Part shown: positions 1-64,000 of the stretch, piece after piece
Layout of the letters: the number at the start of each line of letters is the position of its first letter
Numbering within the stretch: the first letter of the stretch is position 1
IMG/VR virus record: IMGVR_UViG_3300046516_001816
Location: 186,001-250,000 of that record
Length of the DNA stretch: 64,000 nt
Strand: one strand, 5' to 3'
Program-made: the position numbers and the translations under genes
The notes under the pieces: generated by a model
What the model was told of the DNA's origin: nothing
The model's database searches: none
Seen by the model: only the letters and a program-made list of their open reading frames with translations

Positions 1-366
1 CAGGGCACGGCGGCGTCTCATGCTGCCCAGCTGGCGGGGGCGTTGTCCAATTCGGAAGGCGGGGCGTACACCTACACGGTGGGCGCGAAAGATACCTACA
101 ACGCCACGATACCGATCCCGGCGAACTACAAGATCCAAGCAGTCCAGGTCGAGGCGTATTTCACGCGCTACGGCAACTCGGGTGCCAATGCATCGGTGGG
201 GATTCTGAGCGGTACGCACGAAGTGGATTCGCCGGCTGTATCGGCGATGAGTGCGACGGTCCCGTCGTATGCGAGCTTGATGCAAAACGTGGATCCGAAT
301 ACCGGCGCCCAGTGGACGATTGCGGGCCTTCAGGCAGCGAAGCTGACGATCAATAAGCTGACCTAA
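1..366 (+). CDS. C-terminal part of a putative virion/tail protein (5'-truncated by the window edge)
   Basis: Frame is open from base 1 to TAA at 366; ends in NVDPNTGAQWTIAGLQAA, a motif type seen in phage tail-associated proteins. Confidence 0.55.
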   Translation, partial: QGTAASHAAQLAGALSNSEGGAYTYTVGAKDTYNATIPIPANYKIQAVQVEAYFTRYGNSGANASVGILSGTHEVDSPAVSAMSATVPSYASLMQNVDPNTGAQWTIAGLQAAKLTINKLT

Positions 367-376
367 GGAGGCGGGT

Positions 377-991
377 ATGACCACAGGTGTATACGCCCAA
401 GGGGTCAATGGCCAGTATCTTGCCCAGCAGATCACCTCCGTGCGCATTGGCGGGGTGAATGGACAAGTGCTGGCGCAGTTTTCCCCGAAGTCGGTAAAGA
501 CGCGTGCGACTAACGGTCAGATGTTGGTGTCAGCCCCCAGTGCCATTAATGTCCAGGCAGTCAATGGTCAGGTACTGGCGTATCGGTCAGGCGTGAAAGC
601 ATCAGGCGCCGGCATACAGGTGATGACCAAAGCCAAAGGTGCGGTGATTTCACAAGGCGTCGGCGTCCAGGTACTGCTGAAGCAGCCGGGGGGTGTGGAA
701 GTCATTCGTGCTAACATGCAGGTGTTGGTGCGTTCACGCTCTGCAATGCAAGCCCAGGCTGTGGGCGGGCAGATGCTGGTGAGTAAGCTGCTGGATGTGC
801 GTACGACCCAAGTCATGATGGAAGTGATTGGGGAAGTGCCGCCATACTTACCGGTCACTGGGGTGAACCTGGAAGTCATCGGGGCAGGGTTCCCGGCGGC
901 TCCCCTGAAGCAAGTGACGCTCGAAGTGATTGGCGCCACGACCCTTCCGTACCAGAGCCCTGGACAGACGGTCACGTGGTGGAGCAGCTAA
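377..991 (+). CDS. Putative virion structural protein with internal ~18-aa repeats
   Basis: AGGAGG RBS; repeated units such as GVNGQYLA, GVNGQVLA, ATNGQMLV, AVNGQVLA, AVGGQMLV. Confidence 0.6.
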   Translation: MTTGVYAQGVNGQYLAQQITSVRIGGVNGQVLAQFSPKSVKTRATNGQMLVSAPSAINVQAVNGQVLAYRSGVKASGAGIQVMTKAKGAVISQGVGVQVLLKQPGGVEVIRANMQVLVRSRSAMQAQAVGGQMLVSKLLDVRTTQVMMEVIGEVPPYLPVTGVNLEVIGAGFPAAPLKQVTLEVIGATTLPYQSPGQTVTWWSS

Positions 992-1160
992 GCAAAATTT
1001 ACTGTCCACCGGTATCCTCTGGAGAAGGGATCGGGGAAGTTTGAGCCCTCGAGCATCGCTGGTTGCTTCTCTGTTTCTTTCATGAGAAACGTCATTAGAC
1101 CCACGCCCTTTGCCGGGTGTGGGCCTTTTTTCCCTCAATTGCCTTTTCAGGACTATTTTG

Positions 1161-1550
1161 ATGAGTTATCATCCCGGCGCGATTTTGATGGACCTGCATC
1201 CCGCGATTCGTAAACTGCAAGACCGGGTGCTCATTGAAATGGAAGTTGCGTGTTCAGACGACGGTGCGGCGTATTTTACCGACCAGTTAATCGAAGACGT
1301 AGTGTCCTGTATCGATCAAGAAAATATGGCGATGAGTTGTTTGTATGACTACGCCGATCGCCAGAAGCAATCCCTGCTCGATTGTGGTCGAGACGCAGAA
1401 GCCCAGCGCATGGCCAGCGAGATTGTGGACTTTGGTCGTGACCTGATTAATAACTTCAAGGAGCATCGCGTCTACGAGAACGGACAGCTGAACTACGTCT
1501 TCTCGGGACGCTGTGCGAGTAAGACCTTGATCTTATCGCGGTACTGTTAA
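1161..1550 (+). CDS. Hypothetical protein, paralog of 7657-8019
   Basis: ORF with a C-terminal RVY..G...Y.F.GR...KTLIL motif shared with 7657-8019. Confidence 0.65.
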   Translation: MSYHPGAILMDLHPAIRKLQDRVLIEMEVACSDDGAAYFTDQLIEDVVSCIDQENMAMSCLYDYADRQKQSLLDCGRDAEAQRMASEIVDFGRDLINNFKEHRVYENGQLNYVFSGRCASKTLILSRYC

Positions 1551-1564
1551 ATTAAGAAAAACCA

Positions 1565-2335
1565 ATGCGAAAAAACTACATAGAACGAATGATCGCTGCC
1601 TCGGGACCGAACGGGCAGCATCCGCTGGTATTGTTCTCAGGCGGCATGGATTCCACCATGCTCTTGCAAGAGCTCCTGCAATCGATGCACGTGTACACCT
1701 TTTACGTAGAAGCCAATCAGCACCCGCACAAGGTGACGCGCGAACGGGAAGCGCGAGACAATCTGCGTCGCATGTTTTACGATCGTTACGATTACGGCAT
1801 TCAGGACGACTTTGAATTCGAGCTGAACGAGGTGTTTGTCCAGACCAACAACTATGCGATGGTGCAACCGATCAGCTGGTTGACCGCAGCCCTGATTAAG
1901 TTTGATCCGTCGCGGCACTCGGGCGTGGCGATTGGCTATTTGCTGGGCGATCAAGCCCCAGCGTTTCGTCGGGAGATGGAAGACTTCTGGCGTTCAGGCT
2001 GGGCGTTGTTGCGCGGCATGCAAGAACCCGCTCCGCCCTTGTGGTTCCCGTTGTTGGACCACGGCTACACCAAGTACGAAGTGCTCAAGCGACTGAGTCA
2101 CGACCTGATGAGCAATACGTGGGTATGTGAAAATCCCCACAAGTACGACAACCAGATTGTTGAATGCAAGCACTGCAAGCCGTGTCAGCTGTTGCGGGCG
2201 ACGCTGGATGACTGGCGAGATCATCACACCGAAGAACATCCGTATCGAACGCTCCTGTCTGTGCATGCTGGTCAACTGAAGTTTGACTTCGTTGAAGAAG
2301 ACGACAACGACTGTGACCTTAAAGCCGCAGCGTAA
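1565..2335 (+). CDS. queC: QueC-like (7-cyano-7-deazaguanine synthase family) PP-loop ATPase
   Basis: VLFSGGMDST PP-loop; C-terminal CENP...CKHCKPC zinc site. Confidence 0.75.
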   Translation: MRKNYIERMIAASGPNGQHPLVLFSGGMDSTMLLQELLQSMHVYTFYVEANQHPHKVTREREARDNLRRMFYDRYDYGIQDDFEFELNEVFVQTNNYAMVQPISWLTAALIKFDPSRHSGVAIGYLLGDQAPAFRREMEDFWRSGWALLRGMQEPAPPLWFPLLDHGYTKYEVLKRLSHDLMSNTWVCENPHKYDNQIVECKHCKPCQLLRATLDDWRDHHTEEHPYRTLLSVHAGQLKFDFVEEDDNDCDLKAAA

Positions 2336-2450
2336 GAAAAACAATAGATAAGTGGGATTGAAAATAAAAATAGACTTATATAACGTCTATGAGCGTAACC
2401 CTAAGAAATGCTCACTAATCCCATTACTCTTTATAAAGTCTGAAAACAAA

Positions 2451-4646
2451 ATGAACAACAAACTCCTTTCTGCTTTGCTCATCGGTTTCTTTGCTTCGTC
2501 GTCCGCGATGGCCAGCTGCGGCAACGGTAGTAGCGGCAATGGCTGCTCGGGCAGCTCGCCGGAGACGATCAGTTCGGTGAATATCAACGGCACTACCGTC
2601 ACAACGAAGCTTTCGGACGGCAGTTCGGTTTCGGGTTCGGTCACGGGTCTGGCGACGTCCGCGCAACTCAGCACCACCAACAACAACGTCGCGGTGAACA
2701 CCGCATCTATCAACGGCATGCAGACGCAGCTCAACAGCGCCACGTCGGGCTTGAGCAACGTCTCCCAAGGTCTGGTCGCTGAAGGCAATCGCGCTGTCGC
2801 AGCTGAGGCGGGTCTTCAGTCGCAACTGAACGGAGCCATTTCGCAAGCAGGTGCCGCCATCGGTGGCCTGCAAGCTGCGCAAACGCAAACGCAGACCCAG
2901 GTCAACGCGAACACCGCAGCGATCTCGGCTAACGCTGATCAAATCGTCGCCGTGGGCAATGCCGTGACTTCGGAAAGCACGCGCGCCAGCGCCGCTGAAG
3001 GAACGCTCGCGGGTGGTGTGGCAGCCAACTCGGTAGCCGTCGTCGCTGAAACGAGCCGCGCAACCACTGCTGAAGGTGGCCTGCAATCGCAAATCACCGC
3101 GACGAATTCGCAGGTTGCCTCCAACACGTCGGCGATCGGGACCAACGCGCAAGCTATCTCCGCGGAGACGCAACGCGCGACCGCTGCTGAAACGACCATC
3201 AAGGCCCAAGCCACGGGCGCCATGGCTACGGCCAGCAGCGCGCTGGACAACTCCAACACGGCCATGAACACGGCCAATGCTGCGAGCACCACGGCCGGTC
3301 AAGCGAAGTCGATCGCTAATGGTGCGGACGCCAAGGCCAACACAGCCGTCGGTATCGCCACGGGCGCAGCGATCACGGCAACTGGTGCCGCTATCGTCGC
3401 GGGTCACGCAGAAGGTGTTGCAGAAGGTGCAGCTGCGCAAGCTAAGACGGCAACGTCGACGGCGAACACGGCATTGAGCCAGTCGGGTCAGGCACTGAAT
3501 GCTGCATCGAACGCAGGCACGGCAGCGGCGGCTGCACAAGTCACGGCCAATCAAGGCGTGGCGAATGCAGCGCATGCTCAGGGCACGGCCAATGCAGCAC
3601 TGGCTGCCGCGAAGGATGCGGATGCGGACGCGGATCACGCGCAAGCGACGGCTAACCATGCTGACAAGGCAGCCGCGGCTGCTCAGTCGACGGGCAATGC
3701 CGCCCTGTCGCTGGCAGGTACGGCGCAAGCCACGGGTACGGCTGCACTGACGCTCGCTGGTCAAGGTGTGGCGGCTGCCGGCAAAGCACAAGCCACGGCT
3801 AACGTAGCGTTGGGTGTAGGTATTGCAGCAGGGGCAGCTGCCGCGCATGCGCAAGGTACCGCGAATGCAGCTCTGACGGCCACGGGTGCAGAAACCAGCC
3901 GGGCGACAGCCGCAGAGCAACACCTGCAATCGCAGACGACGGCCAATGCATCGGCTATCTCGAGCGAAACGTCGCGCGCTTCGGCTGCTGAAGCGAACCT
4001 GCAAAAGCAGACCACGTCGAACACGAAGGCTATCAAGTCGGAAAGCCAACGTGCTCAAGCTGCGGAAGCCACGAACGCTCATGCCATCTCGGCAGAAACG
4101 TCACGTGCAACTGCGGCTGAAACGAATCTGCAAAAGCAAACCGATGCCAACGGGAAGGCTATCACCACCGAGTCCGCTCGGGCCCAGGGCGCCGAAGCCG
4201 GTATCCAGTCGCAAGTGACGACGCAAGGCAGCAGCATCACCGATCTGCAACAGAAGCAAGCGAATGACACGGTCGCTCAGGCAAAAGCCATGGTCGACAC
4301 GTCGGCGCAAGATCGTGCGTATGCGCAATCGCTGCAACACGATGCCATTCAGCAGTCCCAGCAGTATACGGACATGAAGTTCAATCAAGCTGAAGCGGAT
4401 ATCTCGAAGCTGCGTAGCGATATGTACGGTGGTGTCGCGTCGGCCCTGGCAGTTGCAGGTCTGCCGCAAGCTACGCCGGGTCACACGCTGGTGGGTGGTG
4501 CTGCATCGACCTACCATGGCCAACAAGCCCTGGCGTTCGGTGCGTCGTTCGCCACTGCCAATGAGCACTGGATTGTCAAGGCCGCAGTGACCACGAATAC
4601 CCGTGGTGACTTCGGTGCAGTGATCGGTGCGGGTCGTCAGTTCTAA
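2451..4646 (+). CDS. YadA-type trimeric autotransporter adhesin
   Basis: Signal peptide MNNKLLSALLIGFFASSSAMA; Ala-rich coiled-coil stalk with E(T/S)xRAxAAE repeats; YTD motif; C-terminal anchor GGVASALAVAGLPQ...GAGRQF ending in Phe. Confidence 0.9.
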   Translation: MNNKLLSALLIGFFASSSAMASCGNGSSGNGCSGSSPETISSVNINGTTVTTKLSDGSSVSGSVTGLATSAQLSTTNNNVAVNTASINGMQTQLNSATSGLSNVSQGLVAEGNRAVAAEAGLQSQLNGAISQAGAAIGGLQAAQTQTQTQVNANTAAISANADQIVAVGNAVTSESTRASAAEGTLAGGVAANSVAVVAETSRATTAEGGLQSQITATNSQVASNTSAIGTNAQAISAETQRATAAETTIKAQATGAMATASSALDNSNTAMNTANAASTTAGQAKSIANGADAKANTAVGIATGAAITATGAAIVAGHAEGVAEGAAAQAKTATSTANTALSQSGQALNAASNAGTAAAAAQVTANQGVANAAHAQGTANAALAAAKDADADADHAQATANHADKAAAAAQSTGNAALSLAGTAQATGTAALTLAGQGVAAAGKAQATANVALGVGIAAGAAAAHAQGTANAALTATGAETSRATAAEQHLQSQTTANASAISSETSRASAAEANLQKQTTSNTKAIKSESQRAQAAEATNAHAISAETSRATAAETNLQKQTDANGKAITTESARAQGAEAGIQSQVTTQGSSITDLQQKQANDTVAQAKAMVDTSAQDRAYAQSLQHDAIQQSQQYTDMKFNQAEADISKLRSDMYGGVASALAVAGLPQATPGHTLVGGAASTYHGQQALAFGASFATANEHWIVKAAVTTNTRGDFGAVIGAGRQF

Positions 4647-4660
4647 GCGGTAACGCAAAA

Positions 4661-4690
4661 AGGAGGGCACTTCGGTGTCCTTCTTTTTTT
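4661..4690 (+). terminator. Intrinsic terminator
   Basis: GGAGGGCAC-TTCG-GTGTCCTTC hairpin followed by a T-run. Confidence 0.8.
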
Positions 4691-4723
4691 GTATGCCGTG
4701 ACGATTGCAGATTAAAATGGCCA

Positions 4724-4731
4724 CATATTAC
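4724..4731 (+). promoter_or_regulatory. phiKZ-type early promoter-like motif (CATATTAC)
   Basis: One mismatch to TATATTAC; AT-rich context between a terminator and the next gene. Confidence 0.5.
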
Positions 4732-4791
4732 CACCTTGGACAATGCCATCAAGGTAAGTCCTAACTCTTATCCTAAACCAAGGTGAACGCT

Positions 4792-5223
4792 ATGAACAAC
4801 GCATCGGACCTCAAGAAAGAAATGAACATGACCACGGGTATGCTGGTCTTGCTGAACATTATCACGCTCGGCATCTATCCCGTGATCTGGATGTACAAGC
4901 ACGCGAAGGTCGCGAACGCCATCGTGGGCGACCAGCTCTACAGCGACCTGTTCGTCACGGTGCAGGCCGTGCTCGTGGTGCTGAACGTGCTGTGTTTGTT
5001 CACGGGCTACGGCTCGATCTTCGGCTTGATCGCTGGCATCGTCTGGGTGATCTGGGCTTTCAAAGCCAAGAACATTCTCACGACCTACGCGGCCAAGCAA
5101 CTGGGCATCGATTTACGCATGAACAGCGTGTGGACCTTTTTCTTCACGGTGTTCTACGTCCAGTACTGCATCAACGATTTGCCGAATGCCGCTGCGCGAC
5201 AAACGGCTCTGCGCGCTGTCTAA
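4792..5223 (+). CDS. DUF4234-like membrane protein
   Basis: LLNIITLGIYPVIWMYK motif and several hydrophobic helices. Confidence 0.7.
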   Translation: MNNASDLKKEMNMTTGMLVLLNIITLGIYPVIWMYKHAKVANAIVGDQLYSDLFVTVQAVLVVLNVLCLFTGYGSIFGLIAGIVWVIWAFKAKNILTTYAAKQLGIDLRMNSVWTFFFTVFYVQYCINDLPNAAARQTALRAV

Positions 5224-5301
5224 CGACATCCGCCCGAGAGGGAGCGCTCACAAGGCGTTCCTTTTCTTTCTGTGTTTAACTCAGTTTATGGGAGGCAAGT
5301 C

Positions 5302-5757
5302 ATGGCTGATGAAGTCTGTAAAAATAACCGCGGACGTTTCGGATGTCACAACGTGGTCACAGATGGCGGTGTCAATGACTCCGGGTATTGCGAGAACTGC
5401 TACACCCCGGAGACCGCTGAGAAGAATGCAGAGTACGAGCGTTATCTCGTCGAAGGCCACAGTCACACGGAAGCCGCGCTGCTCTCAGGGCTCGAGGAAG
5501 TCCAGCACGTGCAAGTGCTCGGCGGTGAGATCGCCCCGGACAATGTCATCGCAGAAACCGGCACGGAATTCGAAGTGCCCGCGCGTCGATATGGTAGCAC
5601 GCCGATCACCACGCCGGAGCAGGACGCCGCCGAGCTGCGTGATCACAGTGACGACGACGATGACGAAGGCGACGATGAAGAAGCACTCGAAGACGCAGGC
5701 ACCTGCCGGCTGCTCGACGAGATTGAAGAAGAGAACGATAGACCGGAGATTGCCTAA
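5302..5757 (+). CDS. Hypothetical acidic protein with an N-terminal Cys cluster
   Basis: GGAGG RBS; CxxC (CENC) and D/E-rich tail. Confidence 0.7.
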   Translation: MADEVCKNNRGRFGCHNVVTDGGVNDSGYCENCYTPETAEKNAEYERYLVEGHSHTEAALLSGLEEVQHVQVLGGEIAPDNVIAETGTEFEVPARRYGSTPITTPEQDAAELRDHSDDDDDEGDDEEALEDAGTCRLLDEIEEENDRPEIA

Positions 5758-5823
5758 GCTTTCTCTGGCCGTAAACAAACATAATGAGGGACGCAGCTAA
5801 GAACTGACGTCTTATATTGGAAT

Positions 5824-6081
5824 ATGCGTATTCACTCTGCCCATACCAGCCGTTACGTTATGGATGTGTCCGTTGTGGCCGCATCTGGTATTCGGGAGTT
5901 TTACCATGTGTCGGGCTTCGAATTTGAAAGCGAAGCGCTCGACAAACGCGAAGTCATGAAAGAAGGTCAAACGCAGTTTCTCAACAACCTGAAGGCGTGC
6001 GTCTCACGCAATCCGTTCGTGGCCCAGCGTCTGGGTCGACTGCGTTACAAACTGCGCACTTCGCGCATCCGAGCAGCTTAA
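5824..6081 (+). CDS. Hypothetical protein
   Basis: ORF followed by a hairpin terminator. Confidence 0.6.
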   Translation: MRIHSAHTSRYVMDVSVVAASGIREFYHVSGFEFESEALDKREVMKEGQTQFLNNLKACVSRNPFVAQRLGRLRYKLRTSRIRAA

Positions 6082-6145
6082 CCCCGGGACGGCCTTCGGG
6101 CTGTCCCTTTATGCCGTCTTAATAACACTAAACCACGGAGTCATT

Positions 6146-6628
6146 ATGTCGATCAAGAAAGCAGTCGTTTTGGGGGTCGTCGCGTCCGCTGTATTGATGG
6201 GCGTGATGGGTCATGCGTTTGCCCAGGCCAGCAACTACGCCTACAGTCCTCAGACCTTAAATGAGGATGAAACGATGGTGGAGGATCAGCCCAGTTACGA
6301 ATGGTCCCCGCCGCGTCCTCAGCAGCAACCGTATATCCAGCAGTATCGCCCGGTGCAGCCGCCGGTCTATCAACCCCCGGCGCAGTATCGCCCGGACCCC
6401 TATGCATATGCACCGCCCCCTGTCGTCGTGGTCGCCCCGGCGCCTGTGTACGTACCGCCGCCTCCCGGGGCAGTGGTGTACGCACCCGGCGTGCCGCCGG
6501 CGTTGGCCACGGGCTACTGGCCGCGAGGCTATAATCCATATCGGGCGCCCCGCCCCTATGGCGGTCGAACCTATGGTGGCTATGCGCAGCCGTCGGTAGG
6601 GATCACCATTCAAGGGAACTGGCGTTAA
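6146..6628 (+). CDS. Secreted proline-rich protein
   Basis: Signal peptide ending HAFAQ; P/Y/Q-rich body; GITIQGNWR C-terminus. Confidence 0.7.
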   Translation: MSIKKAVVLGVVASAVLMGVMGHAFAQASNYAYSPQTLNEDETMVEDQPSYEWSPPRPQQQPYIQQYRPVQPPVYQPPAQYRPDPYAYAPPPVVVVAPAPVYVPPPPGAVVYAPGVPPALATGYWPRGYNPYRAPRPYGGRTYGGYAQPSVGITIQGNWR

Positions 6629-6755
6629 GTGTACGGCCCAGCTGTTCCAAGGAACAGCGGTGTGTTTGGAGGGCATCTTCGGGTGCCCTCTTTTTTTGCT
6701 TCTTCCTCTTTTTACCTTATCGATGAATGATCTGGTAAGGCACAACGACAAGACT

Positions 6756-7295
6756 ATGAACATTACCCAAGACGGACAATATCCCGATTCGCAGTACGCC
6801 TTGCTGGCGCCGCTGCTCCAAGCGATCTATGCGGACATTCAACAGCGGGGGTTTCGCTGGCCGAAGTTTGAGCCACAGATAACGCAGTTGCCCCCGGATA
6901 ATCCGGCCGATGCCTACGCGCTCGGGATCTACGATCGCATGGCTTTTATGTGGCTGCGCCATGTTTCACCCAATGGCCTGGTCGAGATGAACTTCGGTTC
7001 CGGGGGTCGGCAGTTTGGTCCCACGCGACTGAATCAAGCGATGCCGATTCCCGAAGCGTATACCGCGCTGATGAGCTTGCTGACGGTCACGTGGCTCACG
7101 CGTGTGTTAAATCAGGTGGATCTCGCCCCCTGGAATGTCGCTCAGATTAAGGCGTTCTATCCGGAGGTGGTGAACAATCCGCTGCACAGTAACGTTTTAC
7201 GTACGTTCAGCCATCTTGTGCTGGAGCTCAATGAAGACCTTTTCTCGAGCACCACGAATACGGTTGGGGTCGCATACGAACCTGACGGGGAATGA
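6756..7295 (+). CDS. Hypothetical protein
   Basis: ORF overlapping the next start (ATGA); exact start uncertain. Confidence 0.6.
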   Translation: MNITQDGQYPDSQYALLAPLLQAIYADIQQRGFRWPKFEPQITQLPPDNPADAYALGIYDRMAFMWLRHVSPNGLVEMNFGSGGRQFGPTRLNQAMPIPEAYTALMSLLTVTWLTRVLNQVDLAPWNVAQIKAFYPEVVNNPLHSNVLRTFSHLVLELNEDLFSSTTNTVGVAYEPDGE

Positions 7296-7660
7296 CCAAC
7301 ACAGGAATGGCTGTCATGTACAACATCTGCTTTGTTCGCGACGACGAGATCGTCGGCTACCTGGGCTATAACGGCCCGGACGAGGAAGTCCTTCAGGCTG
7401 ACAAGAAAGCGGCGCTTGCGCTGCATGACTTGAAAACAGCCAGTAAGCGAGCACGTTCGTTTTTGGCGCAGGCCCTGCCCGGTGCGCTGCGCAATATCGA
7501 AGACCGTGAGCAGATCATGCTGGACCTCTGCACCAAAAGCGTCACCCTGAGCGAAGACCGCACGCACCTCATCGTGGAAGTGGCGAAGAAGATTCTGATT
7601 CGCGTGGTGAGTGGCGCCACCGGCAATGCGGTGGAGACTTACGAATACGAACCTCAATGA
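7292..7660 (+). CDS. Hypothetical protein
   Basis: Translationally coupled ORF. Confidence 0.65.
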   Translation: MTNTGMAVMYNICFVRDDEIVGYLGYNGPDEEVLQADKKAALALHDLKTASKRARSFLAQALPGALRNIEDREQIMLDLCTKSVTLSEDRTHLIVEVAKKILIRVVSGATGNAVETYEYEPQ

Positions 7661-8019
7661 TCCCTGAATACCTTGTCATGGACGCGGTCGACGAAGTGTC
7701 GATTCTCGATACGTGGCTGGGACACTGGAACTACCCCGAGCATCACGTGGATCGGATCCTCGGAGCGATTTATCAGCGTTTGAAGAATCGCTCCGAGGCC
7801 ATGTGTTTGCTGGACGAGTACCTGGAGTACCTGAGCCAGCGTCAGTATGCGCCGCACGAAATGGACATGATTGGTCCGTCAGTGACCAATCTGTTTAAAG
7901 CCAGCTATCATCAGTTGCTGGACATCCGGGTGTATCACCCTAACGGAAGAATGTACTACGACTTTGGAGGTCGCCAACACCGCAACAAGACGCTGATCCT
8001 AGCGTACTCGGCTGAATAA
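7657..8019 (+). CDS. Hypothetical protein, paralog of 1161-1550
   Basis: Coupled ORF; shared C-terminal motif. Confidence 0.65.
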   Translation: MIPEYLVMDAVDEVSILDTWLGHWNYPEHHVDRILGAIYQRLKNRSEAMCLLDEYLEYLSQRQYAPHEMDMIGPSVTNLFKASYHQLLDIRVYHPNGRMYYDFGGRQHRNKTLILAYSAE

Positions 8020-8065
8020 AGAACACATCAGGCATATATCATCTCTAAGTACCCCTTAGGAGTGA

Positions 8066-8539
8066 ATGATGAAGATTGAAGACTTTTTGAACATGCCGAA
8101 CCGGGCCGTGATAGCGACGTTCTATATCGTGCTCGCTGAAGATTTGGTGGTCAATGGCAAGGAAGACTTGTGGAAACCTTTCGTGAAGGAAGGCGACCAG
8201 GCGACCCTGGGGCTGGTCGACGACATCGTCTTGGCGATGATTCACCAGAACACCGCGGCGAAGAAAGCGCGCTATTTGAAGTGTGAGCGCGCGAACCTGT
8301 ACTCGGTTGACGTGGTGGTGCTCAATCCCCTGTGTGTCACCACCCACGACACCGCACCCTACGACACCTTTCTCGACGAGTTCAAGCGCAACGAAGCGCC
8401 GCTGGGAATGGTCAATCCGGTGCACGACGCGGTAGTGTATATCCCGTCTCAGCCCTCCGACATGCGGCGCGAGCTCACGCTGCTCGATCCGGCGAATCAG
8501 GTGCTCTCGTGTCGCTTTGTCGAGACGCTGGAAACATAA
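8066..8539 (+). CDS. Hypothetical protein, paralog of the N-terminal half of 8565-9596
   Basis: AVIATFY...LYSVDVVV versus PVIATFY...LYAVDCLI. Confidence 0.65.
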   Translation: MMKIEDFLNMPNRAVIATFYIVLAEDLVVNGKEDLWKPFVKEGDQATLGLVDDIVLAMIHQNTAAKKARYLKCERANLYSVDVVVLNPLCVTTHDTAPYDTFLDEFKRNEAPLGMVNPVHDAVVYIPSQPSDMRRELTLLDPANQVLSCRFVETLET

Positions 8540-8564
8540 CACATCTAAACCAAGGAGTAGCGTC

Positions 8565-9596
8565 ATGCGTTTTGAAGAAATGCGTTACGGACTCATTAAG
8601 CCCGTTATTGCCACGTTCTACCACTGGCACAGTCCGGATACCCGCGGGGCCGCGGGTCGTCTCACCAAGGACATGATCGACAACGATCAACCTTTCTATG
8701 TTTCCGATGACATTCATACTTGGGCCTCCCCGTGGCTCGAGGGCTGCAAGCTCTATGCAGTGGACTGTCTGATCGCGAAACCCTTCCCCTTGTTTGAACA
8801 GTTCATCCCCCGTGAACTGATGAACGGCATCGAAGCGGACATTCTGTTTAAACGCGAGCTCTTCGACTCGGTGATCTATACCCCGCACCCCTTTGGTCGG
8901 GGACATCGCGAGATGGCGCTCTTGCGTCCGAAGCAGCAGATCCTCTCGATTGTGCCGATCACCTACAATGTTGACGAGATCAAGCGTCACCAGAAAACCG
9001 CGGGTTGGAACTGGACCACGTTGATGGGCTGGCATAATGGCGAAGTCGTCCCGCCCTGGGAAGAACAGCCGGAGATGCCATATGACGCTGAGCTGAGTAT
9101 GCTGCGCAAGCAGAACAACGAGTTCCATCAGTTCATGAACAAACTGATGACGACCTTGTTGCAAGCCGAAGCCGATGATCGGTCCGAGGCGCAAGAAGAC
9201 GATACTGAACCGTGTCTGTCGCCTGCCACGCAAGCACTCGCTCAACGCGACATCGAGAACCGGATTCGCACCCAGCCTCCCCATGTGCCTGAGTCCAAGC
9301 TGGCACAACAACCCGAGCCCGAGAATCCCCTTACCGCGCTCGAGAAGGCGGCCATGCATGAGCGGATCCAACTGATCAAGACGTTCCCGCCTGAATTCGC
9401 CGCCCAGCAAAAGGCGGCCGCCCACGCAGAAGGGTTCGAGCTCGATCCGGATCAGATCGTCATCGGTGGCTGGGTCTATGACTGGCGTAACAGCATCGAG
9501 GAAATTATCGATGCCTTGCAAAATGACACGCCGGCGCGCAACGCATTAAAGGAGTACACGTTTCACGTAGGTAGTGTGAACGTGGGACTATTCTAA
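8565..9596 (+). CDS. Hypothetical protein
   Basis: TAAACCAAGGAG leader; long ORF. Confidence 0.7.
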   Translation: MRFEEMRYGLIKPVIATFYHWHSPDTRGAAGRLTKDMIDNDQPFYVSDDIHTWASPWLEGCKLYAVDCLIAKPFPLFEQFIPRELMNGIEADILFKRELFDSVIYTPHPFGRGHREMALLRPKQQILSIVPITYNVDEIKRHQKTAGWNWTTLMGWHNGEVVPPWEEQPEMPYDAELSMLRKQNNEFHQFMNKLMTTLLQAEADDRSEAQEDDTEPCLSPATQALAQRDIENRIRTQPPHVPESKLAQQPEPENPLTALEKAAMHERIQLIKTFPPEFAAQQKAAAHAEGFELDPDQIVIGGWVYDWRNSIEEIIDALQNDTPARNALKEYTFHVGSVNVGLF

Positions 9597-9617
9597 CACC
9601 AAGGAAAAAAAGACAGC

Positions 9618-10559
9618 ATGACTTGCATCGTGTGGCACAAAGGTAAGCTGTATGCGGATTCGTATACCGTGAAAGAAAACGAGACCTTCCAGTCGCTCAC
9701 CAAGATTACGCAGTACGTCACGCCCGTGAAGGTGGTCTGCACGCTGCCGGGGTTTGACATCAATGACCGGGTGTTTGCCTGGACGGGCTCGGGTGGCAAT
9801 GCCGCCATGAAGAAGTTTGCCGATTGGCTGGAAATCGAAGGCGCGAACCCGGACGCTCAAGGTCGGTTTGGCGCTATCTTTGATTTCTATACGTTGGTGG
9901 CCGATCAGCAGTTGGTCAACGGCATGGGCAATCTGTTCGAGATCTTCTTTGTGGGCGAACAGTACAACCATAGCTTTCGGTTGGACTACACGAAGGGCTT
10001 TTCGTATCAGCGGCTGGATAAGAACGAGTCGGTCTTCTACGGCTCGGGTCACCAGCTGTGCCTGAACTTCATGAAGGAATGGCAGGATCCGGTGCGTGCC
10101 ATGCTGGAAACCTTCTTTATCGATCCGGCCTCGGGCGGCATGATCGAGATCTGGGGATGGCGCGAACCGAGACCCGAAGATGTCCTGCCGCACTTTCATC
10201 GCGAAGGCATCGTGATGGATATTCCGAAGGAGCATCTGCGGTACTTCTTGGACCATCTGTGCAAGAATAAGCGGAAGCCGATTCCGCCGCACTATATCCG
10301 TAAGGGTGAGGCGGACGTGATGCTCGCACGCGCGGCGAAGCTTAACCTGGAATTGGAAGAGACGATCGCCAAGCAAGCCAGGTTGATTGCACGTCTTCAG
10401 AAACAGTTGGGGATCGTGCCAGCGAAGAAGGTAGTCAAAAAACCGGCTGCCAAGAAAGTCGAAGTCCACGCACTACCTGCGCCGAAGTCCGCAGGCCAAC
10501 CGATAGTTGGGACCAAGCGTGCGTCGCTTAAGCCCAATCACCGTCAACCATCCATCTAA
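9618..10559 (+). CDS. Ntn-hydrolase (HslV/proteasome-beta-like) peptidase candidate with a basic C-terminal tail
   Basis: N-terminal MTCIV..G.LYADS, internal GSG motifs and a DPASGG.I motif typical of phage proteasome-beta-like proteins. Confidence 0.55.
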   Translation: MTCIVWHKGKLYADSYTVKENETFQSLTKITQYVTPVKVVCTLPGFDINDRVFAWTGSGGNAAMKKFADWLEIEGANPDAQGRFGAIFDFYTLVADQQLVNGMGNLFEIFFVGEQYNHSFRLDYTKGFSYQRLDKNESVFYGSGHQLCLNFMKEWQDPVRAMLETFFIDPASGGMIEIWGWREPRPEDVLPHFHREGIVMDIPKEHLRYFLDHLCKNKRKPIPPHYIRKGEADVMLARAAKLNLELEETIAKQARLIARLQKQLGIVPAKKVVKKPAAKKVEVHALPAPKSAGQPIVGTKRASLKPNHRQPSI

Positions 10560-10584
10560 CCAGTAGAACGAGGTCGTTTCAAAG

Positions 10585-10962
10585 ATGAACAAAGTAATCG
10601 CTTACCTGCAACGCGCATTCGAAGGCCGTGACCTGGAGAAGGACGCCGACGCCCTCGAGATGAAGGTCGAAGAACTGAAGGCACTGATTGAACACGGCGG
10701 CATGATTACCGCAGCGTTCGCCAAGAAGCTGGAAGGCGCTATCAATTCGATCCGCGCAGGCGAGCTGCTCGACACGCAACTCGAACAAGCCAAGGATGAA
10801 TCTCGCAGCATCGCACTGACGCCTGCTGAGAAGAAAGCTGCCAAGCAGGCAGCGTCCGCGTCGAACACGACGTCCAGCCCGCGTACGCCGTCGCAGGGCT
10901 CGGCCCGTCCCTATGGTGCCGCTGGCGCCCAGGGCAATTACCGTACCGCGTATCGTTTCTAA
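10585..10962 (+). CDS. Hypothetical coiled-coil protein
   Basis: ORF with biased codon usage. Confidence 0.65.
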   Translation: MNKVIAYLQRAFEGRDLEKDADALEMKVEELKALIEHGGMITAAFAKKLEGAINSIRAGELLDTQLEQAKDESRSIALTPAEKKAAKQAASASNTTSSPRTPSQGSARPYGAAGAQGNYRTAYRF

Positions 10963-11028
10963 GCAAGTGCAGCATCGGGGAGCGTTGACTCCCCGTACAA
11001 CTTCTAATCAACCAAACGAAAGGAACCA

Positions 11029-11322
11029 ATGATGGCTAAGAAAGAAGTGACTCCCGGCGCGCTTTGCAAGATCATCGGTTCTGTCGATGGTCCGAATGGG
11101 AAGTCAGTGGGCAGGCAGTGTCGTGCCGTGGAACGTCATCAGCAAGAGCACGTGCTGCACGGCCCGATCTGGCTCTGTGAGTCGGTGGATGGTGCAGACT
11201 TTGTGACGCAGTATGGAGCGCTCGGGTCCCGCGCGCACTTTGCCGAGGACTGGTTGTTAGTGCTGGACGAAGATCCCAACGCGTTGCCGCGCATCACCGA
11301 AAAGGAGCTAGAACATGGCTGA
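11029..11322 (+). CDS. Hypothetical protein
   Basis: AAGGA RBS; coupled to the next ORF. Confidence 0.65.
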   Translation: MMAKKEVTPGALCKIIGSVDGPNGKSVGRQCRAVERHQQEHVLHGPIWLCESVDGADFVTQYGALGSRAHFAEDWLLVLDEDPNALPRITEKELEHG

Positions 11323-11683
11323 TCAGAACCAGATCTACCGAATTCGTTTTAAAGTAGGTGAGAAGACCTACTTCTTCGTGAATGCCATGAGTCCCACTCG
11401 TGCATTGACTGACGACCCGCATCAGGCCCAGCGGTTTATGTCTGAGACGAGTGTCGCGATGATCTCGCAACAGATCCTCGATGGTCGCAGCCGATCGACG
11501 GGTCCGACTCAGTACTTCACGGTCCTGAAGACGCGTCTTCTCTCACTGAATCCGGCAGTGCGTGCCTCGATGCACGTCGACTACGCACGTATCCTGTCGG
11601 ACGGATTGGCGGGGGTCTGGTCGGAAATGCCAAAAGGTGGCGTCTTTTTAAACATCCCAAATCAGCAAATCAAACATGCCTGA
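11315..11683 (+). CDS. Hypothetical protein
   Basis: GGAG RBS; coupled ORF. Confidence 0.6.
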   Translation: MADQNQIYRIRFKVGEKTYFFVNAMSPTRALTDDPHQAQRFMSETSVAMISQQILDGRSRSTGPTQYFTVLKTRLLSLNPAVRASMHVDYARILSDGLAGVWSEMPKGGVFLNIPNQQIKHA

Positions 11684-11852
11684 CGAGAAAGAACAAAACA
11701 AAGACGCCCCCCTGACTCAGGAAGGCGTCAAAACGGGCCTCAGGGAGGCCATTGAGCTTGTCCAGCAGTTGGGTAAGGCCAGCAACGGTCAGCCGCTTAC
11801 GCCGGGTTTTATCGCGTTTAAGCTGACCCAGCATCTGAGGAGCAAAGAGTGA
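11676..11852 (+). CDS. Small hypothetical protein (58 aa, MPDEKEQNK...), below the ORF-track cutoff
   Basis: Read manually; fills the gap and overlaps both neighbours. Confidence 0.55.
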   Translation: MPDEKEQNKDAPLTQEGVKTGLREAIELVQQLGKASNGQPLTPGFIAFKLTQHLRSKE

Positions 11853-12103
11853 TGGAACTCGCAAATCACTTGCTGGCTTCCCGCGAATTCTTTATGGGCG
11901 CGCTGGTGATGGGCATCCTGATGTTCGTGCTGATGGTCTACGCGGGCTATCTGCGGGCGCAGAATCTGTACCTCTCGTATCGCGCCGGCACCCCGGTGAA
12001 GCTCGGCGATGAGTTCTATTACCTGGTCCCTGAGGGCCAGTACAACCGGCTGATGACGCTGAAAAACCAACACGTCCAAGAACTAAGGAAACGAAGAATA
12101 TGA
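11849..12103 (+). CDS. Small single-pass membrane protein
   Basis: Hydrophobic segment [22 protein letters not shown]. Confidence 0.65.
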
Positions 12104-12876
12104 GCATCCTGTCTGACAACCAGATTCGCAGCCGTTGCCTGATTCCGACGCACGTGTTTGTAAATACCCAGAATGCGACGCGTACGTACTATCACGTCGC
12201 TGATAGCGCCATCTACGTGATGAATACGGGCCGGGTCGCGACGACTGACAACGCTTACGCGCACTGGAAGAGCTTGCTGCGCCCCCTCACGGAGGCGGAG
12301 ATCGCCGGTTATTGCGCGATGTATCCGCGCATGATCGCGCCGTTTGAAACGGAGCTGGTTCGTCAACGTAGTATCCCACTCAGTGAGGTGCACGGCTACA
12401 TCGAAAAGGTCATCTCCTACGGCACGTCGTCTTACGGCTACGACGTACGCTGCGCCGACGAGTTTAAGATCTTCACCAACATCAATTCGACGGTGATCGA
12501 TCCGAAGAACTTCGACGACAAGTCGTTCGTGGACTTTAAGGGCGATGTCTGTATCATCCCCCCGAATTCGTTTGCGCTCGCGCGCACCGTGGAGAAGTTC
12601 CATATCCCGCGCGACGTGCTGACGGTCTGCTTGGGCAAATCGACCTACGCGCGCTGCGGTATCATCGTGAACGTGACACCGTTCGAGCCGGAATGGGAAG
12701 GCTACGTGACGCTGGAGTTCAGCAACACGACGCCATTGCCCGCGAAGATCTACGCCCATGAAGGCGTGGCGCAAGTGCTGTTCCTGAAGGCCGACGATAC
12801 GTGCGAGACGTCGTACGCAGACCGCGGTGGCAAGTATCAGGGCCAGGCTGCTGAAGTCGTCTGTCCGAAAGTCTAA
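12100..12876 (+). CDS. dcd: dCTP deaminase with an N-terminal insertion
   Basis: [36 protein letters not shown] and GKYQGQ motifs. Confidence 0.95.
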
Positions 12877-12885
12877 GGAGGCTGT

Positions 12886-13401
12886 ATGGCAAAAACCAAG
12901 TATATCGGTGTTGACGTTGACAAGATCCAGTCTTTTATTGATTACTTGCGTTTACGTTACTCCCAGCTGAATGGAGTTATCTGCTGGGAGAAGCCTAAAG
13001 ATCTTGTTCATCTCGGTAGCTGCGAGGTGTGCGAAGTCATGCATGCGTTCTACCAACTTGGTAGCGAGCGATTTGAAAAAATTCACTGGTCGGATAATTT
13101 CAACGAGTCCGCTTACCGCAAGCTACTTGGTGAAGTCATTCAGGTCATCTTGCGCTTTCATGATCCGGAACTCAAGCGCGCTGCAAAAGCCAACGCACTG
13201 TATTGGAGCAAAGATATTGCCGAGGTAGTGTGGCGGTGTGATGCTTATGCACAGGCGGGTGGCGACGTGGGTGTCGATCATCTGTTGGCCGGCGCTTGGC
13301 TTAACGATGGTGCCAAGCGGATGAAAGGGACCTACGATTGGATTGTGCGCGAGCCTTTGCCGATTCCGCGTCCCGAGGCAATTGTTATTCCCAAAGTGTA
13401 A
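12886..13401 (+). CDS. Hypothetical protein
   Basis: AAGGAGG RBS. Confidence 0.65.
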   Translation: MAKTKYIGVDVDKIQSFIDYLRLRYSQLNGVICWEKPKDLVHLGSCEVCEVMHAFYQLGSERFEKIHWSDNFNESAYRKLLGEVIQVILRFHDPELKRAAKANALYWSKDIAEVVWRCDAYAQAGGDVGVDHLLAGAWLNDGAKRMKGTYDWIVREPLPIPRPEAIVIPKV

Positions 13402-13527
13402 GTCACAGTAGATCCATGGTCCGCGCCGTGGGTCTACCTTTTATGCCGCCTCAAAAATACTATGGAGACCAGACCAGCTCCAGGGCAACGTTGAAAGCCT
13501 TTTAGTAATAATAGCAATGAGGCTCGT

Positions 13528-14088
13528 ATGTGGCTACAACGCGGGGAAGTCCCACAGAAGTTCCGATCCATCCAACATATCGCAGGAGTGTTACTGAGCG
13601 TCGCAGGCGTCGCTGGCCTGAAGTATCGGGACAATGAGCTGGACCTATCTGAGTGTATCGGATTTACCCAGCATGAAACCATGATTGTTAACCTGGACTC
13701 CGGCTCCCAGAAAGTAACGGGGACCGTGATCGGTTTGATTACACCGCGCTCGGCAACCGTGCGTCTGGTGGAGATCGCCAAGGGTAACCTCTCGAAAGAA
13801 GTCATGCGCCTCCAAGCGCACCACTACCTCGTAGTGCCTGACTTTGATTTAGGTGAGAGCACTAAACCTCTCACCACGCTGTTTTACAAGAAGATGTGGG
13901 GTGTCGAACTCCATCAGCAAGCGGCTTTGCACTCTAGTGCGTGGGGCCAGTTTATCACGCACGCGGTGCAACTCCTCTTCCGGATGGATCATCCCACTGA
14001 CCTATCAGTCCAGGAAGAGGCAGAGATGTTGTTGCTTAACGTGATGCTCAAATGCATGGCGTCAAGCGGTCTGCCCAAAGCAGCTTAA
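13528..14088 (+). CDS. Hypothetical protein
   Basis: GAGG RBS; 186-aa ORF. Confidence 0.6.
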   Translation: MWLQRGEVPQKFRSIQHIAGVLLSVAGVAGLKYRDNELDLSECIGFTQHETMIVNLDSGSQKVTGTVIGLITPRSATVRLVEIAKGNLSKEVMRLQAHHYLVVPDFDLGESTKPLTTLFYKKMWGVELHQQAALHSSAWGQFITHAVQLLFRMDHPTDLSVQEEAEMLLLNVMLKCMASSGLPKAA

Positions 14089-14113
14089 TTCTTGAAGCGT
14101 ATCGAGGTGTACC

Positions 14114-14515
14114 GTGGACAACGTGGAAAACATTACCCTTCCGAGCGATGCATCGGGCGACGAGATTCTGGAAGCCCTGATCGAACAGATGGAAAGTCAA
14201 TCGCTGGCTGAGCGCTTTGACGAGTTTGTCACCACCGCCGTGATGACGGAAGACGAGCTGGATGAACTGCCTGAGGTCCCCACGGAGGCCGACTTACCGG
14301 GCTTTTACGTGATAGCACGGGTAACGACTGTGGATATTGGCGCGCAGTTGGACGTGAAAGGGATTGTGATCTCGATCTGGCCAGCGGAAGAACGCGAGTA
14401 CACGGACGACCTTCCTGCGGATCTGGATAAAGATCGCCACTGCCGCTTTTTGACGGTGAGCGATGAAGGGTTGATCGACGAAATGTACCTGTTACCGAAG
14501 TACACGCTGCACTGA
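14114..14515 (+). CDS. Hypothetical acidic protein
   Basis: GAGG RBS; GTG start. Confidence 0.65.
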   Translation: MDNVENITLPSDASGDEILEALIEQMESQSLAERFDEFVTTAVMTEDELDELPEVPTEADLPGFYVIARVTTVDIGAQLDVKGIVISIWPAEEREYTDDLPADLDKDRHCRFLTVSDEGLIDEMYLLPKYTLH

Positions 14516-14602
14516 TGAAAACTTACTGGCTAGGGGTATGCCTATGGGCGTGTCCCTAGCTCTTATGCCTTAAGATACCTAAACCAAGGAAACAAAAGCA
14601 TT

Positions 14603-15001
14603 ATGATGAATGTGAACCAACCCGATGACCCGATGCCCGAAACTGGGACGGCGCTGGACTTCGGCGCGCAACTCGGGGAGTTGATTAACAATCCGGCGAT
14701 CGCCCACGAGCTCGCCGAGAAGCTGGGCGCGGCAGTCCAGAAGGCTGTAAAGGATCTGGACGCGCTGTATCCGGAGCCGCACGTGCAGCACACCTACATG
14801 CTGCAACCGGGCACCTTTACCCTGCGCGGGGAAACGGTCCATGGCTTTAAGCTCACGATGAGTATCGTGGCTCAGGAAGACAGCGTCGAGCGCGGCACGC
14901 ATTACTATCTCGCGCTGAACAGCACCTTCGATCACGTGAAGAGCCTGGCACGTGAAGACGAGATTCAGGAGTGGAAGCTCGACCTTCCGAATCAAGCGTA
15001 A
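14603..15001 (+). CDS. Hypothetical protein
   Basis: TAAACCAAGGA leader. Confidence 0.7.
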   Translation: MMNVNQPDDPMPETGTALDFGAQLGELINNPAIAHELAEKLGAAVQKAVKDLDALYPEPHVQHTYMLQPGTFTLRGETVHGFKLTMSIVAQEDSVERGTHYYLALNSTFDHVKSLAREDEIQEWKLDLPNQA

Positions 15002-15041
15002 GGCAAACCAAACTAACCACTAAACCAAAGGAAAATAATCC

Positions 15042-15476
15042 ATGAAGAAACCGACCGACATCATGCTGCTGCGCAGCGACAGCACGGGCATCGCTGGCAC
15101 CATCGCCAACGCCCAACACCACGCGCAGCACATCCTGCCGTTCATCGATGCGATGAAAGACGCGGTGAAATACCTCGGCTTCAAGCGCTGGAAGCAAGGC
15201 AACAACGTACACCAATTCATCACGCACGAGAACCGTACGCTCGTGCTGCGTCCGATCTGTAACGACGGGCAGTCGCCGTTTTACTGCGGGGTGCGCCTCG
15301 CGCTCAAACTTGGTCGCACCTCGACCGACGAACACCGTCTGATGGAAATCACCGATCCCGCAGAAGTGCCCCGCATGCTGGAAATGATGCGCGCTTTTGC
15401 TGAACCGCGGAAGGGTCGCCTCAACTCCGGCCATGAAAAGACGATGGCCGACGCCGCATTGAAAAAGGCTGCATAA
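15042..15476 (+). CDS. Hypothetical protein
   Basis: TAAACCAAAGGA leader; followed by a hairpin. Confidence 0.7.
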   Translation: MKKPTDIMLLRSDSTGIAGTIANAQHHAQHILPFIDAMKDAVKYLGFKRWKQGNNVHQFITHENRTLVLRPICNDGQSPFYCGVRLALKLGRTSTDEHRLMEITDPAEVPRMLEMMRAFAEPRKGRLNSGHEKTMADAALKKAA

Positions 15477-15541
15477 ACGCAGCCCTCGGGCGGGGTGGCC
15501 ACTCCGCCTTTTACAACACTAAACCAGGAATAAACCGGACC

Positions 15542-15922
15542 ATGAACCAAGTCGTACACAGCCGGATCTACGGCACCGATCTGAAAGAGATCGTCCCGAA
15601 CAAAGAGCTTTTCAAGAGCGTGGGTATCTGGATGACGAAGATGCTCAAGCAACTCAACCGGAACGTGGCGTCGCTGCCGGGGGTGAACCCGGCTGACAGC
15701 AATATCAGCACGCACTGTCTGCCGATCGTGATGACCCACGAGGAGCAAATCCATCGCGGCTGGTGTCTGGATATCTCGGCGCAGGTGAATAACGGCCTGC
15801 GGGTGCAAGCGCTCTGTTTCCTGCGCGCTGGCGACGACGGCTACACGGCGGTCGAAATCATTGACCCGAACCTCGTGTCGGAGTGGAATTACGTCAACCA
15901 AACCGTCCCGGAACTGGCATGA
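15542..15922 (+). CDS. Hypothetical protein
   Basis: CTAAACCAGGA leader. Confidence 0.7.
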   Translation: MNQVVHSRIYGTDLKEIVPNKELFKSVGIWMTKMLKQLNRNVASLPGVNPADSNISTHCLPIVMTHEEQIHRGWCLDISAQVNNGLRVQALCFLRAGDDGYTAVEIIDPNLVSEWNYVNQTVPELA

Positions 15923-16566
15923 ACCACGTCATCTGCCCCAACGAGAAATGCCGCTCCACTGTCTATATTGGCAGCGAGCTCTGGGACCAGATGACGCAAC
16001 CGGGCAGCCTGGCCGTGATCGGGTGTCCGTATTGCAGCTGGCGAATACCCGGCGCCCATTTACAGAACATCAAACACCGTCTGAATCATGGGTGGTGGAG
16101 TATCGGCAACGCGGGTCACGTCATTCTGCACAATGACGCAGGCGATGCCTATCCGGAGAAAGTGGTCCCCGATGATCCGTCGACGATCCTGGGACCCTTG
16201 CCCTTTCTGATGGTGCGGGCCAATCGCGTGGGTCCGAACAACGAGTTGCCACCGGCCGAATGGGTGCATATCCCCGTCGGTCAGTACGGCGACTGTCGCG
16301 ATGAAGTCCTGGGTGGCGTGGCGTACAAAGCCTGGTACAAGAAACGCATGCCGCTCGTGAAGCATGGTGAAAAGATTCAGCTGGAGTTAAGTCAGGACGA
16401 GATTGATGCGATTGTGTATGCCGCCAAAAAGATGTACGGCGACGAAGCCTACGCCTGTGTCTCGGAAATGGTGATGTACGACGGCTATGGTCAATTCGTG
16501 CACCGGGGTAATATCGACCCCCTCGCCCTCGGTGCCTTTAACGGTGTGACGATTGACGTCGCATAA
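15919..16566 (+). CDS. Hypothetical protein with an N-terminal zinc ribbon
   Basis: CPNEKC...CPYC; coupled start. Confidence 0.65.
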   Translation: MNHVICPNEKCRSTVYIGSELWDQMTQPGSLAVIGCPYCSWRIPGAHLQNIKHRLNHGWWSIGNAGHVILHNDAGDAYPEKVVPDDPSTILGPLPFLMVRANRVGPNNELPPAEWVHIPVGQYGDCRDEVLGGVAYKAWYKKRMPLVKHGEKIQLELSQDEIDAIVYAAKKMYGDEAYACVSEMVMYDGYGQFVHRGNIDPLALGAFNGVTIDVA

Positions 16567-16578
16567 GGAGCGTGAAGG

Positions 16579-16920
16579 ATGTTTGTACCCCCCAAGGACG
16601 GGAATATCACCCAGTGGATCTTGGATAACCTTGCAGAGCCTTCCCCGACTCTGATTGGCCAGGTCAAGCTGATGTGGGATTCCCTGGATGAAACCCGCAA
16701 GGACATGGGCTTAGGTCCCACCGATGTGGATTTCGCTCTGGGTATGGCGGAGATTCATTTCAAAAACGGCGAGCAGAAGATCGCTTACCGATTGCGCTTT
16801 ATGTTCCCCCAACAGGAAGAAGTGGCATTCTTCCTGATGCTTAATCCGAATAACAAGATCGTCCAGATTATCTTCCAGGGCGACCACATGACTGAGAGCC
16901 AGGCAGCTACCTTTCAGTAA
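16579..16920 (+). CDS. Hypothetical protein
   Basis: AAGGA RBS. Confidence 0.65.
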   Translation: MFVPPKDGNITQWILDNLAEPSPTLIGQVKLMWDSLDETRKDMGLGPTDVDFALGMAEIHFKNGEQKIAYRLRFMFPQQEEVAFFLMLNPNNKIVQIIFQGDHMTESQAATFQ

Positions 16921-16943
16921 CAACTCTAAACCAAGGAAGCACC

Positions 16944-17183
16944 ATGAAAGATATCGTAGAAGCACTGAAAGCGCTCACCGCTTCGATTGCAGCGGTCGAC
17001 AAAGAAACGCAAAAAACCAAACGGGCGATTTCCCCGGCTGAGGCGAAGGTCATTACCCAGATGCGTAAGGAGCTGCGCAGCCTGCGTAAGGACTTTATCA
17101 AAGTCTGTACCTTGCCGGCGACCCAGGTCGCGAAAATCTTCGGCATCTCCGAGTCTCGGGTCTATCAGATCCGCGGCGAGTAA
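16944..17183 (+). CDS. Small helix-turn-helix protein
   Basis: C-terminal ATQVAKIFGISESRVYQI HTH; TAAACCAAGGA leader. Confidence 0.65.
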   Translation: MKDIVEALKALTASIAAVDKETQKTKRAISPAEAKVITQMRKELRSLRKDFIKVCTLPATQVAKIFGISESRVYQIRGE

Positions 17184-17204
17184 CACTGACTGACGGCATA
17201 AACG

Positions 17205-17228
17205 GGGAGAGCTTCGGCTCTCCCTTTT
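17205..17228 (+). terminator. Intrinsic terminator just upstream of the array promoter
   Basis: GGGAGAGC-TTCG-GCTCTCCC followed by TTTT. Confidence 0.85.
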
Positions 17229-17253
17229 GTGCTACTCATTCTTTTTTTGCCCG

Positions 17254-17261
17254 TATATTAC
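17254..17261 (+). promoter_or_regulatory. phiKZ-type early promoter TATATTAC upstream of the TIGR array
   Basis: Exact match to the phiKZ early promoter consensus, 18 nt upstream of the first repeat. Confidence 0.65.
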
Positions 17262-17278
17262 TACTTTGAAGCTGAGGC

Positions 17279-19378
17279 TTTGAATCATTTTTCATAACTC
17301 ACCCATCAGGAGCAAATGTATCACGAGATCCAGGCTTCCAATATATAAGAGTGTGGCAAATGAAAGCAGTCGCACACCGAACGGAAACGCACCCTGTTGT
17401 TTAGTCACCCAAACCAAACCAGTGTATCAAAGCGATTCATGCACCCAGCTCGCGCAGTGTATCAATGAACTTCAGGCATCCGGGTACGGAAGTGCGTCGA
17501 ATCCATCACGCTCCCATCGTGGATGAGCGCGTCGACAGGGAAAATCCACCCAATGCAAGCTGAGCGCATCAACGATGTAAACTCACCCGATTCAACGTAG
17601 TGAGATAGAGAGACCAACGCCCCCACGAATCGTTAGCGTGTCATAGACGTTGAGTCGCCCAATATGTAGCAGCGTACCATGTGATAATAGTCACCCTTAA
17701 AGGACAAGTGCGTCAATAGCAAAGTGTCCGCCAGTTGAAGTCAACGTATCAAGGACAACCGCCAGTCAACCAGCTGTGAAGAGTGAACTTTCAAGAAGAG
17801 GCGCCCAGAAGGGGTCAGTGTGACAGGGCAGATAAGTCACCCATCGTTTCGAACTGAGTCAAGAACATGTGAGCCTACCGGGTTAACATGCGTACCATGG
17901 GGCGAGCGTCACCCATTTAAGTTCAGTGTGTCATACGGCAAATGTAACCCAAATAGATTTCGTAGTGAAGCAATGGATAGAAGGCACCCAATGTCTACGA
18001 TTGTATCAAAAGACTAGCTCCACCCAAGGTCTTCTAGTGTATCAATCTGGTATTGCCGACCATAAGTGGGCCAGTGCGCCAAAAGACGAAAGTAGTCCAG
18101 CAGGAAGTAAGTGTAACACGAGAGATATGACGTCCATACTCAACAACTGTGTCACGCGTGTCAGTCGTCCAGACAGGTAAAGTGCATCACAGAAACTACT
18201 TCCTCCAGTACGAAGAAGTGGATCAGTCCGTGCGCAGTCACCCATAGAGCATGAGTGTTTCAGAAGGGTTCAATGCAACCGATGTAGTTGAGTGCATCAA
18301 GCCGCATAGCGACACCCAAAGATGATGAGTGTATCAAAAGACCTAATTTTTACCCATAGACTAGGTGTGTATCATTCCGAAGCAGTCACCCAGTGAACAG
18401 TAATGTATCAAGGTAGGACGATGTCGCCCAGCGATTCGAGTGTAGCACGGTAGATGTGTCATCCAGAACAGGTATTTGTATCAAATAGCATAGTCATCCA
18501 GAGTGGACCAGTGGATCAGAACCATTGATTCAACCGAACGACCCAGTGCAGCAAAGGAGTCTAGTCGCACAGTAGTCGCATTGCAGCAACATTGCACAGT
18601 CCCCCATATCGTCCGATTGTATCAAAACTTGTAATGCCTCCAGTAATACTTAGTGTAGCAATCTGCTCCAGTCACCCATTGTGATAGATTGTAGCAAATG
18701 AGGATAGCCACCCTATGTGAGCAATTATATCAGCAATCATAAACCCTCCATAGTTAGCTAGTGGATCAAGGTGTCTATGTCACCCAGATCGACCCAGTGT
18801 AGCAAAGAACGGGAGTCCACCGCAAAACCGATTTGAACCAAAGTTATTACGCGCCCAAAACATGGAAGTGGGTCATGGAGAAACATTTCACCCAGCCCCG
18901 TTGACCGTATCAGTCTGCAAACTTCACCCATTGTAACACAGTGTATCATTGTAGGGTAGTCACCCGGAATCCTAACTGAACCAGAGACAGGAAGCCGCCC
19001 GATTAATAACAGTGTATCAACCTGAACATGTCGCCCAGATTGTCTTAGTGTATCAAAGTACGCACTGCATCCATTGAAATTCAGTGTATCGCAGTTGTAG
19101 AGTCGACCATATCTGGAAAGTGTAGCAAGATGGATTAGCCTTCCAATCCAGGAATGGAATCAAGTGCAACAAGCCACCCGTCGTAAGCTAGTGTATCAAT
19201 CACGCAAATCCACCCAACCAGTATTAGTGTATCAGTGCATTGAATTCCCCCATTGGAGAGAAGTGTATTAAGGTCCGAAAGTCCAGCAAATCGTAATAGT
19301 GCATCAGGGTTTTACAGTCACCCATCGTGCTCATGTGTATCAATCATCATCAGGCACCCAGAGTAGTTCAGTGTCAAC
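17279..19378 (+). repeat. TIGR-like dual-repeat array (~58 units of ~36 nt) encoding putative tigRNA guides
   Basis: Alternating degenerate 9-nt repeats AGTCACCCA and AGTGTATCA separated by ~9-nt unique spacers, e.g. 17403 AGTCACCCA-aaccaaacc-AGTGTATCA-aagcgattc; no credible ORF; abuts a Nop-domain gene. Confidence 0.9.
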
Positions 19379-19407
19379 AAACTAAACCAAACCAAGGAAA
19401 CTGTATC

Positions 19408-20652
19408 ATGACGACGCAACTCACTCCCGCATATAACCCCAACCTGGCTGTGATCCGCACGATGGTGCGCTCGGCCTACGATATGCAGGATCTGCGCATT
19501 CAGATGGGCAACCGTGTGACGGCTAGCTTCAAGGCCAAGCTCGGATTGCGTCAAGACGGCATGAGCGAGAAAGAGCTCGAGAAGCAAGAGAAGGGCATCC
19601 TCGATCAGCTGCGCGTGTCCTATCGTCGTATCACCGACGGCGTCGTGGCCGAACACGGCGAAGACATCAAAGCCGGCAAGCTCCCCACGGAACGCAAGTT
19701 CCAGGGCGACCAGTTGATTAGCCACTACAGCGAACTGCTGCTGGTGGATAACTACATGGCGACGCTCGCCAACGAACAACATCACTTCAAGGATATGGAA
19801 AAGATCCTGAAGAAGATCCCCATCTACACGGAATTCCTTACCGGTATCCGCGGCGTCGGTCCTGCCATGGCCGGCATCATCATTTCCGAAATCGACATTC
19901 ATAAAGCCGAATACCCGTCAAGCCTGTGGAAGCTCGCAGGGCTGGACGTGGTGTATATCGGGAAGTACACCGACGGCGAAGGCAAAGAGAAGACAATCCG
20001 CGGCTGGGACGTCGACTCGTGGTTCAATGACCCGGCCAACGAAGGCAAACAGTATCTGGCTGAAGGCAAGTACCCGGTGACCTACGAGGCCGTCGGCCGC
20101 TCGCGCAAGGACTTCTGTTTGGTGAAGAAGGAGTACATCAATAAAGAAGGGGAAGCCGCGCAACGTGACTCGATTACGTTCAACCCGTTTCTGAAGACGA
20201 AACTGGTGGGCGTGTTGGGCACGTCGTTTCTGCGGGCCGGCATTGCCAATGTCGATGGCAAGAAGTGCGGCGGGGCATCGCGGTTGGAACTCGCGAAGGA
20301 AGAAGGGTTCAATCCGAAGGACTACCCGGAGATGGAAGAGGACCAGGCCGTGATCGTCTATCTGCGTGCGAAGGGTCATGACGTTGTGGTGGAGCCCAGC
20401 AAGTACGCCGTGATGTATGCGGATTACAAGAACCGCCTGAACAACAACCCGAAGCACCGGGACAAAACCGCGCTGCACAAACACAACATGGCCATGCGCT
20501 TTATGGTCAAGCGTTTCTTGGTGGATCTGTACAACGCATGGCGGCGTCTGGAAGGCCTGGTGGTCGCCCCCGAGTACTCGGAAGGTGTGCTGGGTAAGGT
20601 GCACGGTCAAGCGAAGGAAGCCGGCTGGCAGCATCCGCGCTTCTCGCTGTAA
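19408..20652 (+). CDS. tasA: TasA-like Nop-domain RNA-binding protein (IS110/Nop superfamily, no nuclease domain)
   Basis: Coiled coil IRTMVRSAYDMQDLRIQMGNR; FLTGIRGVGPAMAGIIISEI; SSLWKLAGL; NPFLKTKL; C-terminal HKHNMAMRFMVKRFLVDLYNAWRRLEGL; no RuvC or HNH; directly downstream of the array. Confidence 0.85.
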   Translation: MTTQLTPAYNPNLAVIRTMVRSAYDMQDLRIQMGNRVTASFKAKLGLRQDGMSEKELEKQEKGILDQLRVSYRRITDGVVAEHGEDIKAGKLPTERKFQGDQLISHYSELLLVDNYMATLANEQHHFKDMEKILKKIPIYTEFLTGIRGVGPAMAGIIISEIDIHKAEYPSSLWKLAGLDVVYIGKYTDGEGKEKTIRGWDVDSWFNDPANEGKQYLAEGKYPVTYEAVGRSRKDFCLVKKEYINKEGEAAQRDSITFNPFLKTKLVGVLGTSFLRAGIANVDGKKCGGASRLELAKEEGFNPKDYPEMEEDQAVIVYLRAKGHDVVVEPSKYAVMYADYKNRLNNNPKHRDKTALHKHNMAMRFMVKRFLVDLYNAWRRLEGLVVAPEYSEGVLGKVHGQAKEAGWQHPRFSL

Positions 20653-20658
20653 GCGAAT

Positions 20659-20678
20659 GGGGAGCTTCGGCTCCCCTT
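20659..20678 (+). terminator. Terminator hairpin after tasA
   Basis: GGGGAGC-TTCG-GCTCCCC-TT. Confidence 0.7.
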
Positions 20679-20703
20679 AACAAATCAAAACCAAGGAGCG
20701 GTC

Positions 20704-21051
20704 GTGGAATTCAGACAGATCAAAACGCCACAGCAGTTAAAGCTGTGGATCGACGAGCACGTTCAGGATCCGAGGGTACATGCGACGGCCATGAACGATA
20801 TGCGCATGATCGCCCAGCATCTGATGGACGGCTCGCACGAATCATGCCGGGTGCGCGTAGGCGTCGAACTGCATCAGGATCCGGACGGTAAGTGTTATCA
20901 CCTGATGGGGTTCTACCTGATGCATCCCAGTGGCGACATCCGCAAGCGCGCGGGCGAATTTGTTTTTGAGATGACCGCCGATGGGCAAACCTGCATTGGG
21001 GTCTGGGCCCCCGTGCATCCGATTGACTGGCACCGGATTACGTGGCAATGA
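20704..21051 (+). CDS. Hypothetical protein
   Basis: AAACCAAGGAG leader; GTG start. Confidence 0.65.
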   Translation: MEFRQIKTPQQLKLWIDEHVQDPRVHATAMNDMRMIAQHLMDGSHESCRVRVGVELHQDPDGKCYHLMGFYLMHPSGDIRKRAGEFVFEMTADGQTCIGVWAPVHPIDWHRITWQ

Positions 21052-21260
21052 GCTACTGGATCCCGCCGGATGAAGACTGGGTTCGGTCAATGGTTGAGAT
21101 CGCGATGATCGGTTATAAGCCACCCGAGATTACCGCCGAGATGATCGGCGCGTATTCAGGCGCGCCGTCGACTGAACCGTGCAATTACAACAACCCCCAT
21201 TGCCTCACCGCAGAACAACTGGGTATAACCAAGGAAACGAATCATGGCACAAGCAATTAA
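21042..21260 (+). CDS. Small hypothetical protein
   Basis: Coupled ORF. Confidence 0.5.
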   Translation: MAMSYWIPPDEDWVRSMVEIAMIGYKPPEITAEMIGAYSGAPSTEPCNYNNPHCLTAEQLGITKETNHGTSN

Positions 21261-21555
21261 AGTCGAAGGTGAAGTCGATCCGATGAAGCACCTGGGTCAG
21301 ACGCTCTGGTGCGTGTACGGGTTTCAGCACATTCCGTTTCTGATCAACTTCAAGCTGGCCACCAAAGTGATCAACGGTCAGACGATCGTCGAGCTGCATC
21401 ATCGTCCCAAAAATGCAGCGGACTTCGTGTCGCTTGGTCGCACGCTCGATATCTGGCGCCAGAATAACGCGGCGTCCAGTCACAACCTCGAGCACTGGTT
21501 CATCGACAAAGCGATCGCTGAACAGTTCCTCGCGGACCTGGTGAAGGGTATCTAG
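21244..21555 (+). CDS. Hypothetical protein
   Basis: AACCAAGGA leader. Confidence 0.7.
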   Translation: MAQAIKVEGEVDPMKHLGQTLWCVYGFQHIPFLINFKLATKVINGQTIVELHHRPKNAADFVSLGRTLDIWRQNNAASSHNLEHWFIDKAIAEQFLADLVKGI

Positions 21556-21756
21556 ATGAAACAAACTCAGATTGAGGGCAGCATCGGGAAAGCCGTAGTG
21601 GTCAATGGATCCAGGGATATCGGTATCGATCCTGACATCCGGCGCATCGTTGGCAAAGACAGCACGCTCATCAAGCAATGCAAAAGCGGACTGCTGCAAG
21701 TCGACTGCGAGGGGAAGCTTTTCTCGGTTCCGCTAAGCAATGTCGATCTGAAGTGA
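21556..21756 (+). CDS. Small hypothetical protein
   Basis: TAGATG coupling; SH3-like composition. Confidence 0.55.
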   Translation: MKQTQIEGSIGKAVVVNGSRDIGIDPDIRRIVGKDSTLIKQCKSGLLQVDCEGKLFSVPLSNVDLK

Positions 21757-21801
21757 CGGCATAAAGGCCAAGGGGTTACGGCCCCTTGGCTGAAACCCTA
21801 G

Positions 21802-22623
21802 TTACAGGTCAGAAAGAATCACCCAGAAGTCATCGGCGAGTTCCGGATTCAGCATGTACTGATAGGGCAGCCAGAAGCAGCCCGGGTTCGCGGGATCGCC
21901 CCACTGGTCGCCCCACGAATTCCGCACGAGGAAGCATTGCTTCGCATTGTCGTAACCGACGACGAGTACCGCGTGACCGCCCAGACAGTTTTCATACTGC
22001 GTGGGCATCGGCACGAAACCCGTGCGCGCGACTTCATCCGATTCGAAGGCATCGAAAATCTGGATGCCGACGATGATCGGACGATTGAACACCGCGAGCA
22101 CGTGTTGGAAAGCTTCCAGCGTTTGCGGCACCGCCTGGTACTGCAACGCCTTGTGGTTCAGCCCTTCGGCGTAGGATTCGACCGTAGGCTTGACCTTGAA
22201 GTGTTCCGTGTCGTCGCTGTACGGCCACGTGCTCTCCAACGGTGCACCGAACTTTGCGGCGACTTTGACGACGTCACGGATTTCACCGCCTGCGTCTTGA
22301 TCGACGTCACCTTCGAGGTCACGTTCGTTGTAGTAGAGGAACAGGCGCGACAGTGCTTGCGCGACGTTCGTACCCGTCTGAATGTTTTCTTCGTATTCCA
22401 GTGCACCGGCTGTGGCGTTCGCCGTGCACGAACCGAGCTGTCCCTGGTCTTTCACCGGCGAGCAATGCGCCGTGAGGTTCACCGAAGCCGGGATGGCTGC
22501 CGCGCCGAAGGTCAGATGGCCGTGGTACACATGGTCACGACTGTCGGCGGTTTTCTTTTTACGCTTATAAACGCGCGTGACCACCTTCTTTTGGGGTTCG
22601 GCGTGGTGTGGGGTATGCTGCAT
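21802..22623 (-). CDS. Papain-like C1A cysteine peptidase
   Basis: VKDQGQLGSCTANA (catalytic Cys), GGHAVLVVGYD (His), RNSWG (Asn). Confidence 0.92.
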   Translation of the reverse strand: MQHTPHHAEPQKKVVTRVYKRKKKTADSRDHVYHGHLTFGAAAIPASVNLTAHCSPVKDQGQLGSCTANATAGALEYEENIQTGTNVAQALSRLFLYYNERDLEGDVDQDAGGEIRDVVKVAAKFGAPLESTWPYSDDTEHFKVKPTVESYAEGLNHKALQYQAVPQTLEAFQHVLAVFNRPIIVGIQIFDAFESDEVARTGFVPMPTQYENCLGGHAVLVVGYDNAKQCFLVRNSWGDQWGDPANPGCFWLPYQYMLNPELADDFWVILSDL

Positions 22624-22689
22624 GAAGACCTCTGAATCAAGTAAGAGGAACGGTAGGGCTCTACCATAGCATTTCTAATTATTCTAATC

Positions 22690-22854
22690 ATGGATCTTGC
22701 TTTTTACGCCTTTTGCAACATGATGGGCTGGCTGTTTTGGTTTGTCGAGAAACTGGTGTTCTGTTATTTCGTCGTCCTGGTGATGACAGTGTTCTGCATT
22801 GTGATAGGCCTGGTCGGACTGGGCATTGTCATTACCCGTTGGATCTTTACTTAA
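22690..22854 (+). CDS. Small hydrophobic membrane protein (54 aa), not in the ORF track
   Basis: Read manually: MDLAFYAFCNMMGWLFWFVEKLVFCYFVVLVMTVFCIVIGLVGLGIVITRWIFT. Confidence 0.45.
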   Translation: MDLAFYAFCNMMGWLFWFVEKLVFCYFVVLVMTVFCIVIGLVGLGIVITRWIFT

Positions 22855-22878
22855 CTAACATAAACCAAGGAAACGAAC

Positions 22879-23493
22879 ATGGCTGCAATGAGTGGTACAT
22901 TCGCATCGTGGCTGTACAACAATCGCCCTTACTCCACGGAAGGCGCACTGGGCTTCGTGGTGGGCAAGTCTTATCTGCGACGCGACGGCAAGCTAGTGAA
23001 GATCGTGGCGATCAATGACCGGGGCGACTGTGTGCAGGGCGATGACGCCGAGTGCACGAATCTCGGCTGGCGCTATAACCGCCCGGGCGACATGGGGCGA
23101 TGCACGGGAGCGATGGTGGACGACCCCATGAACCTGATGCCAGACTTTCCTGTCGGTCATCCGAACGCCGCCTGCGAAGGCTTCCGGATCGAGGTCTGCA
23201 TGATGGGGGCGAACAAAACTCCTGAGCAGCGTGCCCTCTTTCGTGAACTCCTCGATATTCGCTACAAGCTCGACGAGCTCAAAGCGTTTGCCAAGGAACA
23301 CGACGAATGGAAACAGGCGTGGGAGCACGTGTTCAGTCACGACATTGAAAAACGTGTCAAAAACATCTGTCTGGACCTGGGGCTCTGCTTTCACTGGGAC
23401 GATCCGGACTCCACCCACAAGCGCGATGTCGAAGCCTACGACTGGGCGTTTAACTGCTTTATCGAAGACCATCGGCCGTTCTACGCCGCTTAA
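22879..23493 (+). CDS. Hypothetical protein
   Basis: TAAACCAAGGA leader. Confidence 0.7.
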   Translation: MAAMSGTFASWLYNNRPYSTEGALGFVVGKSYLRRDGKLVKIVAINDRGDCVQGDDAECTNLGWRYNRPGDMGRCTGAMVDDPMNLMPDFPVGHPNAACEGFRIEVCMMGANKTPEQRALFRELLDIRYKLDELKAFAKEHDEWKQAWEHVFSHDIEKRVKNICLDLGLCFHWDDPDSTHKRDVEAYDWAFNCFIEDHRPFYAA

Positions 23494-23518
23494 ATAACTC
23501 ACAACCAAGGAAAACCAA

Positions 23519-24070
23519 ATGAGCATCATTCGCGCTAAACACTGGGATCTGAACGACAGCACGCACGAGGTCATTATGGACATCTGTGAGCGTGCACAGA
23601 TCCATGACCTACCCAGCATCGGTATGTTCGAGACCACCAAAGACATGTTCATGGACGAGCTGCCGATTACGACGATCTGCATGGCGCCGGAGAACTTCCA
23701 TCTGGTCGTGTTGATGTCCAAGGACCAGTCGAACGGCTCGGTGATGATCTATGATCTCAAGCACGAAAAAGGTCAGCCGAAAGCGGAGTTCAGGCGATTT
23801 CTGCATATCAGCTACACGGATGGCAATGCCTCGCTCTCGCGGATCTCGATGATCGTCGCCGGCTTCTGTTTCTATCACCGTAACTGGTTTGTCGCGCCTA
23901 CCCGGGAATTGGCCGACGAGAAAGTCGAGAACTTTGCCCGTGTCTACTGGCCGGGTTTTACGGATGAAATGCTGGACTTCATCCACGGCCTGAATATGGC
24001 ACTGGCCGCCATGGGACCCGATGGTCTCAAGGCCGAGATCACCCACAACAAGCTGATCTTCAGCAAATAA
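23519..24070 (+). CDS. Hypothetical protein
   Basis: AACCAAGGA leader. Confidence 0.7.
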   Translation: MSIIRAKHWDLNDSTHEVIMDICERAQIHDLPSIGMFETTKDMFMDELPITTICMAPENFHLVVLMSKDQSNGSVMIYDLKHEKGQPKAEFRRFLHISYTDGNASLSRISMIVAGFCFYHRNWFVAPTRELADEKVENFARVYWPGFTDEMLDFIHGLNMALAAMGPDGLKAEITHNKLIFSK

Positions 24071-24085
24071 ACCAAGGAAACGAAC

Positions 24086-24322
24086 ATGGCAGAAAACCAA
24101 GCACCCGAATTCACCGCCTACGCCATCGGCATGGTAACGGCCAGCGTCTGTACGTCGTTGCCGCCGGAAGAAATCCCGGCCCGCATGAACATGCTGCATC
24201 CCACGGGCATCCGATCGCAGTGGGCATTGGGCGAAGAGTCGCACTTCCAGGGCGGTGAACCCAACCCGTGCGTCTGTCACGATCATCCGGACACCCACAA
24301 GCACTATCTACTCCACTGCTAA
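24086..24322 (+). CDS. Small Cys/His-rich phage protein
   Basis: TAAACCAAGGA leader; HPTGI..W, NPC.C and HYLLHC motifs. Confidence 0.7.
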   Translation: MAENQAPEFTAYAIGMVTASVCTSLPPEEIPARMNMLHPTGIRSQWALGEESHFQGGEPNPCVCHDHPDTHKHYLLHC

Positions 24323-24333
24323 AGGAGTCGGCT

Positions 24334-24843
24334 ATGTTCAGCAAAGAGAAACTGGAGGCGGAGTTCGGCAGCGAAACCGCGCTCGGCATTCAATATGTCG
24401 ATTCACAGAACCGCGTCTGGTCGCCTAAAGAACTGGATACGTATTTTGATGAACATGGTCAGGTGCCGCCCTGGTCGATGGAGTCGGAGTTCCCGGACGG
24501 CAGTGACGCGGTGCGCTGTACGCATTACGCGATTCAGGTCATGCGCAAGTATCCGGACCAGACGCTAATCCTCGGCTTCAAAAACGAGGACAACCCGAAC
24601 TGCGAGTTTGCGCAGAAGCAACTCCATCCGGGCGGGCATGACTTTGCCGTGATTGAAGATCGCTGGCTGGTTGATCCCTGGGTGAAACTGGTACGCGCGG
24701 CGTACCAGCAAGTCGTCTACGATCTGCTGGATCCGGTGGACTTTACGCTGGTGCGCGAGCGCTACGGTCGCCGGGATGACTGGAAGCTCATGCAGTACAG
24801 CGCCGAAGACTTTAAAACTAAACCAAGGAAACCAAGATGCTGA
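24334..24843 (+). CDS. Hypothetical protein
   Basis: AAGGAG RBS; C..YA, GGHDFAV..DRW.VDPW pattern. Confidence 0.65.
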   Translation: MFSKEKLEAEFGSETALGIQYVDSQNRVWSPKELDTYFDEHGQVPPWSMESEFPDGSDAVRCTHYAIQVMRKYPDQTLILGFKNEDNPNCEFAQKQLHPGGHDFAVIEDRWLVDPWVKLVRAAYQQVVYDLLDPVDFTLVRERYGRRDDWKLMQYSAEDFKTKPRKPRC

Positions 24844-25196
24844 GCAAGCAAGTGAAGTGGCGTCGCCGCGTGAATCGGGAGTTGCGCAAGCAGCCAGCCT
24901 GGAAGACCTGCATGCAGGCGCTCAAGCGGCAGGAGCTCACGCGCTTGAGGTGGCATCATAACTCCACCTACGGAGCGCTTGTCACGCCGGGTAAGTGGGC
25001 GGAGGCCCAGCCGATCACCACGCGCTACTACAGCGAGGCGTTGAAGCTGAAAGACCAGATGAAAGCCATGTCGCGCTTGGAGTTTTACAAAGAGCTTGAA
25101 ACCCAGCACCGCCATTTGCATCCTGGCACAATGCGTCCGTGGGCGCGCATAGTCATCGAGACCAAGCTGGAACTGCGCGACGAAATGAAACGCTAA
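24837..25196 (+). CDS. Basic hypothetical protein
   Basis: TAAACCAAGGA leader; Arg-rich N-terminus. Confidence 0.65.
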   Translation: MLSKQVKWRRRVNRELRKQPAWKTCMQALKRQELTRLRWHHNSTYGALVTPGKWAEAQPITTRYYSEALKLKDQMKAMSRLEFYKELETQHRHLHPGTMRPWARIVIETKLELRDEMKR

Positions 25197-25258
25197 CGAC
25201 GGGGCGGGCTTCGGCCTGCCCTTTATGCCGTCACTTTAATAATTAGGAAACCAGAACG

Positions 25259-25696
25259 ATGGGACCACGAACCACCCTGCTCTACCTCGCCCTGTCCCTC
25301 ACTGTAGTTACCGCACCGTGCCGTGCGGATTGCTTTGACACCGCTGCCAAAGCGCAGCACGTCAGCCCCCGTTGGCTTCGTGGTATCGCCCGGGTCGAGA
25401 GTCAGAACAATCCTCACGCAATCCACCGTAATAAGAATGGCACGGTGGACTACGGCATGATGCAAATCAACTCCGTGCACCTGCGGGAGTTGAAGCGCCA
25501 AGGCATTAAAAAACGCGACCTGATGAACGCCTGCAAGAACATCTCGGTGGCCGCTGGTATGCTGCATCAGAAGGTTAGCAAGTATGGTCCAACCTGGAAA
25601 GCCGTGGGTGCGTATCACTCTGAAACGCCACGAGAGCGTAACCAGTATGCCCGTAAGGTCCAGCAAGAAATCCTTCATCTGGCATCAGCAGATTAA
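25259..25696 (+). CDS. Lytic transglycosylase (SLT domain), secreted
   Basis: Signal peptide; IARVES catalytic Glu; DYGMMQINS; AVGAYHS. Confidence 0.9.
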   Translation: MGPRTTLLYLALSLTVVTAPCRADCFDTAAKAQHVSPRWLRGIARVESQNNPHAIHRNKNGTVDYGMMQINSVHLRELKRQGIKKRDLMNACKNISVAAGMLHQKVSKYGPTWKAVGAYHSETPRERNQYARKVQQEILHLASAD

Positions 25697-25781
25697 TGGT
25701 ATAGCGAGGAGAGCGACCGGTCGCTCTCCTCGTCGTACTCATGGTACTTCTTTTTTTTCCCTTTGCAAAGGTTGAATCCAC

Positions 25782-26138
25782 ATGACCGTTACCGCAGTGA
25801 CGACGCCGAGCGTCGACCAGCAAGTGCAGCTGATGTCCGCTGACGCTCCGCTGGCAGCAATTATCGTGAACATCTGGGAAGATGGCAAGGTCGACATCGT
25901 GGTCAATGACCACTCGGTCCCCGAATCCTTCCAGGTCAAGCGCCTCACGTACGTGCCGTATGGCGTGACGTTCACGCCCCCGACCGATCCGGTCACGGGC
26001 CAAGTCATCGATCGTCGCTACGCGCGCCAGCTTCAAACGGGCGATGGCCTGCCGGCTGCGGCAATCCTCGACACCGAACCCACCATCGGCGGCGACGACG
26101 CCAACGGCGGTCCGGGTACGGAGCCGCTGGAGAGCTGA
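25782..26138 (+). CDS. Hypothetical protein
   Basis: PxVDQQV...AAIIVNIW..G.VDIVV pattern. Confidence 0.65.
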   Translation: MTVTAVTTPSVDQQVQLMSADAPLAAIIVNIWEDGKVDIVVNDHSVPESFQVKRLTYVPYGVTFTPPTDPVTGQVIDRRYARQLQTGDGLPAAAILDTEPTIGGDDANGGPGTEPLES

Positions 26139-26284
26139 TCTCCTTTTGTGAAGACGAAGACGCCACATTTGAAGCCAGGGCTTGCGGGCCCTGGTCTTTT
26201 TTGCCGTCTTTAGGTACAACGAACTAAAAAAGAGTAGAACTGATGAGAACCTGACCCTTTCCTCTTTTTTTGTTTGGTGCAATC

Positions 26285-26590
26285 ATGGGTATTCGCTTAG
26301 GCACGAAGATTTACCAGAGCCGTCCCGGCATGTTGATGTTTGAATGCCCGGGGTGTGACAACATTCATCCGGTCTATATCGACCGGTCGTATGCGTCCAG
26401 CGGCGTGGTACAACAATGGGCATATAACAACAATCCCAATAAACCAACATTTAGTCCTTCCATTGACATCTTCCGCGATAACCCGGCATTGCGATGCCAC
26501 TCTTTCGTCACCGATGGCAAGATCATGTTCCTGCCGGACTCGCACCATCACCTCAAAGGCTGTACGGTCGAGTTGCCGGATTGGGATTGA
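26285..26590 (+). CDS. DUF6527-like zinc-binding protein
   Basis: FECPGC..H, W.YN.N..KPTFSPSI, CHSFVTDGKI, DSHH..KG. Confidence 0.7.
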   Translation: MGIRLGTKIYQSRPGMLMFECPGCDNIHPVYIDRSYASSGVVQQWAYNNNPNKPTFSPSIDIFRDNPALRCHSFVTDGKIMFLPDSHHHLKGCTVELPDWD

Positions 26591-26667
26591 AAATAAAAAA
26601 AGCTCGAGCAGAAGCATCTTCTGAGCTCTAATCACACACGAACTAGACACTCATAACGAGGACGACC

Positions 26668-26961
26668 ATGAACACACCCCGCCTGTATCAGGTCAGTGAC
26701 CTGGTGAAGCAAACGCAAGAAGTCTCAGAACTCCATCCCGAAGCGGGCTGGATTCCGTGTCGACCGCTGGGCTGGCAAGGCATCGCGCTGCGCCAACGGT
26801 TGAAAGCTGCCTGGGGTGTGTTCACGGGTCGCTATGACGCGGTGACGTGGGTGCCGACGCTGCGTCAAGTCGGCGCGGCGCAGGCGCGCAAGTTAGTACC
26901 GGATCAGGAAGAAGACGCGGCGGCCGCCGCACTCTTGGCGGCTTCGACATCCTTTAACTAA
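26668..26961 (+). CDS. Small conserved-type phage protein
   Basis: GAGG RBS; WIP.RP.G...RLKAAWGVFTG.YDA.TW motif. Confidence 0.65.
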   Translation: MNTPRLYQVSDLVKQTQEVSELHPEAGWIPCRPLGWQGIALRQRLKAAWGVFTGRYDAVTWVPTLRQVGAAQARKLVPDQEEDAAAAALLAASTSFN

Positions 26962-26969
26962 GGAGACGT

Positions 26970-27311
26970 ATGGATGCCCCGGAGTTGGATCAGCATACAC
27001 GGGATCAGATCGATGCAGCAGAAGACCTGGCTGGCAATTACGATGATGATGACCGTGACGACATTAAGACGGACGTGATCAACGCGTTCTATCGGGGCAT
27101 CGCTTGGCAACAAGCCCGTGAGAAACAGCGCCTAGTCCGATTGCGAGAGGACTCGGCACCGCTTTTAAATCAACTGAAACAAACCCGAGCTGAACTAGCT
27201 GAGACCAAAGGCCTCGCCCCCGACATCCGCGTGATGATGATGGGCGTCGTGCTACTGCTCACGGTGGCGGAAACTCTTTTACGCTGGTTCACGGACGAAC
27301 CGAAACCATGA
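26970..27311 (+). CDS. Hypothetical protein with a C-terminal TM helix
   Basis: AAGGAG RBS; VMMMGVVLLLTVAETLL. Confidence 0.65.
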   Translation: MDAPELDQHTRDQIDAAEDLAGNYDDDDRDDIKTDVINAFYRGIAWQQAREKQRLVRLREDSAPLLNQLKQTRAELAETKGLAPDIRVMMMGVVLLLTVAETLLRWFTDEPKP

Positions 27312-27550
27312 TTGTCAAGAACAATGCGCGCTGGCGGAAGGTTATCGCGATGGGCAAGCGCAGCCCTCGCATTGGCGCTAACGTGGGCACGATGTCGCGT
27401 GTCAATTACGACTGGCGCTGCAAAACCCTTCGTGTCGAATTCTGGCGAGTGAAAGCCACGCCCGGGATGATTGCGAAGTGGGCCAAGAAGGGGAAGCGAC
27501 CACCCCAGGCTGGCAAACGGTTCTGTCACATCAGTCCGGGTAAATACTAA
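27308..27550 (+). CDS. Small basic hypothetical protein
   Basis: Coupled ORF. Confidence 0.55.
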   Translation: MIVKNNARWRKVIAMGKRSPRIGANVGTMSRVNYDWRCKTLRVEFWRVKATPGMIAKWAKKGKRPPQAGKRFCHISPGKY

Positions 27551-27565
27551 TAAGGAAGAATAAAC

Positions 27566-28081
27566 GTGAACTACTACTGCGACTTCGAGTTTAACGGTTT
27601 TCAAGGCCGGCCGATTTCGTTGGGATTGGTACGGGAGGACGGGGAAAGTCTTTACCTGCTGTACCCGAAGCTGTTCAAGTACACCAAGTGGGTCGATGAA
27701 AACGTGCTGCCGCATTTGCACTCGACGCCTGACGACGTTGCGATCTATCTGACCTGCTCGTCCGCGTCCATCGTCTCGACCAAGTACCCGCCGGTGGCGA
27801 CGTTCTTGGAGCAGTTCTTTGCGGGGGATCCGAACCCGCACGTAATTACCGATTGGCCGGATGACATCAAGTACCTGACTGAGGAACTTATCGTTGGCCC
27901 GGGCAAAATGATCAACATCCCCCGCATCTCCTTTGAAGTGATGCGCGTGGATGCATGGCCCAACACCATCCCGGAGGCTGTTCAACATAACGCCTATTGG
28001 GACGCCGTTGCTTTGAAAGAGAAAGTAATGGCGCTCAGGAGAACCAACAATGAGTCAAGTCATGGAGTCGGCCCAAGCTGA
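27566..28081 (+). CDS. DEDD 3'-5' exo(ribo)nuclease-like protein
   Basis: YYCDFEF...ISLGLV at the N-terminus; HNAYWDA at the C-terminus. Confidence 0.75.
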   Translation: MNYYCDFEFNGFQGRPISLGLVREDGESLYLLYPKLFKYTKWVDENVLPHLHSTPDDVAIYLTCSSASIVSTKYPPVATFLEQFFAGDPNPHVITDWPDDIKYLTEELIVGPGKMINIPRISFEVMRVDAWPNTIPEAVQHNAYWDAVALKEKVMALRRTNNESSHGVGPS

Positions 28082-28388
28082 TTACGTGTGTTTCTTGCAG
28101 AACATCTTTGCAGACGGCACACTCTCGCGCGGTGACACCCCCGAGCAACTGATACAGGCCCTGGAGCAGCACCCGGACTTTAAGAACCGTTTCAAAACGT
28201 TTCTGAGTCTGTCGCGTGAGATGCTCTCGGGGCTCACCCCGATTGAGGTGCTGTCGGGCCAGCGTGCTCGGGGGCTACCGCCGCCCGAGGCGACGTCGCA
28301 TAAACGGATTCTGGATCGCAAGATAGAGGAGCGCGTGATCAAGGTGATTTACGCGGCACGGGATTACTTCGACGGTACAGGCTTCTAG
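28050..28388 (+). CDS. Hypothetical protein
   Basis: AGGAG RBS; weakly similar to 28400-28744 (PEQL..../EVL.G). Confidence 0.6.
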   Translation: MSQVMESAQADYVCFLQNIFADGTLSRGDTPEQLIQALEQHPDFKNRFKTFLSLSREMLSGLTPIEVLSGQRARGLPPPEATSHKRILDRKIEERVIKVIYAARDYFDGTGF

Positions 28389-28399
28389 GAGCGAAGGCG

Positions 28400-28744
28400 A
28401 TGGGTGAAATAACAACATTTTTGACCGAGGCGTATAACGGGGGTTTCTTTGTGGGTGTGAGTAATCGCGCGCCGGAGCTGCTCCTGGAACAACTGAATAC
28501 TGAAGCGGGGGACCGCGACCGTATCAAAACGTTCATGGCTCACGCCTCGAGAAGCGCCTTCTGTCATCTGACGGTGACCGAAGTACTCGCCGGCAAGGTC
28601 AAGGAAAGCAAGCGTGACGCATGGACGCCGGATTTACTGCAAGAGAGAATGCTGGCCGCACCCTTCCCGGATCGTTTGGCGCGTGTGCTTCGTGAAGCGA
28701 AGTACTGGGATCAGCAGTTGACGCCGGCGGCCGCGTTTTCGTAA
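28400..28744 (+). CDS. Hypothetical protein
   Basis: AGGAG/AAGG RBS. Confidence 0.6.
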   Translation: MGEITTFLTEAYNGGFFVGVSNRAPELLLEQLNTEAGDRDRIKTFMAHASRSAFCHLTVTEVLAGKVKESKRDAWTPDLLQERMLAAPFPDRLARVLREAKYWDQQLTPAAAFS

Positions 28745-28774
28745 TAACAACGAATTAAACAAAGGAGTACTGTC

Positions 28775-29317
28775 ATGACCGTACTGGATCGCAGACATAT
28801 GTTTTTCGAGAAGAACGCACTGGTTCCAGTGGTGCGTTGGCCTGAGATTGCAAATCACTTTGTGGATCCCAACGTGGTGAACTGCTACTCAGTCATGCTG
28901 GGTGAACAGGTGGTCATGACAGCTCCGTTGCAGGTCGGGGTCACGGTGAATCTGCTTGAAGCGTCGCAACCGACGCACTTGCTCGACGAACCGATTACGG
29001 ATTATATCGGAGAGGATTTCAAGCTCGCCCGATTGTATTTCCGGCTCATTAGCCGGCTCAACAATATCGATCGCATCGCCATGATTGAAGTGCTGGATGA
29101 CGTAACACACAGCCGGAGTCGCGACGGCGTGCTGGTGGAGTTCGGTTATGTCTACATGAAGCAGCTGGAGTACCTTTTTGCGGACATCCATATATCGGGT
29201 TGGCTCAATCTCCGAACAGGTGAATGCAAGGTTTCCGGCAGCCACGGCACGAACACGATGGAAGACGGTATTGAGTTAGTCGGCTACACGCTCGCGGCCA
29301 ATAGAGTATCTCAGTAA
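28775..29317 (+). CDS. Hypothetical protein
   Basis: AAGGAG RBS. Confidence 0.65.
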   Translation: MTVLDRRHMFFEKNALVPVVRWPEIANHFVDPNVVNCYSVMLGEQVVMTAPLQVGVTVNLLEASQPTHLLDEPITDYIGEDFKLARLYFRLISRLNNIDRIAMIEVLDDVTHSRSRDGVLVEFGYVYMKQLEYLFADIHISGWLNLRTGECKVSGSHGTNTMEDGIELVGYTLAANRVSQ

Positions 29318-29344
29318 AAAAATACTGGATAATCAATACCTTAT

Positions 29345-29710
29345 GTGAAAGAAGCAGAAATCGTGGACGAGGGAGCTCAGACCCAAACCTTGGCCACGGG
29401 CATCAGCGAGTAGGCGCACGTACGGCGCCCCTGTGGAGGCTTGACAAGCTTAAGCCGCTGAACGCAAAGAGATGCTACGACGCTGGTACTTGTCGGCGAG
29501 TGCGCCAGACCTGGTGGCGTCACGACTCCCCATCTCCACCGAAGGACGCTTTGGTGACACGAGTCAATCTAGTGATTTTGTAGGCGGACTTAATCAACCC
29601 GCGTCCTTGGCATGCTGCGCTTAAGTGCGCGGCCGAAAGGCCTTAAACGATAACGGACCGAAAGGACTGGAAGCGTCGGACAACTGCAAGATCACTAGGC
29701 AAATTTGGTT
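29345..29710 (+). ncRNA. Candidate structured non-coding RNA(s) upstream of the tRNA cluster
   Basis: No + strand ORF; 15-bp closing stem 29569-29583/29684-29698; GGCC-GAAA-GGCC and GCGC-TTAAGT-GCGC hairpins; strand inferred from neighbours. Confidence 0.5.
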
Positions 29711-29727
29711 GCGACTTTCACACCCTT

Positions 29728-29811
29728 GGAAGGGTGCCCGAGTGGTTAAAGGGGGCGGACTGTAAATCCGTTGCTTCGGCTTCGTAGGTTCAAATCCTAC
29801 CTCTTCCACCA
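29728..29811 (+). tRNA. trnY: tRNA-Tyr(GTA)
   Basis: GGAAGGG/CTCTTCC acceptor; CTGTAAA anticodon loop; long variable arm; GTTCAAATC T-loop; CCA end. Confidence 0.95.
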
Positions 29812-29827
29812 TTTTCGTAGTAGCTGT

Positions 29828-29848
29828 TCCCTAGTAGCTCAGTTGGTA
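29828..29848 (+). pseudogene. 5' fragment of a disrupted tRNA-Asn
   Basis: TCCCTAG-TAGCTCAGTTGGTA; TCCCTAG pairs with CTGGGGA of the 3' fragment at 30293-30335. Confidence 0.8.
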
Positions 29849-29854
29849 AAACTC

Positions 29855-30208
29855 ATGACCGAAAAGATCTGCAAGATTCACGGCGCCACCAACTTCTTCC
29901 CGCGCGCTGACGGCGGTAGTCGCTGTGGTCAGTGTTCGGCAGATGCGGTTAAGAATCGTCGTCGAAAGATAAAGCTACTCGCCATCGAGTATAAAGGCGG
30001 CGCATGTGAGAACTGTGGTAATTCGTTTCATCCCGCAGTGTTTGAGTTTCACCACAAGGACCCTAGTCAAAAAGACTTTGCTGTTGGGGCCGGAGGTAAT
30101 GCTAGAGCATGGGAGCTTGTGAAAACAGAGCTGGATAAGTGTTCCATGCTTTGCGCGAATTGTCACCGTATCGAGCATTCAAAGTTGTTTGATGTAGATC
30201 CACGATAG
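29855..30208 (+). CDS. HNH homing endonuclease
   Basis: CxxC (CENC), FEFHHKDP, LCANCHRIEH; ATG directly follows the tRNA 5' fragment. Confidence 0.9.
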   Translation: MTEKICKIHGATNFFPRADGGSRCGQCSADAVKNRRRKIKLLAIEYKGGACENCGNSFHPAVFEFHHKDPSQKDFAVGAGGNARAWELVKTELDKCSMLCANCHRIEHSKLFDVDPR

Positions 30209-30275
30209 CTCAGTTGGTAGTAGCGTCGGACTGTTAATCCGAAGGTCCCTGGTTCGAGCCCAGGTCGTGGAGCCA
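30199..30275 (+). tRNA. trnN: tRNA-Asn(GTT)
   Basis: TCCACGA/TCGTGGA acceptor; TCGGA-CTGTTAA-TCCGA anticodon arm; T-arm; GCCA end. Confidence 0.93.
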
Positions 30276-30292
30276 AACATGTAGTACCCTAG

Positions 30293-30335
30293 GTTAATCC
30301 GTTGGTCGCTGGTTCAAGTCCAGCCTGGGGAGCCA
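30293..30335 (+). pseudogene. 3' fragment of a disrupted tRNA-Asn
   Basis: GTTAATCCGT-TGGTC-GCTGGTTCAAGTCCAGC-CTGGGGA-GCCA: anticodon, T-arm, acceptor 3' strand and CCA. Confidence 0.85.
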
Positions 30336-30350
30336 TTGATTTTGTAGTAC

Positions 30351-30426
30351 GCCCGTTTAGCTCAGCTGGTAGAGCAGCTCATTCGTAATGAGAAGGTCGG
30401 CGATTCGAATTCGTCATCGGGCACCA
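30351..30426 (+). tRNA. trnT: tRNA-Thr(CGT)
   Basis: 76-nt cloverleaf; CTCA-TTCGTAA-TGAG anticodon arm; CCA end. Confidence 0.9.
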
Positions 30427-30479
30427 GTTGATTCAGGAGTGATGCACTCAGTCCTGAATTTACTTTATAAGGCAGCATC

Positions 30480-30701
30480 ATGTTCGTATTAACCGCTAAG
30501 GTGTGGCGTAACGGCTCACTGTGTCGTGAGTATTACCAGCCGGAAGAAACCGGCTTTGTGCCCGGTGTCGTTTTTGGTCTGGATGGTGCGAAGCGCGCCA
30601 AGCAATACCAGACGGAAGAGGAAGCTATCGCTGATATCCCGGTGTTCAGACGGGCTGTTGGGTATCATGATCAACAGGGTGTCGACGTCGTTGCGGTGTA
30701 A
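30480..30701 (+). CDS. Small hypothetical protein between tRNA genes
   Basis: AAGG RBS; 73-aa ORF. Confidence 0.55.
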   Translation: MFVLTAKVWRNGSLCREYYQPEETGFVPGVVFGLDGAKRAKQYQTEEEAIADIPVFRRAVGYHDQQGVDVVAV

Positions 30702-30706
30702 GGTTT

Positions 30707-30780
30707 AGGGGAGTCGCCAAGTTGGTTAAGGCATCGGATTTTGATTCCGACATGCGTAGGTTCGAATCCTACTTCCCCTG
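30707..30780 (+). tRNA. trnQ: tRNA-Gln(TTG), CCA not encoded
   Basis: AGGGGAG/TTCCCCT acceptor; TCGGA-TTTTGAT-TCCGA anticodon arm; GTAGG-TTCGAAT-CCTAC T-arm. Confidence 0.9.
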
Positions 30781-30940
30781 TAAGGAAAGTGCCGGTTCGA
30801 CTCCGGATCAATCGTAGAGGGCTGGGTAGCGACGGGGGACGGTTCGATTCCGGGAAAGATCGCTGGGCGATAAGACGGGTAAAGAGCCCAGGCTTCGGCC
30901 TGGGCTTTATGCCGTTATGGTGTGTTACAGGAGAACGAAC

Positions 30941-31330
30941 ATGGGTATCTTTAACTGGGCGCTGGAGCAAGACGATGTTCGGCCCTTGGCGATCATTATC
31001 ACGGCCAACCCGAATTACATTCTGAAACCCAAGCTCAAAGTGTGGTCGGATGCGCTGTATGCGGATGTGAAAGCACGGCTCGAAGCCCGTGGGTATCGGG
31101 TGGATTTCAATACCGGGTATCAATACAACTTACCTGATCCGAACGCAGCGGTCTGGGTGGGGCACTCGGGCGGGATTAATCGCTTGCAGTACGCACCGGA
31201 GCATGTCAAGACGCTGGCGTTGCAGACGCAGGATCGCAGCAAGACACTCTGGAGTCCGGAGCTTCATATCGACGACATCTCGCACTATCTGCTCTCGGAA
31301 CAGGACATGAAAGCACTATCTGCACTGTAG
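30941..31330 (+). CDS. Hypothetical protein (alpha/beta-hydrolase-like fragment)
   Basis: AGGAG RBS; WVGHSGG nucleophile-elbow-like motif. Confidence 0.6.
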   Translation: MGIFNWALEQDDVRPLAIIITANPNYILKPKLKVWSDALYADVKARLEARGYRVDFNTGYQYNLPDPNAAVWVGHSGGINRLQYAPEHVKTLALQTQDRSKTLWSPELHIDDISHYLLSEQDMKALSAL

Positions 31331-31400
31331 TAGATTTTCACTGGACGGGGACATCTAGTGACCAAGTAGGTAGTTAAAACCAACCAATAGACCAACCATC

Positions 31401-31937
31401 ATGCAGATCACCGTCGTTGCGGCACATGCTCGGAATTACGTCATCGGAGACAAAGGCCAGATTCCGTGGATGGGACAATTCCCAGAAGATATGAAACACT
31501 TCCGGCAACTGACGGAAGGTCCTGGCAAGGCGGTATTGATGGGTCGCAAGACCTACGAGTCACTGCCTGGGCCGCTGCGCAATCGCGTGAACATCGTGAT
31601 GACGCGTCAGAAGACGTATCCGCTCGATCCGTATATCGTGCGGGTCGACAACCACGCGCAGGCCATTCGCTGGGCGGAACGCAACAAGATTCAGAAACTC
31701 TTTGTAATTGGCGGTGCCGAGATTTACAAAGAGGCGTTGACGTACGCTGATGACATCTGGGTGACGACCATCGATGCGGATTATCCCGGGGATGCGAAGT
31801 TCCCGTTGATCAATCAGGATGAGTTCCACGTGAGCATGACCCAGTCAATGCAAGGCGAGAAGCTCGGCACGACGTTCCAGTTTCAGTACTGGCTCAGAAA
31901 CCATGGCGTAAGGAGTCGGGATGCCCAAGCTGCATGA
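31401..31937 (+). CDS. folA: Dihydrofolate reductase
   Basis: VIG..GQIPW...EDMKHF, MGRKTYESL, LRNRVNIV, VIGGAEIY. Confidence 0.95.
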   Translation: MQITVVAAHARNYVIGDKGQIPWMGQFPEDMKHFRQLTEGPGKAVLMGRKTYESLPGPLRNRVNIVMTRQKTYPLDPYIVRVDNHAQAIRWAERNKIQKLFVIGGAEIYKEALTYADDIWVTTIDADYPGDAKFPLINQDEFHVSMTQSMQGEKLGTTFQFQYWLRNHGVRSRDAQAA

Positions 31938-32307
31938 GTGTACGCCCGGGCAGTATTGCTTTTGGTGTCCGGGCTGTGAGTGCGCGCACCACATCTACAC
32001 CGAAGGCAAAGTCAGTTGGACGTTAACCGGTGGGTTGGATTCACCCACCGTGCGGCCCTCGCTCTTGCACAACAAGGGCGAGAAAGGCGCGCAGTGTCAC
32101 TACCACGTGACTGAGGGTAAGCTGGAGTATTTCTTCGATACCTTCCATCAGTATCGCAGTCAGACGGTGGAGATTCCGGAGTGGGACGAACGTATCCACA
32201 ACCGGTATTCGATTCGTCCCCAGCACGAGAAGGCACAACAATCTGTCCTGCGCAATCGCTCACCGAAAGGGAACATGGTATGTAGTTTCAACTTTGAAAA
32301 GGACTGA
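31921..32307 (+). CDS. DUF6527-like protein, paralog of 26285-26590
   Basis: FWCPGCECAH, W...G..DSPTVRPSL, CH..V..GKL..F.D..H. Confidence 0.65.
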   Translation: MPKLHECTPGQYCFWCPGCECAHHIYTEGKVSWTLTGGLDSPTVRPSLLHNKGEKGAQCHYHVTEGKLEYFFDTFHQYRSQTVEIPEWDERIHNRYSIRPQHEKAQQSVLRNRSPKGNMVCSFNFEKD

Positions 32308-32309
32308 CC

Positions 32310-32741
32310 ATGTCTCTGTTTCTGATTGCAGCCGTTGCGCTGATTGCCCTCCAGTTTACCAGTGGTATCGGTCAGTGGATCAGCGAAAACCAACAAGCCA
32401 CGCAAACCTTGGCCAAGCTCCAGTGGCTCGCCTCCAAGATCGGTCTGGCCCCGGCGATCATCACGACGCGCGTGCTCGTGATTGCAGCGTTCGTGCTGCT
32501 GTACTTCTTCGTCTCACATGCCGTCACGATTGCGCTCTTCGCGGGCGCTGGCTGGTATCTGTACAAGACCGGCAAGTACATTGTGATCTGGCATCAAGTC
32601 ACCGCGGGTGTACAAACCGTGGTGGATAACACGGCCAAAGACGTCGTGCAAAACGTCGTGAAGGACGTGAGCAATACGGTGCAAGCCGATGCATCGGCCG
32701 CCGCAGCGGCCAAGGGCGTCGACGTCTCGAAGCTGGCCTAA
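32310..32741 (+). CDS. Membrane protein
   Basis: Three hydrophobic segments; AAGGA RBS. Confidence 0.7.
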   Translation: MSLFLIAAVALIALQFTSGIGQWISENQQATQTLAKLQWLASKIGLAPAIITTRVLVIAAFVLLYFFVSHAVTIALFAGAGWYLYKTGKYIVIWHQVTAGVQTVVDNTAKDVVQNVVKDVSNTVQADASAAAAAKGVDVSKLA

Positions 32742-32798
32742 GCGGCATAGGTTCCCGGGGAGTGGCGCTTCGGCGCTGCTCCCCATTTATTCTGTTAG

Positions 32799-33368
32799 GT
32801 GACCATGAAACGAATTTACCAAGCCCATTCGCCCTTTGACATCACCCATGACGTGATGATGAGCAAAGCCTTTTTGTCGTTCCCGCTGAACCCGAAAGTG
32901 ATCTGGGACGTGGGCGTCGGCCCGGGCAAGTTCCTGATCGAATCGAAGTTTCGCTACAAGGACGTGACGCTCATTGGCATCGAGAACAATGCGCGCTATC
33001 CGGAACTGATGCGCGCGAACATGGAACGTCACGGCCTGCAACCGGACGACATCCAGATTGTCGAACGCGATGCCTGCTACGACGAGTTCGAAGATCTGCC
33101 GCGCCCGGATGCGATTTACATGAGCTGCGCCGGTCAAGCCGAAGTCGACATCCTGCCCAAGTTCTGGGAGTATCTCGCCCCGGGTGGCATGATCGTCTGT
33201 GCGATGAGTCCGCGCCCGGAGTGGACCTGTCGCATTGACAATGCGGTGAAACAGTTCGGCGGGGTGGTCTCGGACCTGACGTGTTTCTACGACAAGAACC
33301 AGATCTGGCAGCCTGCGTATATCAAGGCGGAGCTGGTGCACTGGCACGGCACGAAGCCTGCGGAATAA
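32799..33368 (+). CDS. Class I SAM-dependent methyltransferase (CbiT-like)
   Basis: VIWDVGVGPG motif I; IGIE; LPRPDAIY. Confidence 0.8.
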   Translation: MTMKRIYQAHSPFDITHDVMMSKAFLSFPLNPKVIWDVGVGPGKFLIESKFRYKDVTLIGIENNARYPELMRANMERHGLQPDDIQIVERDACYDEFEDLPRPDAIYMSCAGQAEVDILPKFWEYLAPGGMIVCAMSPRPEWTCRIDNAVKQFGGVVSDLTCFYDKNQIWQPAYIKAELVHWHGTKPAE

Positions 33369-33488
33369 TCTTTTACTGGGCTGTGTCATCCCATGAGCGA
33401 CGAGGTCAGCGTTGTCCTGGCAGGGGCAGCGCTGGCTGAGGTTTCTCCTTTTATGCCGTCAACTCGGGATTCAAAGTCGATTTAACCA

Positions 33489-33496
33489 TATATCAT
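33489..33496 (+). promoter_or_regulatory. Early-promoter-like motif (TATATCAT)
   Basis: AT-rich context after a terminator; resembles the TATATTAC and TATACTAC copies. Confidence 0.4.
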
Positions 33497-33576
33497 CCCC
33501 CTGAGTTACTAGGTAAAAGTAACTGGCTCGGTCTATCTGTTGAGTCCGATTAACCTATCTATAACACATCAAACCA

Positions 33577-34017
33577 ATGAACATGTCTCCGGCCATGGAA
33601 TACTTCGCTCAGGTCTCGCAAAAGGCCTATGACGCGAAACCGCCCTTTCGAGGCCTTGTATCGATGCACAAGCACGGCGACTACATTCTGATCAAGAGTG
33701 AGATCGCCGGGGAGATCGAGCGTCGCTGGTTCCACCAGTTGAACCCGATCTTCTATTACTACCTGCCTAAAGAGGTGCGCTTGCCGTTGGTACAAGAAAT
33801 GTACTGTGCGGGCAACAGCCTTTCCGAAATCGCCGAACTGATCGGACTGTCCAAGTCTACGATCTCGGCCGACATCACTGAACTCAAGAAGCGGTTCCAA
33901 ACCGACGGGATGATTCCGATCAAACCGCGCGATGTCACGCCTGCGGGCATCGTGCTCAAGAGTACCATCCAACAAAAACCCCAGAGTTTCACCCAGCAGT
34001 ACATTGATTCTTATTAA
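33577..34017 (+). CDS. HTH DNA-binding protein (sigma-region-4-like)
   Basis: GNSLSEIAELIGLSKSTISADI. Confidence 0.7.
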   Translation: MNMSPAMEYFAQVSQKAYDAKPPFRGLVSMHKHGDYILIKSEIAGEIERRWFHQLNPIFYYYLPKEVRLPLVQEMYCAGNSLSEIAELIGLSKSTISADITELKKRFQTDGMIPIKPRDVTPAGIVLKSTIQQKPQSFTQQYIDSY

Positions 34018-34034
34018 ACAAGGAGCGTAGTACG

Positions 34035-34316
34035 ATGGAACAACTGAAGAAAGTGTTGCAACCGGGCGCAGTGTTTGTCACCACCGCCGAAGTCACGGTG
34101 CTCGAACCCAGTGAACCCGGTCAGATCGACGTGGCACTCAACTGGGGCAGCGCAGTGGATCTGAACGGCAGTCGACGGGACCCGGCGGGCAACTCCAAGG
34201 TTGGCGAATTCTCCAACGGCATGGACGAGCCGGTGGACGTGTATGCCGACTGGAACAAGGGCGAGCTGTATTACTACGACGACGTGCCGCAGGTCGTCGA
34301 GATTGACAAAACGTAA
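34035..34316 (+). CDS. Hypothetical protein
   Basis: AAGGAG RBS. Confidence 0.65.
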   Translation: MEQLKKVLQPGAVFVTTAEVTVLEPSEPGQIDVALNWGSAVDLNGSRRDPAGNSKVGEFSNGMDEPVDVYADWNKGELYYYDDVPQVVEIDKT

Positions 34317-34339
34317 CCCCCACTGAAGGAGAGGCAGTC

Positions 34340-34618
34340 ATGGATAAGAATAAAGTGCGAGAGATCATGAACCAGCTCTTCGCTGGCGAGGACATCGACG
34401 CAGCAGTCGAGAAGATTTACCCGCTGATGAACAAAAAGCGGTTGCAAGGTATCCTCGATGGCACGCAGGACTTCAGCAAGGCTGACGTGATGCTGATCAC
34501 CTCGGCGTTCGTCCAGGGCACGCCGCCCGGCCCGATGGTCATCGATCCGAAAGTGCAGGCCGTCATTGACGACTTGCGCAAGGAAATTGGGGACGTCAAA
34601 AACATCCTCAAGCATTAA
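34340..34618 (+). CDS. Hypothetical protein, possibly HTH
   Basis: AAGGAG RBS; helical, XRE-like pattern RLQGILDG...S. Confidence 0.6.
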   Translation: MDKNKVREIMNQLFAGEDIDAAVEKIYPLMNKKRLQGILDGTQDFSKADVMLITSAFVQGTPPGPMVIDPKVQAVIDDLRKEIGDVKNILKH

Positions 34619-34683
34619 GCAGGTGCAGTACCGTAGTGCCGTAGCTCAATATATCTAAAACCAATTGGAACAAAGGAAACGTA

Positions 34684-35142
34684 ATGGAAACAGTAGCAAA
34701 GAAAGACTTTGACGCCGTCGAGGACGCCATTCTCTCTGCGTATCAAATGAATAAAAACAGCCGTCGGCGCGTGCAGGTGAAGATCGACATGTTCAAGAAC
34801 ATCACGCTCTTGGAGATCTACATCGGCAACGTGAAGGGCAAGGACTATAAGTATCGCCAGCGTCTGTTCCGCGATGGCGTGGAGACGTTCAGCTACTGGC
34901 TGGATCAAGAACAGCGCTGCCCGCTGATTGCGAAGATGTTGTTCGAGGGCTACTCGCAAGCACGCACCGCGGAGATGTTGGGTTTCCACGTGGGCACCAT
35001 CCACAAGGACGTGCGCTATATGCGTGAGAAAACCACGCTGCTCGACGGCTACGTGTCCCGTGTCCCCAAGGACATCGTCGTGAGCAAGATCCGTCGTGTG
35101 CGCGGCGGCATTCCTGAAGTCACCGTTCAACGTCTGCACTAA
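34684..35142 (+). CDS. HTH DNA-binding protein (sigma-region-4-like)
   Basis: GYSQARTAEMLGFHVGTIHKDV. Confidence 0.7.
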   Translation: METVAKKDFDAVEDAILSAYQMNKNSRRRVQVKIDMFKNITLLEIYIGNVKGKDYKYRQRLFRDGVETFSYWLDQEQRCPLIAKMLFEGYSQARTAEMLGFHVGTIHKDVRYMREKTTLLDGYVSRVPKDIVVSKIRRVRGGIPEVTVQRLH

Positions 35143-35151
35143 GGAACAGAC

Positions 35152-35361
35152 ATGTCGTTTCAACTGATCGCTGTCTTTGCCGTTGTGGCTGCGCTTGCCC
35201 TCGCCCTGGGCATCTCGCTTCGCTGGAACACTCGCCAGAAGAAGCGCGCGCAGTTGATTGCGTCTCGCGACAGCGCGCTGTCGATGTTGTATTCGAAGTC
35301 CCCGCTCTCCGAGGCGGAGTACTTTCGTCGTCGAGTGGAACTCGCTCGTCAAGTGCATTAA
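35152..35361 (+). CDS. Small single-pass membrane protein
   Basis: N-terminal TM helix followed by a basic patch. Confidence 0.65.
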   Translation: MSFQLIAVFAVVAALALALGISLRWNTRQKKRAQLIASRDSALSMLYSKSPLSEAEYFRRRVELARQVH

Positions 35362-35424
35362 GGTTTTTCAGTCGTACATTCCCCGAAGTCGTACACACTA
35401 AACTCATTAAGAAGGAAACTGAAC

Positions 35425-36405
35425 ATGCATAAGAACGTCCAAATCGTCTCGATCGCTGACATCCAGGGCAAGCTGCCGCGTCTGCCGTTCGTCAATATCC
35501 TCGGCACGATCGCACCGGCCGACACCCTCGATCGCCTGCCCACCCATATGGTCGAGCTGGCCAACACCAAGTCGGCGTCACGCGCGGTCGTGTTCCTGCG
35601 TTTCGAAAAGAACACGCTGCGCAGCGGTGAGCACGACCTCGGCACCTCGGTGATGTTCGTCAAGGGCTGGCTGGAAAAGATGGTCAAGGAACTGAACGCC
35701 ACGCAAAACGGCGACAACCAGTTCACGATCGCCTACCAGGCAGCCTACGCGGGCTGGACGCCGCCGCAGTCGCGCTATCCGCACACGCCGGATACGTATC
35801 CGCACAACACGATGCCGGGTCAGCGTCCGTTGGCGTGGCCGGATACCCGCTATGGTGCGCCCGGTGGTTTCCGTCCGGCTGGATACGTGGGTATGGGTGG
35901 TCGTCCGGGTTATGCTCCGGATCAGGCCTTCCGTGCTGCGCCGGACTTTTCGGAACAAACGCTCTACGCGCTGGCCGAGGGCTTTGTGCAGCAGTTGACC
36001 GATCCGTACCCGATGGATCCGAAGCAAACCCACTTCGCGGTCAGCATGTACCCGACCAAGGACGGTGTACCGAATATCTCCGGCAGCGGACGCCTGGGTT
36101 ATGGTGTGTCGTTCGAGTTCTCGGAAGTGGTCGACCTGGAAGCGCACGACCGGTCGGTGGAGGCGTACAAGGAAAACGAGCACAACACGTACGACACGTA
36201 CCTTGCTGTCTTCCAGCATCTCGGCAAGGGGTATACGGTGAGCTTCACGCACCAGATGCTCGGCGCGCGTCTGCCGGAATTCATTACCGACGACGCATTG
36301 CAAACCGCGTTCAATACGCTGTGGTGTGACTTCTGGACCAAGCTCACGGGTGCAGAGGTCCGCGGTCCGAAGACGCTCACCTTCATCAAGCAGAATCAGA
36401 AGTAA
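35425..36405 (+). CDS. Hypothetical two-domain protein with a P/G/Y linker
   Basis: AAGGA RBS; strong codon bias. Confidence 0.7.
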   Translation: MHKNVQIVSIADIQGKLPRLPFVNILGTIAPADTLDRLPTHMVELANTKSASRAVVFLRFEKNTLRSGEHDLGTSVMFVKGWLEKMVKELNATQNGDNQFTIAYQAAYAGWTPPQSRYPHTPDTYPHNTMPGQRPLAWPDTRYGAPGGFRPAGYVGMGGRPGYAPDQAFRAAPDFSEQTLYALAEGFVQQLTDPYPMDPKQTHFAVSMYPTKDGVPNISGSGRLGYGVSFEFSEVVDLEAHDRSVEAYKENEHNTYDTYLAVFQHLGKGYTVSFTHQMLGARLPEFITDDALQTAFNTLWCDFWTKLTGAEVRGPKTLTFIKQNQK

Positions 36406-36478
36406 GTAACACTCGTTGTAAGAGAGCGGCCTGACCAGCCGCTTTCTTTTTTTCTTACATCAATTCGAAGGCCGAGAT

Positions 36479-36895
36479 ATGTTAGCCGCCCCTCAAACTG
36501 CAAGCATTGTTCCCGGTAGATTTAATCGGGAGATTGAAGCACTCAATGATGACGCGCTGGACCATATCGAGACGCTCTGGTACTCGGGCACGCCCCGTAT
36601 CATCTTCTCGGGCTGGATCAAGCTCGCCTTGGATAGCCTCGCAGGCATTAAGGCATCCCATTGGGTCAAGCAGTTCCAACTCTACAAAGCGCAAGACATC
36701 GCGCTGAAGTCGGGTGAGAAGGTTAGCGCTCTGCGCTTCGTGATGCTGGCGGTTCCTCCGGAATGCACCGGTGACCCCGTCGACTTTACACGCGAGCAAG
36801 AACGCGAGTTTCACATGCGAATCCGTACCTATCAGTGCTTCCTCAGGGTAGACGACCTGGGCCGCATTGTGGAGATCGTTCAGTCGCCCCATTAA
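36479..36895 (+). CDS. Hypothetical protein
   Basis: ORF after a terminator. Confidence 0.6.
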   Translation: MLAAPQTASIVPGRFNREIEALNDDALDHIETLWYSGTPRIIFSGWIKLALDSLAGIKASHWVKQFQLYKAQDIALKSGEKVSALRFVMLAVPPECTGDPVDFTREQEREFHMRIRTYQCFLRVDDLGRIVEIVQSPH

Positions 36896-36925
36896 ACGAA
36901 GCTAGAACAAGAGGAGAATAAACCA

Positions 36926-37444
36926 ATGCAGTCCACCGCCACTAAGCTGCGCATCAAGTTTAACAAAGTACGGCGGGACACCCGCTGGAAGAAACCCAAT
37001 GCCCGTTTCATTTTGATCAGTCGTGATTTGCGTGAACCGACGGCGGTCCCGTGGCAACCGCTGATCGAGACATGCTACCAGGATTACGCTGACTTTATGA
37101 AGCGGGGTTGGCACAAAGGACACGTCTACGTCTTCCCCATACGTGGACGTCAACCCGGTGTGGTGTATGACCAGCTGATGGATCGGCTGGCACCGGAGCA
37201 ATCGCCGGAAGAAGACCTCGACACTGATCTGTTAGGACTCGACGCACTTCATCCCTTCGCCTCCACAGGGGGTGAGCTTCGCAGTCGCAAGCAGATGTTG
37301 AGCACACAGGTGAAGGCACCGGTCGAAATCCTCAATGCCGATGGCACGAAAGGCGTCATCGTTCGCCAGGTTACCCCGAGCCTGGATGAAGAGATGGCAC
37401 GTCTGAACGCCAGTCTTTCTATCAAAGGGCCGACCCGTGAGTGA
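36926..37444 (+). CDS. Hypothetical protein
   Basis: GAGGAG RBS. Confidence 0.65.
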   Translation: MQSTATKLRIKFNKVRRDTRWKKPNARFILISRDLREPTAVPWQPLIETCYQDYADFMKRGWHKGHVYVFPIRGRQPGVVYDQLMDRLAPEQSPEEDLDTDLLGLDALHPFASTGGELRSRKQMLSTQVKAPVEILNADGTKGVIVRQVTPSLDEEMARLNASLSIKGPTRE

Positions 37445-37739
37445 CATCGCGAAGTTGTTTGTCTGGAATGGCGAGCCGGATCTGAAGCTCAAGAATCTGG
37501 ACGTCGATATGGATAAGCTCTACGAGCGTCTTAAGGCAGAGATGGCCAAGCGCCATGCGATCGGTCAGTCGATGTTTTTCAGCAAGACGCTCCCCGATCT
37601 GTCTGAAATCTTCATCGGCGTGGACCCCGGTGATCAGGTCAACCGTCCCACGATCATGAAGGTGTTGAAAGCCAAGCCCCAGGGTGGCGAACGTCTCCAG
37701 TTCGTTGTCCTGGATTCGTATTGTGGTTTCAAGGAATAA
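37437..37739 (+). CDS. Hypothetical protein
   Basis: Coupled GTG start. Confidence 0.55.
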   Translation: MSDIAKLFVWNGEPDLKLKNLDVDMDKLYERLKAEMAKRHAIGQSMFFSKTLPDLSEIFIGVDPGDQVNRPTIMKVLKAKPQGGERLQFVVLDSYCGFKE

Positions 37740-37741
37740 TA

Positions 37742-38296
37742 ATGCTCAGCAAACAAACCAAGGAACGCATCCACAAGAACAAGCAACGTCGACGGATGTT
37801 TCGTAACAAGTCAGCACGGGATCTCTTTCTGTCGCTCTACAGCGATCCGCATATCGCTCGACCGAATCGCAACGGCCTGAATTTCATGGCGCATCTACGC
37901 GAGCACATCAAGGGCGGCATGATGTCGGGTGATCTGTTTGTGATGCCTGCATTGGTCCGTCCCAGTCAATGTAAGTCGGACCTCGTGGGGTCTGAGGGCC
38001 GTCGCGCCCTGATGACTGGTGGTAAGTCTCTCATCGCCACGAAAGACCCCTATTCGGTCGTACTCGACAACGACACGTTGCTCAAGGGTGGCGACCTCCG
38101 GCAGATTTTCACCCGCATGCACGCGCAGCAACAGGTGCGGATGTTGGATGAGGCGCATATGGCGCCGCGCATGATTGTCCATCCGGATGGCCGCAAAGAA
38201 ATCATCGGCTGGAGTTACGTCGATGGTCCGTATGACAGGAATAACAAGGAAAACAAAGATGCTCAGCAGTCAAGTGAAAGCACGAATCGCCCGTAA
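37742..38296 (+). CDS. Hypothetical protein with an Arg-rich N-terminus
   Basis: AAGGA RBS; MLSKQTKERIHKNKQRRR. Confidence 0.65.
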   Translation: MLSKQTKERIHKNKQRRRMFRNKSARDLFLSLYSDPHIARPNRNGLNFMAHLREHIKGGMMSGDLFVMPALVRPSQCKSDLVGSEGRRALMTGGKSLIATKDPYSVVLDNDTLLKGGDLRQIFTRMHAQQQVRMLDEAHMAPRMIVHPDGRKEIIGWSYVDGPYDRNNKENKDAQQSSESTNRP

Positions 38297-38660
38297 TAAG
38301 AACCGGCGGCGTTATCGCCTGAAGCTTAAGCAGGATGGTCAGGACTGGATGGACTTTAGCCAAACGTTGCGTTCACGGTTGCCTGCTGGTCTAGCCCGCA
38401 TCAAAAGACAGGCGGACGGCGCCATGGAGATTGACTTCCCGCTCAGTACGTCAGACGACAGCACCAACCCCAACAACTGTCTGACCTGTGACCATCACCA
38501 AAACCCCGACGGCGGGCACTGCTATATGTTCCGTGACGCCCCCACGGAAGTCTGCATGCAGCACACGGGTCGCCAGATGCCGGGCTTCTTGAAGGAGTTC
38601 TACGCTGACATGATGCCTCGGCTTCCGGATGACCAGTGGAAGGTGTTGTTCAAGGGTTAA
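38259..38660 (+). CDS. Hypothetical protein with an Arg-rich N-terminus and a Cys/His cluster
   Basis: AAGGA RBS; MLSSQVKARIARNKNRRR; CLTC...HC...C..H. Confidence 0.65.
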   Translation: MLSSQVKARIARNKNRRRYRLKLKQDGQDWMDFSQTLRSRLPAGLARIKRQADGAMEIDFPLSTSDDSTNPNNCLTCDHHQNPDGGHCYMFRDAPTEVCMQHTGRQMPGFLKEFYADMMPRLPDDQWKVLFKG

Positions 38661-38696
38661 GCTGTTCTTTCAATTAAACTAAACCAAGGAAACAGA

Positions 38697-40109
38697 GTGA
38701 AAAACGAACTCACGATCAGCAAATTGATGATGATGGAAATGCCGGGTTACCGTGAGCAGTACCGACGTATCTATACGGGCTCGGGTGATCACGTCGGGAT
38801 TCACCAGTTCGCTGAAACGATCAATACCCTGGATGACGTCGAAGTCACCGGGGCGATCGCCGCGCAGCACGTCCACAAAGTGTTGCGCTTTGCGGACCAA
38901 CCCGAACCGAGTGCGCCGATTCCCTTTGGCTGGGACGCGCCACGGTATTCGTTCTTGCTGGTGGTGGAAACGAAAACGCCGATGGGCAGCAAAGAGATCA
39001 CGCATCTGGCTGGTTACACCGACCGCGTGGCGCCGATTGGCGAGCTGGAGTTTCATATCAACAGCACAGCGACCTGGCGAGAAATGCCTAATCGCGACGG
39101 CAGCGGCTACACGCTCATGTCGCAAGATCACCTGCACATGGATCCGAACGGTCAAGCGCTCTCGGGCGGGAATTACTCGGAGTTGATGCGCCCGAAGGAT
39201 ATCTTCTCGCGGCTGTCGCTGGGTGACGGACTGGCCATGGAAGAGGTGATCGATTTGCGCACCCGTGTCTCGGCGTATGCGACGCGTTCGGACCGCTACA
39301 ATGTCGTGCCGTCGGCGTGGCTTTCCAAGCTGGTGGAAGCATATCTGTCGGCGCTGCAAGATGAACTGGCCGCCAATGAAAGCACGGGGCTCTGGCACGT
39401 GTGTCAGGTTCACGCTGAAGAAACCCCGATCCGTTACAATCCGGTCCTCAGTGCCTTGGCGCAATTGGCAGCCAAACAAAACGGCACGTTCACCTTCGAC
39501 GATCTGAAACTCCTCGATAGCGAAGTCGCTGAGAAGACGACCGTTGCCAACCAGGGTAGTGATGACGCCAATGCAAAACTGATCTACTCGAACAATTATG
39601 AGGACTGGGACGTCGCAGTCGGGGAAGGCGAAGTCAGTCACGCTACGATTGCTTATGCGGCTGGCATGGCGTTACCACCCGTGATGAATGAGGCGGGGTT
39701 GTCCAGTGCGCATTTCGTGGTGCTGTATTCGCCGGACAGTCCGGCGAGCGTCGAAGTGCGCATCATCACAGTGAGCCCGATCTTTGCAACAAGCGATCTG
39801 AAAGCCGCGATTGATTTGTTTGTGTACGAGTTTGAAACGCTGGTCTTGCCGCAACTCGCGCCGCGCGATTACGAAGGCATCGAAACGTTGTTCCTCGAGA
39901 TCGACGCGGATCTCTACGGCACCACTGCGGTACGGGTGGCGCTGGATAAGCCCGAGAACACCAAGACGTTTTTGTTGCCCTCGTTTGCGGATTCGCTGCT
40001 GAGCCCGCTGCTGACCATCGAAGCCTGCAACACCACCAAGGACTTTATGGATCTCACGATCCTCGCCCGGGAGCTGGAAGCCGGACTGTCTCGGTTGACG
40101 GTGAAGTAG
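38697..40109 (+). CDS. Large hypothetical jumbo-phage protein
   Basis: TAAACCAAGGA leader; 470 aa. Confidence 0.7.
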   Translation: MKNELTISKLMMMEMPGYREQYRRIYTGSGDHVGIHQFAETINTLDDVEVTGAIAAQHVHKVLRFADQPEPSAPIPFGWDAPRYSFLLVVETKTPMGSKEITHLAGYTDRVAPIGELEFHINSTATWREMPNRDGSGYTLMSQDHLHMDPNGQALSGGNYSELMRPKDIFSRLSLGDGLAMEEVIDLRTRVSAYATRSDRYNVVPSAWLSKLVEAYLSALQDELAANESTGLWHVCQVHAEETPIRYNPVLSALAQLAAKQNGTFTFDDLKLLDSEVAEKTTVANQGSDDANAKLIYSNNYEDWDVAVGEGEVSHATIAYAAGMALPPVMNEAGLSSAHFVVLYSPDSPASVEVRIITVSPIFATSDLKAAIDLFVYEFETLVLPQLAPRDYEGIETLFLEIDADLYGTTAVRVALDKPENTKTFLLPSFADSLLSPLLTIEACNTTKDFMDLTILARELEAGLSRLTVK

Positions 40110-40218
40110 TGCGACCCCCGCTTGGTCTTTGACCCCCAAGCGGGTTAAGGGACTCCATGATAAGTCAATACTTTCATGGATCCCCTTTTTTTATGACGCA
40201 CACTCACAAGGAGCTAGC

Positions 40219-40620
40219 ATGAATACCGGGATGTTGCAGTTTGTTCCTACGGCCGATACGTTAATTCCCACCACCGAGAGCGCGGTGTTAGCCGCGATCA
40301 GTACGTACGCCGGCGCTGAGATTGCGGGCAGCAGCGAGCATATCGACGAAGCGTTTCAGATGCTCAAATCGATGGCGATCACGCAGCTCAATCTAGTGGA
40401 TGGCAGTTTCGCGTACTACTACTATTTTGATGATAACAACAATGCCTTTCTGGTGTTAGCGGGACCCGCCGGCATGCAGACCCTGGATCATCATCCGCCT
40501 CAGCACGTACGCTTGCAATTGATTCTCGACCCGACGGGCACGATCCTGGGAAGTGGTGAGTGCTATATCACCAACATGCCGTTCTCTCCAGCTTCTCCCT
40601 TCTCGCCTGTTTTTTCCTAA
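40219..40620 (+). CDS. Hypothetical protein
   Basis: AAGGAG RBS. Confidence 0.6.
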   Translation: MNTGMLQFVPTADTLIPTTESAVLAAISTYAGAEIAGSSEHIDEAFQMLKSMAITQLNLVDGSFAYYYYFDDNNNAFLVLAGPAGMQTLDHHPPQHVRLQLILDPTGTILGSGECYITNMPFSPASPFSPVFS

Positions 40621-40644
40621 CTGATCCGACAACGAGTTAAAAAC

Positions 40645-40998
40645 ATGTCAACCAAACGCGCAGGCTGGCTCATCGGGGCAGCAGCCGTCGCAACCATTCT
40701 TATAACGAACCATTACGAAGCAGGAGCCACCAGCCAGGTGGTGTTTCACTCTGCGTTGACGCAAGGGCCCCGAGATACGCTGGATCAGATTGTGCAGGAC
40801 GCAGCCAACGATGGCGGTCAGATCGTACGCTGTGACGCCATGCAACACTGTATCGATCTGGAGAGCAAAGAAGACATGGGGGATGCGCAATCCGGTTATT
40901 ACGTGGTCTTCCCGTCGGAGCCGAAATATAAAGGCAAGCTGCAACAGTATCAGCAACGCATTCAAAACTGGATGAAGAACCGGACAGAAAACGAATGA
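40645..40998 (+). CDS. Exported or membrane-anchored hypothetical protein
   Basis: N-terminal KR followed by a hydrophobic segment. Confidence 0.65.
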   Translation: MSTKRAGWLIGAAAVATILITNHYEAGATSQVVFHSALTQGPRDTLDQIVQDAANDGGQIVRCDAMQHCIDLESKEDMGDAQSGYYVVFPSEPKYKGKLQQYQQRIQNWMKNRTENE

Positions 40999-41111
40999 CA
41001 TACAGGCTAGGCTGGGGGCAACCCTGGCCTAGCCTTTTATGCCCCCTTTTTTCTTTCTATAAATACAAGTATTTAACCCTAAAACAACGATTCTAGAAAA
41101 AGTCAAACATA

Positions 41112-41119
41112 TATACTAC
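41112..41119 (+). promoter_or_regulatory. Early-promoter-like motif (TATACTAC)
   Basis: AT-rich upstream tract; precedes the small-membrane-protein operon. Confidence 0.55.
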
Positions 41120-41185
41120 CCGTGAGCTTAGTCCAATGAAGACAGCTCAAACCCTTTATAACGCAATAAACCAAGGAGTAGTAAA

Positions 41186-41641
41186 ATGAACGCACTTCAA
41201 ATGATCGGTCGCCGTGGCTTTGACGCAGCAACAAACGGTGCAGCGCTGGCTGCTGAAGGCATCATCGAAGGTACGGTGACGCTGGTCGATACCGCCGGCA
41301 ACGTGATTGCCGAAGGCGTGCCGGCTACCTTCACCGAGACGCTCGGTGACAAGGTGAAGAAGGTCGCCACCAACAAGTACGTCATCGGCAGCGTGGCCGC
41401 TGTCGCTGTGGCGGCTGCTGCGTACGGTACGTACCGTTTCCTGAATCGTGACAAGAAGAAGGTCACGAAGAAGGACAAGGGTCACGACTTCATGAAGTCC
41501 GCGGAGCACGTGGTCGAGATGACGGAAGATCAGGCTGCGGAAGCGGTCGAGCTTGCTCGTGCCAACCTGCAAGCCGCAGAAGCTGTCCTCACCAAGAGCA
41601 AGGCCAAGAAGGCAGGCAAGAAGGACACCGCAGCTGCGTAA
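41186..41641 (+). CDS. Single-TM, Lys-rich protein
   Basis: TAAACCAAGGAG leader; IGSVAAVAVAAAAYGTYRF followed by K-rich segments. Confidence 0.75.
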   Translation: MNALQMIGRRGFDAATNGAALAAEGIIEGTVTLVDTAGNVIAEGVPATFTETLGDKVKKVATNKYVIGSVAAVAVAAAAYGTYRFLNRDKKKVTKKDKGHDFMKSAEHVVEMTEDQAAEAVELARANLQAAEAVLTKSKAKKAGKKDTAAA

Positions 41642-41706
41642 GCTAGCGGAGTAGGAACGGGGGGAGCGCTGAGCTCCCCTTCTTTCAATCAGTTGGAGAA
41701 AAGAAC

Positions 41707-41904
41707 ATGAACGGTCTGAAGGCTTTTGGCATTGGCGTAGGCGCAACAGCAGGGATCATCATCGGCGTCTATGCAGGCGTCAAGGGCATCGAGATGATCG
41801 GTTACATGGCAGCAAAGCGCGAAGGCGCAATGCAAAAGCGCATGGATAAAGAGTTTGATCGTCGGGTCGACGAAGCAGTCAAGCAGAAGTTGTTCCAGGC
41901 TTAA
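41707..41904 (+). CDS. Small Gly-rich TM protein
   Basis: GGAG RBS; FGIGVGATAGIIIGVYAGV. Confidence 0.7.
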   Translation: MNGLKAFGIGVGATAGIIIGVYAGVKGIEMIGYMAAKREGAMQKRMDKEFDRRVDEAVKQKLFQA

Positions 41905-41956
41905 CCTCAACACCAATAACACATCTAAACCAACTGTTAGGGAAAAGGAAATCATC

Positions 41957-42388
41957 ATGTCGAACGCACTCAAAGTAGCCGCAGCAGTCGCAGGTATCGC
42001 AGCCGTCGGTGCAGCCACGTACTACGGTCTGCGCAAGTACGAAGATCACAAGTTCAACAAGTGGGTCGATGAGAGCCACGGTAAGGCCAAGGCCAAGGTC
42101 GGCGGTGTGGAGGAGTTCAAGACCACGACCGAGAAGACGAAGGAAGATGGCAAGGTGTTCGTGAAGACGGTGTCGGTGCGCGAGACGGCGGATGCCACCA
42201 CGACGATCGCGACGCATGCCACGCAGAATCGCAAGCTCGGTATGAACATGGCCAGCACGCTGACGGTCACGGTGCCGAAGGTGGAAGTGAAAGCAAAGCC
42301 GGTCGTGAAGCACGTGACCCGCAAGCCCGCCGCGAAGACCCCGGCTGTGAAGACCGCAGCCAAGCGCACCCTGAAGAAGGCTGCGTAA
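41957..42388 (+). CDS. Single-TM protein with a histone-H1-like K/A/P tail
   Basis: VAAAVAGIAAVGAATYYGL; KPAAKTPAVKTAAKRTLKKAA. Confidence 0.75.
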   Translation: MSNALKVAAAVAGIAAVGAATYYGLRKYEDHKFNKWVDESHGKAKAKVGGVEEFKTTTEKTKEDGKVFVKTVSVRETADATTTIATHATQNRKLGMNMASTLTVTVPKVEVKAKPVVKHVTRKPAAKTPAVKTAAKRTLKKAA

Positions 42389-42463
42389 CGTAAGCCGGCC
42401 ACCTTCGGGTGGCCTTGTAGTTTTCTCCGCAATAAATCCAAACCAATCTTCAGGAGTAGCAAA

Positions 42464-42724
42464 ATGAAAGAAGCAATCAAGACCTTCGCTTGTGTCGGTG
42501 CTTACGCAGCTGGTGTGGTAGTGGGCATGACGGTGGCAGGCCAGACCATCATCGCTATCGAAAAGCGCAGCGCGCGCAAGAAGCTGGAAAAGGCTGTGAA
42601 GGAAGGTCAGGCTGCTGCTGCGGATCTCGACACGCTCGAGAAGCGCGCCGCGATGGCCACGACCTTCGGTGGCAACGCACTCGCCATGATGGGTGCCGCC
42701 GTCGCCACGACGCACCGCAAGTAA
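42464..42724 (+). CDS. Small TM protein
   Basis: AGGAG RBS; ACVGAYAAGVVVGMTVAG. Confidence 0.7.
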   Translation: MKEAIKTFACVGAYAAGVVVGMTVAGQTIIAIEKRSARKKLEKAVKEGQAAAADLDTLEKRAAMATTFGGNALAMMGAAVATTHRK

Positions 42725-42807
42725 AGCGCAGTTCTCCCCCAACAACCCAGCATCCAAGCAGGCGTTCACGAAGAGCGCCTAGTTAAACACATTCAAGGAG
42801 TAGGAAC

Positions 42808-43008
42808 ATGTCGGCATTGAAAGACGTTGCAAAGTGCGCAGCCATTGGTGTAGCCGTGGGCGCAGGTGTGATCGGTGGTTTCTACGTGGGTGGCAAGCTC
42901 TGCAATGCAAGCTTCAAGGCAGCAGACTGGACCAAGTCGAAGTTCTCGAAGAACAAGGCTGCCCAGGCCGACGCCGCACCCGCTGAGACGCAAGCCGCAG
43001 CGAGCTAA
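42808..43008 (+). CDS. Small Gly-rich TM protein
   Basis: AAGGAG RBS; AAIGVAVGAGVIGGFYVGG. Confidence 0.7.
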   Translation: MSALKDVAKCAAIGVAVGAGVIGGFYVGGKLCNASFKAADWTKSKFSKNKAAQADAAPAETQAAAS

Positions 43009-43071
43009 TCCCCCCTCTCGTAGCGTGCCGGGGTTCGCCCCGGCCGCTATGCCGTTAAACTGGAGAGCGTA

Positions 43072-43332
43072 ATGAATATCGTCTTATGGTGGTATGTGAA
43101 TGATCCGCTGGGGACGATTCTCACTGCACTTTCGTTCCTGGCAGTTCTGGCAATGGTTCTGATCCCTCTGGCTATCGACCGCGTCTACGGTCATCAGACA
43201 GACGAAGAACTGGTCCAACAAATCCTGGCTGAGATTCAAGCCAAACTTAATAACAAATCCCAAACCAACGTCACTGATGAAAACGTTCACGAACAACGAA
43301 GTCGCAACAACGATGCGCAGGTTGTACGATAG
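43072..43332 (+). CDS. Small TM protein
   Basis: GGAG RBS; ILTALSFLAVLAMVLIPLAI. Confidence 0.6.
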   Translation: MNIVLWWYVNDPLGTILTALSFLAVLAMVLIPLAIDRVYGHQTDEELVQQILAEIQAKLNNKSQTNVTDENVHEQRSRNNDAQVVR

Positions 43333-43579
43333 CAAGGCTGTCTTTTCGCATGTGCTGAAACAGCTGACCCCGGTGGTGCAGGACCCCACGCTGGATGACG
43401 AACTTATCACCAGCATGGAGCGTGACGCGATCGAGTTTCTGGACAAGGTCCTCCACTCGGTCGCCGGCAGTACCGTCTGGTGTAAGGCGATTGAGATTGC
43501 CTACACCCCCAACACCCTGGTGGGCTACAAGCGTGTCGCGGAATACTACCGCCGCGCTGAAGCCATCCAGGCGCTGTAA
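43277..43579 (+). CDS. Hypothetical protein
   Basis: ORF overlapping the previous gene. Confidence 0.55.
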   Translation: MKTFTNNEVATTMRRLYDSKAVFSHVLKQLTPVVQDPTLDDELITSMERDAIEFLDKVLHSVAGSTVWCKAIEIAYTPNTLVGYKRVAEYYRRAEAIQAL

Positions 43580-43645
43580 GCAGTAAGTCATAATACCCGG
43601 GCCTCTTCGGAGGTCCACACATAAACCAAGACTAGGAGCATCACC

Positions 43646-44257
43646 ATGAACGCAATCGTTAAGCAAGCTGCTGTGAAGAACGTGAAGAAGGCATCGGACG
43701 GCGTGCTGCGTATGGCCGCCAGCGCACTGAAGTTCCGTGAAGACGAATTCCGTATCGGCCAGACCACCACCGCGCAACTCGGTAACCCGGGTGACACGGA
43801 CTGGACTGATGAAACGCACGCCAACGTGCCGGTCGTGATTATCGACAAGCAACGCTGCACCGTGACGTTCAAGATGTATTACCTGATCACCAAGGTGGGC
43901 GATCGGGAATACGTCGGCCGTGCGAGCGACTCACGCGGCAGCGACAGCGTCGAGGGTGACGTGTACTGCACGAACGCCCGGCGCTTTGGTAGCAAGGCGC
44001 AGAAATGGACGGGTATCACGACTTTCCTGGGCGCGGCGGACTCGCTGCATTTCACGTTGCCGATCTACGACGCGGAGATGAACGCGCAGAAGATCACGAG
44101 CGCCCAGCTCGATGCCGCACTCCAGTGTCTGCGTGCTTACTTCGATCCGCTGATCGCGGAAGCAGAAGCCGAAGGCAACATGGAAGCGCGCCAACTGTGG
44201 GCACACGACTTCGCAGAGAAAGAGTTGATCGTGCGCCTGATGTGGCAAAACTCGTAA
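43646..44257 (+). CDS. Hypothetical protein
   Basis: AGGAG RBS; strong codon bias. Confidence 0.7.
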   Translation: MNAIVKQAAVKNVKKASDGVLRMAASALKFREDEFRIGQTTTAQLGNPGDTDWTDETHANVPVVIIDKQRCTVTFKMYYLITKVGDREYVGRASDSRGSDSVEGDVYCTNARRFGSKAQKWTGITTFLGAADSLHFTLPIYDAEMNAQKITSAQLDAALQCLRAYFDPLIAEAEAEGNMEARQLWAHDFAEKELIVRLMWQNS

Positions 44258-44303
44258 TTGCAGGGGTGTCATCCGGCACCCCCGTTCTTTTAAGGAGAAC
44301 AAC

Positions 44304-44459
44304 ATGGACAAGTTCATGTGGTGGGTGCGGGAAGACGGCTCGGCCGAGTTGGTCGAGGTGTTGAAGCAGGTGCGTACGGGCGCTTTGGCGATACGCGATC
44401 GCAACGTGTATCACCTGGTGCTGGCGGATGAGCTCCAGAAGGAACATCCGTATTGGTAA
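44304..44459 (+). CDS. Small hypothetical protein (51 aa, MDKFMWWVRE...), not in the ORF track
   Basis: AAGGAG RBS; read manually; followed by a terminator hairpin. Confidence 0.6.
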   Translation: MDKFMWWVREDGSAELVEVLKQVRTGALAIRDRNVYHLVLADELQKEHPYW

Positions 44460-44515
44460 TCTCATGGGGGAACTTCGGTTCCCCTCTTATTACACTAAAC
44501 CATTCGAGGCAGTTC

Positions 44516-44938
44516 ATGGATTACATTTTCGGTATTTCGTACGCGCAGTCAGTTTACCTGATGGGCGTGTCGTTGTGCATTCTGTTTCAGCTTGTGGTCG
44601 GCAGCTGGCTGCATTTCGGCAAGAGCGACATGGCAGTGGTTGCGCGCATGACGCGTGAGGAGAAGCTCGCCACGCTCTACCTGCGTGTGGGTTTGGTGGG
44701 CTACGTCTGCTGGATGCTGGTCGCCACCGCGTTCTTCACGTATTTCTTTCTCACGCTGGGTTGGTACGTCGCCCTCGTCGTGGGATTGATCGGTGGTGCA
44801 GTGCTCATGCCGTTCCAGTTCTACAAGCTGGTGAAGATCAGCAAGAATCAAGACGCACTCAATCGTGCGAAACTTTTCATGGATTACGATCTGCAATGGC
44901 CGAGCATGCGCTCGCTGAGCGTAAAGCGCGGTCGTTAA
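44516..44938 (+). CDS. Multi-pass membrane protein
   Basis: GAGG RBS; three hydrophobic helices. Confidence 0.7.
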   Translation: MDYIFGISYAQSVYLMGVSLCILFQLVVGSWLHFGKSDMAVVARMTREEKLATLYLRVGLVGYVCWMLVATAFFTYFFLTLGWYVALVVGLIGGAVLMPFQFYKLVKISKNQDALNRAKLFMDYDLQWPSMRSLSVKRGR

Positions 44939-44955
44939 ACGTTTAGGAGGTTGTC

Positions 44956-45165
44956 ATGGTCCGCCGCATCGATGCTATTCCCGCGTTTCAATCGTTTCAG
45001 CAATACCTGAATCAGGCGCCTGCACAACCTCTTGTGAAAGGTGTGGTAAAGGCGCAGTTGAACGAGCTTCCGAGCTCGACGCATGTCGTGATTTCCGCTG
45101 AAGGTCGCCGTCGTTTGGCCGCCGCTCAGTTGGAAGCACGGGTGCCTTACGACATCGAACTGTAA
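44956..45165 (+). CDS. Small hypothetical protein
   Basis: AGGAGG RBS; V.ISAEGRRRL motif. Confidence 0.6.
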   Translation: MVRRIDAIPAFQSFQQYLNQAPAQPLVKGVVKAQLNELPSSTHVVISAEGRRRLAAAQLEARVPYDIEL

Positions 45166-45249
45166 GAGTTTCCTCTGCTGTATCTTTGAGGGGCCTTCGG
45201 GTCCCTCTTTTTTTGTTTAATCCTGTGTCTTTTACAGGAGATCCTTGCT

Positions 45250-45612
45250 ATGTTTCAAAAGCTCCAGGCTTTATGGGCGCGTGTGCAACCACTCATCACC
45301 TTTGCGCAGACGCGTCGTCTGACAGCCAAGACCTTTAGCGATATGTTCACCAACTGGAACGGCGACGTCGATCCAGCACGCTTGGTGGGCTATGGTTTCG
45401 TGATGCTCGGTGGCATTCAGTTTCTGTCGCTCTCGCTCTACGACACCCTGAAAAATCACACGTTCAATTACATGGGGTTCTCCACTGGCCTCGTGGCGAT
45501 CTCCGGTGCCATCACAGCTGCGGCCGCTGGGGTGCGCTGGAAGCAACTGGCTGAAGCGCCGATGCCTCCGGCAGGTGACCCCGTGTTCAACCCGCCGAAC
45601 GCGAATGGTTGA
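45250..45612 (+). CDS. Two-TM membrane protein (holin-like size and topology)
   Basis: AGGAG RBS; two hydrophobic helices. Confidence 0.6.
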   Translation: MFQKLQALWARVQPLITFAQTRRLTAKTFSDMFTNWNGDVDPARLVGYGFVMLGGIQFLSLSLYDTLKNHTFNYMGFSTGLVAISGAITAAAAGVRWKQLAEAPMPPAGDPVFNPPNANG

Positions 45613-45619
45613 TAGTATT

Positions 45620-46205
45620 TACCGCCGCCCAGTAGAAAGTTACTCGGGCGTTATGGTATGCGGAGAGAAATCTCTGGATCATGGAATGCGTTAGATAGGG
45701 TTAGACACTGTCTGATGAGCGGTGCAAGTCCGCAGCGGTTTTGGGGGGATGCGCAATGCTAACTCTTGAGGCCGCCCAGGTGCAACGCCTGCGAAACCTC
45801 GTGGCACAGACTCCCTGGGTCTGGTGGTGGTAGGGATGGCTTTAGCTCAGATACTGTCGGGATGACAGAAAAATGGCGGGCAGCGGAAGGAGAGAACGGG
45901 CCTTCTTTGATCCTTATCGGTTTAGCCGCGTTGTAACAGTCTGCTCACGAGTTACCGTGCTCGACTGCCAGGTTTACCAGACCTGGAACGGTACGCCCAG
46001 TATAGCTGGGAAGTTGTAGCCTAGTTGATGCTTCGGCTCCTAGGACGCAGCCTGCAAGAGATGATGGTGTTCGGTGCGTGGGTCATTCACGCAAGCGTCA
46101 GAGACTGGCTGTCTCTGGAACCAGGATAAACTTATCGAAACGGTCGTCTCCCCGGATGAGATAAGCGGAACTGCTTCACACCCGTCTCTTGTGGGATGCG
46201 GATCC
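45620..46205 (+). ncRNA. Candidate large ornate structured ncRNA (~590 nt)
   Basis: No credible ORF; many hairpins including two T-loop-type stems (45719-45733, 45777-45791); ends at a hairpin plus T-run. Confidence 0.65.
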
Positions 46206-46234
46206 CTTTTTTTATTTTGTCAACTTGCCATGAC

Positions 46235-46828
46235 ATGCAAACGTATACAAACGAAGCGTTGCTAGCCCGTATTCAAGTGATCGACGGATTCTTTAGTGAG
46301 GCCGCGCTACGAGACCTGGAGTTCTTCTGGCGAGCGCCGATCTGGAAGTACGACTGGAAGACCAGTGGCACCGAGTATAACTTCTGGGGTACCCGACTGA
46401 TGGGACTGGGGCAAGCCGAAACCCTCACCAACTGCGAGCACCAGTTTCAGGACAGTGCGATGAATGCGTTTCTGGGACGTGTCTGGTATGCGATTCGGGA
46501 CCACTATCTGCCCGATCATGAACTCATTCGTTGTGCAGGAGCAGCGTACAACCAGGGGGCGGATGGCTTTATCCACACGGACAATGCAGCGGAAGGTTAC
46601 ACGAGCATTCTGGTGTACACGCATCCGTACTGGGAAGCGCATTGGGGTGGCGAGATTGGCTATTACACTCTGGATCAGAGTGAGCTACTCACCATGATTG
46701 CCCCCAAGCCTGGACGCTTACTCATTGCCCCGGGGTTTATTCCGCATCGTCCGTTTGCCCCCGGTCGTAATGTCGATAGTTTGCGCGCCGCACTGAATTT
46801 TAGATCAAGACCAAAGGTAAACAAATGA
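46235..46828 (+). CDS. 2OG-Fe(II) oxygenase (prolyl-4-hydroxylase-like) 1
   Basis: HTD...H(R)P...R..LNFR; WEAHWGGE. Confidence 0.85.
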   Translation: MQTYTNEALLARIQVIDGFFSEAALRDLEFFWRAPIWKYDWKTSGTEYNFWGTRLMGLGQAETLTNCEHQFQDSAMNAFLGRVWYAIRDHYLPDHELIRCAGAAYNQGADGFIHTDNAAEGYTSILVYTHPYWEAHWGGEIGYYTLDQSELLTMIAPKPGRLLIAPGFIPHRPFAPGRNVDSLRAALNFRSRPKVNK

Positions 46829-47448
46829 AACAATTGGGGAATCTGGAAGACGAGATCTGGGTGCTCGATGATCTGATTCCTAAGGATGTCCAGGCACGCT
46901 TATCCGCTACGGTCCAAAGTCCCGTCTGGGGGTATGATTGGCGCACGTCTTTGTCGGATCGCTATCCGGTCTGGGGTCGCAGTGTGGCTTCCCCGATGCG
47001 CGGGGACTTGAATGTCCAGGAGCAGTTACTCCAAGACACCCAGCAGCTCGACTCCGCTGAGATCTGGAAACTGTTCACGAAGAGCTTTCTGCGCGGACAC
47101 AGTCTGCTGCGCGCCTTTGTGATTGGCTTTCACCATGGCTGCGAAGGCTACGCCCACGGGGACAACGTCGATCCGGAAACGGGCACCGAGATGGGTAACG
47201 GGCTGAACCTCACCAACTATCGCTCTACCATTGTGTTTGCCTTCAATGAGTGGGACGCCGCGTGGGGCGGGGAAATGGTGCTCTATAACCGGGAGATGAC
47301 GGACATTGTCATGGCCGTTGAGCCCAAACCCTTTCGAGTGCTGAGCTTTCCGGGGTTCCTGCCGCATAAACCGAATGGTCCGACCCGTGTCTCGGATCAG
47401 TTCCTGCCGCTTTTGTCGTATCGCTCCAAACAAATCCTTCGCAAGTGA
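46825..47448 (+). CDS. 2OG-Fe(II) oxygenase 2
   Basis: HGD...WDAAWGGE...PHKP. Confidence 0.85.
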   Translation: MKQLGNLEDEIWVLDDLIPKDVQARLSATVQSPVWGYDWRTSLSDRYPVWGRSVASPMRGDLNVQEQLLQDTQQLDSAEIWKLFTKSFLRGHSLLRAFVIGFHHGCEGYAHGDNVDPETGTEMGNGLNLTNYRSTIVFAFNEWDAAWGGEMVLYNREMTDIVMAVEPKPFRVLSFPGFLPHKPNGPTRVSDQFLPLLSYRSKQILRK

Positions 47449-47455
47449 GACCACT

Positions 47456-48076
47456 GTGAGTATTATTCAAACGTCCCGTAAAGAGTTGGCCGACCGCGTA
47501 CAAGTCCACGATGGACTGATTCCTGTCGGCCTGCAAGAACACCTCACCGCCCTGGTGACCAAGCCCATTTGGGCGCATGGCTGGAAGTCCAATGCCGAGA
47601 ACGACAAGTATTCGTTCTGGCACGCCCACTTCGCCGGCGGCGATCTGCACAACCGTGTCAGCTGCGAAACCGAGCTTGACGAGAAGGGACCGGTGGCGGT
47701 GGCTCGCCTCTGGGATCTGCTGAGGAAGACGATTCTGCAAGGTCATGAGCCGTTGCGTGCGTACGGCAACGCCCACACGTTTGGCTGTGAGGGCTACATC
47801 CATGTCGACAATCGAGACAGCGACAACTATTTCTCGACCATCATCTATACCAACAAGAACTGGAAAGCCTGGTGGGGTGGTGAAACGCTCTTCTACGGAC
47901 TGGACCAGAAGGACATTATCAAGGCCTGTGCCGCGCTGCCGTTTCGGATCGTGACCTTCCCGGGACATATCCCGCACAAGGCCAACGCGCCGGCGCGCGA
48001 CGTGCCCGACCTGCGCACATGCATCGTGTTCAAGTCGCACCTGAAACAGGCCCCGGCACAACCGACGGAGGTGTAA
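47456..48076 (+). CDS. 2OG-Fe(II) oxygenase 3
   Basis: HVD...WKAWWGGET...PHKA...RTCIVFK; GTG start inferred. Confidence 0.85.
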   Translation: MSIIQTSRKELADRVQVHDGLIPVGLQEHLTALVTKPIWAHGWKSNAENDKYSFWHAHFAGGDLHNRVSCETELDEKGPVAVARLWDLLRKTILQGHEPLRAYGNAHTFGCEGYIHVDNRDSDNYFSTIIYTNKNWKAWWGGETLFYGLDQKDIIKACAALPFRIVTFPGHIPHKANAPARDVPDLRTCIVFKSHLKQAPAQPTEV

Positions 48077-48077
48077 C

Positions 48078-48593
48078 GTGCTTGTGGACCGTGAAAAAAT
48101 CATGGCCTTTTTAGAGGCTCACCATGCCTCTACGGCCGGTCACAGTGGTAGGACCTTCCTGCGCCATTTGGAGGGCACTGAGCGCATTCTAAGGGACTGG
48201 GGATGCCCTCAACACTTGCAGCTGGCTGGATTGTTCCATTCGATCTATGGGACGAACATTTTCACGGTTCAAAGCGCGTCGTTTGGTGAGCGCGAAGTGA
48301 TCTCGTCCTTGATTGGACCGATCGGCGAATGGTTGGCGTATCTGTTTTGTGTGACGGCGCGACCCGATGCCTTCTTCATTGCCAAGACCTCCAAGAGCAT
48401 GCGGCATCGCTACACGCAGATGCCCATTGCGGTGCGTGACGATGATTTGCGTGATCTGTTTCTGCTCGAAGCGGCGAACCATATCGAACAGAACATGAAC
48501 CCTCCGCTCGTGAAACGCATCCACGACCTCTACCAAGACGATCCTACTGTTACCGACGCCGCCAAGTACGGGATGTGGGAATTCTTTAGCTAA
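48078..48593 (+). CDS. DUF6817-like (HD-like) protein
   Basis: HSGRTFLRHLEGT...L..WG...AGLFHSIYGT. Confidence 0.75.
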   Translation: MLVDREKIMAFLEAHHASTAGHSGRTFLRHLEGTERILRDWGCPQHLQLAGLFHSIYGTNIFTVQSASFGEREVISSLIGPIGEWLAYLFCVTARPDAFFIAKTSKSMRHRYTQMPIAVRDDDLRDLFLLEAANHIEQNMNPPLVKRIHDLYQDDPTVTDAAKYGMWEFFS

Positions 48594-48598
48594 GAACA

Positions 48599-49099
48599 AT
48601 GAAAACCATTCTCTACCATGGTTCTGGGTTTGACCAGGACGAACTGATGCCAGGCTTTTTACGCTCCGGCAAGCTGGTGCAGTGGGATCAAACGGAGTCG
48701 AACGAATGGCTCTACACGACGACCGACAAGCAAGAAGCGATCAGTCAGGCGTTCGCGTCGATGATCGAGAAAACCTACGAGAGCATGGGGTATGCCACCC
48801 ACGGCAATCGGATCGAGATTCAGTTCCCGAAGGAAGTGGCGCCCAGTGTGGAGGAGTTGAAAAAGCTCCAGCTGTTCCTGTACACGATCCGTCTGGAGGA
48901 CGAGGACGGGTGGGTCAAGAACAACAACGAACACAACCAGATCAAGACCGAGTGGAAAACGCAGTCGATTATCGATCGCAACATCATCCACAAGGAACAG
49001 ATCGATCTGGCTGGGTGGCTCGCAAACAAGCAATTGGATTTACGAGTGGGCGGTAAGGCGAATAATCCGAACGCCGCACCCGGTTGGTTACTCTGGTAA
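48599..49099 (+). CDS. Hypothetical protein with an ADP-ribosyltransferase-like N-terminal YHG motif
   Basis: LYHGS....L.PG...WLYTT.D...A pattern resembles H-Y class (Arr-like) ART folds. Confidence 0.45.
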   Translation: MKTILYHGSGFDQDELMPGFLRSGKLVQWDQTESNEWLYTTTDKQEAISQAFASMIEKTYESMGYATHGNRIEIQFPKEVAPSVEELKKLQLFLYTIRLEDEDGWVKNNNEHNQIKTEWKTQSIIDRNIIHKEQIDLAGWLANKQLDLRVGGKANNPNAAPGWLLW

Positions 49100-49276
49100 T
49101 AGAGGTCAGGCTTCGGCCTGGCTTTTATGCCGACTGAAAGAAATCTCAGAAATATATAATGTCCTTGGTATCCCTGGATAAAAATATACCCCAGGACCAT
49201 CTATGAGAAGAGGGGGTTTCCCCTACCTATGCCGTCTCTTCATTCAATCAAGCAACGAAACCAAGGAGTCGTACAA

Positions 49277-51121
49277 ATGAAGCAAGAACAATTTGTGGTT
49301 GCAAAGCAGGAATTCGAAATGGGTCTGGTCGGTCAGTTCTGCTGGGCTGAGTTCCGCGACAATATGAAGGCGGTCGCTGTCGACGAAGACCAGATGGAAA
49401 AGTGGTTCGACTGGCTCGCGAACCTGATGGCCAATGACATGACGGGCGCGGATGACGACGGTTTCCGGCCGCAGGAATTCGAGTACAAGCTCGACGTCGA
49501 AATCATGTATCGCGATGAAGCGAAAGAAAATTCGGACGAAGTCGATGTCTCGAAAGCGGGACTGGTGCTGCGTCTGGTGCCGATGAGCGAGCGCGTGCAG
49601 GCAGTGATCCAAGAAGGCATGAGCATGACCGCGTTTCGTTGGCCGGTGATCAACAATGAGGGCGTGTTGATGATCGAAGCGTTCAGCTACGACATGCTCA
49701 GGTATGCGCGGCCGGTCGTCTCGAAACTGGTGCAGGGAGTGCAGGCGCCGGCGACCATGGCCGAAGACACGCTGGTGCAAGAGCGCGATCCGGATTGGGG
49801 TGAAGAGCCGGCAAGCCAGAAGAAACTGACGACGCGTCCGGTGTTTGGCTGGCTGAAGGAAGCCCTCACCAAGGGCGTGGTCTCGTACGAGGATTTGAAG
49901 GAGCTCCTCAAGCAGCCGCTGTTCTTCAGTCTGGCTCACAAGGAAGACACGTATGTTTCGTTCTTCCGCAAGCTGGACAAGTATCTCGAAGGTGAATTCC
50001 CGGTGCTGAACAAGGAGCGCCCGCTCTTTGGTCTGCGTTTTTCCAACACTCAGGAGACCATGTATGGTCTGCTCACCATCACGTACCACTCGCAGCGTCA
50101 CGACGCCGACGTCAAACGCAATACGCTGAACGTACTCTGCCCGCTATCCTGGGGCAATGACGCCGATTGGCCGGTGATCATCGATCCGGAAGTGTCGTTC
50201 CAGCCGATGCACTACACAGGCACGTTGGCCGAACACGCGGCCACCGAAGTGCGCTTCAGTCTGCAACGCGCAGCGAGCCGCATCAACCTGGAAGCACCGG
50301 TAGTGGATCAGCTGCAAAGCTTCCTGAACGACGGTACGTTGGCGCAGATTATCGATCGCCGTCTGGTGGAAGCCAATATCCACCATGAAGTGAAAAGCGT
50401 CTTCGTGCAGCCGAAGGGAAGTTTTACCTACGTGCAAACCGAAGAGCCGCTGCAATTCCATGCTCAGGCGTTCTTCTTCCCCGCTCATGAGCCCTCGTGG
50501 GAGCCGAACGAAGCGATCGCACTCCTGGATCTGGTGATGGACTACACGGAGCCGTTTTTCGTGTGGCGCCATGACGCGGGGCAGGTGGAATTGTTGGAGC
50601 GCAAGCCGAGCAGCGACAAACATGCGGGTGTGTCGCAGACGCTGAAGTTCTCGGTGGGCGACGGAGCGAAGTTCCAGACCATGGCGGATCCTGCCCAGCA
50701 GGCTGAGAGCACGATGGATCTGAACGCACTGCGCGCCCAAGCGGCCAAGCATGCGATGGAAAGCAGTGCCAATGCTCGCCCCATCGTCGGTCAGGCCGCG
50801 ATGCCGATGGAAGCCGTGCATCAGGGTTTTGACATCGCCCTGGAAATGACCTTCCTGGATTCGCGTGTGCCCTATCCGGTGCTCAATGCCTTTATGGGTT
50901 TGTTCCCGGATCTGTTTGTAAAGTATGCGCGACTGCTGGAAGAGCTTAGCTATCGTGGCGTGCAGATCAATCAGGAACCGGTGATGCTGGAACTGAGGGG
51001 GCAAGTCAGTGACATCCTGGGCGATCAGAAGACGGAGGTGGTGTTGCGGCTGGTCTGCGTCGATGTGTCCGATGATAGTATCGGCTCGTCGGTGGATGTG
51101 AAGTACTGTTTCAAGCGTTAA
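49277..51121 (+). CDS. Large acidic hypothetical protein
   Basis: AAACCAAGGAG leader; upstream AAATATATAAT promoter-like site at ~49150. Confidence 0.75.
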   Translation: MKQEQFVVAKQEFEMGLVGQFCWAEFRDNMKAVAVDEDQMEKWFDWLANLMANDMTGADDDGFRPQEFEYKLDVEIMYRDEAKENSDEVDVSKAGLVLRLVPMSERVQAVIQEGMSMTAFRWPVINNEGVLMIEAFSYDMLRYARPVVSKLVQGVQAPATMAEDTLVQERDPDWGEEPASQKKLTTRPVFGWLKEALTKGVVSYEDLKELLKQPLFFSLAHKEDTYVSFFRKLDKYLEGEFPVLNKERPLFGLRFSNTQETMYGLLTITYHSQRHDADVKRNTLNVLCPLSWGNDADWPVIIDPEVSFQPMHYTGTLAEHAATEVRFSLQRAASRINLEAPVVDQLQSFLNDGTLAQIIDRRLVEANIHHEVKSVFVQPKGSFTYVQTEEPLQFHAQAFFFPAHEPSWEPNEAIALLDLVMDYTEPFFVWRHDAGQVELLERKPSSDKHAGVSQTLKFSVGDGAKFQTMADPAQQAESTMDLNALRAQAAKHAMESSANARPIVGQAAMPMEAVHQGFDIALEMTFLDSRVPYPVLNAFMGLFPDLFVKYARLLEELSYRGVQINQEPVMLELRGQVSDILGDQKTEVVLRLVCVDVSDDSIGSSVDVKYCFKR

Positions 51122-51240
51122 CGCGCGCTGGGCCCCGGGCTTCGGCTCGGGGCTGTATGCCGTTGGGTAGTTTTGTCCACCCCCGAGATCGTATGAAAAG
51201 GGGGTAAATATTATCTTACAACAAACCAAAGGAAACGAAC

Positions 51241-51816
51241 ATGTCCCACTCTCTCGAAAGTCAACACCTGGTGGAAGTCGATAAGCTTCTGAAGCTGTCG
51301 ATGAGCGGAAGCTGGTTCTTTAAGAATCAGATGCAGGACTATGCAGACGAAAGCGAAATCGCTGAAATCGCCAAGCGCCTGGATACGCTCTACGACCAGG
51401 GCGTGAAACACAACGCGGGTCGCAGCTTTAACCCGAAGTACCAGTTCCATCGGGTCGCCGATATGGACACGCAGACCCCCAAGGTCTACTTGCAATTGCT
51501 GCTGCCGGGCAACCATTTCAACGCTGCCAAGTTGGTCGGCGAGATTTGCCTGCATCTGAGTCTCGAAGACCACGGATGCATCCGACTCTCGCTGCCGCTG
51601 GAAACGGCTGCGCAGAAGTTGGCACGGGAGCATCACTGGAAGGTGTCAGAGGCTGAGTTGGAGGCACTCACCACGCTCATCGAAGCAGCAAAAGCGCTCC
51701 AGGACCTGGGCAGTAAGAATCTGCCCGTGACGCTGGATGTCGGTCGCGACGGTGTGAAGATCAGCACCGGCTATTATAATCCGGTTGACCAAGTGCGGGC
51801 TGCACTCGCTCGCTAG
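51241..51816 (+). CDS. Hypothetical protein
   Basis: AAACCAAAGGA leader. Confidence 0.7.
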   Translation: MSHSLESQHLVEVDKLLKLSMSGSWFFKNQMQDYADESEIAEIAKRLDTLYDQGVKHNAGRSFNPKYQFHRVADMDTQTPKVYLQLLLPGNHFNAAKLVGEICLHLSLEDHGCIRLSLPLETAAQKLAREHHWKVSEAELEALTTLIEAAKALQDLGSKNLPVTLDVGRDGVKISTGYYNPVDQVRAALAR

Positions 51817-51841
51817 GTTGACCACTTTCAACCATTCGGCC

Positions 51842-52231
51842 ATGATTACCAGAAAGGCGCAGTACTTCATGACCCTGGAGCAGTTCGAGCAATCGATCAT
51901 CCAGGGTCTGGTGAAAAACAACACGGACTACCAGACGATCGTTACTGCTTTGAATAGCCTGATCGCCCAAGTCCAAGCCGCCCTTCCGGCCGTCACGTTG
52001 CACTTTGCTGCCATCGCGTATAACGATGGGACGGGTCAACTGGTGATGCAGTTGGAAGTCGGACATGCACTGTCCTCCCGCGTGATGCACTGGGATGCCG
52101 CGATCCTGATGAATGCCTATCTGGAGTCCGGTACGATTTACGCGAGCTTACCACTCACGACGAAGTTGTATACGCCGAATGCCTCGCCCATCAGCAGTGA
52201 CGTGACGGGCTTGGCTCCGCAGTCCAATTAA
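51842..52231 (+). CDS. Hypothetical protein
   Basis: ORF followed by a hairpin and TTTATGCCG. Confidence 0.6.
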   Translation: MITRKAQYFMTLEQFEQSIIQGLVKNNTDYQTIVTALNSLIAQVQAALPAVTLHFAAIAYNDGTGQLVMQLEVGHALSSRVMHWDAAILMNAYLESGTIYASLPLTTKLYTPNASPISSDVTGLAPQSN

Positions 52232-52299
52232 GCTTTACCCAGGGGCTGCGGCTCCTGGGCTTTATGCCGTCTAATTAATCTAAACCAAGGAGTAGAATC

Positions 52300-52536
52300 A
52301 TGGAAGACTATTTCGTGTTGTGCATTGGCGCCGGCTTTGTGTTGGGCTTGTTGGCCATCTGGTTGAAAGCATTCTGGTGGGATCCCCGCCAGCGTAACAA
52401 GAAGATTCAGCAGCGCTTGTGTGAAGCCGTCCGGAATATCCCGGGCAAGATGCATCCCGATTGCTACCACCACGGCTGCCGTGGTCAGGGGCATTGCTTT
52501 CGCTGTGTGACGATGGCGAAACTGGATGCGCAGTAA
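52300..52536 (+). CDS. Small TM protein with a C-terminal Cys/His cluster
   Basis: TAAACCAAGGAG leader; CYHHGC....CFRC. Confidence 0.7.
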   Translation: MEDYFVLCIGAGFVLGLLAIWLKAFWWDPRQRNKKIQQRLCEAVRNIPGKMHPDCYHHGCRGQGHCFRCVTMAKLDAQ

Positions 52537-52625
52537 CGATCTCAGTGCGGGAGACCAGAGCCCCAGAGAGGGCCGTAGTAACCTTAGTGCCTGAGAGGCA
52601 GTAAGCAAGTGCAAGACGGCATAAA

Positions 52626-52647
52626 GCCCTCCCCGCAAGGGGAGGGC
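52626..52647. terminator. Terminator hairpin between convergent transcription units
   Basis: GCCCTCCCC-GCAA-GGGGAGGGC. Confidence 0.8.
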
Positions 52648-52683
52648 CTATGCTTAGCCTTCTTTTTTTGGTTTCAAACCCAA

Positions 52684-55221
52684 TTACTTCTTGAAGGCAC
52701 GTGCAAAACGGGAACCAAAGGACTGCGGATCGATGCTTTCCGTTGCCGGCGCTTCTTCTGCATCCACTTGCTCCTGGTACTCCGCCAGCGCTTGCTGCAT
52801 TTGCGCCACCAGGTTCTTCACCGCTTCCTTGGCCACGCCGTGCTTCTCAGGACTGTCCGCATCCTTCAGCAACTTCTGCTGTTGGTCGTGCGCGTCATTG
52901 AGTCGCTTCATGCGCTTGGCGTGCTTGGTGTGGATGTCCTCACCTTCGCTTTCACCTTCCGCTTCGCCTTCCGCCTTTTCCGCAGCGGGCGTCACGTCAT
53001 CCGAAGCATTGGTGGCCGGCGCTGCGTCGGCCGGGGGCGCTTCGTCGTGGTTTTCCATCGACACCACTTTTTCCTTGCCCGTGAAGTTGTAGAGCGTCCG
53101 AGCCGCTTCGTCACTGTGCGACGAATGACGATGGGTGATCTTCAGGCTGTCGCCCGATTCTTCCGCCGTCGCGTACTCGTTCTTCTCTTCATCTTCCTTG
53201 ACCAGGTATTGCAGCTTCGGGCCGTTCATGCGCACATCCACGATCCGACCGACACCAGCGACGTGCTGGCCCTTATGGAACTTGGCCTCGTCGAGGTTTT
53301 CCAGTGCCGGATGCGAGAGGTTGAACTTCTGACGAATGTTGAACTCTTCGTGCGCCTGTTCTTGCTTGAGCGCCTTGAACTTCGCTTCGTCATGCGCTGC
53401 GGCTTTCAGCTTGGCTTCGTACTTCACGTGCAGGGCGTCGAGCGCTTCGTCCATCTTGCGGATGTTTTCTTGCGCGTCTTCGTCCCGACCTTCGGTAGCG
53501 ACTTCATGCTTGTCTGCCATCGTGAGCGGCCAGAGGTCATGGCCACGCAGTTCTCGGCTCAGACGGCTCAGATGCGCCTTGACGACTTCCAGGCGGGCGC
53601 CCGTTGCGTGGGCTTCTTCAGCCTTCAGCTTGTCGTACTGGTGCTTCGTCTGCTCGTACTTGGCCTTCATCGCCGGCGACGGCTCTTCGTAATCTTCCGT
53701 GGAGACTTGCTTGCGATCAGCGTTGTACATCGCACGCAGGGCCAGGTAGTTACAGTACTTCGCGGCACGCAACGAACGCGCCGCTTCACCATGCACCGGC
53801 TTCTGGATCGCACGACGCAGCGCATTGGCAAACGCCATGATCTGCTCAAACACGTGGCAGGCTTCCTGGAATTCGTTCCAGCCCTTGTTCGCGCCATCCC
53901 GGTCGGTCTTCTCGAGCTTGATCAGCTCTTCAACCACGTCGTCCGAGCTGTTGTTCGCGCGTTCGATTGCTGCATCGAGCTCGTCCATCACGCGCACGAT
54001 TTCACGCTCGTAACCCACGCAGGCGCGCACGTTGTCGAGGTAAGCTTCGGCGATGTCAAGCACCGTCTCGATTTCCTTGACCTTGAACGTAAACGCCATT
54101 TCCTTGGTGGACGTGAGCGCTGCCGTCGGCAAGGCTGTCGACAGCTTGTGCACGCCGTACATCATCGTGCCGATGCCGGGTGCGGCCACGTTCAGGGCGG
54201 TGGCGCCCGCTGCTGAAGACACTGCGCCAGAAGCCCGCAGGAACTTCATGTTGTTCGAGCCTTTGTAGCCGACGTGCTTGGCACCGGCCATCTCGGCCAT
54301 ACGCGGCATTGCCTTGTAGGTCGTGGCCGGCGGCAGCTTGCGCGTGCGCGGTGCTTGGGCGTGCAGCTGCGCTGCCCCCAGGAGTTCCTGGCTGTGGTAC
54401 TTCGAATCGAAGAGTTCGACCGGGGTCTTGAGCTTTTCGACTTGGCTAGCCATCTTGATGATGTCGCCCGAGCGCTTGAAGTTCGCGCTGCGCAGGATCG
54501 ACGCCAGCGACTTCATTTCCTGCATCACGGCCTTCGGGTACTGCGTGAGGATGTACTTCGAGACCTTCACGTCTTCCTTCAGGGCCTCGAGCAGCTTGCC
54601 GGAACCGAGCAGCTTGCCCACCGTCGGGTCTTGCGTGCCCTTGGCGAAGAAGTAGAGCAGGCCGTTGGCGCCCACCGAGACGTCCGCACCGAGATCCACT
54701 TCCTTCTTGACGTCGACCCAGTGACGGGAATTCTCGAGCGTCTTCTTCTCGTACTTCGCGGTGATCTCCGACGTGGTGCGCAGGAACTCGCCGATCAGGT
54801 CCTTGTGGTGCTTGAAGCCCAACACGAACTCTTGCACGACGTTGTTCAGGAAGTTCTTGAAGCTTTCCAGCGCAATCGTGGACTGCGCTTCGATCGAGAT
54901 CGTTTCGACGTCTTCGAGGGCCGGCATCGTGAGTTCACGACCCATGCGGCGCGCTTGTTGCTGGACCGCGTGACGGATCAGACCGAGGGCGACGGCATTG
55001 CATTCGCCGCAGTTGATCATCGAGGCGAGCTGGTCCGAGTGGTCTCGGATCGCTTCGAGCGCTTGCGACTGCACTTCGCTGTCTTCGAACTGGGCATCGC
55101 AGGCTTCTGCATACGAACCGAGCGCCGAATCCCCGCCTTCAGGCAGGTCGTCGTCCAGATTCTCCAACGTCAGACCCTTGCTGCCGTGGGCCGCCTTGTG
55201 GGCGAGGAGTGTGAAGTCCAT
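52684..55221 (-). CDS. Virion inner-head protein (phiKZ internal head protein type)
   Basis: Acidic N-terminal propeptide with multiple (A/S/T)-x-E sites (LTLEN, PALED, IALES), the pattern cleaved by the phiKZ prohead protease. Confidence 0.65.
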   Translation of the reverse strand: MDFTLLAHKAAHGSKGLTLENLDDDLPEGGDSALGSYAEACDAQFEDSEVQSQALEAIRDHSDQLASMINCGECNAVALGLIRHAVQQQARRMGRELTMPALEDVETISIEAQSTIALESFKNFLNNVVQEFVLGFKHHKDLIGEFLRTTSEITAKYEKKTLENSRHWVDVKKEVDLGADVSVGANGLLYFFAKGTQDPTVGKLLGSGKLLEALKEDVKVSKYILTQYPKAVMQEMKSLASILRSANFKRSGDIIKMASQVEKLKTPVELFDSKYHSQELLGAAQLHAQAPRTRKLPPATTYKAMPRMAEMAGAKHVGYKGSNNMKFLRASGAVSSAAGATALNVAAPGIGTMMYGVHKLSTALPTAALTSTKEMAFTFKVKEIETVLDIAEAYLDNVRACVGYEREIVRVMDELDAAIERANNSSDDVVEELIKLEKTDRDGANKGWNEFQEACHVFEQIMAFANALRRAIQKPVHGEAARSLRAAKYCNYLALRAMYNADRKQVSTEDYEEPSPAMKAKYEQTKHQYDKLKAEEAHATGARLEVVKAHLSRLSRELRGHDLWPLTMADKHEVATEGRDEDAQENIRKMDEALDALHVKYEAKLKAAAHDEAKFKALKQEQAHEEFNIRQKFNLSHPALENLDEAKFHKGQHVAGVGRIVDVRMNGPKLQYLVKEDEEKNEYATAEESGDSLKITHRHSSHSDEAARTLYNFTGKEKVVSMENHDEAPPADAAPATNASDDVTPAAEKAEGEAEGESEGEDIHTKHAKRMKRLNDAHDQQQKLLKDADSPEKHGVAKEAVKNLVAQMQQALAEYQEQVDAEEAPATESIDPQSFGSRFARAFKK

Positions 55222-55273
55222 TATAAGCTCTTGTCGGAATTGTTAATAGGGTGACAACTGCATGTCAAAAGAT

Positions 55274-57367
55274 TTACCACAATGCCCAAAACGGATCCAG
55301 CTCTTCGGTAAAGAAACCTTCCTCGGTAATGCCTTCCATGGCCATGCATTGATCGAACTCATCCATGACCACGCTGGTGATCGTTTCATAGTGCGCATGC
55401 TGAGCACCGGTGGGCATCTCGTCATACGCTTCGACCGCGATCAGGTTGGCGTTTTCAAAGCCCAGGATCTCATCGACCTGCTGGCGCGACCAGTTCATGA
55501 TGTCGATCGTGCGACTAGAGATATTGGGTTCCTCGCCGGTATCCAAGACCACATCCCAAATCGTCACGTTTTCATCTTGCCCGAGTCGTTTCACCCGCGC
55601 CACCGCCTGATCGTATTCAAACGAGCGAAACGGCGAGTTCATCATGATCTCTTCGTTCGCCATGATCAAGGGCACCGCCGAGGAGAGCGACTGGTAAGTG
55701 GCAATCATCGGGTTGGCGTCTTCTGAGTTCTTATACTCAGTGACCATCGAGGCCAACTCATTGTTGGTTTCCCCGTACACGCGCAACGGATGGTAGCCCT
55801 TCGCCTTCAGGTAATCGCCCGCGGCATCTACCGCCCCCACGTAACTGGTAAAGATCAGCGTCTTTTTCAGCGCCTCATCGATGATCTTCTCCAGCCCCAT
55901 ATGCGGGACCATGTCCATGATGCACTGCCCGCGCTTCTTACCGAGCACCTGTCCGAGCGCTTCGCCCTGCACCTTGAGCTTATAGTACTTGACCACGGAC
56001 TTGGAGGCCTTCAGGTCTTCCCTCAGCTTCTTGGGCAACGCCGGCTGAATCACGCTGCGCTCGTACTTGTTGCACCAGACCGCGGCTTCCTTGTGCAGCT
56101 TCGGATCGTAGCCCCGGCGAATCGACTTCATGAACTTTTCGTATTGCTTGAACTGGTCTTTCTGTTCGGAAGTGATAAGGGTGCGGTAGAAGGCGTCGAT
56201 GGCGGCTTCATACATCCGTTCGTACACGCGCATATTGGTTCGGTAGTGCTGGACGCGCTCGTCGATGAATTTGCGCATCTCCCCACGAATCGAAGCAAGC
56301 GTGTAATCTTTGCCATTGGGAATCTCCACTTTGAGCGACACGTGCTTGACATCAATCTTGACGACCTGGTTGCTGTCGACCTTGTACGTGACCTTGCCCA
56401 GCCGATGCGCCAGCACGTCGTTGGCCCGTGCACTGTTCTTGCCATAGATCGCCTGGAAGCGACGCTGAGCATCCTCATCGAACATGGAGTCAATGGTGCG
56501 GAACAACGGCGCCATTTCGCCGCCAATGGCCTTCACGGGGGTGCCCGACTCCCACAGCACGTACTGACAGCGTGTGCGGTTGCAGAGCTCAATAAAGAGC
56601 TGCGTGCGCAAGGCTTCCATTTCATTCATACCGTGCGACTCGTCCAACAGAATCACGGGCTTGTTCCAGTGCTGCGTCTTGGCAAACTCCAGGAACTTAG
56701 GCAGGTAGTCGTAATGGACGATATAGAACTTCTTGCCGCGCACGGGCGGCGTGCCCATCTGCGAATGCCAATACGCCTGGGGACGTTTAAACAACTCGAC
56801 CACCGTGTCTTCCCAGACTTTCTTCACGGCCCGGGGTGGACACACCACAATCGTGACATCCGCATGCAAGCAGACGGTGAGCGCACAGCCCATAAAGGTC
56901 TTGCCCGTGCCGGGACCCGCGCCCAGCAACGCTCCTTTCAGTCGGAAGCGCGGCACCATCTCGTTGAACCATTTGAGGAACCCCATCTGGTGGTCCATCG
57001 CCGACCATTTCAACTGGTTGAGCTGGCCGAAGTCCAGGATGTCAGGATGCTTGATCAGCGTCTCTTTCATCCAGGTGTGTTCGTACATCCCCTCGACGAC
57101 TTTTCGCAGCGCGCGGATATTGTGGCCGCGCTGCTTGTTATTGATAATGCGCGTGAACGCATAGACAATGTCCGGGGCAAAAAAGCGATTGAAGATAATC
57201 TCGTTGGGCGTGACCCGCGTGAACATATGTTCCGCGATCTTGGTCGTCCCCCAGATTTGCGCAATCGTGTTGGCAACCGAGTTGCCGGGTAAGCCTGTCA
57301 CTTTAATCTGATCGCCACTTTCTTGGACTTGGATCAGACCGAGTACACGCCGTAAGGACGCGAACAT
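55274..57367 (-). CDS. SF2 (SNF2/DEAD-like) helicase
   Basis: GAGPGTGKT Walker A; LLDESH Walker B; SGTP motif III; QAVARVKRLGQ motif VI. Confidence 0.9.
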   Translation of the reverse strand: MFASLRRVLGLIQVQESGDQIKVTGLPGNSVANTIAQIWGTTKIAEHMFTRVTPNEIIFNRFFAPDIVYAFTRIINNKQRGHNIRALRKVVEGMYEHTWMKETLIKHPDILDFGQLNQLKWSAMDHQMGFLKWFNEMVPRFRLKGALLGAGPGTGKTFMGCALTVCLHADVTIVVCPPRAVKKVWEDTVVELFKRPQAYWHSQMGTPPVRGKKFYIVHYDYLPKFLEFAKTQHWNKPVILLDESHGMNEMEALRTQLFIELCNRTRCQYVLWESGTPVKAIGGEMAPLFRTIDSMFDEDAQRRFQAIYGKNSARANDVLAHRLGKVTYKVDSNQVVKIDVKHVSLKVEIPNGKDYTLASIRGEMRKFIDERVQHYRTNMRVYERMYEAAIDAFYRTLITSEQKDQFKQYEKFMKSIRRGYDPKLHKEAAVWCNKYERSVIQPALPKKLREDLKASKSVVKYYKLKVQGEALGQVLGKKRGQCIMDMVPHMGLEKIIDEALKKTLIFTSYVGAVDAAGDYLKAKGYHPLRVYGETNNELASMVTEYKNSEDANPMIATYQSLSSAVPLIMANEEIMMNSPFRSFEYDQAVARVKRLGQDENVTIWDVVLDTGEEPNISSRTIDIMNWSRQQVDEILGFENANLIAVEAYDEMPTGAQHAHYETITSVVMDEFDQCMAMEGITEEGFFTEELDPFWALW

Positions 57368-57511
57368 ATGAGTTGTCCTTCTTTTATTTTAGACCAGCCA
57401 GCCGACATAAACCAGGAGCCAGCCCAGGTAACCCCAAGTAGGAAAGGGTTACCTGGAGCTGACTCCCAACTAGAACTACTGTTTCACATTATTTACAAGC
57501 GAGTATGTTGC

Positions 57512-59092
57512 TTAGGCTGCCATGGGTGCCCAGAAGGGTGTTTCGTTTGCACTGCCGATCGCCCCACCCCCCACCTTGCGTCGCGTCGTATCCGCACGGC
57601 CCACGTCAAACGTGATGCCCCACTTGGAGAACGGCAGAACGCAGTACAGATCCTTCGGGTTGGTTTGACCGATAATACGATGCTTGCCACGTTGAACCGT
57701 GAGGAACGATTCGCCGTTGACCTTTTCGATGTGAATGAAAATCTCCAGGTCCACTTCCTGGTCAATCTGTTTACAGCCGCGATAGTAACCCTTACCCGGC
57801 AACTCCTGCACGAAGTCCGCTTTACCGTCTCGGATCATCTGTTTGGCGTCGGTGGACAGCTGATGCGGCGTGACGATCGCGATGTTCTTCGCTGACATAA
57901 AGTTGCGAATGCGGCGGAACATGTCCTGCACGTCAGTGCCGGTCGGACCCTGGATACAGCCCGTGGTCGGAATCATCGACAGGTAGTCGAGCATGCACAT
58001 GTGGATTTCGAAGCCTTCCGCTTCAAACTCCAGAATCTTGTTCTGAATGCTGCGGTAGCTCCACTCCGACGGATTGACGCGCAGCATCTCCACGTGCCAT
58101 CCGTTTTCCATCATGCGCTTACTGACGTACGACGCGATCGGCTTGACGAACTCGAGCTTCTCCTCCTCCGACATCGCCTTGATTTCTTCCGGCGTCTTCG
58201 ACGATGTGATCTCGTTGCCGCGGCCGTCATAGTCCATCAGCACTTCGTACATGTACTGGAAGTTCAGTTCCAGGTCATCTTCGAAGGAGATGCGCAAGAG
58301 CATCGGTTTGGCGTCGGGTCGTTTCGGGTTCGGCTCGGGCGTATTGAACAGCGCGACGCCCACAAACGTGCCGAGGCTGAAACCGGTCTTGAAGTTGTGT
58401 TGCAGCGCGCCGATGACCGTCTCTTGTCCTCGCCGATAGCCGCCGCGCAACATCCGGTTAACACCTTGCCAGCCCGTTTGCAGAATGCCGCCGCCTTCCT
58501 CGTTCTTCTGGATGTTGGAGTAGATCCCCACCATCTCATCCATATTACCGAGGTTCACGCGCTTGGTGATGGCCGGATCGTTGGTTTCGCGGTCTTGCTG
58601 GTAGGGCTCCAGCATCGAGACCGTTTCGGCAATGAACTGCTTCCAGTTATTAATCTGGCCGCGCTGGAACCGGACTTTGTTCGTTGCTTCAAACAGAATC
58701 TTCTGCGCTTCTTCCTCACGAATGTGCTCGTGCAAGAACCGTTGCAGATTGACGGTGACCTTCTTCGTTTTGGCGTCGGTGAGTTCCTTATCGATACCAT
58801 CCACAAATGTCTGGTACAGCGTCTCGTCTTCGGAGCAGTCGACTTTGAGCTGTTGCAGCAAATCGGTGGATTCGTGTTCGTAGTCCAACGGCATCTCGCA
58901 CATCTTCAATGCCGTCTTTTTCAGCGCGACAATCACATCCCGCTCGTGGTCCAGACCAATGTTGACTTGGGGGTCCTTGATGGTATTCAGGATGCCACGA
59001 ACCAGCCCCGAGGAGTTCTCACTCGAACTCGGCAGCTGTGACTCGCGGTAGAGCAAGGTGATCGCCTTCACCAGGAGTAGCTTATGGTTCAT
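57512..59092 (-). CDS. dnaB: DnaB-like replicative helicase (phiKZ gp118 type)
   Basis: GVNRMLRGGYRRG; GALQHNFKT; LDYLSM; TPHQLS; RGKHR. Confidence 0.9.
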   Translation of the reverse strand: MNHKLLLVKAITLLYRESQLPSSSENSSGLVRGILNTIKDPQVNIGLDHERDVIVALKKTALKMCEMPLDYEHESTDLLQQLKVDCSEDETLYQTFVDGIDKELTDAKTKKVTVNLQRFLHEHIREEEAQKILFEATNKVRFQRGQINNWKQFIAETVSMLEPYQQDRETNDPAITKRVNLGNMDEMVGIYSNIQKNEEGGGILQTGWQGVNRMLRGGYRRGQETVIGALQHNFKTGFSLGTFVGVALFNTPEPNPKRPDAKPMLLRISFEDDLELNFQYMYEVLMDYDGRGNEITSSKTPEEIKAMSEEEKLEFVKPIASYVSKRMMENGWHVEMLRVNPSEWSYRSIQNKILEFEAEGFEIHMCMLDYLSMIPTTGCIQGPTGTDVQDMFRRIRNFMSAKNIAIVTPHQLSTDAKQMIRDGKADFVQELPGKGYYRGCKQIDQEVDLEIFIHIEKVNGESFLTVQRGKHRIIGQTNPKDLYCVLPFSKWGITFDVGRADTTRRKVGGGAIGSANETPFWAPMAA

Positions 59093-59191
59093 GTTGTTTG
59101 CTTATAAATAATGTGATAACTTCATTTCCGGGGACATAGTGTTGTCCTCGTGTGTTTTTTCTTACTGCACATCCTCTACGGAGCCAGACAC

Positions 59192-59773
59192 GTGAACTCT
59201 GCTCGCCCCATGAAGAAGGTGGTTCTCATCCCATACTGGGTGCAAGAAGCACTTTCGCGTAACAACTGCGCCTTGGCAGATGCGTTGAACTTCGATCAAG
59301 TCATCAAGTGTGTTAACGTTAATGATTTGATTGGCTTCCTCGCGTTGCAGGAATACATGCTGGAGCTTGGCGGCTATGAAGTGTCGGGCAGCGCCCTGAT
59401 GCTGTCGTGGTCGGCAAGTGCCAAAGACGAGGGGTCGGACTCTTTGCTCACGCAAACTATTATTCCGTTCACCTCGCAAGCGGAGTATATCGAGGACGTG
59501 CACAGTCGGTTGTTCACCCGGGACAGCCAATGTGACCGCCTTGCGCACCATGTAGAACCCTTTAATATGTATGACATTACGCATGACGTTGCTGGCGTAG
59601 TGGTACATCCGGGTTTCTTCACGGAAGAAGTCGGTTCGAATGGGTACCGCGCGGCGCTCATTTGTGCAATTCTGAAAGTATTGTATGCGTACAACGCATA
59701 CCACGAGGTGGCGAGCACGCCTCTGTTTAAGCGTTATCTTGGATTGCTAGCTGAGAAGCAGCTGTCAATTTGA
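59192..59773 (+). CDS. Conserved jumbo-phage protein between the helicase and capsid genes
   Basis: GGAG RBS with GTG start; synteny with phiKZ-like core modules. Confidence 0.6.
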   Translation: MNSARPMKKVVLIPYWVQEALSRNNCALADALNFDQVIKCVNVNDLIGFLALQEYMLELGGYEVSGSALMLSWSASAKDEGSDSLLTQTIIPFTSQAEYIEDVHSRLFTRDSQCDRLAHHVEPFNMYDITHDVAGVVVHPGFFTEEVGSNGYRAALICAILKVLYAYNAYHEVASTPLFKRYLGLLAEKQLSI

Positions 59774-59826
59774 GGTTAACAAAGCCCCAGTAGTCTCTTT
59801 TTAACTGCAAAAGGTTGGGATCACTC

Positions 59827-62037
59827 ATGACCGCACTGTTCCAAAACAAGAGCCGCATCGGCTCGCAACCGGCGACTCAGCTGGACAAGCTGGTGGGCTC
59901 GCTGCGTGAAGAAATGAACGGCCACGGTGCCGCATTCGCAGACCGCCACATCTCGAAGGCAGCCCTGTCGCTCGAATCGATCGACGCATCGCTTGCCCGC
60001 GAACTCGAAGGCTCGCTCTCGCAGCTGAACTCCGCCCTCGAAGGCATCGTCAACGAGCACGGCCTGTCGGGTGACCTGACGGCGTCGCAACGTGACGCAG
60101 CTCTGGCTGCCATGGCCATGACCGGCGACATGGGCTCGTTCCTGCACGGCCAGATCAAGCACGACATGGTCAGCACGGAATCGATGAAGTTCATCACCGT
60201 CGGTGGCGAAGACCACATGTACGAGCGTGTCAAGCCGGCACTCGAAGCGTACGACGAGAAGGAAAACAAGAACGCGGTGGTGTACTCCGTCGCGTACAAC
60301 TTGCAAGCTGCACGCCAGGACGAATTCGGCGAAGCCTTCTACCCGACCGTCGTCGTGACGCCGGACCAAGTGGGCTACACGGTTTCGATCCGCCTGATCG
60401 AAGTGTACAACGAGCCGAAGCGCGCAATCAGCGGCGCTCCCTCGCAGAACTTCGGCCGCAAGAACATCGTGCAAGCCGTGATCGATCCGTCGATCCTGCG
60501 CAACGACCAAACGAAGATCGTTCCGGTCTATCGCACGGAAAGCGCACCGTACTTCGTGACGAACGCGGCCGTCGAGCCGTACAACGTCATGATGACGGAC
60601 AACACGTCGGTCCTGACCGCACCGCTGGCAGTGGGCCAGAAGTTCTCGCTGCTCGGCCTGTCGCAAACGGAAGCGCTGCTCGAAACGGGTATCCTCGACG
60701 TCACCGACGCCATCGACAGCTCGATCTACCTGTCGGCTGTGTACGTCCAGTTCACGACCGGTGGCGCAACGCCGACCGTGGAAACGGTGAAGTTCAACAC
60801 GCGTCAACTGCCGCTCGCGTCGTTCAACTACGCACAGCAGAACGTCTACCGTCAGATGAACCTCCAGTTCAAGACGGAAACGCTGCTCATCGGCGCGAAC
60901 ACGGTTCAAGCTGACGGCGCTGCATCGACGATCCTCGCACCGATCGTGTCGGGCGACTACGAAGCGCGTTTCGGCTTCTCGATGTTCGGTTCGGTGAACC
61001 TCGAACTCGGCGACACCGAAATCAACGCATCGAACGTCGGCGTGAACACGATCAAGAATTCGAGCGATCAGTCGCTGGATCTGACGACGGGCACGGGCGC
61101 GACGCTGGCTGCGCTGTTCGCAGGCGCGAAGGTCGTGGGTTACGACCTGGAAGCTCATCGTACCAACAGCAACCGTCGTCAACGCGGCCAGCTGCTGAAC
61201 ACGAACTTCTACAACCAGATCTACACGGTGCCGCTGCTGGCTCCGATCTCGATTCCGCGTCCGATGGCTGTGGGCGATTCGAACGACTCGAGCGATCTGG
61301 CTTCGCTGATCACGGCAACGCGTATCCGTACGTCGAACGCCGCAGTCGACGCCATCTTCACGATGCAAGACCTGCTCGCGGAAACGACGTCGGCGCTGAA
61401 CACCGGTGCTGCTCCGAATGCTGCTGCCGACACCCCGGAAATCCTGGGCGTGACGCGCTTCATCATTCAGCCGGCGTACATGACGAAGAACCTGGCAATC
61501 GACACGCAGACGGACAGCCTCTCGGCTCACCAACGCGCGGCCGACATCCAAGCTTCGCTCATCAACTGCCTGCGCGACATGGCGTACACGCTGTACGTGC
61601 AATCGGGCTACAAGGCAGCTGCGGACGCACTCGCAGGTGGCGTGGGTCCGGTGCCGACGGTCATCATCGGTACGGATCCGTACATCGCGCGTTACCTGAT
61701 GGTGACGGGCGACCTGCGTACGCTGGGTGGTCAGTTCGACGTGAAGATCGTGTCGACGCTGAACGAACGCATGACGGGCAAGATCGTGATGAGCTTCGGC
61801 GACTTCTCGAACGAGCGCGCTGGCGTGCCCAACCCGCTGCACTTCGGTAACATGGCATGGAAGCCGGAAGTCACGGTCGTCCTGCCGATGATCCGCAACG
61901 GCGCACAATCGAAGGAACTCACGGTCCAGCCGTCGTTCCTGCACGTCACGAACCTGCCGGTTCTCGGCGTGGTCAACGTCTCCGGTATCAGCAACATTGC
62001 GTACAGCAAGGTGCCGGTCAACTTCCATACCGTTTAA
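59827..62037 (+). CDS. Major capsid protein (phiKZ gp120 type)
   Basis: ~736 aa; ALEAYDE processing site; ARQDEFGEAFYPTVVV and NSNRRQRGQL motifs; very strong codon bias; synteny. Confidence 0.92.
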   Translation: MTALFQNKSRIGSQPATQLDKLVGSLREEMNGHGAAFADRHISKAALSLESIDASLARELEGSLSQLNSALEGIVNEHGLSGDLTASQRDAALAAMAMTGDMGSFLHGQIKHDMVSTESMKFITVGGEDHMYERVKPALEAYDEKENKNAVVYSVAYNLQAARQDEFGEAFYPTVVVTPDQVGYTVSIRLIEVYNEPKRAISGAPSQNFGRKNIVQAVIDPSILRNDQTKIVPVYRTESAPYFVTNAAVEPYNVMMTDNTSVLTAPLAVGQKFSLLGLSQTEALLETGILDVTDAIDSSIYLSAVYVQFTTGGATPTVETVKFNTRQLPLASFNYAQQNVYRQMNLQFKTETLLIGANTVQADGAASTILAPIVSGDYEARFGFSMFGSVNLELGDTEINASNVGVNTIKNSSDQSLDLTTGTGATLAALFAGAKVVGYDLEAHRTNSNRRQRGQLLNTNFYNQIYTVPLLAPISIPRPMAVGDSNDSSDLASLITATRIRTSNAAVDAIFTMQDLLAETTSALNTGAAPNAAADTPEILGVTRFIIQPAYMTKNLAIDTQTDSLSAHQRAADIQASLINCLRDMAYTLYVQSGYKAAADALAGGVGPVPTVIIGTDPYIARYLMVTGDLRTLGGQFDVKIVSTLNERMTGKIVMSFGDFSNERAGVPNPLHFGNMAWKPEVTVVLPMIRNGAQSKELTVQPSFLHVTNLPVLGVVNVSGISNIAYSKVPVNFHTV

Positions 62038-62137
62038 CGACGGAGTGGAAAAGTGAAAGGGTGAGTGATTCGCAGTGGCTCGCTACACGGGAGTCGCTGC
62101 CCTTTCACAGTAGAATCAGACGTACGCTGGGGCTTGG

Positions 62138-62178
62138 CCTCTGTCTGCCCTTCGGGGTGGGCAGAGGCCTCTATGCCG
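62138..62178 (+). terminator. Terminator hairpin after the capsid gene, followed by TATGCCG
   Basis: GGCCTCTGTCTGCCC-TTCG-GGGTGGGCAGAGGCC. Confidence 0.8.
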
Positions 62179-62196
62179 TCAATTTATTTTTGGTTA

Positions 62197-62204
62197 TATA
62201 TTAC
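62197..62204 (+). promoter_or_regulatory. phiKZ-type early promoter TATATTAC
   Basis: Exact consensus; upstream of the operon containing the non-virion RNAP subunit, as expected for an early unit. Confidence 0.65.
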
Positions 62205-62247
62205 CTACCTGAGCAGGATTAGAAGGGGAACATTGGGAGCTCAGGAA

Positions 62248-63429
62248 ATGAGTCTTGACTATTTTATTCCAGATGCGTTTTTCGGGAATACAGAGCTCAG
62301 TCAGATCAATGCCAGTGCGCACGCCGTCTTTTTAAAGGAGGACGTGTTTACGAAAACCACCCGGTATTTTAATTATACTGGACAAGTGGTGACCGTAATT
62401 GAGCGCTCGGGCATCCAGCATGAGTTTGGGTCAATACCCAGCTACAGCCGGGCTGACTTTATGATCGTCACGGATTGGAAGATTCATAAGTCCTTGCACT
62501 TGGGACTGGTGAATTTCCTCAAGGTAGAAAAGGAGAATGAAACCGCTGTGATTCGTAAGCTTCGGGAAGTGGTGCTTAAATACCAGCCTACCATCCACGA
62601 AGAGTTCATCTTCCTCAGAACGGAAGAGAAGATATTATTAGGAGACTTGGAGAAGCATCGCAAGGAGATTTATGTCCATGATCACGACGTCGTGGTATCG
62701 TTGTATCGGGGCATAGAAGCCGGACCTCATCCGTATAGTCCTCTGGGTCGTGCGTTGGATATGACCACCGCCATGGAGCGCGATGCTGATAGCAAAGCGT
62801 TTTGTGAGACCATTCGGATTGTCGACAACCTGGGGACGTATGGAGATCGATTCATCAACCGGAATAAAAGTGTTTATCGAATCGAAGCCGTGCGGGACGC
62901 AACGCGTGAGGATGGCGTGTGGGTGATACGGAACAAACCGTTTGAAAACACCCGGTTGCCGTCGAAGGTGGGTTGGCGACGCTACACATTTGAGGAAGCT
63001 GACGGAATCCTCGAATTGTACAAAACTTACGCAGAAGCGGAACATTGTGGTGATGCCGAGTATAAACGCAAGCAAGAACTGCTCGAACTTGAGACGAGGC
63101 TCACTCGGGAGAAGACAGAGCTTGCGGAACAGAAGCTGCGTCATCAAAGTCAACAGCAAGAATGGGACATGGATAAAGCACGTCAGTTGTCGCAGTTCGA
63201 GCGGCAACAGGCGGCTTATGCCGAAGAGGCATTCCGTGCTCGGCAGGAGCTGGATCGACAGAAACATTTCTACGAGCGGCAGATGCTCGATCTGCGCAGC
63301 AGTGCGGAGCGTAGGAAGGATGTGTCGGACTGGCTGAAACACCTCCCCGCGATTATGGGTGCTGTCGGTGTAGCCTGGCTAAGCTACAAGACGGCCCAGT
63401 TTGCGGCCAATCGTGCGAGTGCCCCCTAA
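62248..63429 (+). CDS. Conserved jumbo-phage protein with a C-terminal coiled coil (phiKZ gp122 position)
   Basis: AGGA RBS; coiled coil and hydrophobic C-terminus; synteny. Confidence 0.7.
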   Translation: MSLDYFIPDAFFGNTELSQINASAHAVFLKEDVFTKTTRYFNYTGQVVTVIERSGIQHEFGSIPSYSRADFMIVTDWKIHKSLHLGLVNFLKVEKENETAVIRKLREVVLKYQPTIHEEFIFLRTEEKILLGDLEKHRKEIYVHDHDVVVSLYRGIEAGPHPYSPLGRALDMTTAMERDADSKAFCETIRIVDNLGTYGDRFINRNKSVYRIEAVRDATREDGVWVIRNKPFENTRLPSKVGWRRYTFEEADGILELYKTYAEAEHCGDAEYKRKQELLELETRLTREKTELAEQKLRHQSQQQEWDMDKARQLSQFERQQAAYAEEAFRARQELDRQKHFYERQMLDLRSSAERRKDVSDWLKHLPAIMGAVGVAWLSYKTAQFAANRASAP

Positions 63430-63466
63430 AGAAACGATAAACCTACTTTTACAAGGAAGAACTGGT

Positions 63467-64000
63467 ATGGATGATGGACTGATCTATCGGATCGAAGAGT
63501 ATATGCCGAAGCTGAATCCGGCGATAGCGAACGGCTTCGCATCTTACCAGATGACCGAACACAACGTCGTCAAGTATATCGACAGCGTGTTTCGTTCGGC
63601 AGCCAAAGGGTTCCCCGAAGGTTTGACCTACGAAGGCTGCCGGCGCTGTACGCCCCTGGAAGACTTCAACGAGTCGTCCAAGAAAAAGGGCAATAACAAA
63701 CGTACCTTCGATGTCGCGGTCTCGTACACGTACATGATGAAATATCTGTTCAAGTACAAGGGCGAAGACATCACGCGCTTTATCAATCTGCCGTTTGTCG
63801 GCGATGCGGGCTCGATCGTGATGAGCGGCTCGCGCTTCAATATCTCACCCGTGCTCTCCGATCGGGTGATCTCCGTGGGCACCGAAACCGTCTTCGTGCG
63901 TCTGCTGCGCGATGTGCTCACCTTCCAGCGGGTTCCCCAGAACATCAACGTCAATGGCCTGCGTGAACAGGTCAACGTCGCGTGGGCGATGATTTACCAC
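63467..64000 (+). CDS. Non-virion RNA polymerase beta subunit, N-terminal part (phiKZ gp123 type; 3'-truncated)
   Basis: AAGGA RBS; P.LNP.IANG, INLPFV..AG.I..SGSRF.ISPVL.D.VIS motifs; open to the window end. Confidence 0.8.
   Translation, partial: MDDGLIYRIEEYMPKLNPAIANGFASYQMTEHNVVKYIDSVFRSAAKGFPEGLTYEGCRRCTPLEDFNESSKKKGNNKRTFDVAVSYTYMMKYLFKYKGEDITRFINLPFVGDAGSIVMSGSRFNISPVLSDRVISVGTETVFVRLLRDVLTFQRVPQNINVNGLREQVNVAWAMIYH

Follow-up and report, generated by a model that had tools for sequence, protein, structure and literature searches.

A chimallivirus TasA protein with two folded insertions in its Nop domain and a 36-nt dual-repeat TIGR array

Background

TIGR-Tas systems were described in 2025. 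Those most similar to the locus analysed here are the dual-repeat TasA systems represented by FpTasA (Faure et al. 2025, Science, PMC12045711), in which a phage-encoded protein consisting solely of a coiled coil and a Nop domain, with a Tyr/His loop, accompanies an array of alternating 9-nt repeats and 9-nt spacers with a 36-nt period. Compact phage TasA proteins of 284-300 aa, among them ORF034 of Ralstonia phage phiRSL1, are of this dual-repeat kind, and TIGR arrays most often contain 5-15 units (PMC12045711). Dual-repeat 36-nt guides are also used by SpTasH (PDB 9W03/9W04) and TaTasR (PDB 9MTY). In another group, comprising the stem-loop TasA and dead TasR proteins MbTasA, PlTasA and CsTasR, the DNA nuclease is absent or inactive, and DNA binding with repression of transcription has been shown experimentally (bioRxiv 10.64898/2026.09.09.750476, 10.64898/2026.08.11.744272). 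TasA is known as a sequence-specific, non-cleaving repressor, as shown for MbTasA by a repression reporter and EMSA (bioRxiv 10.64898/2026.09.09.750476), and structures of PlTasA support DNA binding without cutting (bioRxiv 10.64898/2026.09.09.750476, 10.64898/2026.08.11.744272). The experimentally characterised TasA proteins (MbTasA, PlTasA and BlTasA) have guides of the stem-loop type and are only distantly related to the present one. According to published work, insertions in the Nop domain go with guides of the longer, stem-loop type, and dual-repeat Tas proteins are compact.

The locus lies in a window of 64,000 nucleotides (positions 186,001 to 250,000 of IMG/VR record IMGVR_UViG_3300046516_001816), to which the coordinates in Table 1 refer. 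It shares with dual-repeat TasA systems the solo coiled coil and Nop architecture, the phage origin, the array design and the Tyr/His loop, but its protein has 414 rather than ~290 aa, with two folded insertions and additions at the tip and C-terminus, its array has 58 units, and its hosts are chimallin-encoding jumbo phages. Compared with SpTasH and TaTasR, the protein contains neither an HNH nor a RuvC domain and carries ~100 extra Nop-domain residues, located at the wedge and behind alpha4. MbTasA, PlTasA and CsTasR also have insertions at topologically matching positions (wedge; insertion 1 / hairpin C), but these vary in step with longer, stem-loop guides, and the proteins lack the Y/H loop, whereas here a 36-nt dual-repeat guide and the Y/H pair are kept. 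The IS110/IS621 recombinases possess a DEDD domain, a catalytic serine and transposon ends, all absent here, and employ a single bridge RNA instead of an array of many short guides. RNA-guided non-cleaving binders that are carried on mobile elements, recognise one strand by a single long spacer and are thought to silence competitors are alike in outline; however, their proteins are unrelated to Tas, which uses two 9-nt spacers on opposite strands. To our knowledge, no PAM has been described for Tas.

Results and Discussion

Table 1. Features of the TIGR-TasA locus
Feature	Position	Strand	Description
Intrinsic terminator	17204..17225	+	9-bp G+C-rich stem, TTCG loop and T tail; ends the upstream operon
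Promoter-like element	17254..17269	+	TATATTAC, 5 nt, TGA; preceded by a T run; 10 nt 5' of the first array unit
Dual-repeat TIGR array	17279..19374	+	~58 units, period 36 nt; 33 nt before the tasA ATG
Shine-Dalgarno-like AAGGAA	19394..19399	+	8 nt 5' of the tasA ATG; within the AAACCAAGGAAA context common to other genes
tasA	19408..20652	+	ATG start; 414 aa; coiled coil and Nop domain, without DNA-nuclease domain
Coiled-coil dimerisation region	19438..19809	+	aa 11-134; helices 11-45, 54-83 and 107-134; small lineage-specific tip extension at ~aa 88-97
Insert A	19954..20088	+	aa 183-227, ~45 aa; wedge site, flanked by CTD1 and the conserved beta-hairpin
Conserved core between inserts	20089..20235	+	wedge beta-hairpin, aa 228-258, then helix alpha4 'NPFLKTKL...', aa 260-276
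Insert B	20242..20397	+	aa 279-330, ~51 aa; right after alpha4, at the position called 'insertion 1' / hairpin C
C-terminal loop with Y390 and H399	20575..20604	+	aligns with the SpTasH Y289/H296 processing-dyad loop

Identity of the tasA product

Among the Tas proteins, the tasA product belongs to the TasA (solo Nop) type, an assignment supported by fold, sequence and the adjacent TIGR array. In the AlphaFold2 model (pLDDT 93.4, pTM 0.88) residues 11-134 are solely helical and the N-terminus contains no beta-structure, while residues 6-399 align to SpTasH 61-298 and TaTasR 109-303, past the HNH and RuvC domains, respectively. The ten best Foldseek matches of the model are all TasH or TasR (E 1.5e-6, probability 1.00), and a phmmer search of PDB likewise recovered TasH (E 5.7e-9) and TasR (E 2.2e-7). 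The NCBIfam profile NF052498 (TIGR_Tas_endo) matches with E 1.8e-26 and 93.4 bits, below its curated cut-off of 100, and the match is broken into two stretches by the inserts; the name 'endonuclease' of this profile is a poor fit for any TasA. Neither the close fold match to Nop5/Nop56/58 nor the N-terminal fibrillarin-binding domain expected of box C/D snoRNP proteins is present. Alignments of homologues begin at tasA residues 2-16. A longer GTG start at 19327 would translate the final array units and is unsupported.

It had been proposed in an earlier note that the protein begins directly at the coiled coil, with no RuvC/DEDD or HNH domain, and lacks the serine motif of IS110. Both observations are borne out, the former by the helical N-terminus and the post-nuclease alignment to TasH and TasR, as well as by a Pfam search of residues 1-140 that returned no nuclease match, and the latter by the absence of a 'P....SG' motif after LAGLDV. 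The description 'nuclease-less', however, probably fits DNA alone, because a Tyr/His pair is kept in the region where SpTasH has its processing dyad. Both residues, Y390 and H399, reach at least 90% conservation across the family; in the pairwise alignment Y390 aligns with SpTasH Y289, whereas K397 pairs with H296 and the family-conserved H399 is offset by 2 residues, which makes it a tentative counterpart of H296. Judging from this loop, TasA is probably an RNase acting on its own pre-tigRNA.

TIGR array and transcription unit

The array was found by a direct-repeat search and a position-weight chain; Tandem Repeats Finder missed it. Each unit combines an edge repeat, AGTGTATCA, and a loop repeat, AGTCACCCA, with spacers A and B of 9 nt each (9+9+9+9 nt). 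The units closest to tasA are the best conserved and the distal ones are degenerate, and a truncated edge repeat terminates the array. The orientation of the array on the + strand agrees with the published 'UG...CCA' (box D...box C) layout. The loop repeat has a CCA end and GUC at positions 3-4, and the edge repeat has a UCA end and UG at positions 3-4. Divergence of box D and box C, with covariation, has been reported elsewhere. The genome contains only one tas gene and one TIGR array.

The terminator upstream closes the preceding operon, and the array and tasA would therefore constitute a separate transcription unit. TATATTAC, located between the terminator and the array, is the published predicted promoter consensus of phiKZ (PMC7058600, Table 2). 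The exact motif is not enriched genome-wide, with 2 occurrences observed against 1.7 expected. Its extended form, TATATYAC-N5-TGA, occurs seven times in the genome, always on the + strand and once just 5' of the chimallin ORF; among the promoter motif forms, only this extended degenerate one is non-random in the genome. The element may thus act as a phiKZ-type promoter. No RNA sequencing run contains the locus; only two soil DNA runs do, at 5% of words.

Extent and structure of the two inserts

The earlier note described roughly 80 aa between LAGLDV and NPFLKTKL and roughly 50 aa between FLRAG and SKYAVMY as extra. LAGLDV ends at residue 181 and NPFLKTKL begins at 259, so the gap of 77 aa is as stated, but the true first insertion is only ~45 aa (183-227), because residues 228-258 ('GRSR...ITF') are kept in every relative. 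The second figure stands, with FLRAG ending at residue 278, SKYAVMY beginning at 331, a gap of 52 aa and an insertion of ~51 aa. Across 253 aligned homologues the lengths of the two segments are bimodal, 30-50 versus 70-130 aa for the former and 0-10 versus 40-60 aa for the latter. Their placement on the published wedge, insertion 1 and hairpin sites follows the order of secondary-structure elements and is not a residue-level superposition. Minor additions comprise ~10 aa at the coiled-coil tip (~88-97) and a disordered 12-aa C-terminal tail.

Both inserts are modelled as folded alpha/beta modules with pLDDT of ~97. Insert A is predicted to contain strands at 181-188 and 194-197 and a helix at 199-207; insert B is modelled as a small alpha/beta module whose R292, A296, G300 and L319 hardly vary across the clade. 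Both inserts are conserved as protein over 36 sequences with identity down to 32%. The intervening core has a charge of +5 and an invariant K265, and the inserts themselves have net charges of -3 and -4 in the present protein, which upholds their earlier description as charged, except that they are folded domains and not flexible charged linkers. Within the clade, every one of the 36 members has a net acidic insert A; insert B is not consistently acidic, with a mean charge of +0.6, and carries a nearly invariant Arg. This Arg and the non-acidic clade mean of insert B would also suit contact with nucleic acid.

A fold search with the insert region alone gave a best E of 0.45 in PDB and TM of at most 0.41 in ESM Atlas, and among AlphaFold clusters it retrieved Tas-like proteins only. 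The single Pfam match of the inserts, to the Tn916 integrase DNA-binding domain, is insignificant (E 0.14). No nuclease fold or family was matched, and the inserts contain no invariant acidic or His/Cys residues across the clade. TasA is accordingly predicted to bind DNA without cleavage, because of its homology and the lack of a nuclease motif or fold in the inserts, a prediction that was also made in the earlier note and that agrees with the published experiments on other TasA proteins.

Distribution among relatives

The view that the inserts are extra relative to the core is confirmed by the alignment, in which both are absent from compact TasA and from the solved TasH and TasR; they are thus not universal in TasA. 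The compact relatives (284-300 aa), without either insert, have the same 36-nt arrays, and of 80 related loci, 76 have such an array beside the gene, whether the TasA is compact or expanded. Since insert-free relatives use arrays of the same 36-nt kind, the inserts did not arise to accommodate longer guide RNAs, and since these relatives manage without the inserts, the latter are dispensable for binding of a 36-nt guide. A double-insert TasA lineage with the standard 36-nt dual-repeat guide departs from the published picture of insertions and guide length. Many non-chimallivirus TasA lineages, dispersed on the tree, have forms with 61-170 aa at the wedge site, which marks it as a hot spot for insertion.

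Targets and neighbouring genes

The target form, one strand reading spacer A and then the reverse complement of spacer B, was derived from the published 8-nt 3' overhang and C-5 rule. The phage's own genome contains no target at up to 1 mismatch, and matches with 2-3 mismatches equal those of mismatched-pair controls. A search across the 80 related loci in both directions found nothing above chance, and three exact scans of IMG/VR gave 2-6 independent matches each, which is the chance level; the 14 matches of one guide reduce to four sequence families. Such 18-mers are too unspecific for blind database scans.

Comparison of flanking genes across the double-insert clade revealed none that is conserved. 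A cysteine-peptidase-like gene near tasA is common to the five closest relatives only, and the neighbouring genes scanned include no nuclease or ParB family.

Association with chimallin-encoding phages

The genome (284,983 bp, rated 100% complete by CheckV) is that of a chimallivirus. It encodes a chimallin homologue in a 675-aa frame, which matches phiKZ gp54 with E 1.8e-29 and 26% identity over residues 8-574. Chimallin is encoded in 10 of 11 related viral records with the double-insert TasA, the exception being a 26%-complete fragment. Of 18 other records, whose TasA is compact or elaborated in a different way, none encodes it; they include nine genomes rated 100% complete and the 231-kb phage phiRSL1. 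Among the records examined here, the double-insert lineage thus appears confined to chimallin-encoding phages.

The idea, raised in the earlier note, that the inserts may adapt TasA to the phage nucleus gains circumstantial support from this, because chimallin is encoded and the double-insert form occurs only in chimallin-encoding records. On the TasA tree a single gain or a single loss would suffice for the association, which may reflect descent rather than function, and the correlation is silent on whether TasA is imported into the phage nucleus or excluded from it.

Proposed function and alternative explanations

Taken as a whole, the locus is, in our somewhat better than even estimate, a TIGR-TasA system of a chimallivirus that acts on external targets as a non-cutting roadblock and whose inserts provide an accessory interaction or compartment surface. 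A single transcript with 58 guide units followed by tasA would arise from the phiKZ-type promoter-like element. By analogy with SpTasH, TasA would dimerise via its coiled coil, bind the box C/D-like repeats and cut the precursor with its C-terminal Tyr/His loop into 36-nt tigRNAs. As in published TasA work, the two 9-nt spacers of each tigRNA would pair with opposite strands of an 18-bp site, and the complex would remain on the uncut DNA, obstructing transcription or replication. The inserts would be accessory modules, folded and placed at the wedge site and immediately behind alpha4, positions that in solved Tas complexes flank the guide and the DNA-unwinding junctions. The targets would be the host or competing mobile elements and not the phage's own genome.

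The inserts most likely form a chimallivirus-specific protein-interaction or compartment-related surface rather than extra nucleic-acid binding, because the acidity of insert A is conserved, the two inserts together occur only in chimallin phages and guide binding needs neither. The opposite possibility, to which we give distinctly less weight, is that they serve as additional nucleic-acid clamps at the unwinding junctions, holding flanking duplex, displaced strands or guide, and so stabilise R-loops and make the roadblock stronger or longer-lived, with no link to the phage nucleus implied. Accessory hairpins at topologically equivalent positions in PlTasA do contact box D and the junction backbone and cap the displaced strand, the CTD insertion of CsTasR wraps the guide stem, Arg292 of insert B is nearly invariant, and insertions at the wedge site are not peculiar to chimalliviruses. 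Against such clamps speaks the acidity of insert A in every clade member and of both inserts here, where it is the core between them that is positive; the guide length and repeat architecture match those of compact TasA, leaving no added RNA to accommodate, and the insert pair occurs only in chimallin-encoding records. Recruitment of a trans-acting effector (a nuclease, helicase, ParB-like protein or host factor), which would make TasA more than a passive roadblock and matches the partner effector suggested in the earlier note, is unlikely. The wedge-site beta-hairpin insertion of SpTasH recruits its own HNH domain, some TasA loci are operonic with ParB-like genes, and an acidic folded surface suits protein binding, but no flanking gene is conserved throughout the clade, the scanned neighbours include neither a nuclease nor a ParB family, and the genome has a single tas gene and a single array.

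Two further explanations question the protein or its inserts as such. That tasA is a decayed remnant of an IS110-type transposase, unrelated to the upstream repeats, might be read from the 'transposase' label of PHROG 4285, the transposase annotation of the phiRSL1 homologue and weak matches to Pfam Transposase_20 and NCBIfam IS110. These matches fall far short of the cut-offs, however (PF02371, 14.7 vs 21.3 bits; NF033542, 19.8 vs 140 bits), and the missing DEDD/RuvC domain and serine motif, the arrays adjoining related genes and the ~1,900 intact, strongly conserved homologues refute this highly improbable origin. It is just as implausible that the inserts are translated guide units embedded in the coding sequence and not functional domains. 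Intragenic tigRNAs mapping to the wedge loop have been described for BlTasA and others, but a position-weight scan of the tasA coding sequence peaks at 2.3, equal to background, against ~30 within the array, and the inserts are confidently modelled as folded and conserved at the protein level; this source of the inserts was rejected.

Biological significance

The TasA lineage to which the locus belongs is a sizeable one and has acquired two folded domains while retaining the standard 36-nt dual-repeat guide. Tool builders can take from the compact relatives that guide binding does not require the inserts, and the inserts may be portable interaction modules. Confinement to chimallin phages makes it testable where, and on whose DNA, a phage-encoded RNA-guided binder acts. 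A specific form of the compartment idea, in which the inserts are a chimallivirus-specific surface that licenses entry of TasA-tigRNA into the phage nucleus or deliberately excludes it, is a long shot. If it is true and TasA enters, the system would be without precedent as an RNA-guided DNA binder adapted to function in a viral nucleus-like compartment, and its likely use would be the silencing of co-infecting rival chimalliviruses in the shared compartment.

TasA as a Tas protein without a DNA-nuclease domain

The protein encoded by the tasA frame is securely identified as TasA. A sequence search of solved structures retrieved SpTasH (E 5.7e-9) and TaTasR (E 2.2e-7), and the ten best Foldseek matches of its confident AlphaFold2 model (pLDDT 93.4, pTM 0.88, from the 146-sequence alignment A1) were all TasH or TasR. 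The NCBIfam model TIGR_Tas_endo scored 93.4 bits (E 1.8e-26), just below its 100-bit cut-off, because two insertions divide the match; the PHROGs label of the family is 'transposase'. The sequence AAGGAA lies 8 nt upstream of the ATG, and homologues start at the same point in the alignment. An alternative GTG start at 19327 was rejected, since reading from there would traverse the final repeat units of the upstream array.

The earlier note had described a Tas protein lacking a nuclease, and for DNA nucleases this is borne out. In the model, aa 11-134 are helices only, and structural alignments begin at TasH residue 61 and TasR residue 109, past their HNH and RuvC domains. IS110 family signals in TasA were far below threshold and the serine motif was not found after LAGLDV. 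The inserts matched none of the nuclease families and folds searched, and none of their acidic, His or Cys residues is invariant. The best-supported reading, which draws on published work on other TasA proteins, is that this protein would bind DNA under RNA guidance without cleaving it. TasA is probably an RNase acting on its own guides, since it keeps Y390 and H399, both with a family-wide conservation of at least 90%; the loop holding them is aligned with the one that bears the Y289/H296 pre-tigRNA processing dyad in SpTasH.

Two insertions in the Nop domain, predicted to be folded

All four motifs named in the earlier note were found in place, leaving gaps of 77 and 52 aa. Among 253 aligned homologues both segments are bimodal in length: 182-258 comprises either 30-50 or 70-130 aa, and 279-330 either 0-10 or 40-60 aa. 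Both are long in 139 proteins and both short in 57; the first alone is long in 32 and the second alone in 7. Direct alignment with compact TasA showed that aa 228-258 ('GRSR...ITF', the wedge hairpin) are common to all, so that the true first insertion (insert A) is aa 183-227, about 45 aa, and the second (insert B) aa 279-330, about 51 aa. Thus two insertions are indeed present, but the first is not of the roughly 80 aa proposed and differs in nature from what had been described. Both are predicted as ordered alpha/beta modules (pLDDT ~97 in the full-length model). They are equally ordered in a model of aa 172-338 alone (alignment A2, pLDDT 92.7). TasA also has smaller extensions, one at the tip of the coiled coil and one in its C-terminal tail.

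Mapping by the order of secondary-structure elements, not by superposition, would place insert A at the 'wedge' site and insert B directly after helix alpha4, at the site termed 'insertion 1' by Xu et al. and 'hairpin C' in PlTasA. Searches of PDB, AlphaFold clusters and ESM Atlas with the insert region revealed no recognisable relative beyond Tas proteins.

The wedge is a hot spot for insertions beyond the chimallivirus clade as well. Unrelated expansions, 61-170 aa long, occur at scattered positions on the TasA tree (e.g. in loci L081 and L028 and homologues P0234 and P0259), and one of them belongs to a complete genome of 73 kb that lacks chimallin.

Distribution among chimalliviruses

The window belongs to one viral record of 284,983 bp (the source genome), which is rated 100% complete and encodes a chimallin homologue (match to phiKZ gp54, E 1.8e-29); its DnaB-like helicase most resembles those of phiKZ-like Burkholderia, Ralstonia and Xanthomonas phages. 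The records behind related loci were searched with the source chimallin. It was detected in 10 of the 11 double-insert records (E 1e-62 to 1e-148; 2.8e-51 in a deep-branching member), the only one without a match being a 26%-complete fragment, and in none of a further 18 records searched, in which TasA is compact or elaborated in another way; nine of these genomes are rated 100% complete. The Ralstonia phage phiRSL1, one of the 18, has a genome of 231 kb and likewise no chimallin homologue. The double inserts are therefore linked to chimalliviruses and not to genome size.

On a TasA tree built with the insert columns left out, the canonical double-insert proteins make up one side or grade, and the remaining ones are nested. 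A single gain of the inserts, or a single loss, could account for this topology, and therefore the correlation with chimallin alone is no proof of adaptation.

The source TasA is 77-78% identical to those of the related viral records G001 and G002-G005, while the chimallins share just 33% and 42%; for the record G007 the values are 57% for TasA and 44% for chimallin. Helicase identity to the source phage is 46% for G001, 54% for G002-G005 and 44% for G007. In comparisons of G001 (locus L004) with the source, G002-G005 and G007, TasA identity is 77-80%, much above what the values for chimallin (31-33%) and helicase (46%) would lead one to expect. Judged by these two marker genes, the data hint at more than simple descent and suggest that the TIGR-tasA locus has been transferred between divergent chimalliviruses. 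In another related record, G027 (L205/L206, G027:C1:59943-61801), the match to the DnaB-like helicase is interrupted: its two parts are separated by about 390 nt, and the first contains one TAA. An intron, intein or break could explain this.

The TIGR array, its expression and its targets

A stretch of about 2.1 kb upstream of tasA lacks long ORFs and is occupied by a periodic array. Its units each hold two 9-nt repeats, first AGTGTATCA and then AGTCACCCA, and either repeat is followed by a spacer of 9 nt; the layout is that of the dual-repeat TIGR arrays of Faure et al. 2025 (PMC12045711). Read along the + strand, the repeats give 'UG...CA/CCA', in agreement with the published box D...box C order. 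The array closes with a shortened copy of AGTGTATCA, which is therefore the edge repeat. Units adjoining tasA are best conserved and distal ones degenerate; no hidden guide units were found in the tasA coding sequence. The genome contains one tas gene and one array.

Features of the TIGR-tasA locus and related elements
Feature	Position	Strand	Remarks
HslV-family peptidase-like gene	9618-10559	+	PHROG 1040, E 6.6e-9
HTH DNA-binding protein gene	16944-17183	+	79 aa; PHROG 686, E 1.8e-4; last gene before terminator preceding array
Terminator, strong	17204-17225		closes upstream operon
Promoter-like TATATTAC-N5-TGA	17254-17269	+	behind T run
TIGR array	17279-19374	+	~58 units, 36-nt period (direct-repeat search and position-weight chain)
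tasA ORF	19408 (ATG) to 20652 (stop end)	+	414 aa
LAGLDV	aa 176-181		TasA
NPFLKTKL	aa 259-266		TasA
FLRAG	aa 274-278		TasA
SKYAVMY	aa 331-337		TasA
Papain-like cysteine peptidase gene	21802-22623	-	convergent to tasA; PHROG 16701, E 1.6e-15
TATATYAC-N5-TGA sites	window 17254-17269, 62197-62212; G000:C1 (source genome) 31166, 49726, 69248, 71396, 127659	+	
AAACCAAGGAAA sites in window	16929-16940, 19390-19401, 20678-20697, 21227-21238		
phiRSL1 ORF034, annotated 'transposase'	NC_010811.2 (L084) 3977-5014		compact TasA, 345 aa, short wedge, second insert absent
phiRSL1 unannotated array	NC_010811.2 (L084) 5060-6400		~1.35 kb, 35-36-nt period, downstream of ORF034

For phiKZ, the octamer TATATTAC has been published as the predicted promoter consensus (PMC7058600, Table 2). 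In its exact form it is not enriched in the source genome; the extended motif TATATYAC-N5-TGA, which contains this consensus, occurs at seven genome sites, all on the + strand and often after a T run, one of them just upstream of the chimallin ORF, and may be a promoter of the source phage, perhaps an early one. No terminator was found between array and tasA, and the two would form one unit under a phage-polymerase promoter, possibly early. Many genes are preceded by the extended ribosome-binding context AAACCAAGGAAA (about 40 sites genome-wide), the 8-mers of which (TTTCCTTG, CTTGGTTT, TAAACCAA, TCCTTGGT) reach 6-8 times expectation and so rank with the genome's most over-represented 8-mers.

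By the C-5 rule and the 8-nt 3' overhang, both published, a target strand should consist of spacer A and, after it, the reverse complement of spacer B. The source genome contains no target site at up to one mismatch, and looser matches equal those of mismatched-pair controls. Relatives' arrays have no targets in the source genome, nor the source array in relatives' loci, and three database scans gave a chance-level outcome. The array targets would therefore be external, as for TIGR systems in general. Spacer G+C is 43% vs 57% for the genome, and the same AT bias is seen in 56 other TIGR loci (mean -7 points relative to the genome). Close relatives (77-78% TasA identity) have almost no spacers in common, and thus arrays turn over fast.

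Possible role of the insertions

Nop insertions have been explained in published work as co-adaptation with longer stem-loop guides. A 36-nt array lies beside tas in 76 of 80 related viral loci, and such arrays accompany compact TasA (284-300 aa; the two segments measure 34 and 1-3 aa) and expanded TasA (390-450 aa; segment lengths 74-86 and 47-53 aa) alike, so this explanation is not applicable here. The repeat consensus of the source locus is common to the expanded clade; in one compact example the repeats differ.

Across the double-insert clade, conservation extends to none of the flanking genes. The sole neighbour shared with relatives is the cysteine-peptidase-like gene, found in the five closest only (51-64% identity), and the HTH gene is not conserved beside tasA in relatives.

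In solved complexes, the wedge and post-alpha4 sites adjoin box D as well as the displaced strand and the junction at which DNA is unwound, and the inserts could serve as an additional nucleic-acid clamp. Insert B varies in charge (mean +0.6) and has a nearly invariant R292, and the core between the inserts carries +5 to +6. Against a clamp, insert A is net acidic in 36 of 36 clade members (mean -3.5), the guide is unchanged and the inserts are restricted to chimallin-encoding phages. For these reasons a chimallivirus-specific surface for protein interaction, or one related to the phage-nucleus compartment, is favoured over the clamp, with low confidence. According to a preprint on Nop insertions, dual-repeat Tas proteins keep a compact Nop core; the double-insert clade is an exception to this generalisation.

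Follow-up and report, generated by a model that had tools for sequence, protein, structure and literature searches.

A free-standing HNH endonuclease gene and a complete tRNA-Asn gene located within a split tRNA-Asn gene of a phiKZ-like jumbo phage

The stretch of DNA analysed here (64,000 nt, referred to as the window) corresponds to bases 186001-250000 of a 284,983-bp IMG/VR virus record (G000). The genome is that of a phiKZ-like jumbo phage; a phiKZ capsid-like domain was recognized in a neighbouring protein, and the hosts of the nearest named phages are Ralstonia and Burkholderia. The whole record contains four intact tRNA genes in one cluster, and the following features were assigned to the cluster and to the split gene within it.

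29728..29811, plus strand: tRNA-Tyr(GTA), left neighbour of the split gene (ARAGORN, Rfam)
29812..29827, plus strand: spacer of 16 nt with a GTAGTA motif, which recurs between tRNAs in related phages
29828..29848, plus strand: positions 1-21 of the resident tRNA-Asn (allele r), kept as 5′ remnant, identical to the gene of phage contig L083 (21/21)
29849..30292, plus strand: inserted cassette of 444 nt in place of the 12 nt GAGTAGCGGACT (tRNA positions 22-33), as defined by a relative's contigs
29855..30208, plus strand: HNH endonuclease gene, 117 aa, ATG at 29855, TAG at 30206-30208 (Pfam, PHROG 2255)
30199..30275, plus strand: complete tRNA-Asn(GTT), allele d, acceptor TCCACGA/TCGTGGA (ARAGORN, Rfam)
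30276..30286, plus strand: spacer of 11 nt, AACATGTAGTA, resembling in the alignment the native spacer downstream of the tRNA-Asn of relatives
30287..30292, plus strand: CCCTAG at the right junction, repeating acceptor positions 2-7 (sequence, hexamer counts)
30293..30335, plus strand: positions 34-76 of the resident tRNA-Asn (allele r), kept as 3′ remnant with CCA, matching L083 and L027 (43/43)
30351..30426, plus strand: tRNA-Thr(CGT), right neighbour (ARAGORN), with zero differences to the contigs of the closest relative
30480..30701, plus strand: conserved small ORF, 73 aa, inside the tRNA cluster, used as synteny anchor
30706..30781, plus strand: tRNA-Gln(TTG), end of the cluster (ARAGORN, Rfam)

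The 5′ remnant (21 nt) comprises the 5′ strand of the acceptor stem and the D-arm as far as GGTA, and the 3′ remnant (43 nt) extends from anticodon position G34 through CCA. Complementary acceptor strands had been noticed in a preliminary description of this DNA, and they pair over 7 bp with one G-U pair; the positions given there were all exact when rechecked. A search with an intact-tRNA pattern carrying the resident acceptor stem matched 92 viral contigs. One of these, the complete 313-kb phage contig L083, contains directly after a tRNA-Tyr gene an intact 76-nt tRNA-Asn(GTT) that consists of the 5′ remnant, GAGTAGCGGACT and the 3′ remnant, with 64 of 64 remnant positions identical (21/21 and 43/43). 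The intact tRNA-Asn of L027 differs from the resident type in one base of the D-loop. The remnant pair is no chance resemblance, and the two pieces are parts of one former gene. The folding energies of both remnants did not differ from those of shuffled sequence, and an exact 40-mer of the 3′ remnant gave zero matches in the first metagenome scan.

Contigs of the closest relative detected, which are collinear with the window at 70-98% nucleotide identity, were recovered from two soil-metagenome runs via homologues of the 73-aa ORF. They bridge positions 29848 and 30293 with exactly the 12 nt GAGTAGCGGACT and skip 29849-30292. Contig L148, which covers window positions 27549-30894 at that identity, carries one uninterrupted tRNA-Asn of the same type, with no HNH gene and no second tRNA-Asn at this locus; an intact tRNA-Asn is likewise present in the collinear contig L147. 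The gene order of the closest relative is a homologue of the 180-aa ORF (window 28775-29317), tRNA-Asn, tRNA-Thr, the 73-aa ORF and tRNA-Gln. In the window the Asn and Thr genes are separated by 15 nt, compared with 118 nt in L148, and the two also differ in the region upstream. In L083 and L149 tRNA-Tyr is followed directly by the intact tRNA-Asn, and in L147 and L148 tRNA-Asn is followed by tRNA-Thr; the order Tyr-then-Asn is ancestral. The phage of L083 is distant (proteins 26-41% identical) yet syntenic on both flanks of the tRNA cluster, and the L027 contig belongs to a true relative (proteins 45-84% identical) with the tRNA cluster elsewhere in its genome. When the 180-aa upstream ORF was used as synteny anchor, no relative was found among the viral contigs. 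Since GAGTAGCGGACT is present in the allele of every relative, the window carries a 444-nt insertion and a 12-nt deletion, and the difference does not reflect a loss in the relatives. The preliminary description had called for an uninterrupted TCCCTAG...CTGGGGA tRNA-Asn at this locus in related phages, and such a gene is present in the closest relative, L083 and L149; its proposal that the HNH gene and a second tRNA-Asn form a cassette splitting the resident gene agrees with the location of both inside one 444-nt insertion relative to the empty site. As the remnants are unchanged in comparison with the intact gene of a distant phage, the insertion is probably recent.

Several further observations concern the surroundings of the split gene. 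The 73-aa ORF has just 9 homologues among 5.8 billion proteins and no family match, and on all contigs inspected the homologue belongs to a related phage's tRNA cluster, in which it shortly precedes tRNA-Gln or tRNA-Asp. Just upstream of the homologue, three relatives contain a tRNA with an 8-nt anticodon loop ('tRNA-???', cgaa; L122 943-1020, L150 3584-3661, L151 234-311), which is absent from the window. A (T)GTAGTA or GTAGA motif in spacers before tRNAs was observed in the window (29817-29822, 30281-30286 and 30344-30349) and in L083, L122, L150 and L002; it showed no genome-wide enrichment and may be a processing or promoter signal. The 410 nt upstream of tRNA-Tyr (29318-29727) are without a convincing ORF, and from 29391 the window has no counterpart in the closest relative, in which a 152-aa ORF of unknown function is located there. 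In the relative G002 the whole tRNA cluster with the 73-aa ORF is situated between homologues of G000 genes at approximately 57-58 kb (L129/L130 compared with G000 40-70 kb), and in G000 it is situated at approximately 215 kb, so that the tRNA cluster moves as a block. In L083, positions 12700-13250 of the minus strand contain tRNA-like genes with long insertions, e.g. approximately 55 nt in the anticodon loop, and odd ARAGORN calls (His with anticodon atg, Phe with aaa).

The start codon of the HNH gene (29855) is separated by 6 nt from the end of the 5′ remnant (29848). The encoded protein of 117 aa consists of an N-terminal zinc-ribbon-like module and an HNH core. It was matched by the Pfam HNH profile (PF01844) at 21.5 bits, which is borderline with respect to the cut-off of 21.4, and by PHROG 2255 with an E-value of 1.8e-30. 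In comparison with its homologues the protein is full length and retains every invariant or near-invariant Cys, His and Asn, the conserved residues being C51, C54, H66, H67, C100, N102, C103, H104 and H108. The His-Asn-His motif, paired CxxC ligands and the profile match place it in the HNH family; a GIY-YIG catalytic domain is absent, and HNH families alone were matched. The AF2 model is confident (pLDDT of 86.9); structural comparison with it gave exclusively HNH nucleases as top matches, though weak ones (E-value of 0.14 or worse), while a sequence search of solved structures yielded zero matches. The gene is single-copy in the 284,983-bp genome, and the nearest homologue among 5.8 billion proteins is 58% identical. 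No obvious ribosome-binding site was seen at the HNH start, and a promoter scan found no sigma-70-like promoter near it. The GC content over the cassette is 0.49-0.51 versus approximately 0.55 around it, a slight dip that is not diagnostic. No intron ribozyme family was detected with Rfam in 29300-31000 at E-values up to 10. Due to the 12 missing nucleotides, removal of the insert would not restore the tRNA, and the HNH gene is therefore not housed in a self-splicing intron; it is free-standing, being located outside any self-splicing intron or intein.

The tRNA-Asn(GTT) carried by the cassette is complete (Rfam tRNA, 62.7 bits, one non-standard D-stem pair) and is the sole intact tRNA-Asn among the four tRNA genes of the genome. 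Identity elements of bacterial AsnRS are the GTT anticodon and the G73 discriminator. Both are present in the carried tRNA together with the cloverleaf and CCA, which characterizes it as tRNA-Asn on the level of sequence, and it is presumed to be a replacement copy. The HNH ORF overlaps this tRNA by 10 nt as described previously; not several stop codons, however, but a lone TAG, identical with tRNA positions 8-10, terminates the ORF. The carried and resident alleles differ at positions 22-28 and 41-43, in the T stem and in acceptor base pairs 4-7, and they share 15 identical bases, CGGACTGTTAATCCG, around the anticodon. Since this shared stretch is close to the insertion described here and to a second insertion described below, the resistance of the carried allele to cleavage is not self-evident. 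A metagenome contig, L239, contains the same tRNA body as the carried copy with an acceptor stem of the resident type, from which the carried copy is distinguished by acceptor pairs 4-7 (four compensatory changes) and one further base. An identical tRNA was not found in viral contigs, species genomes or metagenomes. Alignments show that the sequences on either side of the carried tRNA are similar to the native spacers around tRNA-Asn in relatives; the last approximately seven HNH codons are therefore spacer- and tRNA-derived, and the cassette probably stems from a phage that is part of the same broad group. The T arm and the 3′ acceptor strand match the tRNA-Asn of Burkholderiaceae, in line with the hosts of the nearest named phages. 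A direct host origin of the carried tRNA was set aside, because the spacers and the tRNA body match alleles of related phages.

The 3′ fragment is not a plain tRNA half. Immediately before it stands CCCTAG, in which acceptor positions 2-7 are repeated and which lets the 3′ remnant form an acceptor-like stem. This hexamer occurs in 12 copies (9 + 3) on both strands of the 285-kb genome versus approximately 166 expected (approximately 83 per strand), and in view of this rarity the duplicate at the junction is not due to chance. It is not predicted by a simple insertion and may represent a templated insertion, what is left of a partial duplication, or the beginning of another tRNA in the donor. 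Hexamers containing CTAG are approximately ten-fold depleted in G000, with CCTAGG counted 7 + 7 times (expected approximately 83-86 per strand).

A second insertion was identified in contig L158, in which an HNH gene whose product is 52% identical to that of the window is located between the 5′ and 3′ parts of a tRNA gene with perfectly complementary acceptor strands. The sister contig L237 (83-88% nucleotide identity, collinear) contains an intact 75-nt tRNA-Asn at this place. The insert of L158 has a length of 436 nt, replaces 6 nt of the anticodon arm and carries no replacement tRNA, and the TAA stop codon of its HNH ORF is the TAA of the anticodon loop. At both loci, that of the window and that of L158/L237, related genomes thus differ in the presence of the HNH gene, and the target is intact in the allele devoid of it. 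The two deletions overlap at standard positions 29-33, and the right junctions, at the first and the second base of the anticodon, are offset by one base. The overlapping deletions and neighbouring junctions suggest that the cut was made at the anticodon or close to it and that sequence was lost on its 5′ side.

Split or degenerate tRNA sequences were also observed near other HNH homologues. In L210 a 5′ tRNA fragment (1172-1193), which like that of the window breaks off after GGTA, and a solitary 3′ half whose acceptor strand pairs with it (approximately 2229-2271) enclose an HNH gene and three tRNA genes; L210 may be a third case with a larger cassette of the same kind. Halves of tRNAs that are 110-190 nt apart adjoin HNH homologues in L167 (2076-2345) and L186 (1262-1480), where introns or additional insertions might separate them. 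An orphan 5′ tRNA fragment (1181-1212) and a tRNA-like gene without anticodon arm (2452-2510) are located in L135 near a 58%-identical HNH gene. In L158, a sequence right after tRNA-Trp (3107-3175) matched an HDV-like ribozyme at 34.3 bits with an E-value of 0.0014, compared with a gathering threshold of 44 bits.

The first HNH homologues examined are nearly all located in phage tRNA clusters, often beside tRNA-Asn. The family counts at least 563 homologue loci; the survey was extended by 80 further ones, which were reduced to 69 non-redundant loci. A tRNA on the same strand within 1.5 kb is present at 40 of the 69 loci, and at 23 of these 40 a tRNA-Asn is the immediate neighbour. Among the immediate-neighbour tRNAs 26 of 75 are tRNA-Asn, versus 5 of 187 other tRNAs at the same loci (Fisher p 1e-11), a value that overstates independence, since the Asn linkage is clustered on the HNH tree and the HNH protein of the window has no firm place in the Asn-rich part of it. 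The tree is weakly resolved, and at least 10 changes are needed to explain the Asn association. The HNH stop codon is located inside the next tRNA at 14 loci, typically as TAG at tRNA positions 8-10, and the 10-nt overlap with a TAG stop found in the window recurs in L097 and several further survey loci; three loci have a tRNA-Asn on both sides of the HNH gene. In other members of the family the unit of HNH gene and tRNA mostly sits cleanly beside or in front of tRNA-Asn. The link of this HNH family to tRNA-Asn genes is thus supported by the survey as well as by the second, independent intragenic insertion. In addition, HNH homologues of unrelated phages are adjoined by tRNAs, 87-89 nt in length, that have a GTT (Asn) anticodon despite a long variable arm:

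L107, 2622-2710: long-variable-arm GTT tRNA
L135, 1842-1929: long-variable-arm GTT tRNA
L137, 1371-1457: long-variable-arm GTT tRNA
L180, 1329-1416: long-variable-arm GTT tRNA
L181, 1069-1155: long-variable-arm GTT tRNA

In phage FelixO1 (L139, 587-668) an unannotated degenerate tRNA-like sequence ends approximately 15 nt before an HNH homologue.

It is considered probable that a free-standing homing module, in which the 3′ end of an HNH gene is fused to a linked tRNA-Asn, was acquired from a phage belonging to the same broad group and inserted itself into the resident tRNA-Asn gene in place of positions 22-33. Cleavage by the HNH protein, the position of the cut, the immunity of the new allele, and the expression and charging of the carried tRNA are inferred components of this scenario. 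During a mixed infection, the resident tRNA-Asn gene would be nicked or cut by the HNH protein, either at the anticodon or immediately 5′ of it, and the break would be resected on its 5′ side. Imprecise repair from the donor would explain why remnants of the old gene survive at both ends, together with the 6-nt CCCTAG as a templated or duplicated sequence. Afterwards, the split locus would be without a target, the carried tRNA-Asn would keep the phage supplied, and the remnants could act as homology arms for further homing into relatives with an intact gene. RNase P acting at the 5′ end of the carried tRNA would likely cut the HNH message before its stop codon, and control by transcript processing has been discussed for nuclease genes in tRNA clusters (PMC2330249). 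A more far-reaching proposal, to which we attach a rather low probability, is that HNH gene and tRNA-Asn constitute a family-wide mobile module spreading one tRNA-Asn allele among unrelated phages, in which changes in acceptor base pairs 4-7 or in the D and anticodon stems confer self-immunity. If this were true, tRNA helices would play the part of synonymous codons in protein-coding homing sites. By analogy, the mobilized allele might also resist host tRNA-cutting defences, which would make the selfish element an anti-defence vehicle; SegB together with tRNA-Tyr has reportedly been shown to act in this manner recently.

Among the other explanations, an HNH protein of relaxed, SegB-like specificity was considered, for which the Asn linkage would go back to one old fusion to a tRNA-Asn that was carried along with the gene, and the break to relaxed cutting or to recombination between conserved tRNA motifs. 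SegB recognizes a motif conserved in the T arm and cleaves numerous tRNA genes (PMC2330249, PMC13096335), many HNH homologues adjoin other tRNAs (Gly, Ile, Ser, Arg, Glu), the Asn association is phylogenetically clustered, and the apparently split tRNA of L210 is not obviously a tRNA-Asn, although its left break after GGTA is that of the window. We nevertheless judge this explanation unlikely, given that both of the independent intragenic insertions are in tRNA-Asn genes, their right junctions at the anticodon differing by one base, that Asn accounts for 35% of the immediate neighbours versus 3% of the other tRNAs at the same loci, and that tRNA-Asn is found upstream, downstream or on both sides in different lineages. 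The same linkage, far above expectation inside or beside tRNA-Asn, speaks against the HNH gene as a mere passenger of an illegitimate recombination or mosaic boundary that happened to fall in tRNA-Asn, as do the existence of a second pair of empty and filled sites and the compact insert with its family-typical overlap of ORF and tRNA. This passenger role would suit the highly rearranged tRNA clusters, with a different position in G002 and tRNA sets that differ in every relative, and, according to the available part of PMC10448857, nuclease genes often mark exchange boundaries; it is regarded as improbable.

Two successive steps are about equally improbable: the HNH gene alone would have inserted into the anticodon arm, destroying the sole tRNA-Asn, and a second tRNA-Asn with spacers would have been gained later under selection. 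L158 provides an example of an HNH-only insertion, and the CCCTAG duplicate as well as the short 5′ remnant (21 nt, not approximately 30) point to more than one event. On the other hand, HNH gene and carried tRNA are both contained in one 444-nt insert relative to the empty site, and due to the recurrence of the 10-nt overlap with the TAG stop in the family they most simply came as one unit. A chimeric assembly of two phage populations joined at their tRNA-Asn genes is very unlikely, even though the record is a contig assembled from a metagenome and the two soil runs contain the relative instead of this phage: the breakpoints are not at long shared repeats (shared stretches do not exceed 15 nt), an intact ORF continues in frame into the tRNA, and the same architecture is present in unrelated contigs. 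The complementary acceptor strands and the long insertions in tRNA genes of relatives might further recall an intron-like or split-tRNA arrangement from which a working tRNA-Asn is still produced. This has a negligible probability, since the joined pieces amount to 64 nt and, with the 12 absent nucleotides, the 3′ strand of the D stem and the 5′ strand of the anticodon stem are gone, which leaves the molecule devoid of both helices. In accordance with the negative ribozyme search, there is neither the ribozyme core of a group I intron nor a pair of exons joining to a complete tRNA, and, other than in split tRNAs of the Nanoarchaeum type, positions 22-33 are in neither piece.

The entry of a homing module carrying its own tRNA-Asn, the explanation preferred here, is of interest for several reasons. 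Free-standing homing endonucleases are already known from phage tRNA clusters, but in most cases their targets have been deduced from enzyme work on a small number of model phages. In the present case sequence alone provided matched filled and empty sites for two independent events, with the break at the anticodon of tRNA-Asn. An element of this kind can wreck a resident tRNA gene while carrying a substitute, and the data point to an HNH family biased to tRNA-Asn across very different phages (cyanophage-like, enterobacterial, Aeromonas and soil jumbo phages). This offers a route to understanding the shuffling of phage tRNA repertoires, the origin of tRNA fragments and odd tRNA-like genes in clusters, and how a structured RNA gene can become immune to a nuclease yet remain functional.

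Related arrangements are known from other systems. Mobile endonuclease ORFs of fungal mitochondria (e.g. in Allomyces atp6) carry a replacement end of the invaded gene, and the old end persists as a pseudogene. As in the window, the element breaks a host gene and brings a working substitute, with the displaced piece staying alongside; there, however, protein-coding genes receive a partial in-frame replacement, whereas here a whole tRNA gene was brought and both old ends were kept. Upon integrase-mediated insertion of prophages and islands in tRNA genes, tRNA function is maintained by a copy. The insertion into a tRNA gene accompanied by a tRNA copy is shared with the window, but the window has no integrase, the insert comprises just 444 nt, the break is located in the D and anticodon arms instead of the 3′ end, and a whole second gene is present instead of a duplicated 3′ segment.

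The closest parallels are found in phages T5 and T4. The heg genes of T5 (F-TflI, II, IV and others) code for HNH endonucleases in the T5 tRNA region (cited in PMC2330249), and HNH genes are scattered there among tRNA genes (NC_005859). According to this record hegC, hegD and T5.069 overlap the 5′ ends of downstream tRNA genes, one of these tRNA genes is flagged as pseudogene, and tRNA-like stable RNAs of unknown function are located nearby. The T5 proteins are not close homologues of the HNH protein of the window, as hegA alone matched (E-value of 0.004, 26% identity); they are larger and have other DNA-binding modules, and the available portions of the T5 sources describe no pair of empty and filled sites with a split tRNA. 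In T4, SegB is a free-standing GIY-YIG homing endonuclease encoded in the tRNA cluster (PMC2330249; PMC13096335), with a preferred site that lies within T2L's tRNA-Asn gene (PMC2330249). It causes preferential inheritance and rearrangement of the tRNA region and reshapes tRNA loci (PMC2330249; PMC13096335), and according to a figure legend T4 is without some of the tRNA genes present in T2L (PMC2330249). The free-standing nuclease gene within a phage tRNA cluster is common to T4 and the window, but SegB is a GIY-YIG and not an HNH enzyme and its recognition is centred on a T-arm motif; in the available parts of the SegB reports, neither remnants of a split target nor a carried replacement tRNA-Asn are described. 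The HNH protein of the window may work in a SegB-like manner, but it is not a member of the SegB or T5 heg families. While this kind of process is thus already known from T4 SegB and the T5 heg genes, the preserved remnants, the carried replacement tRNA and the bias to tRNA-Asn are new.
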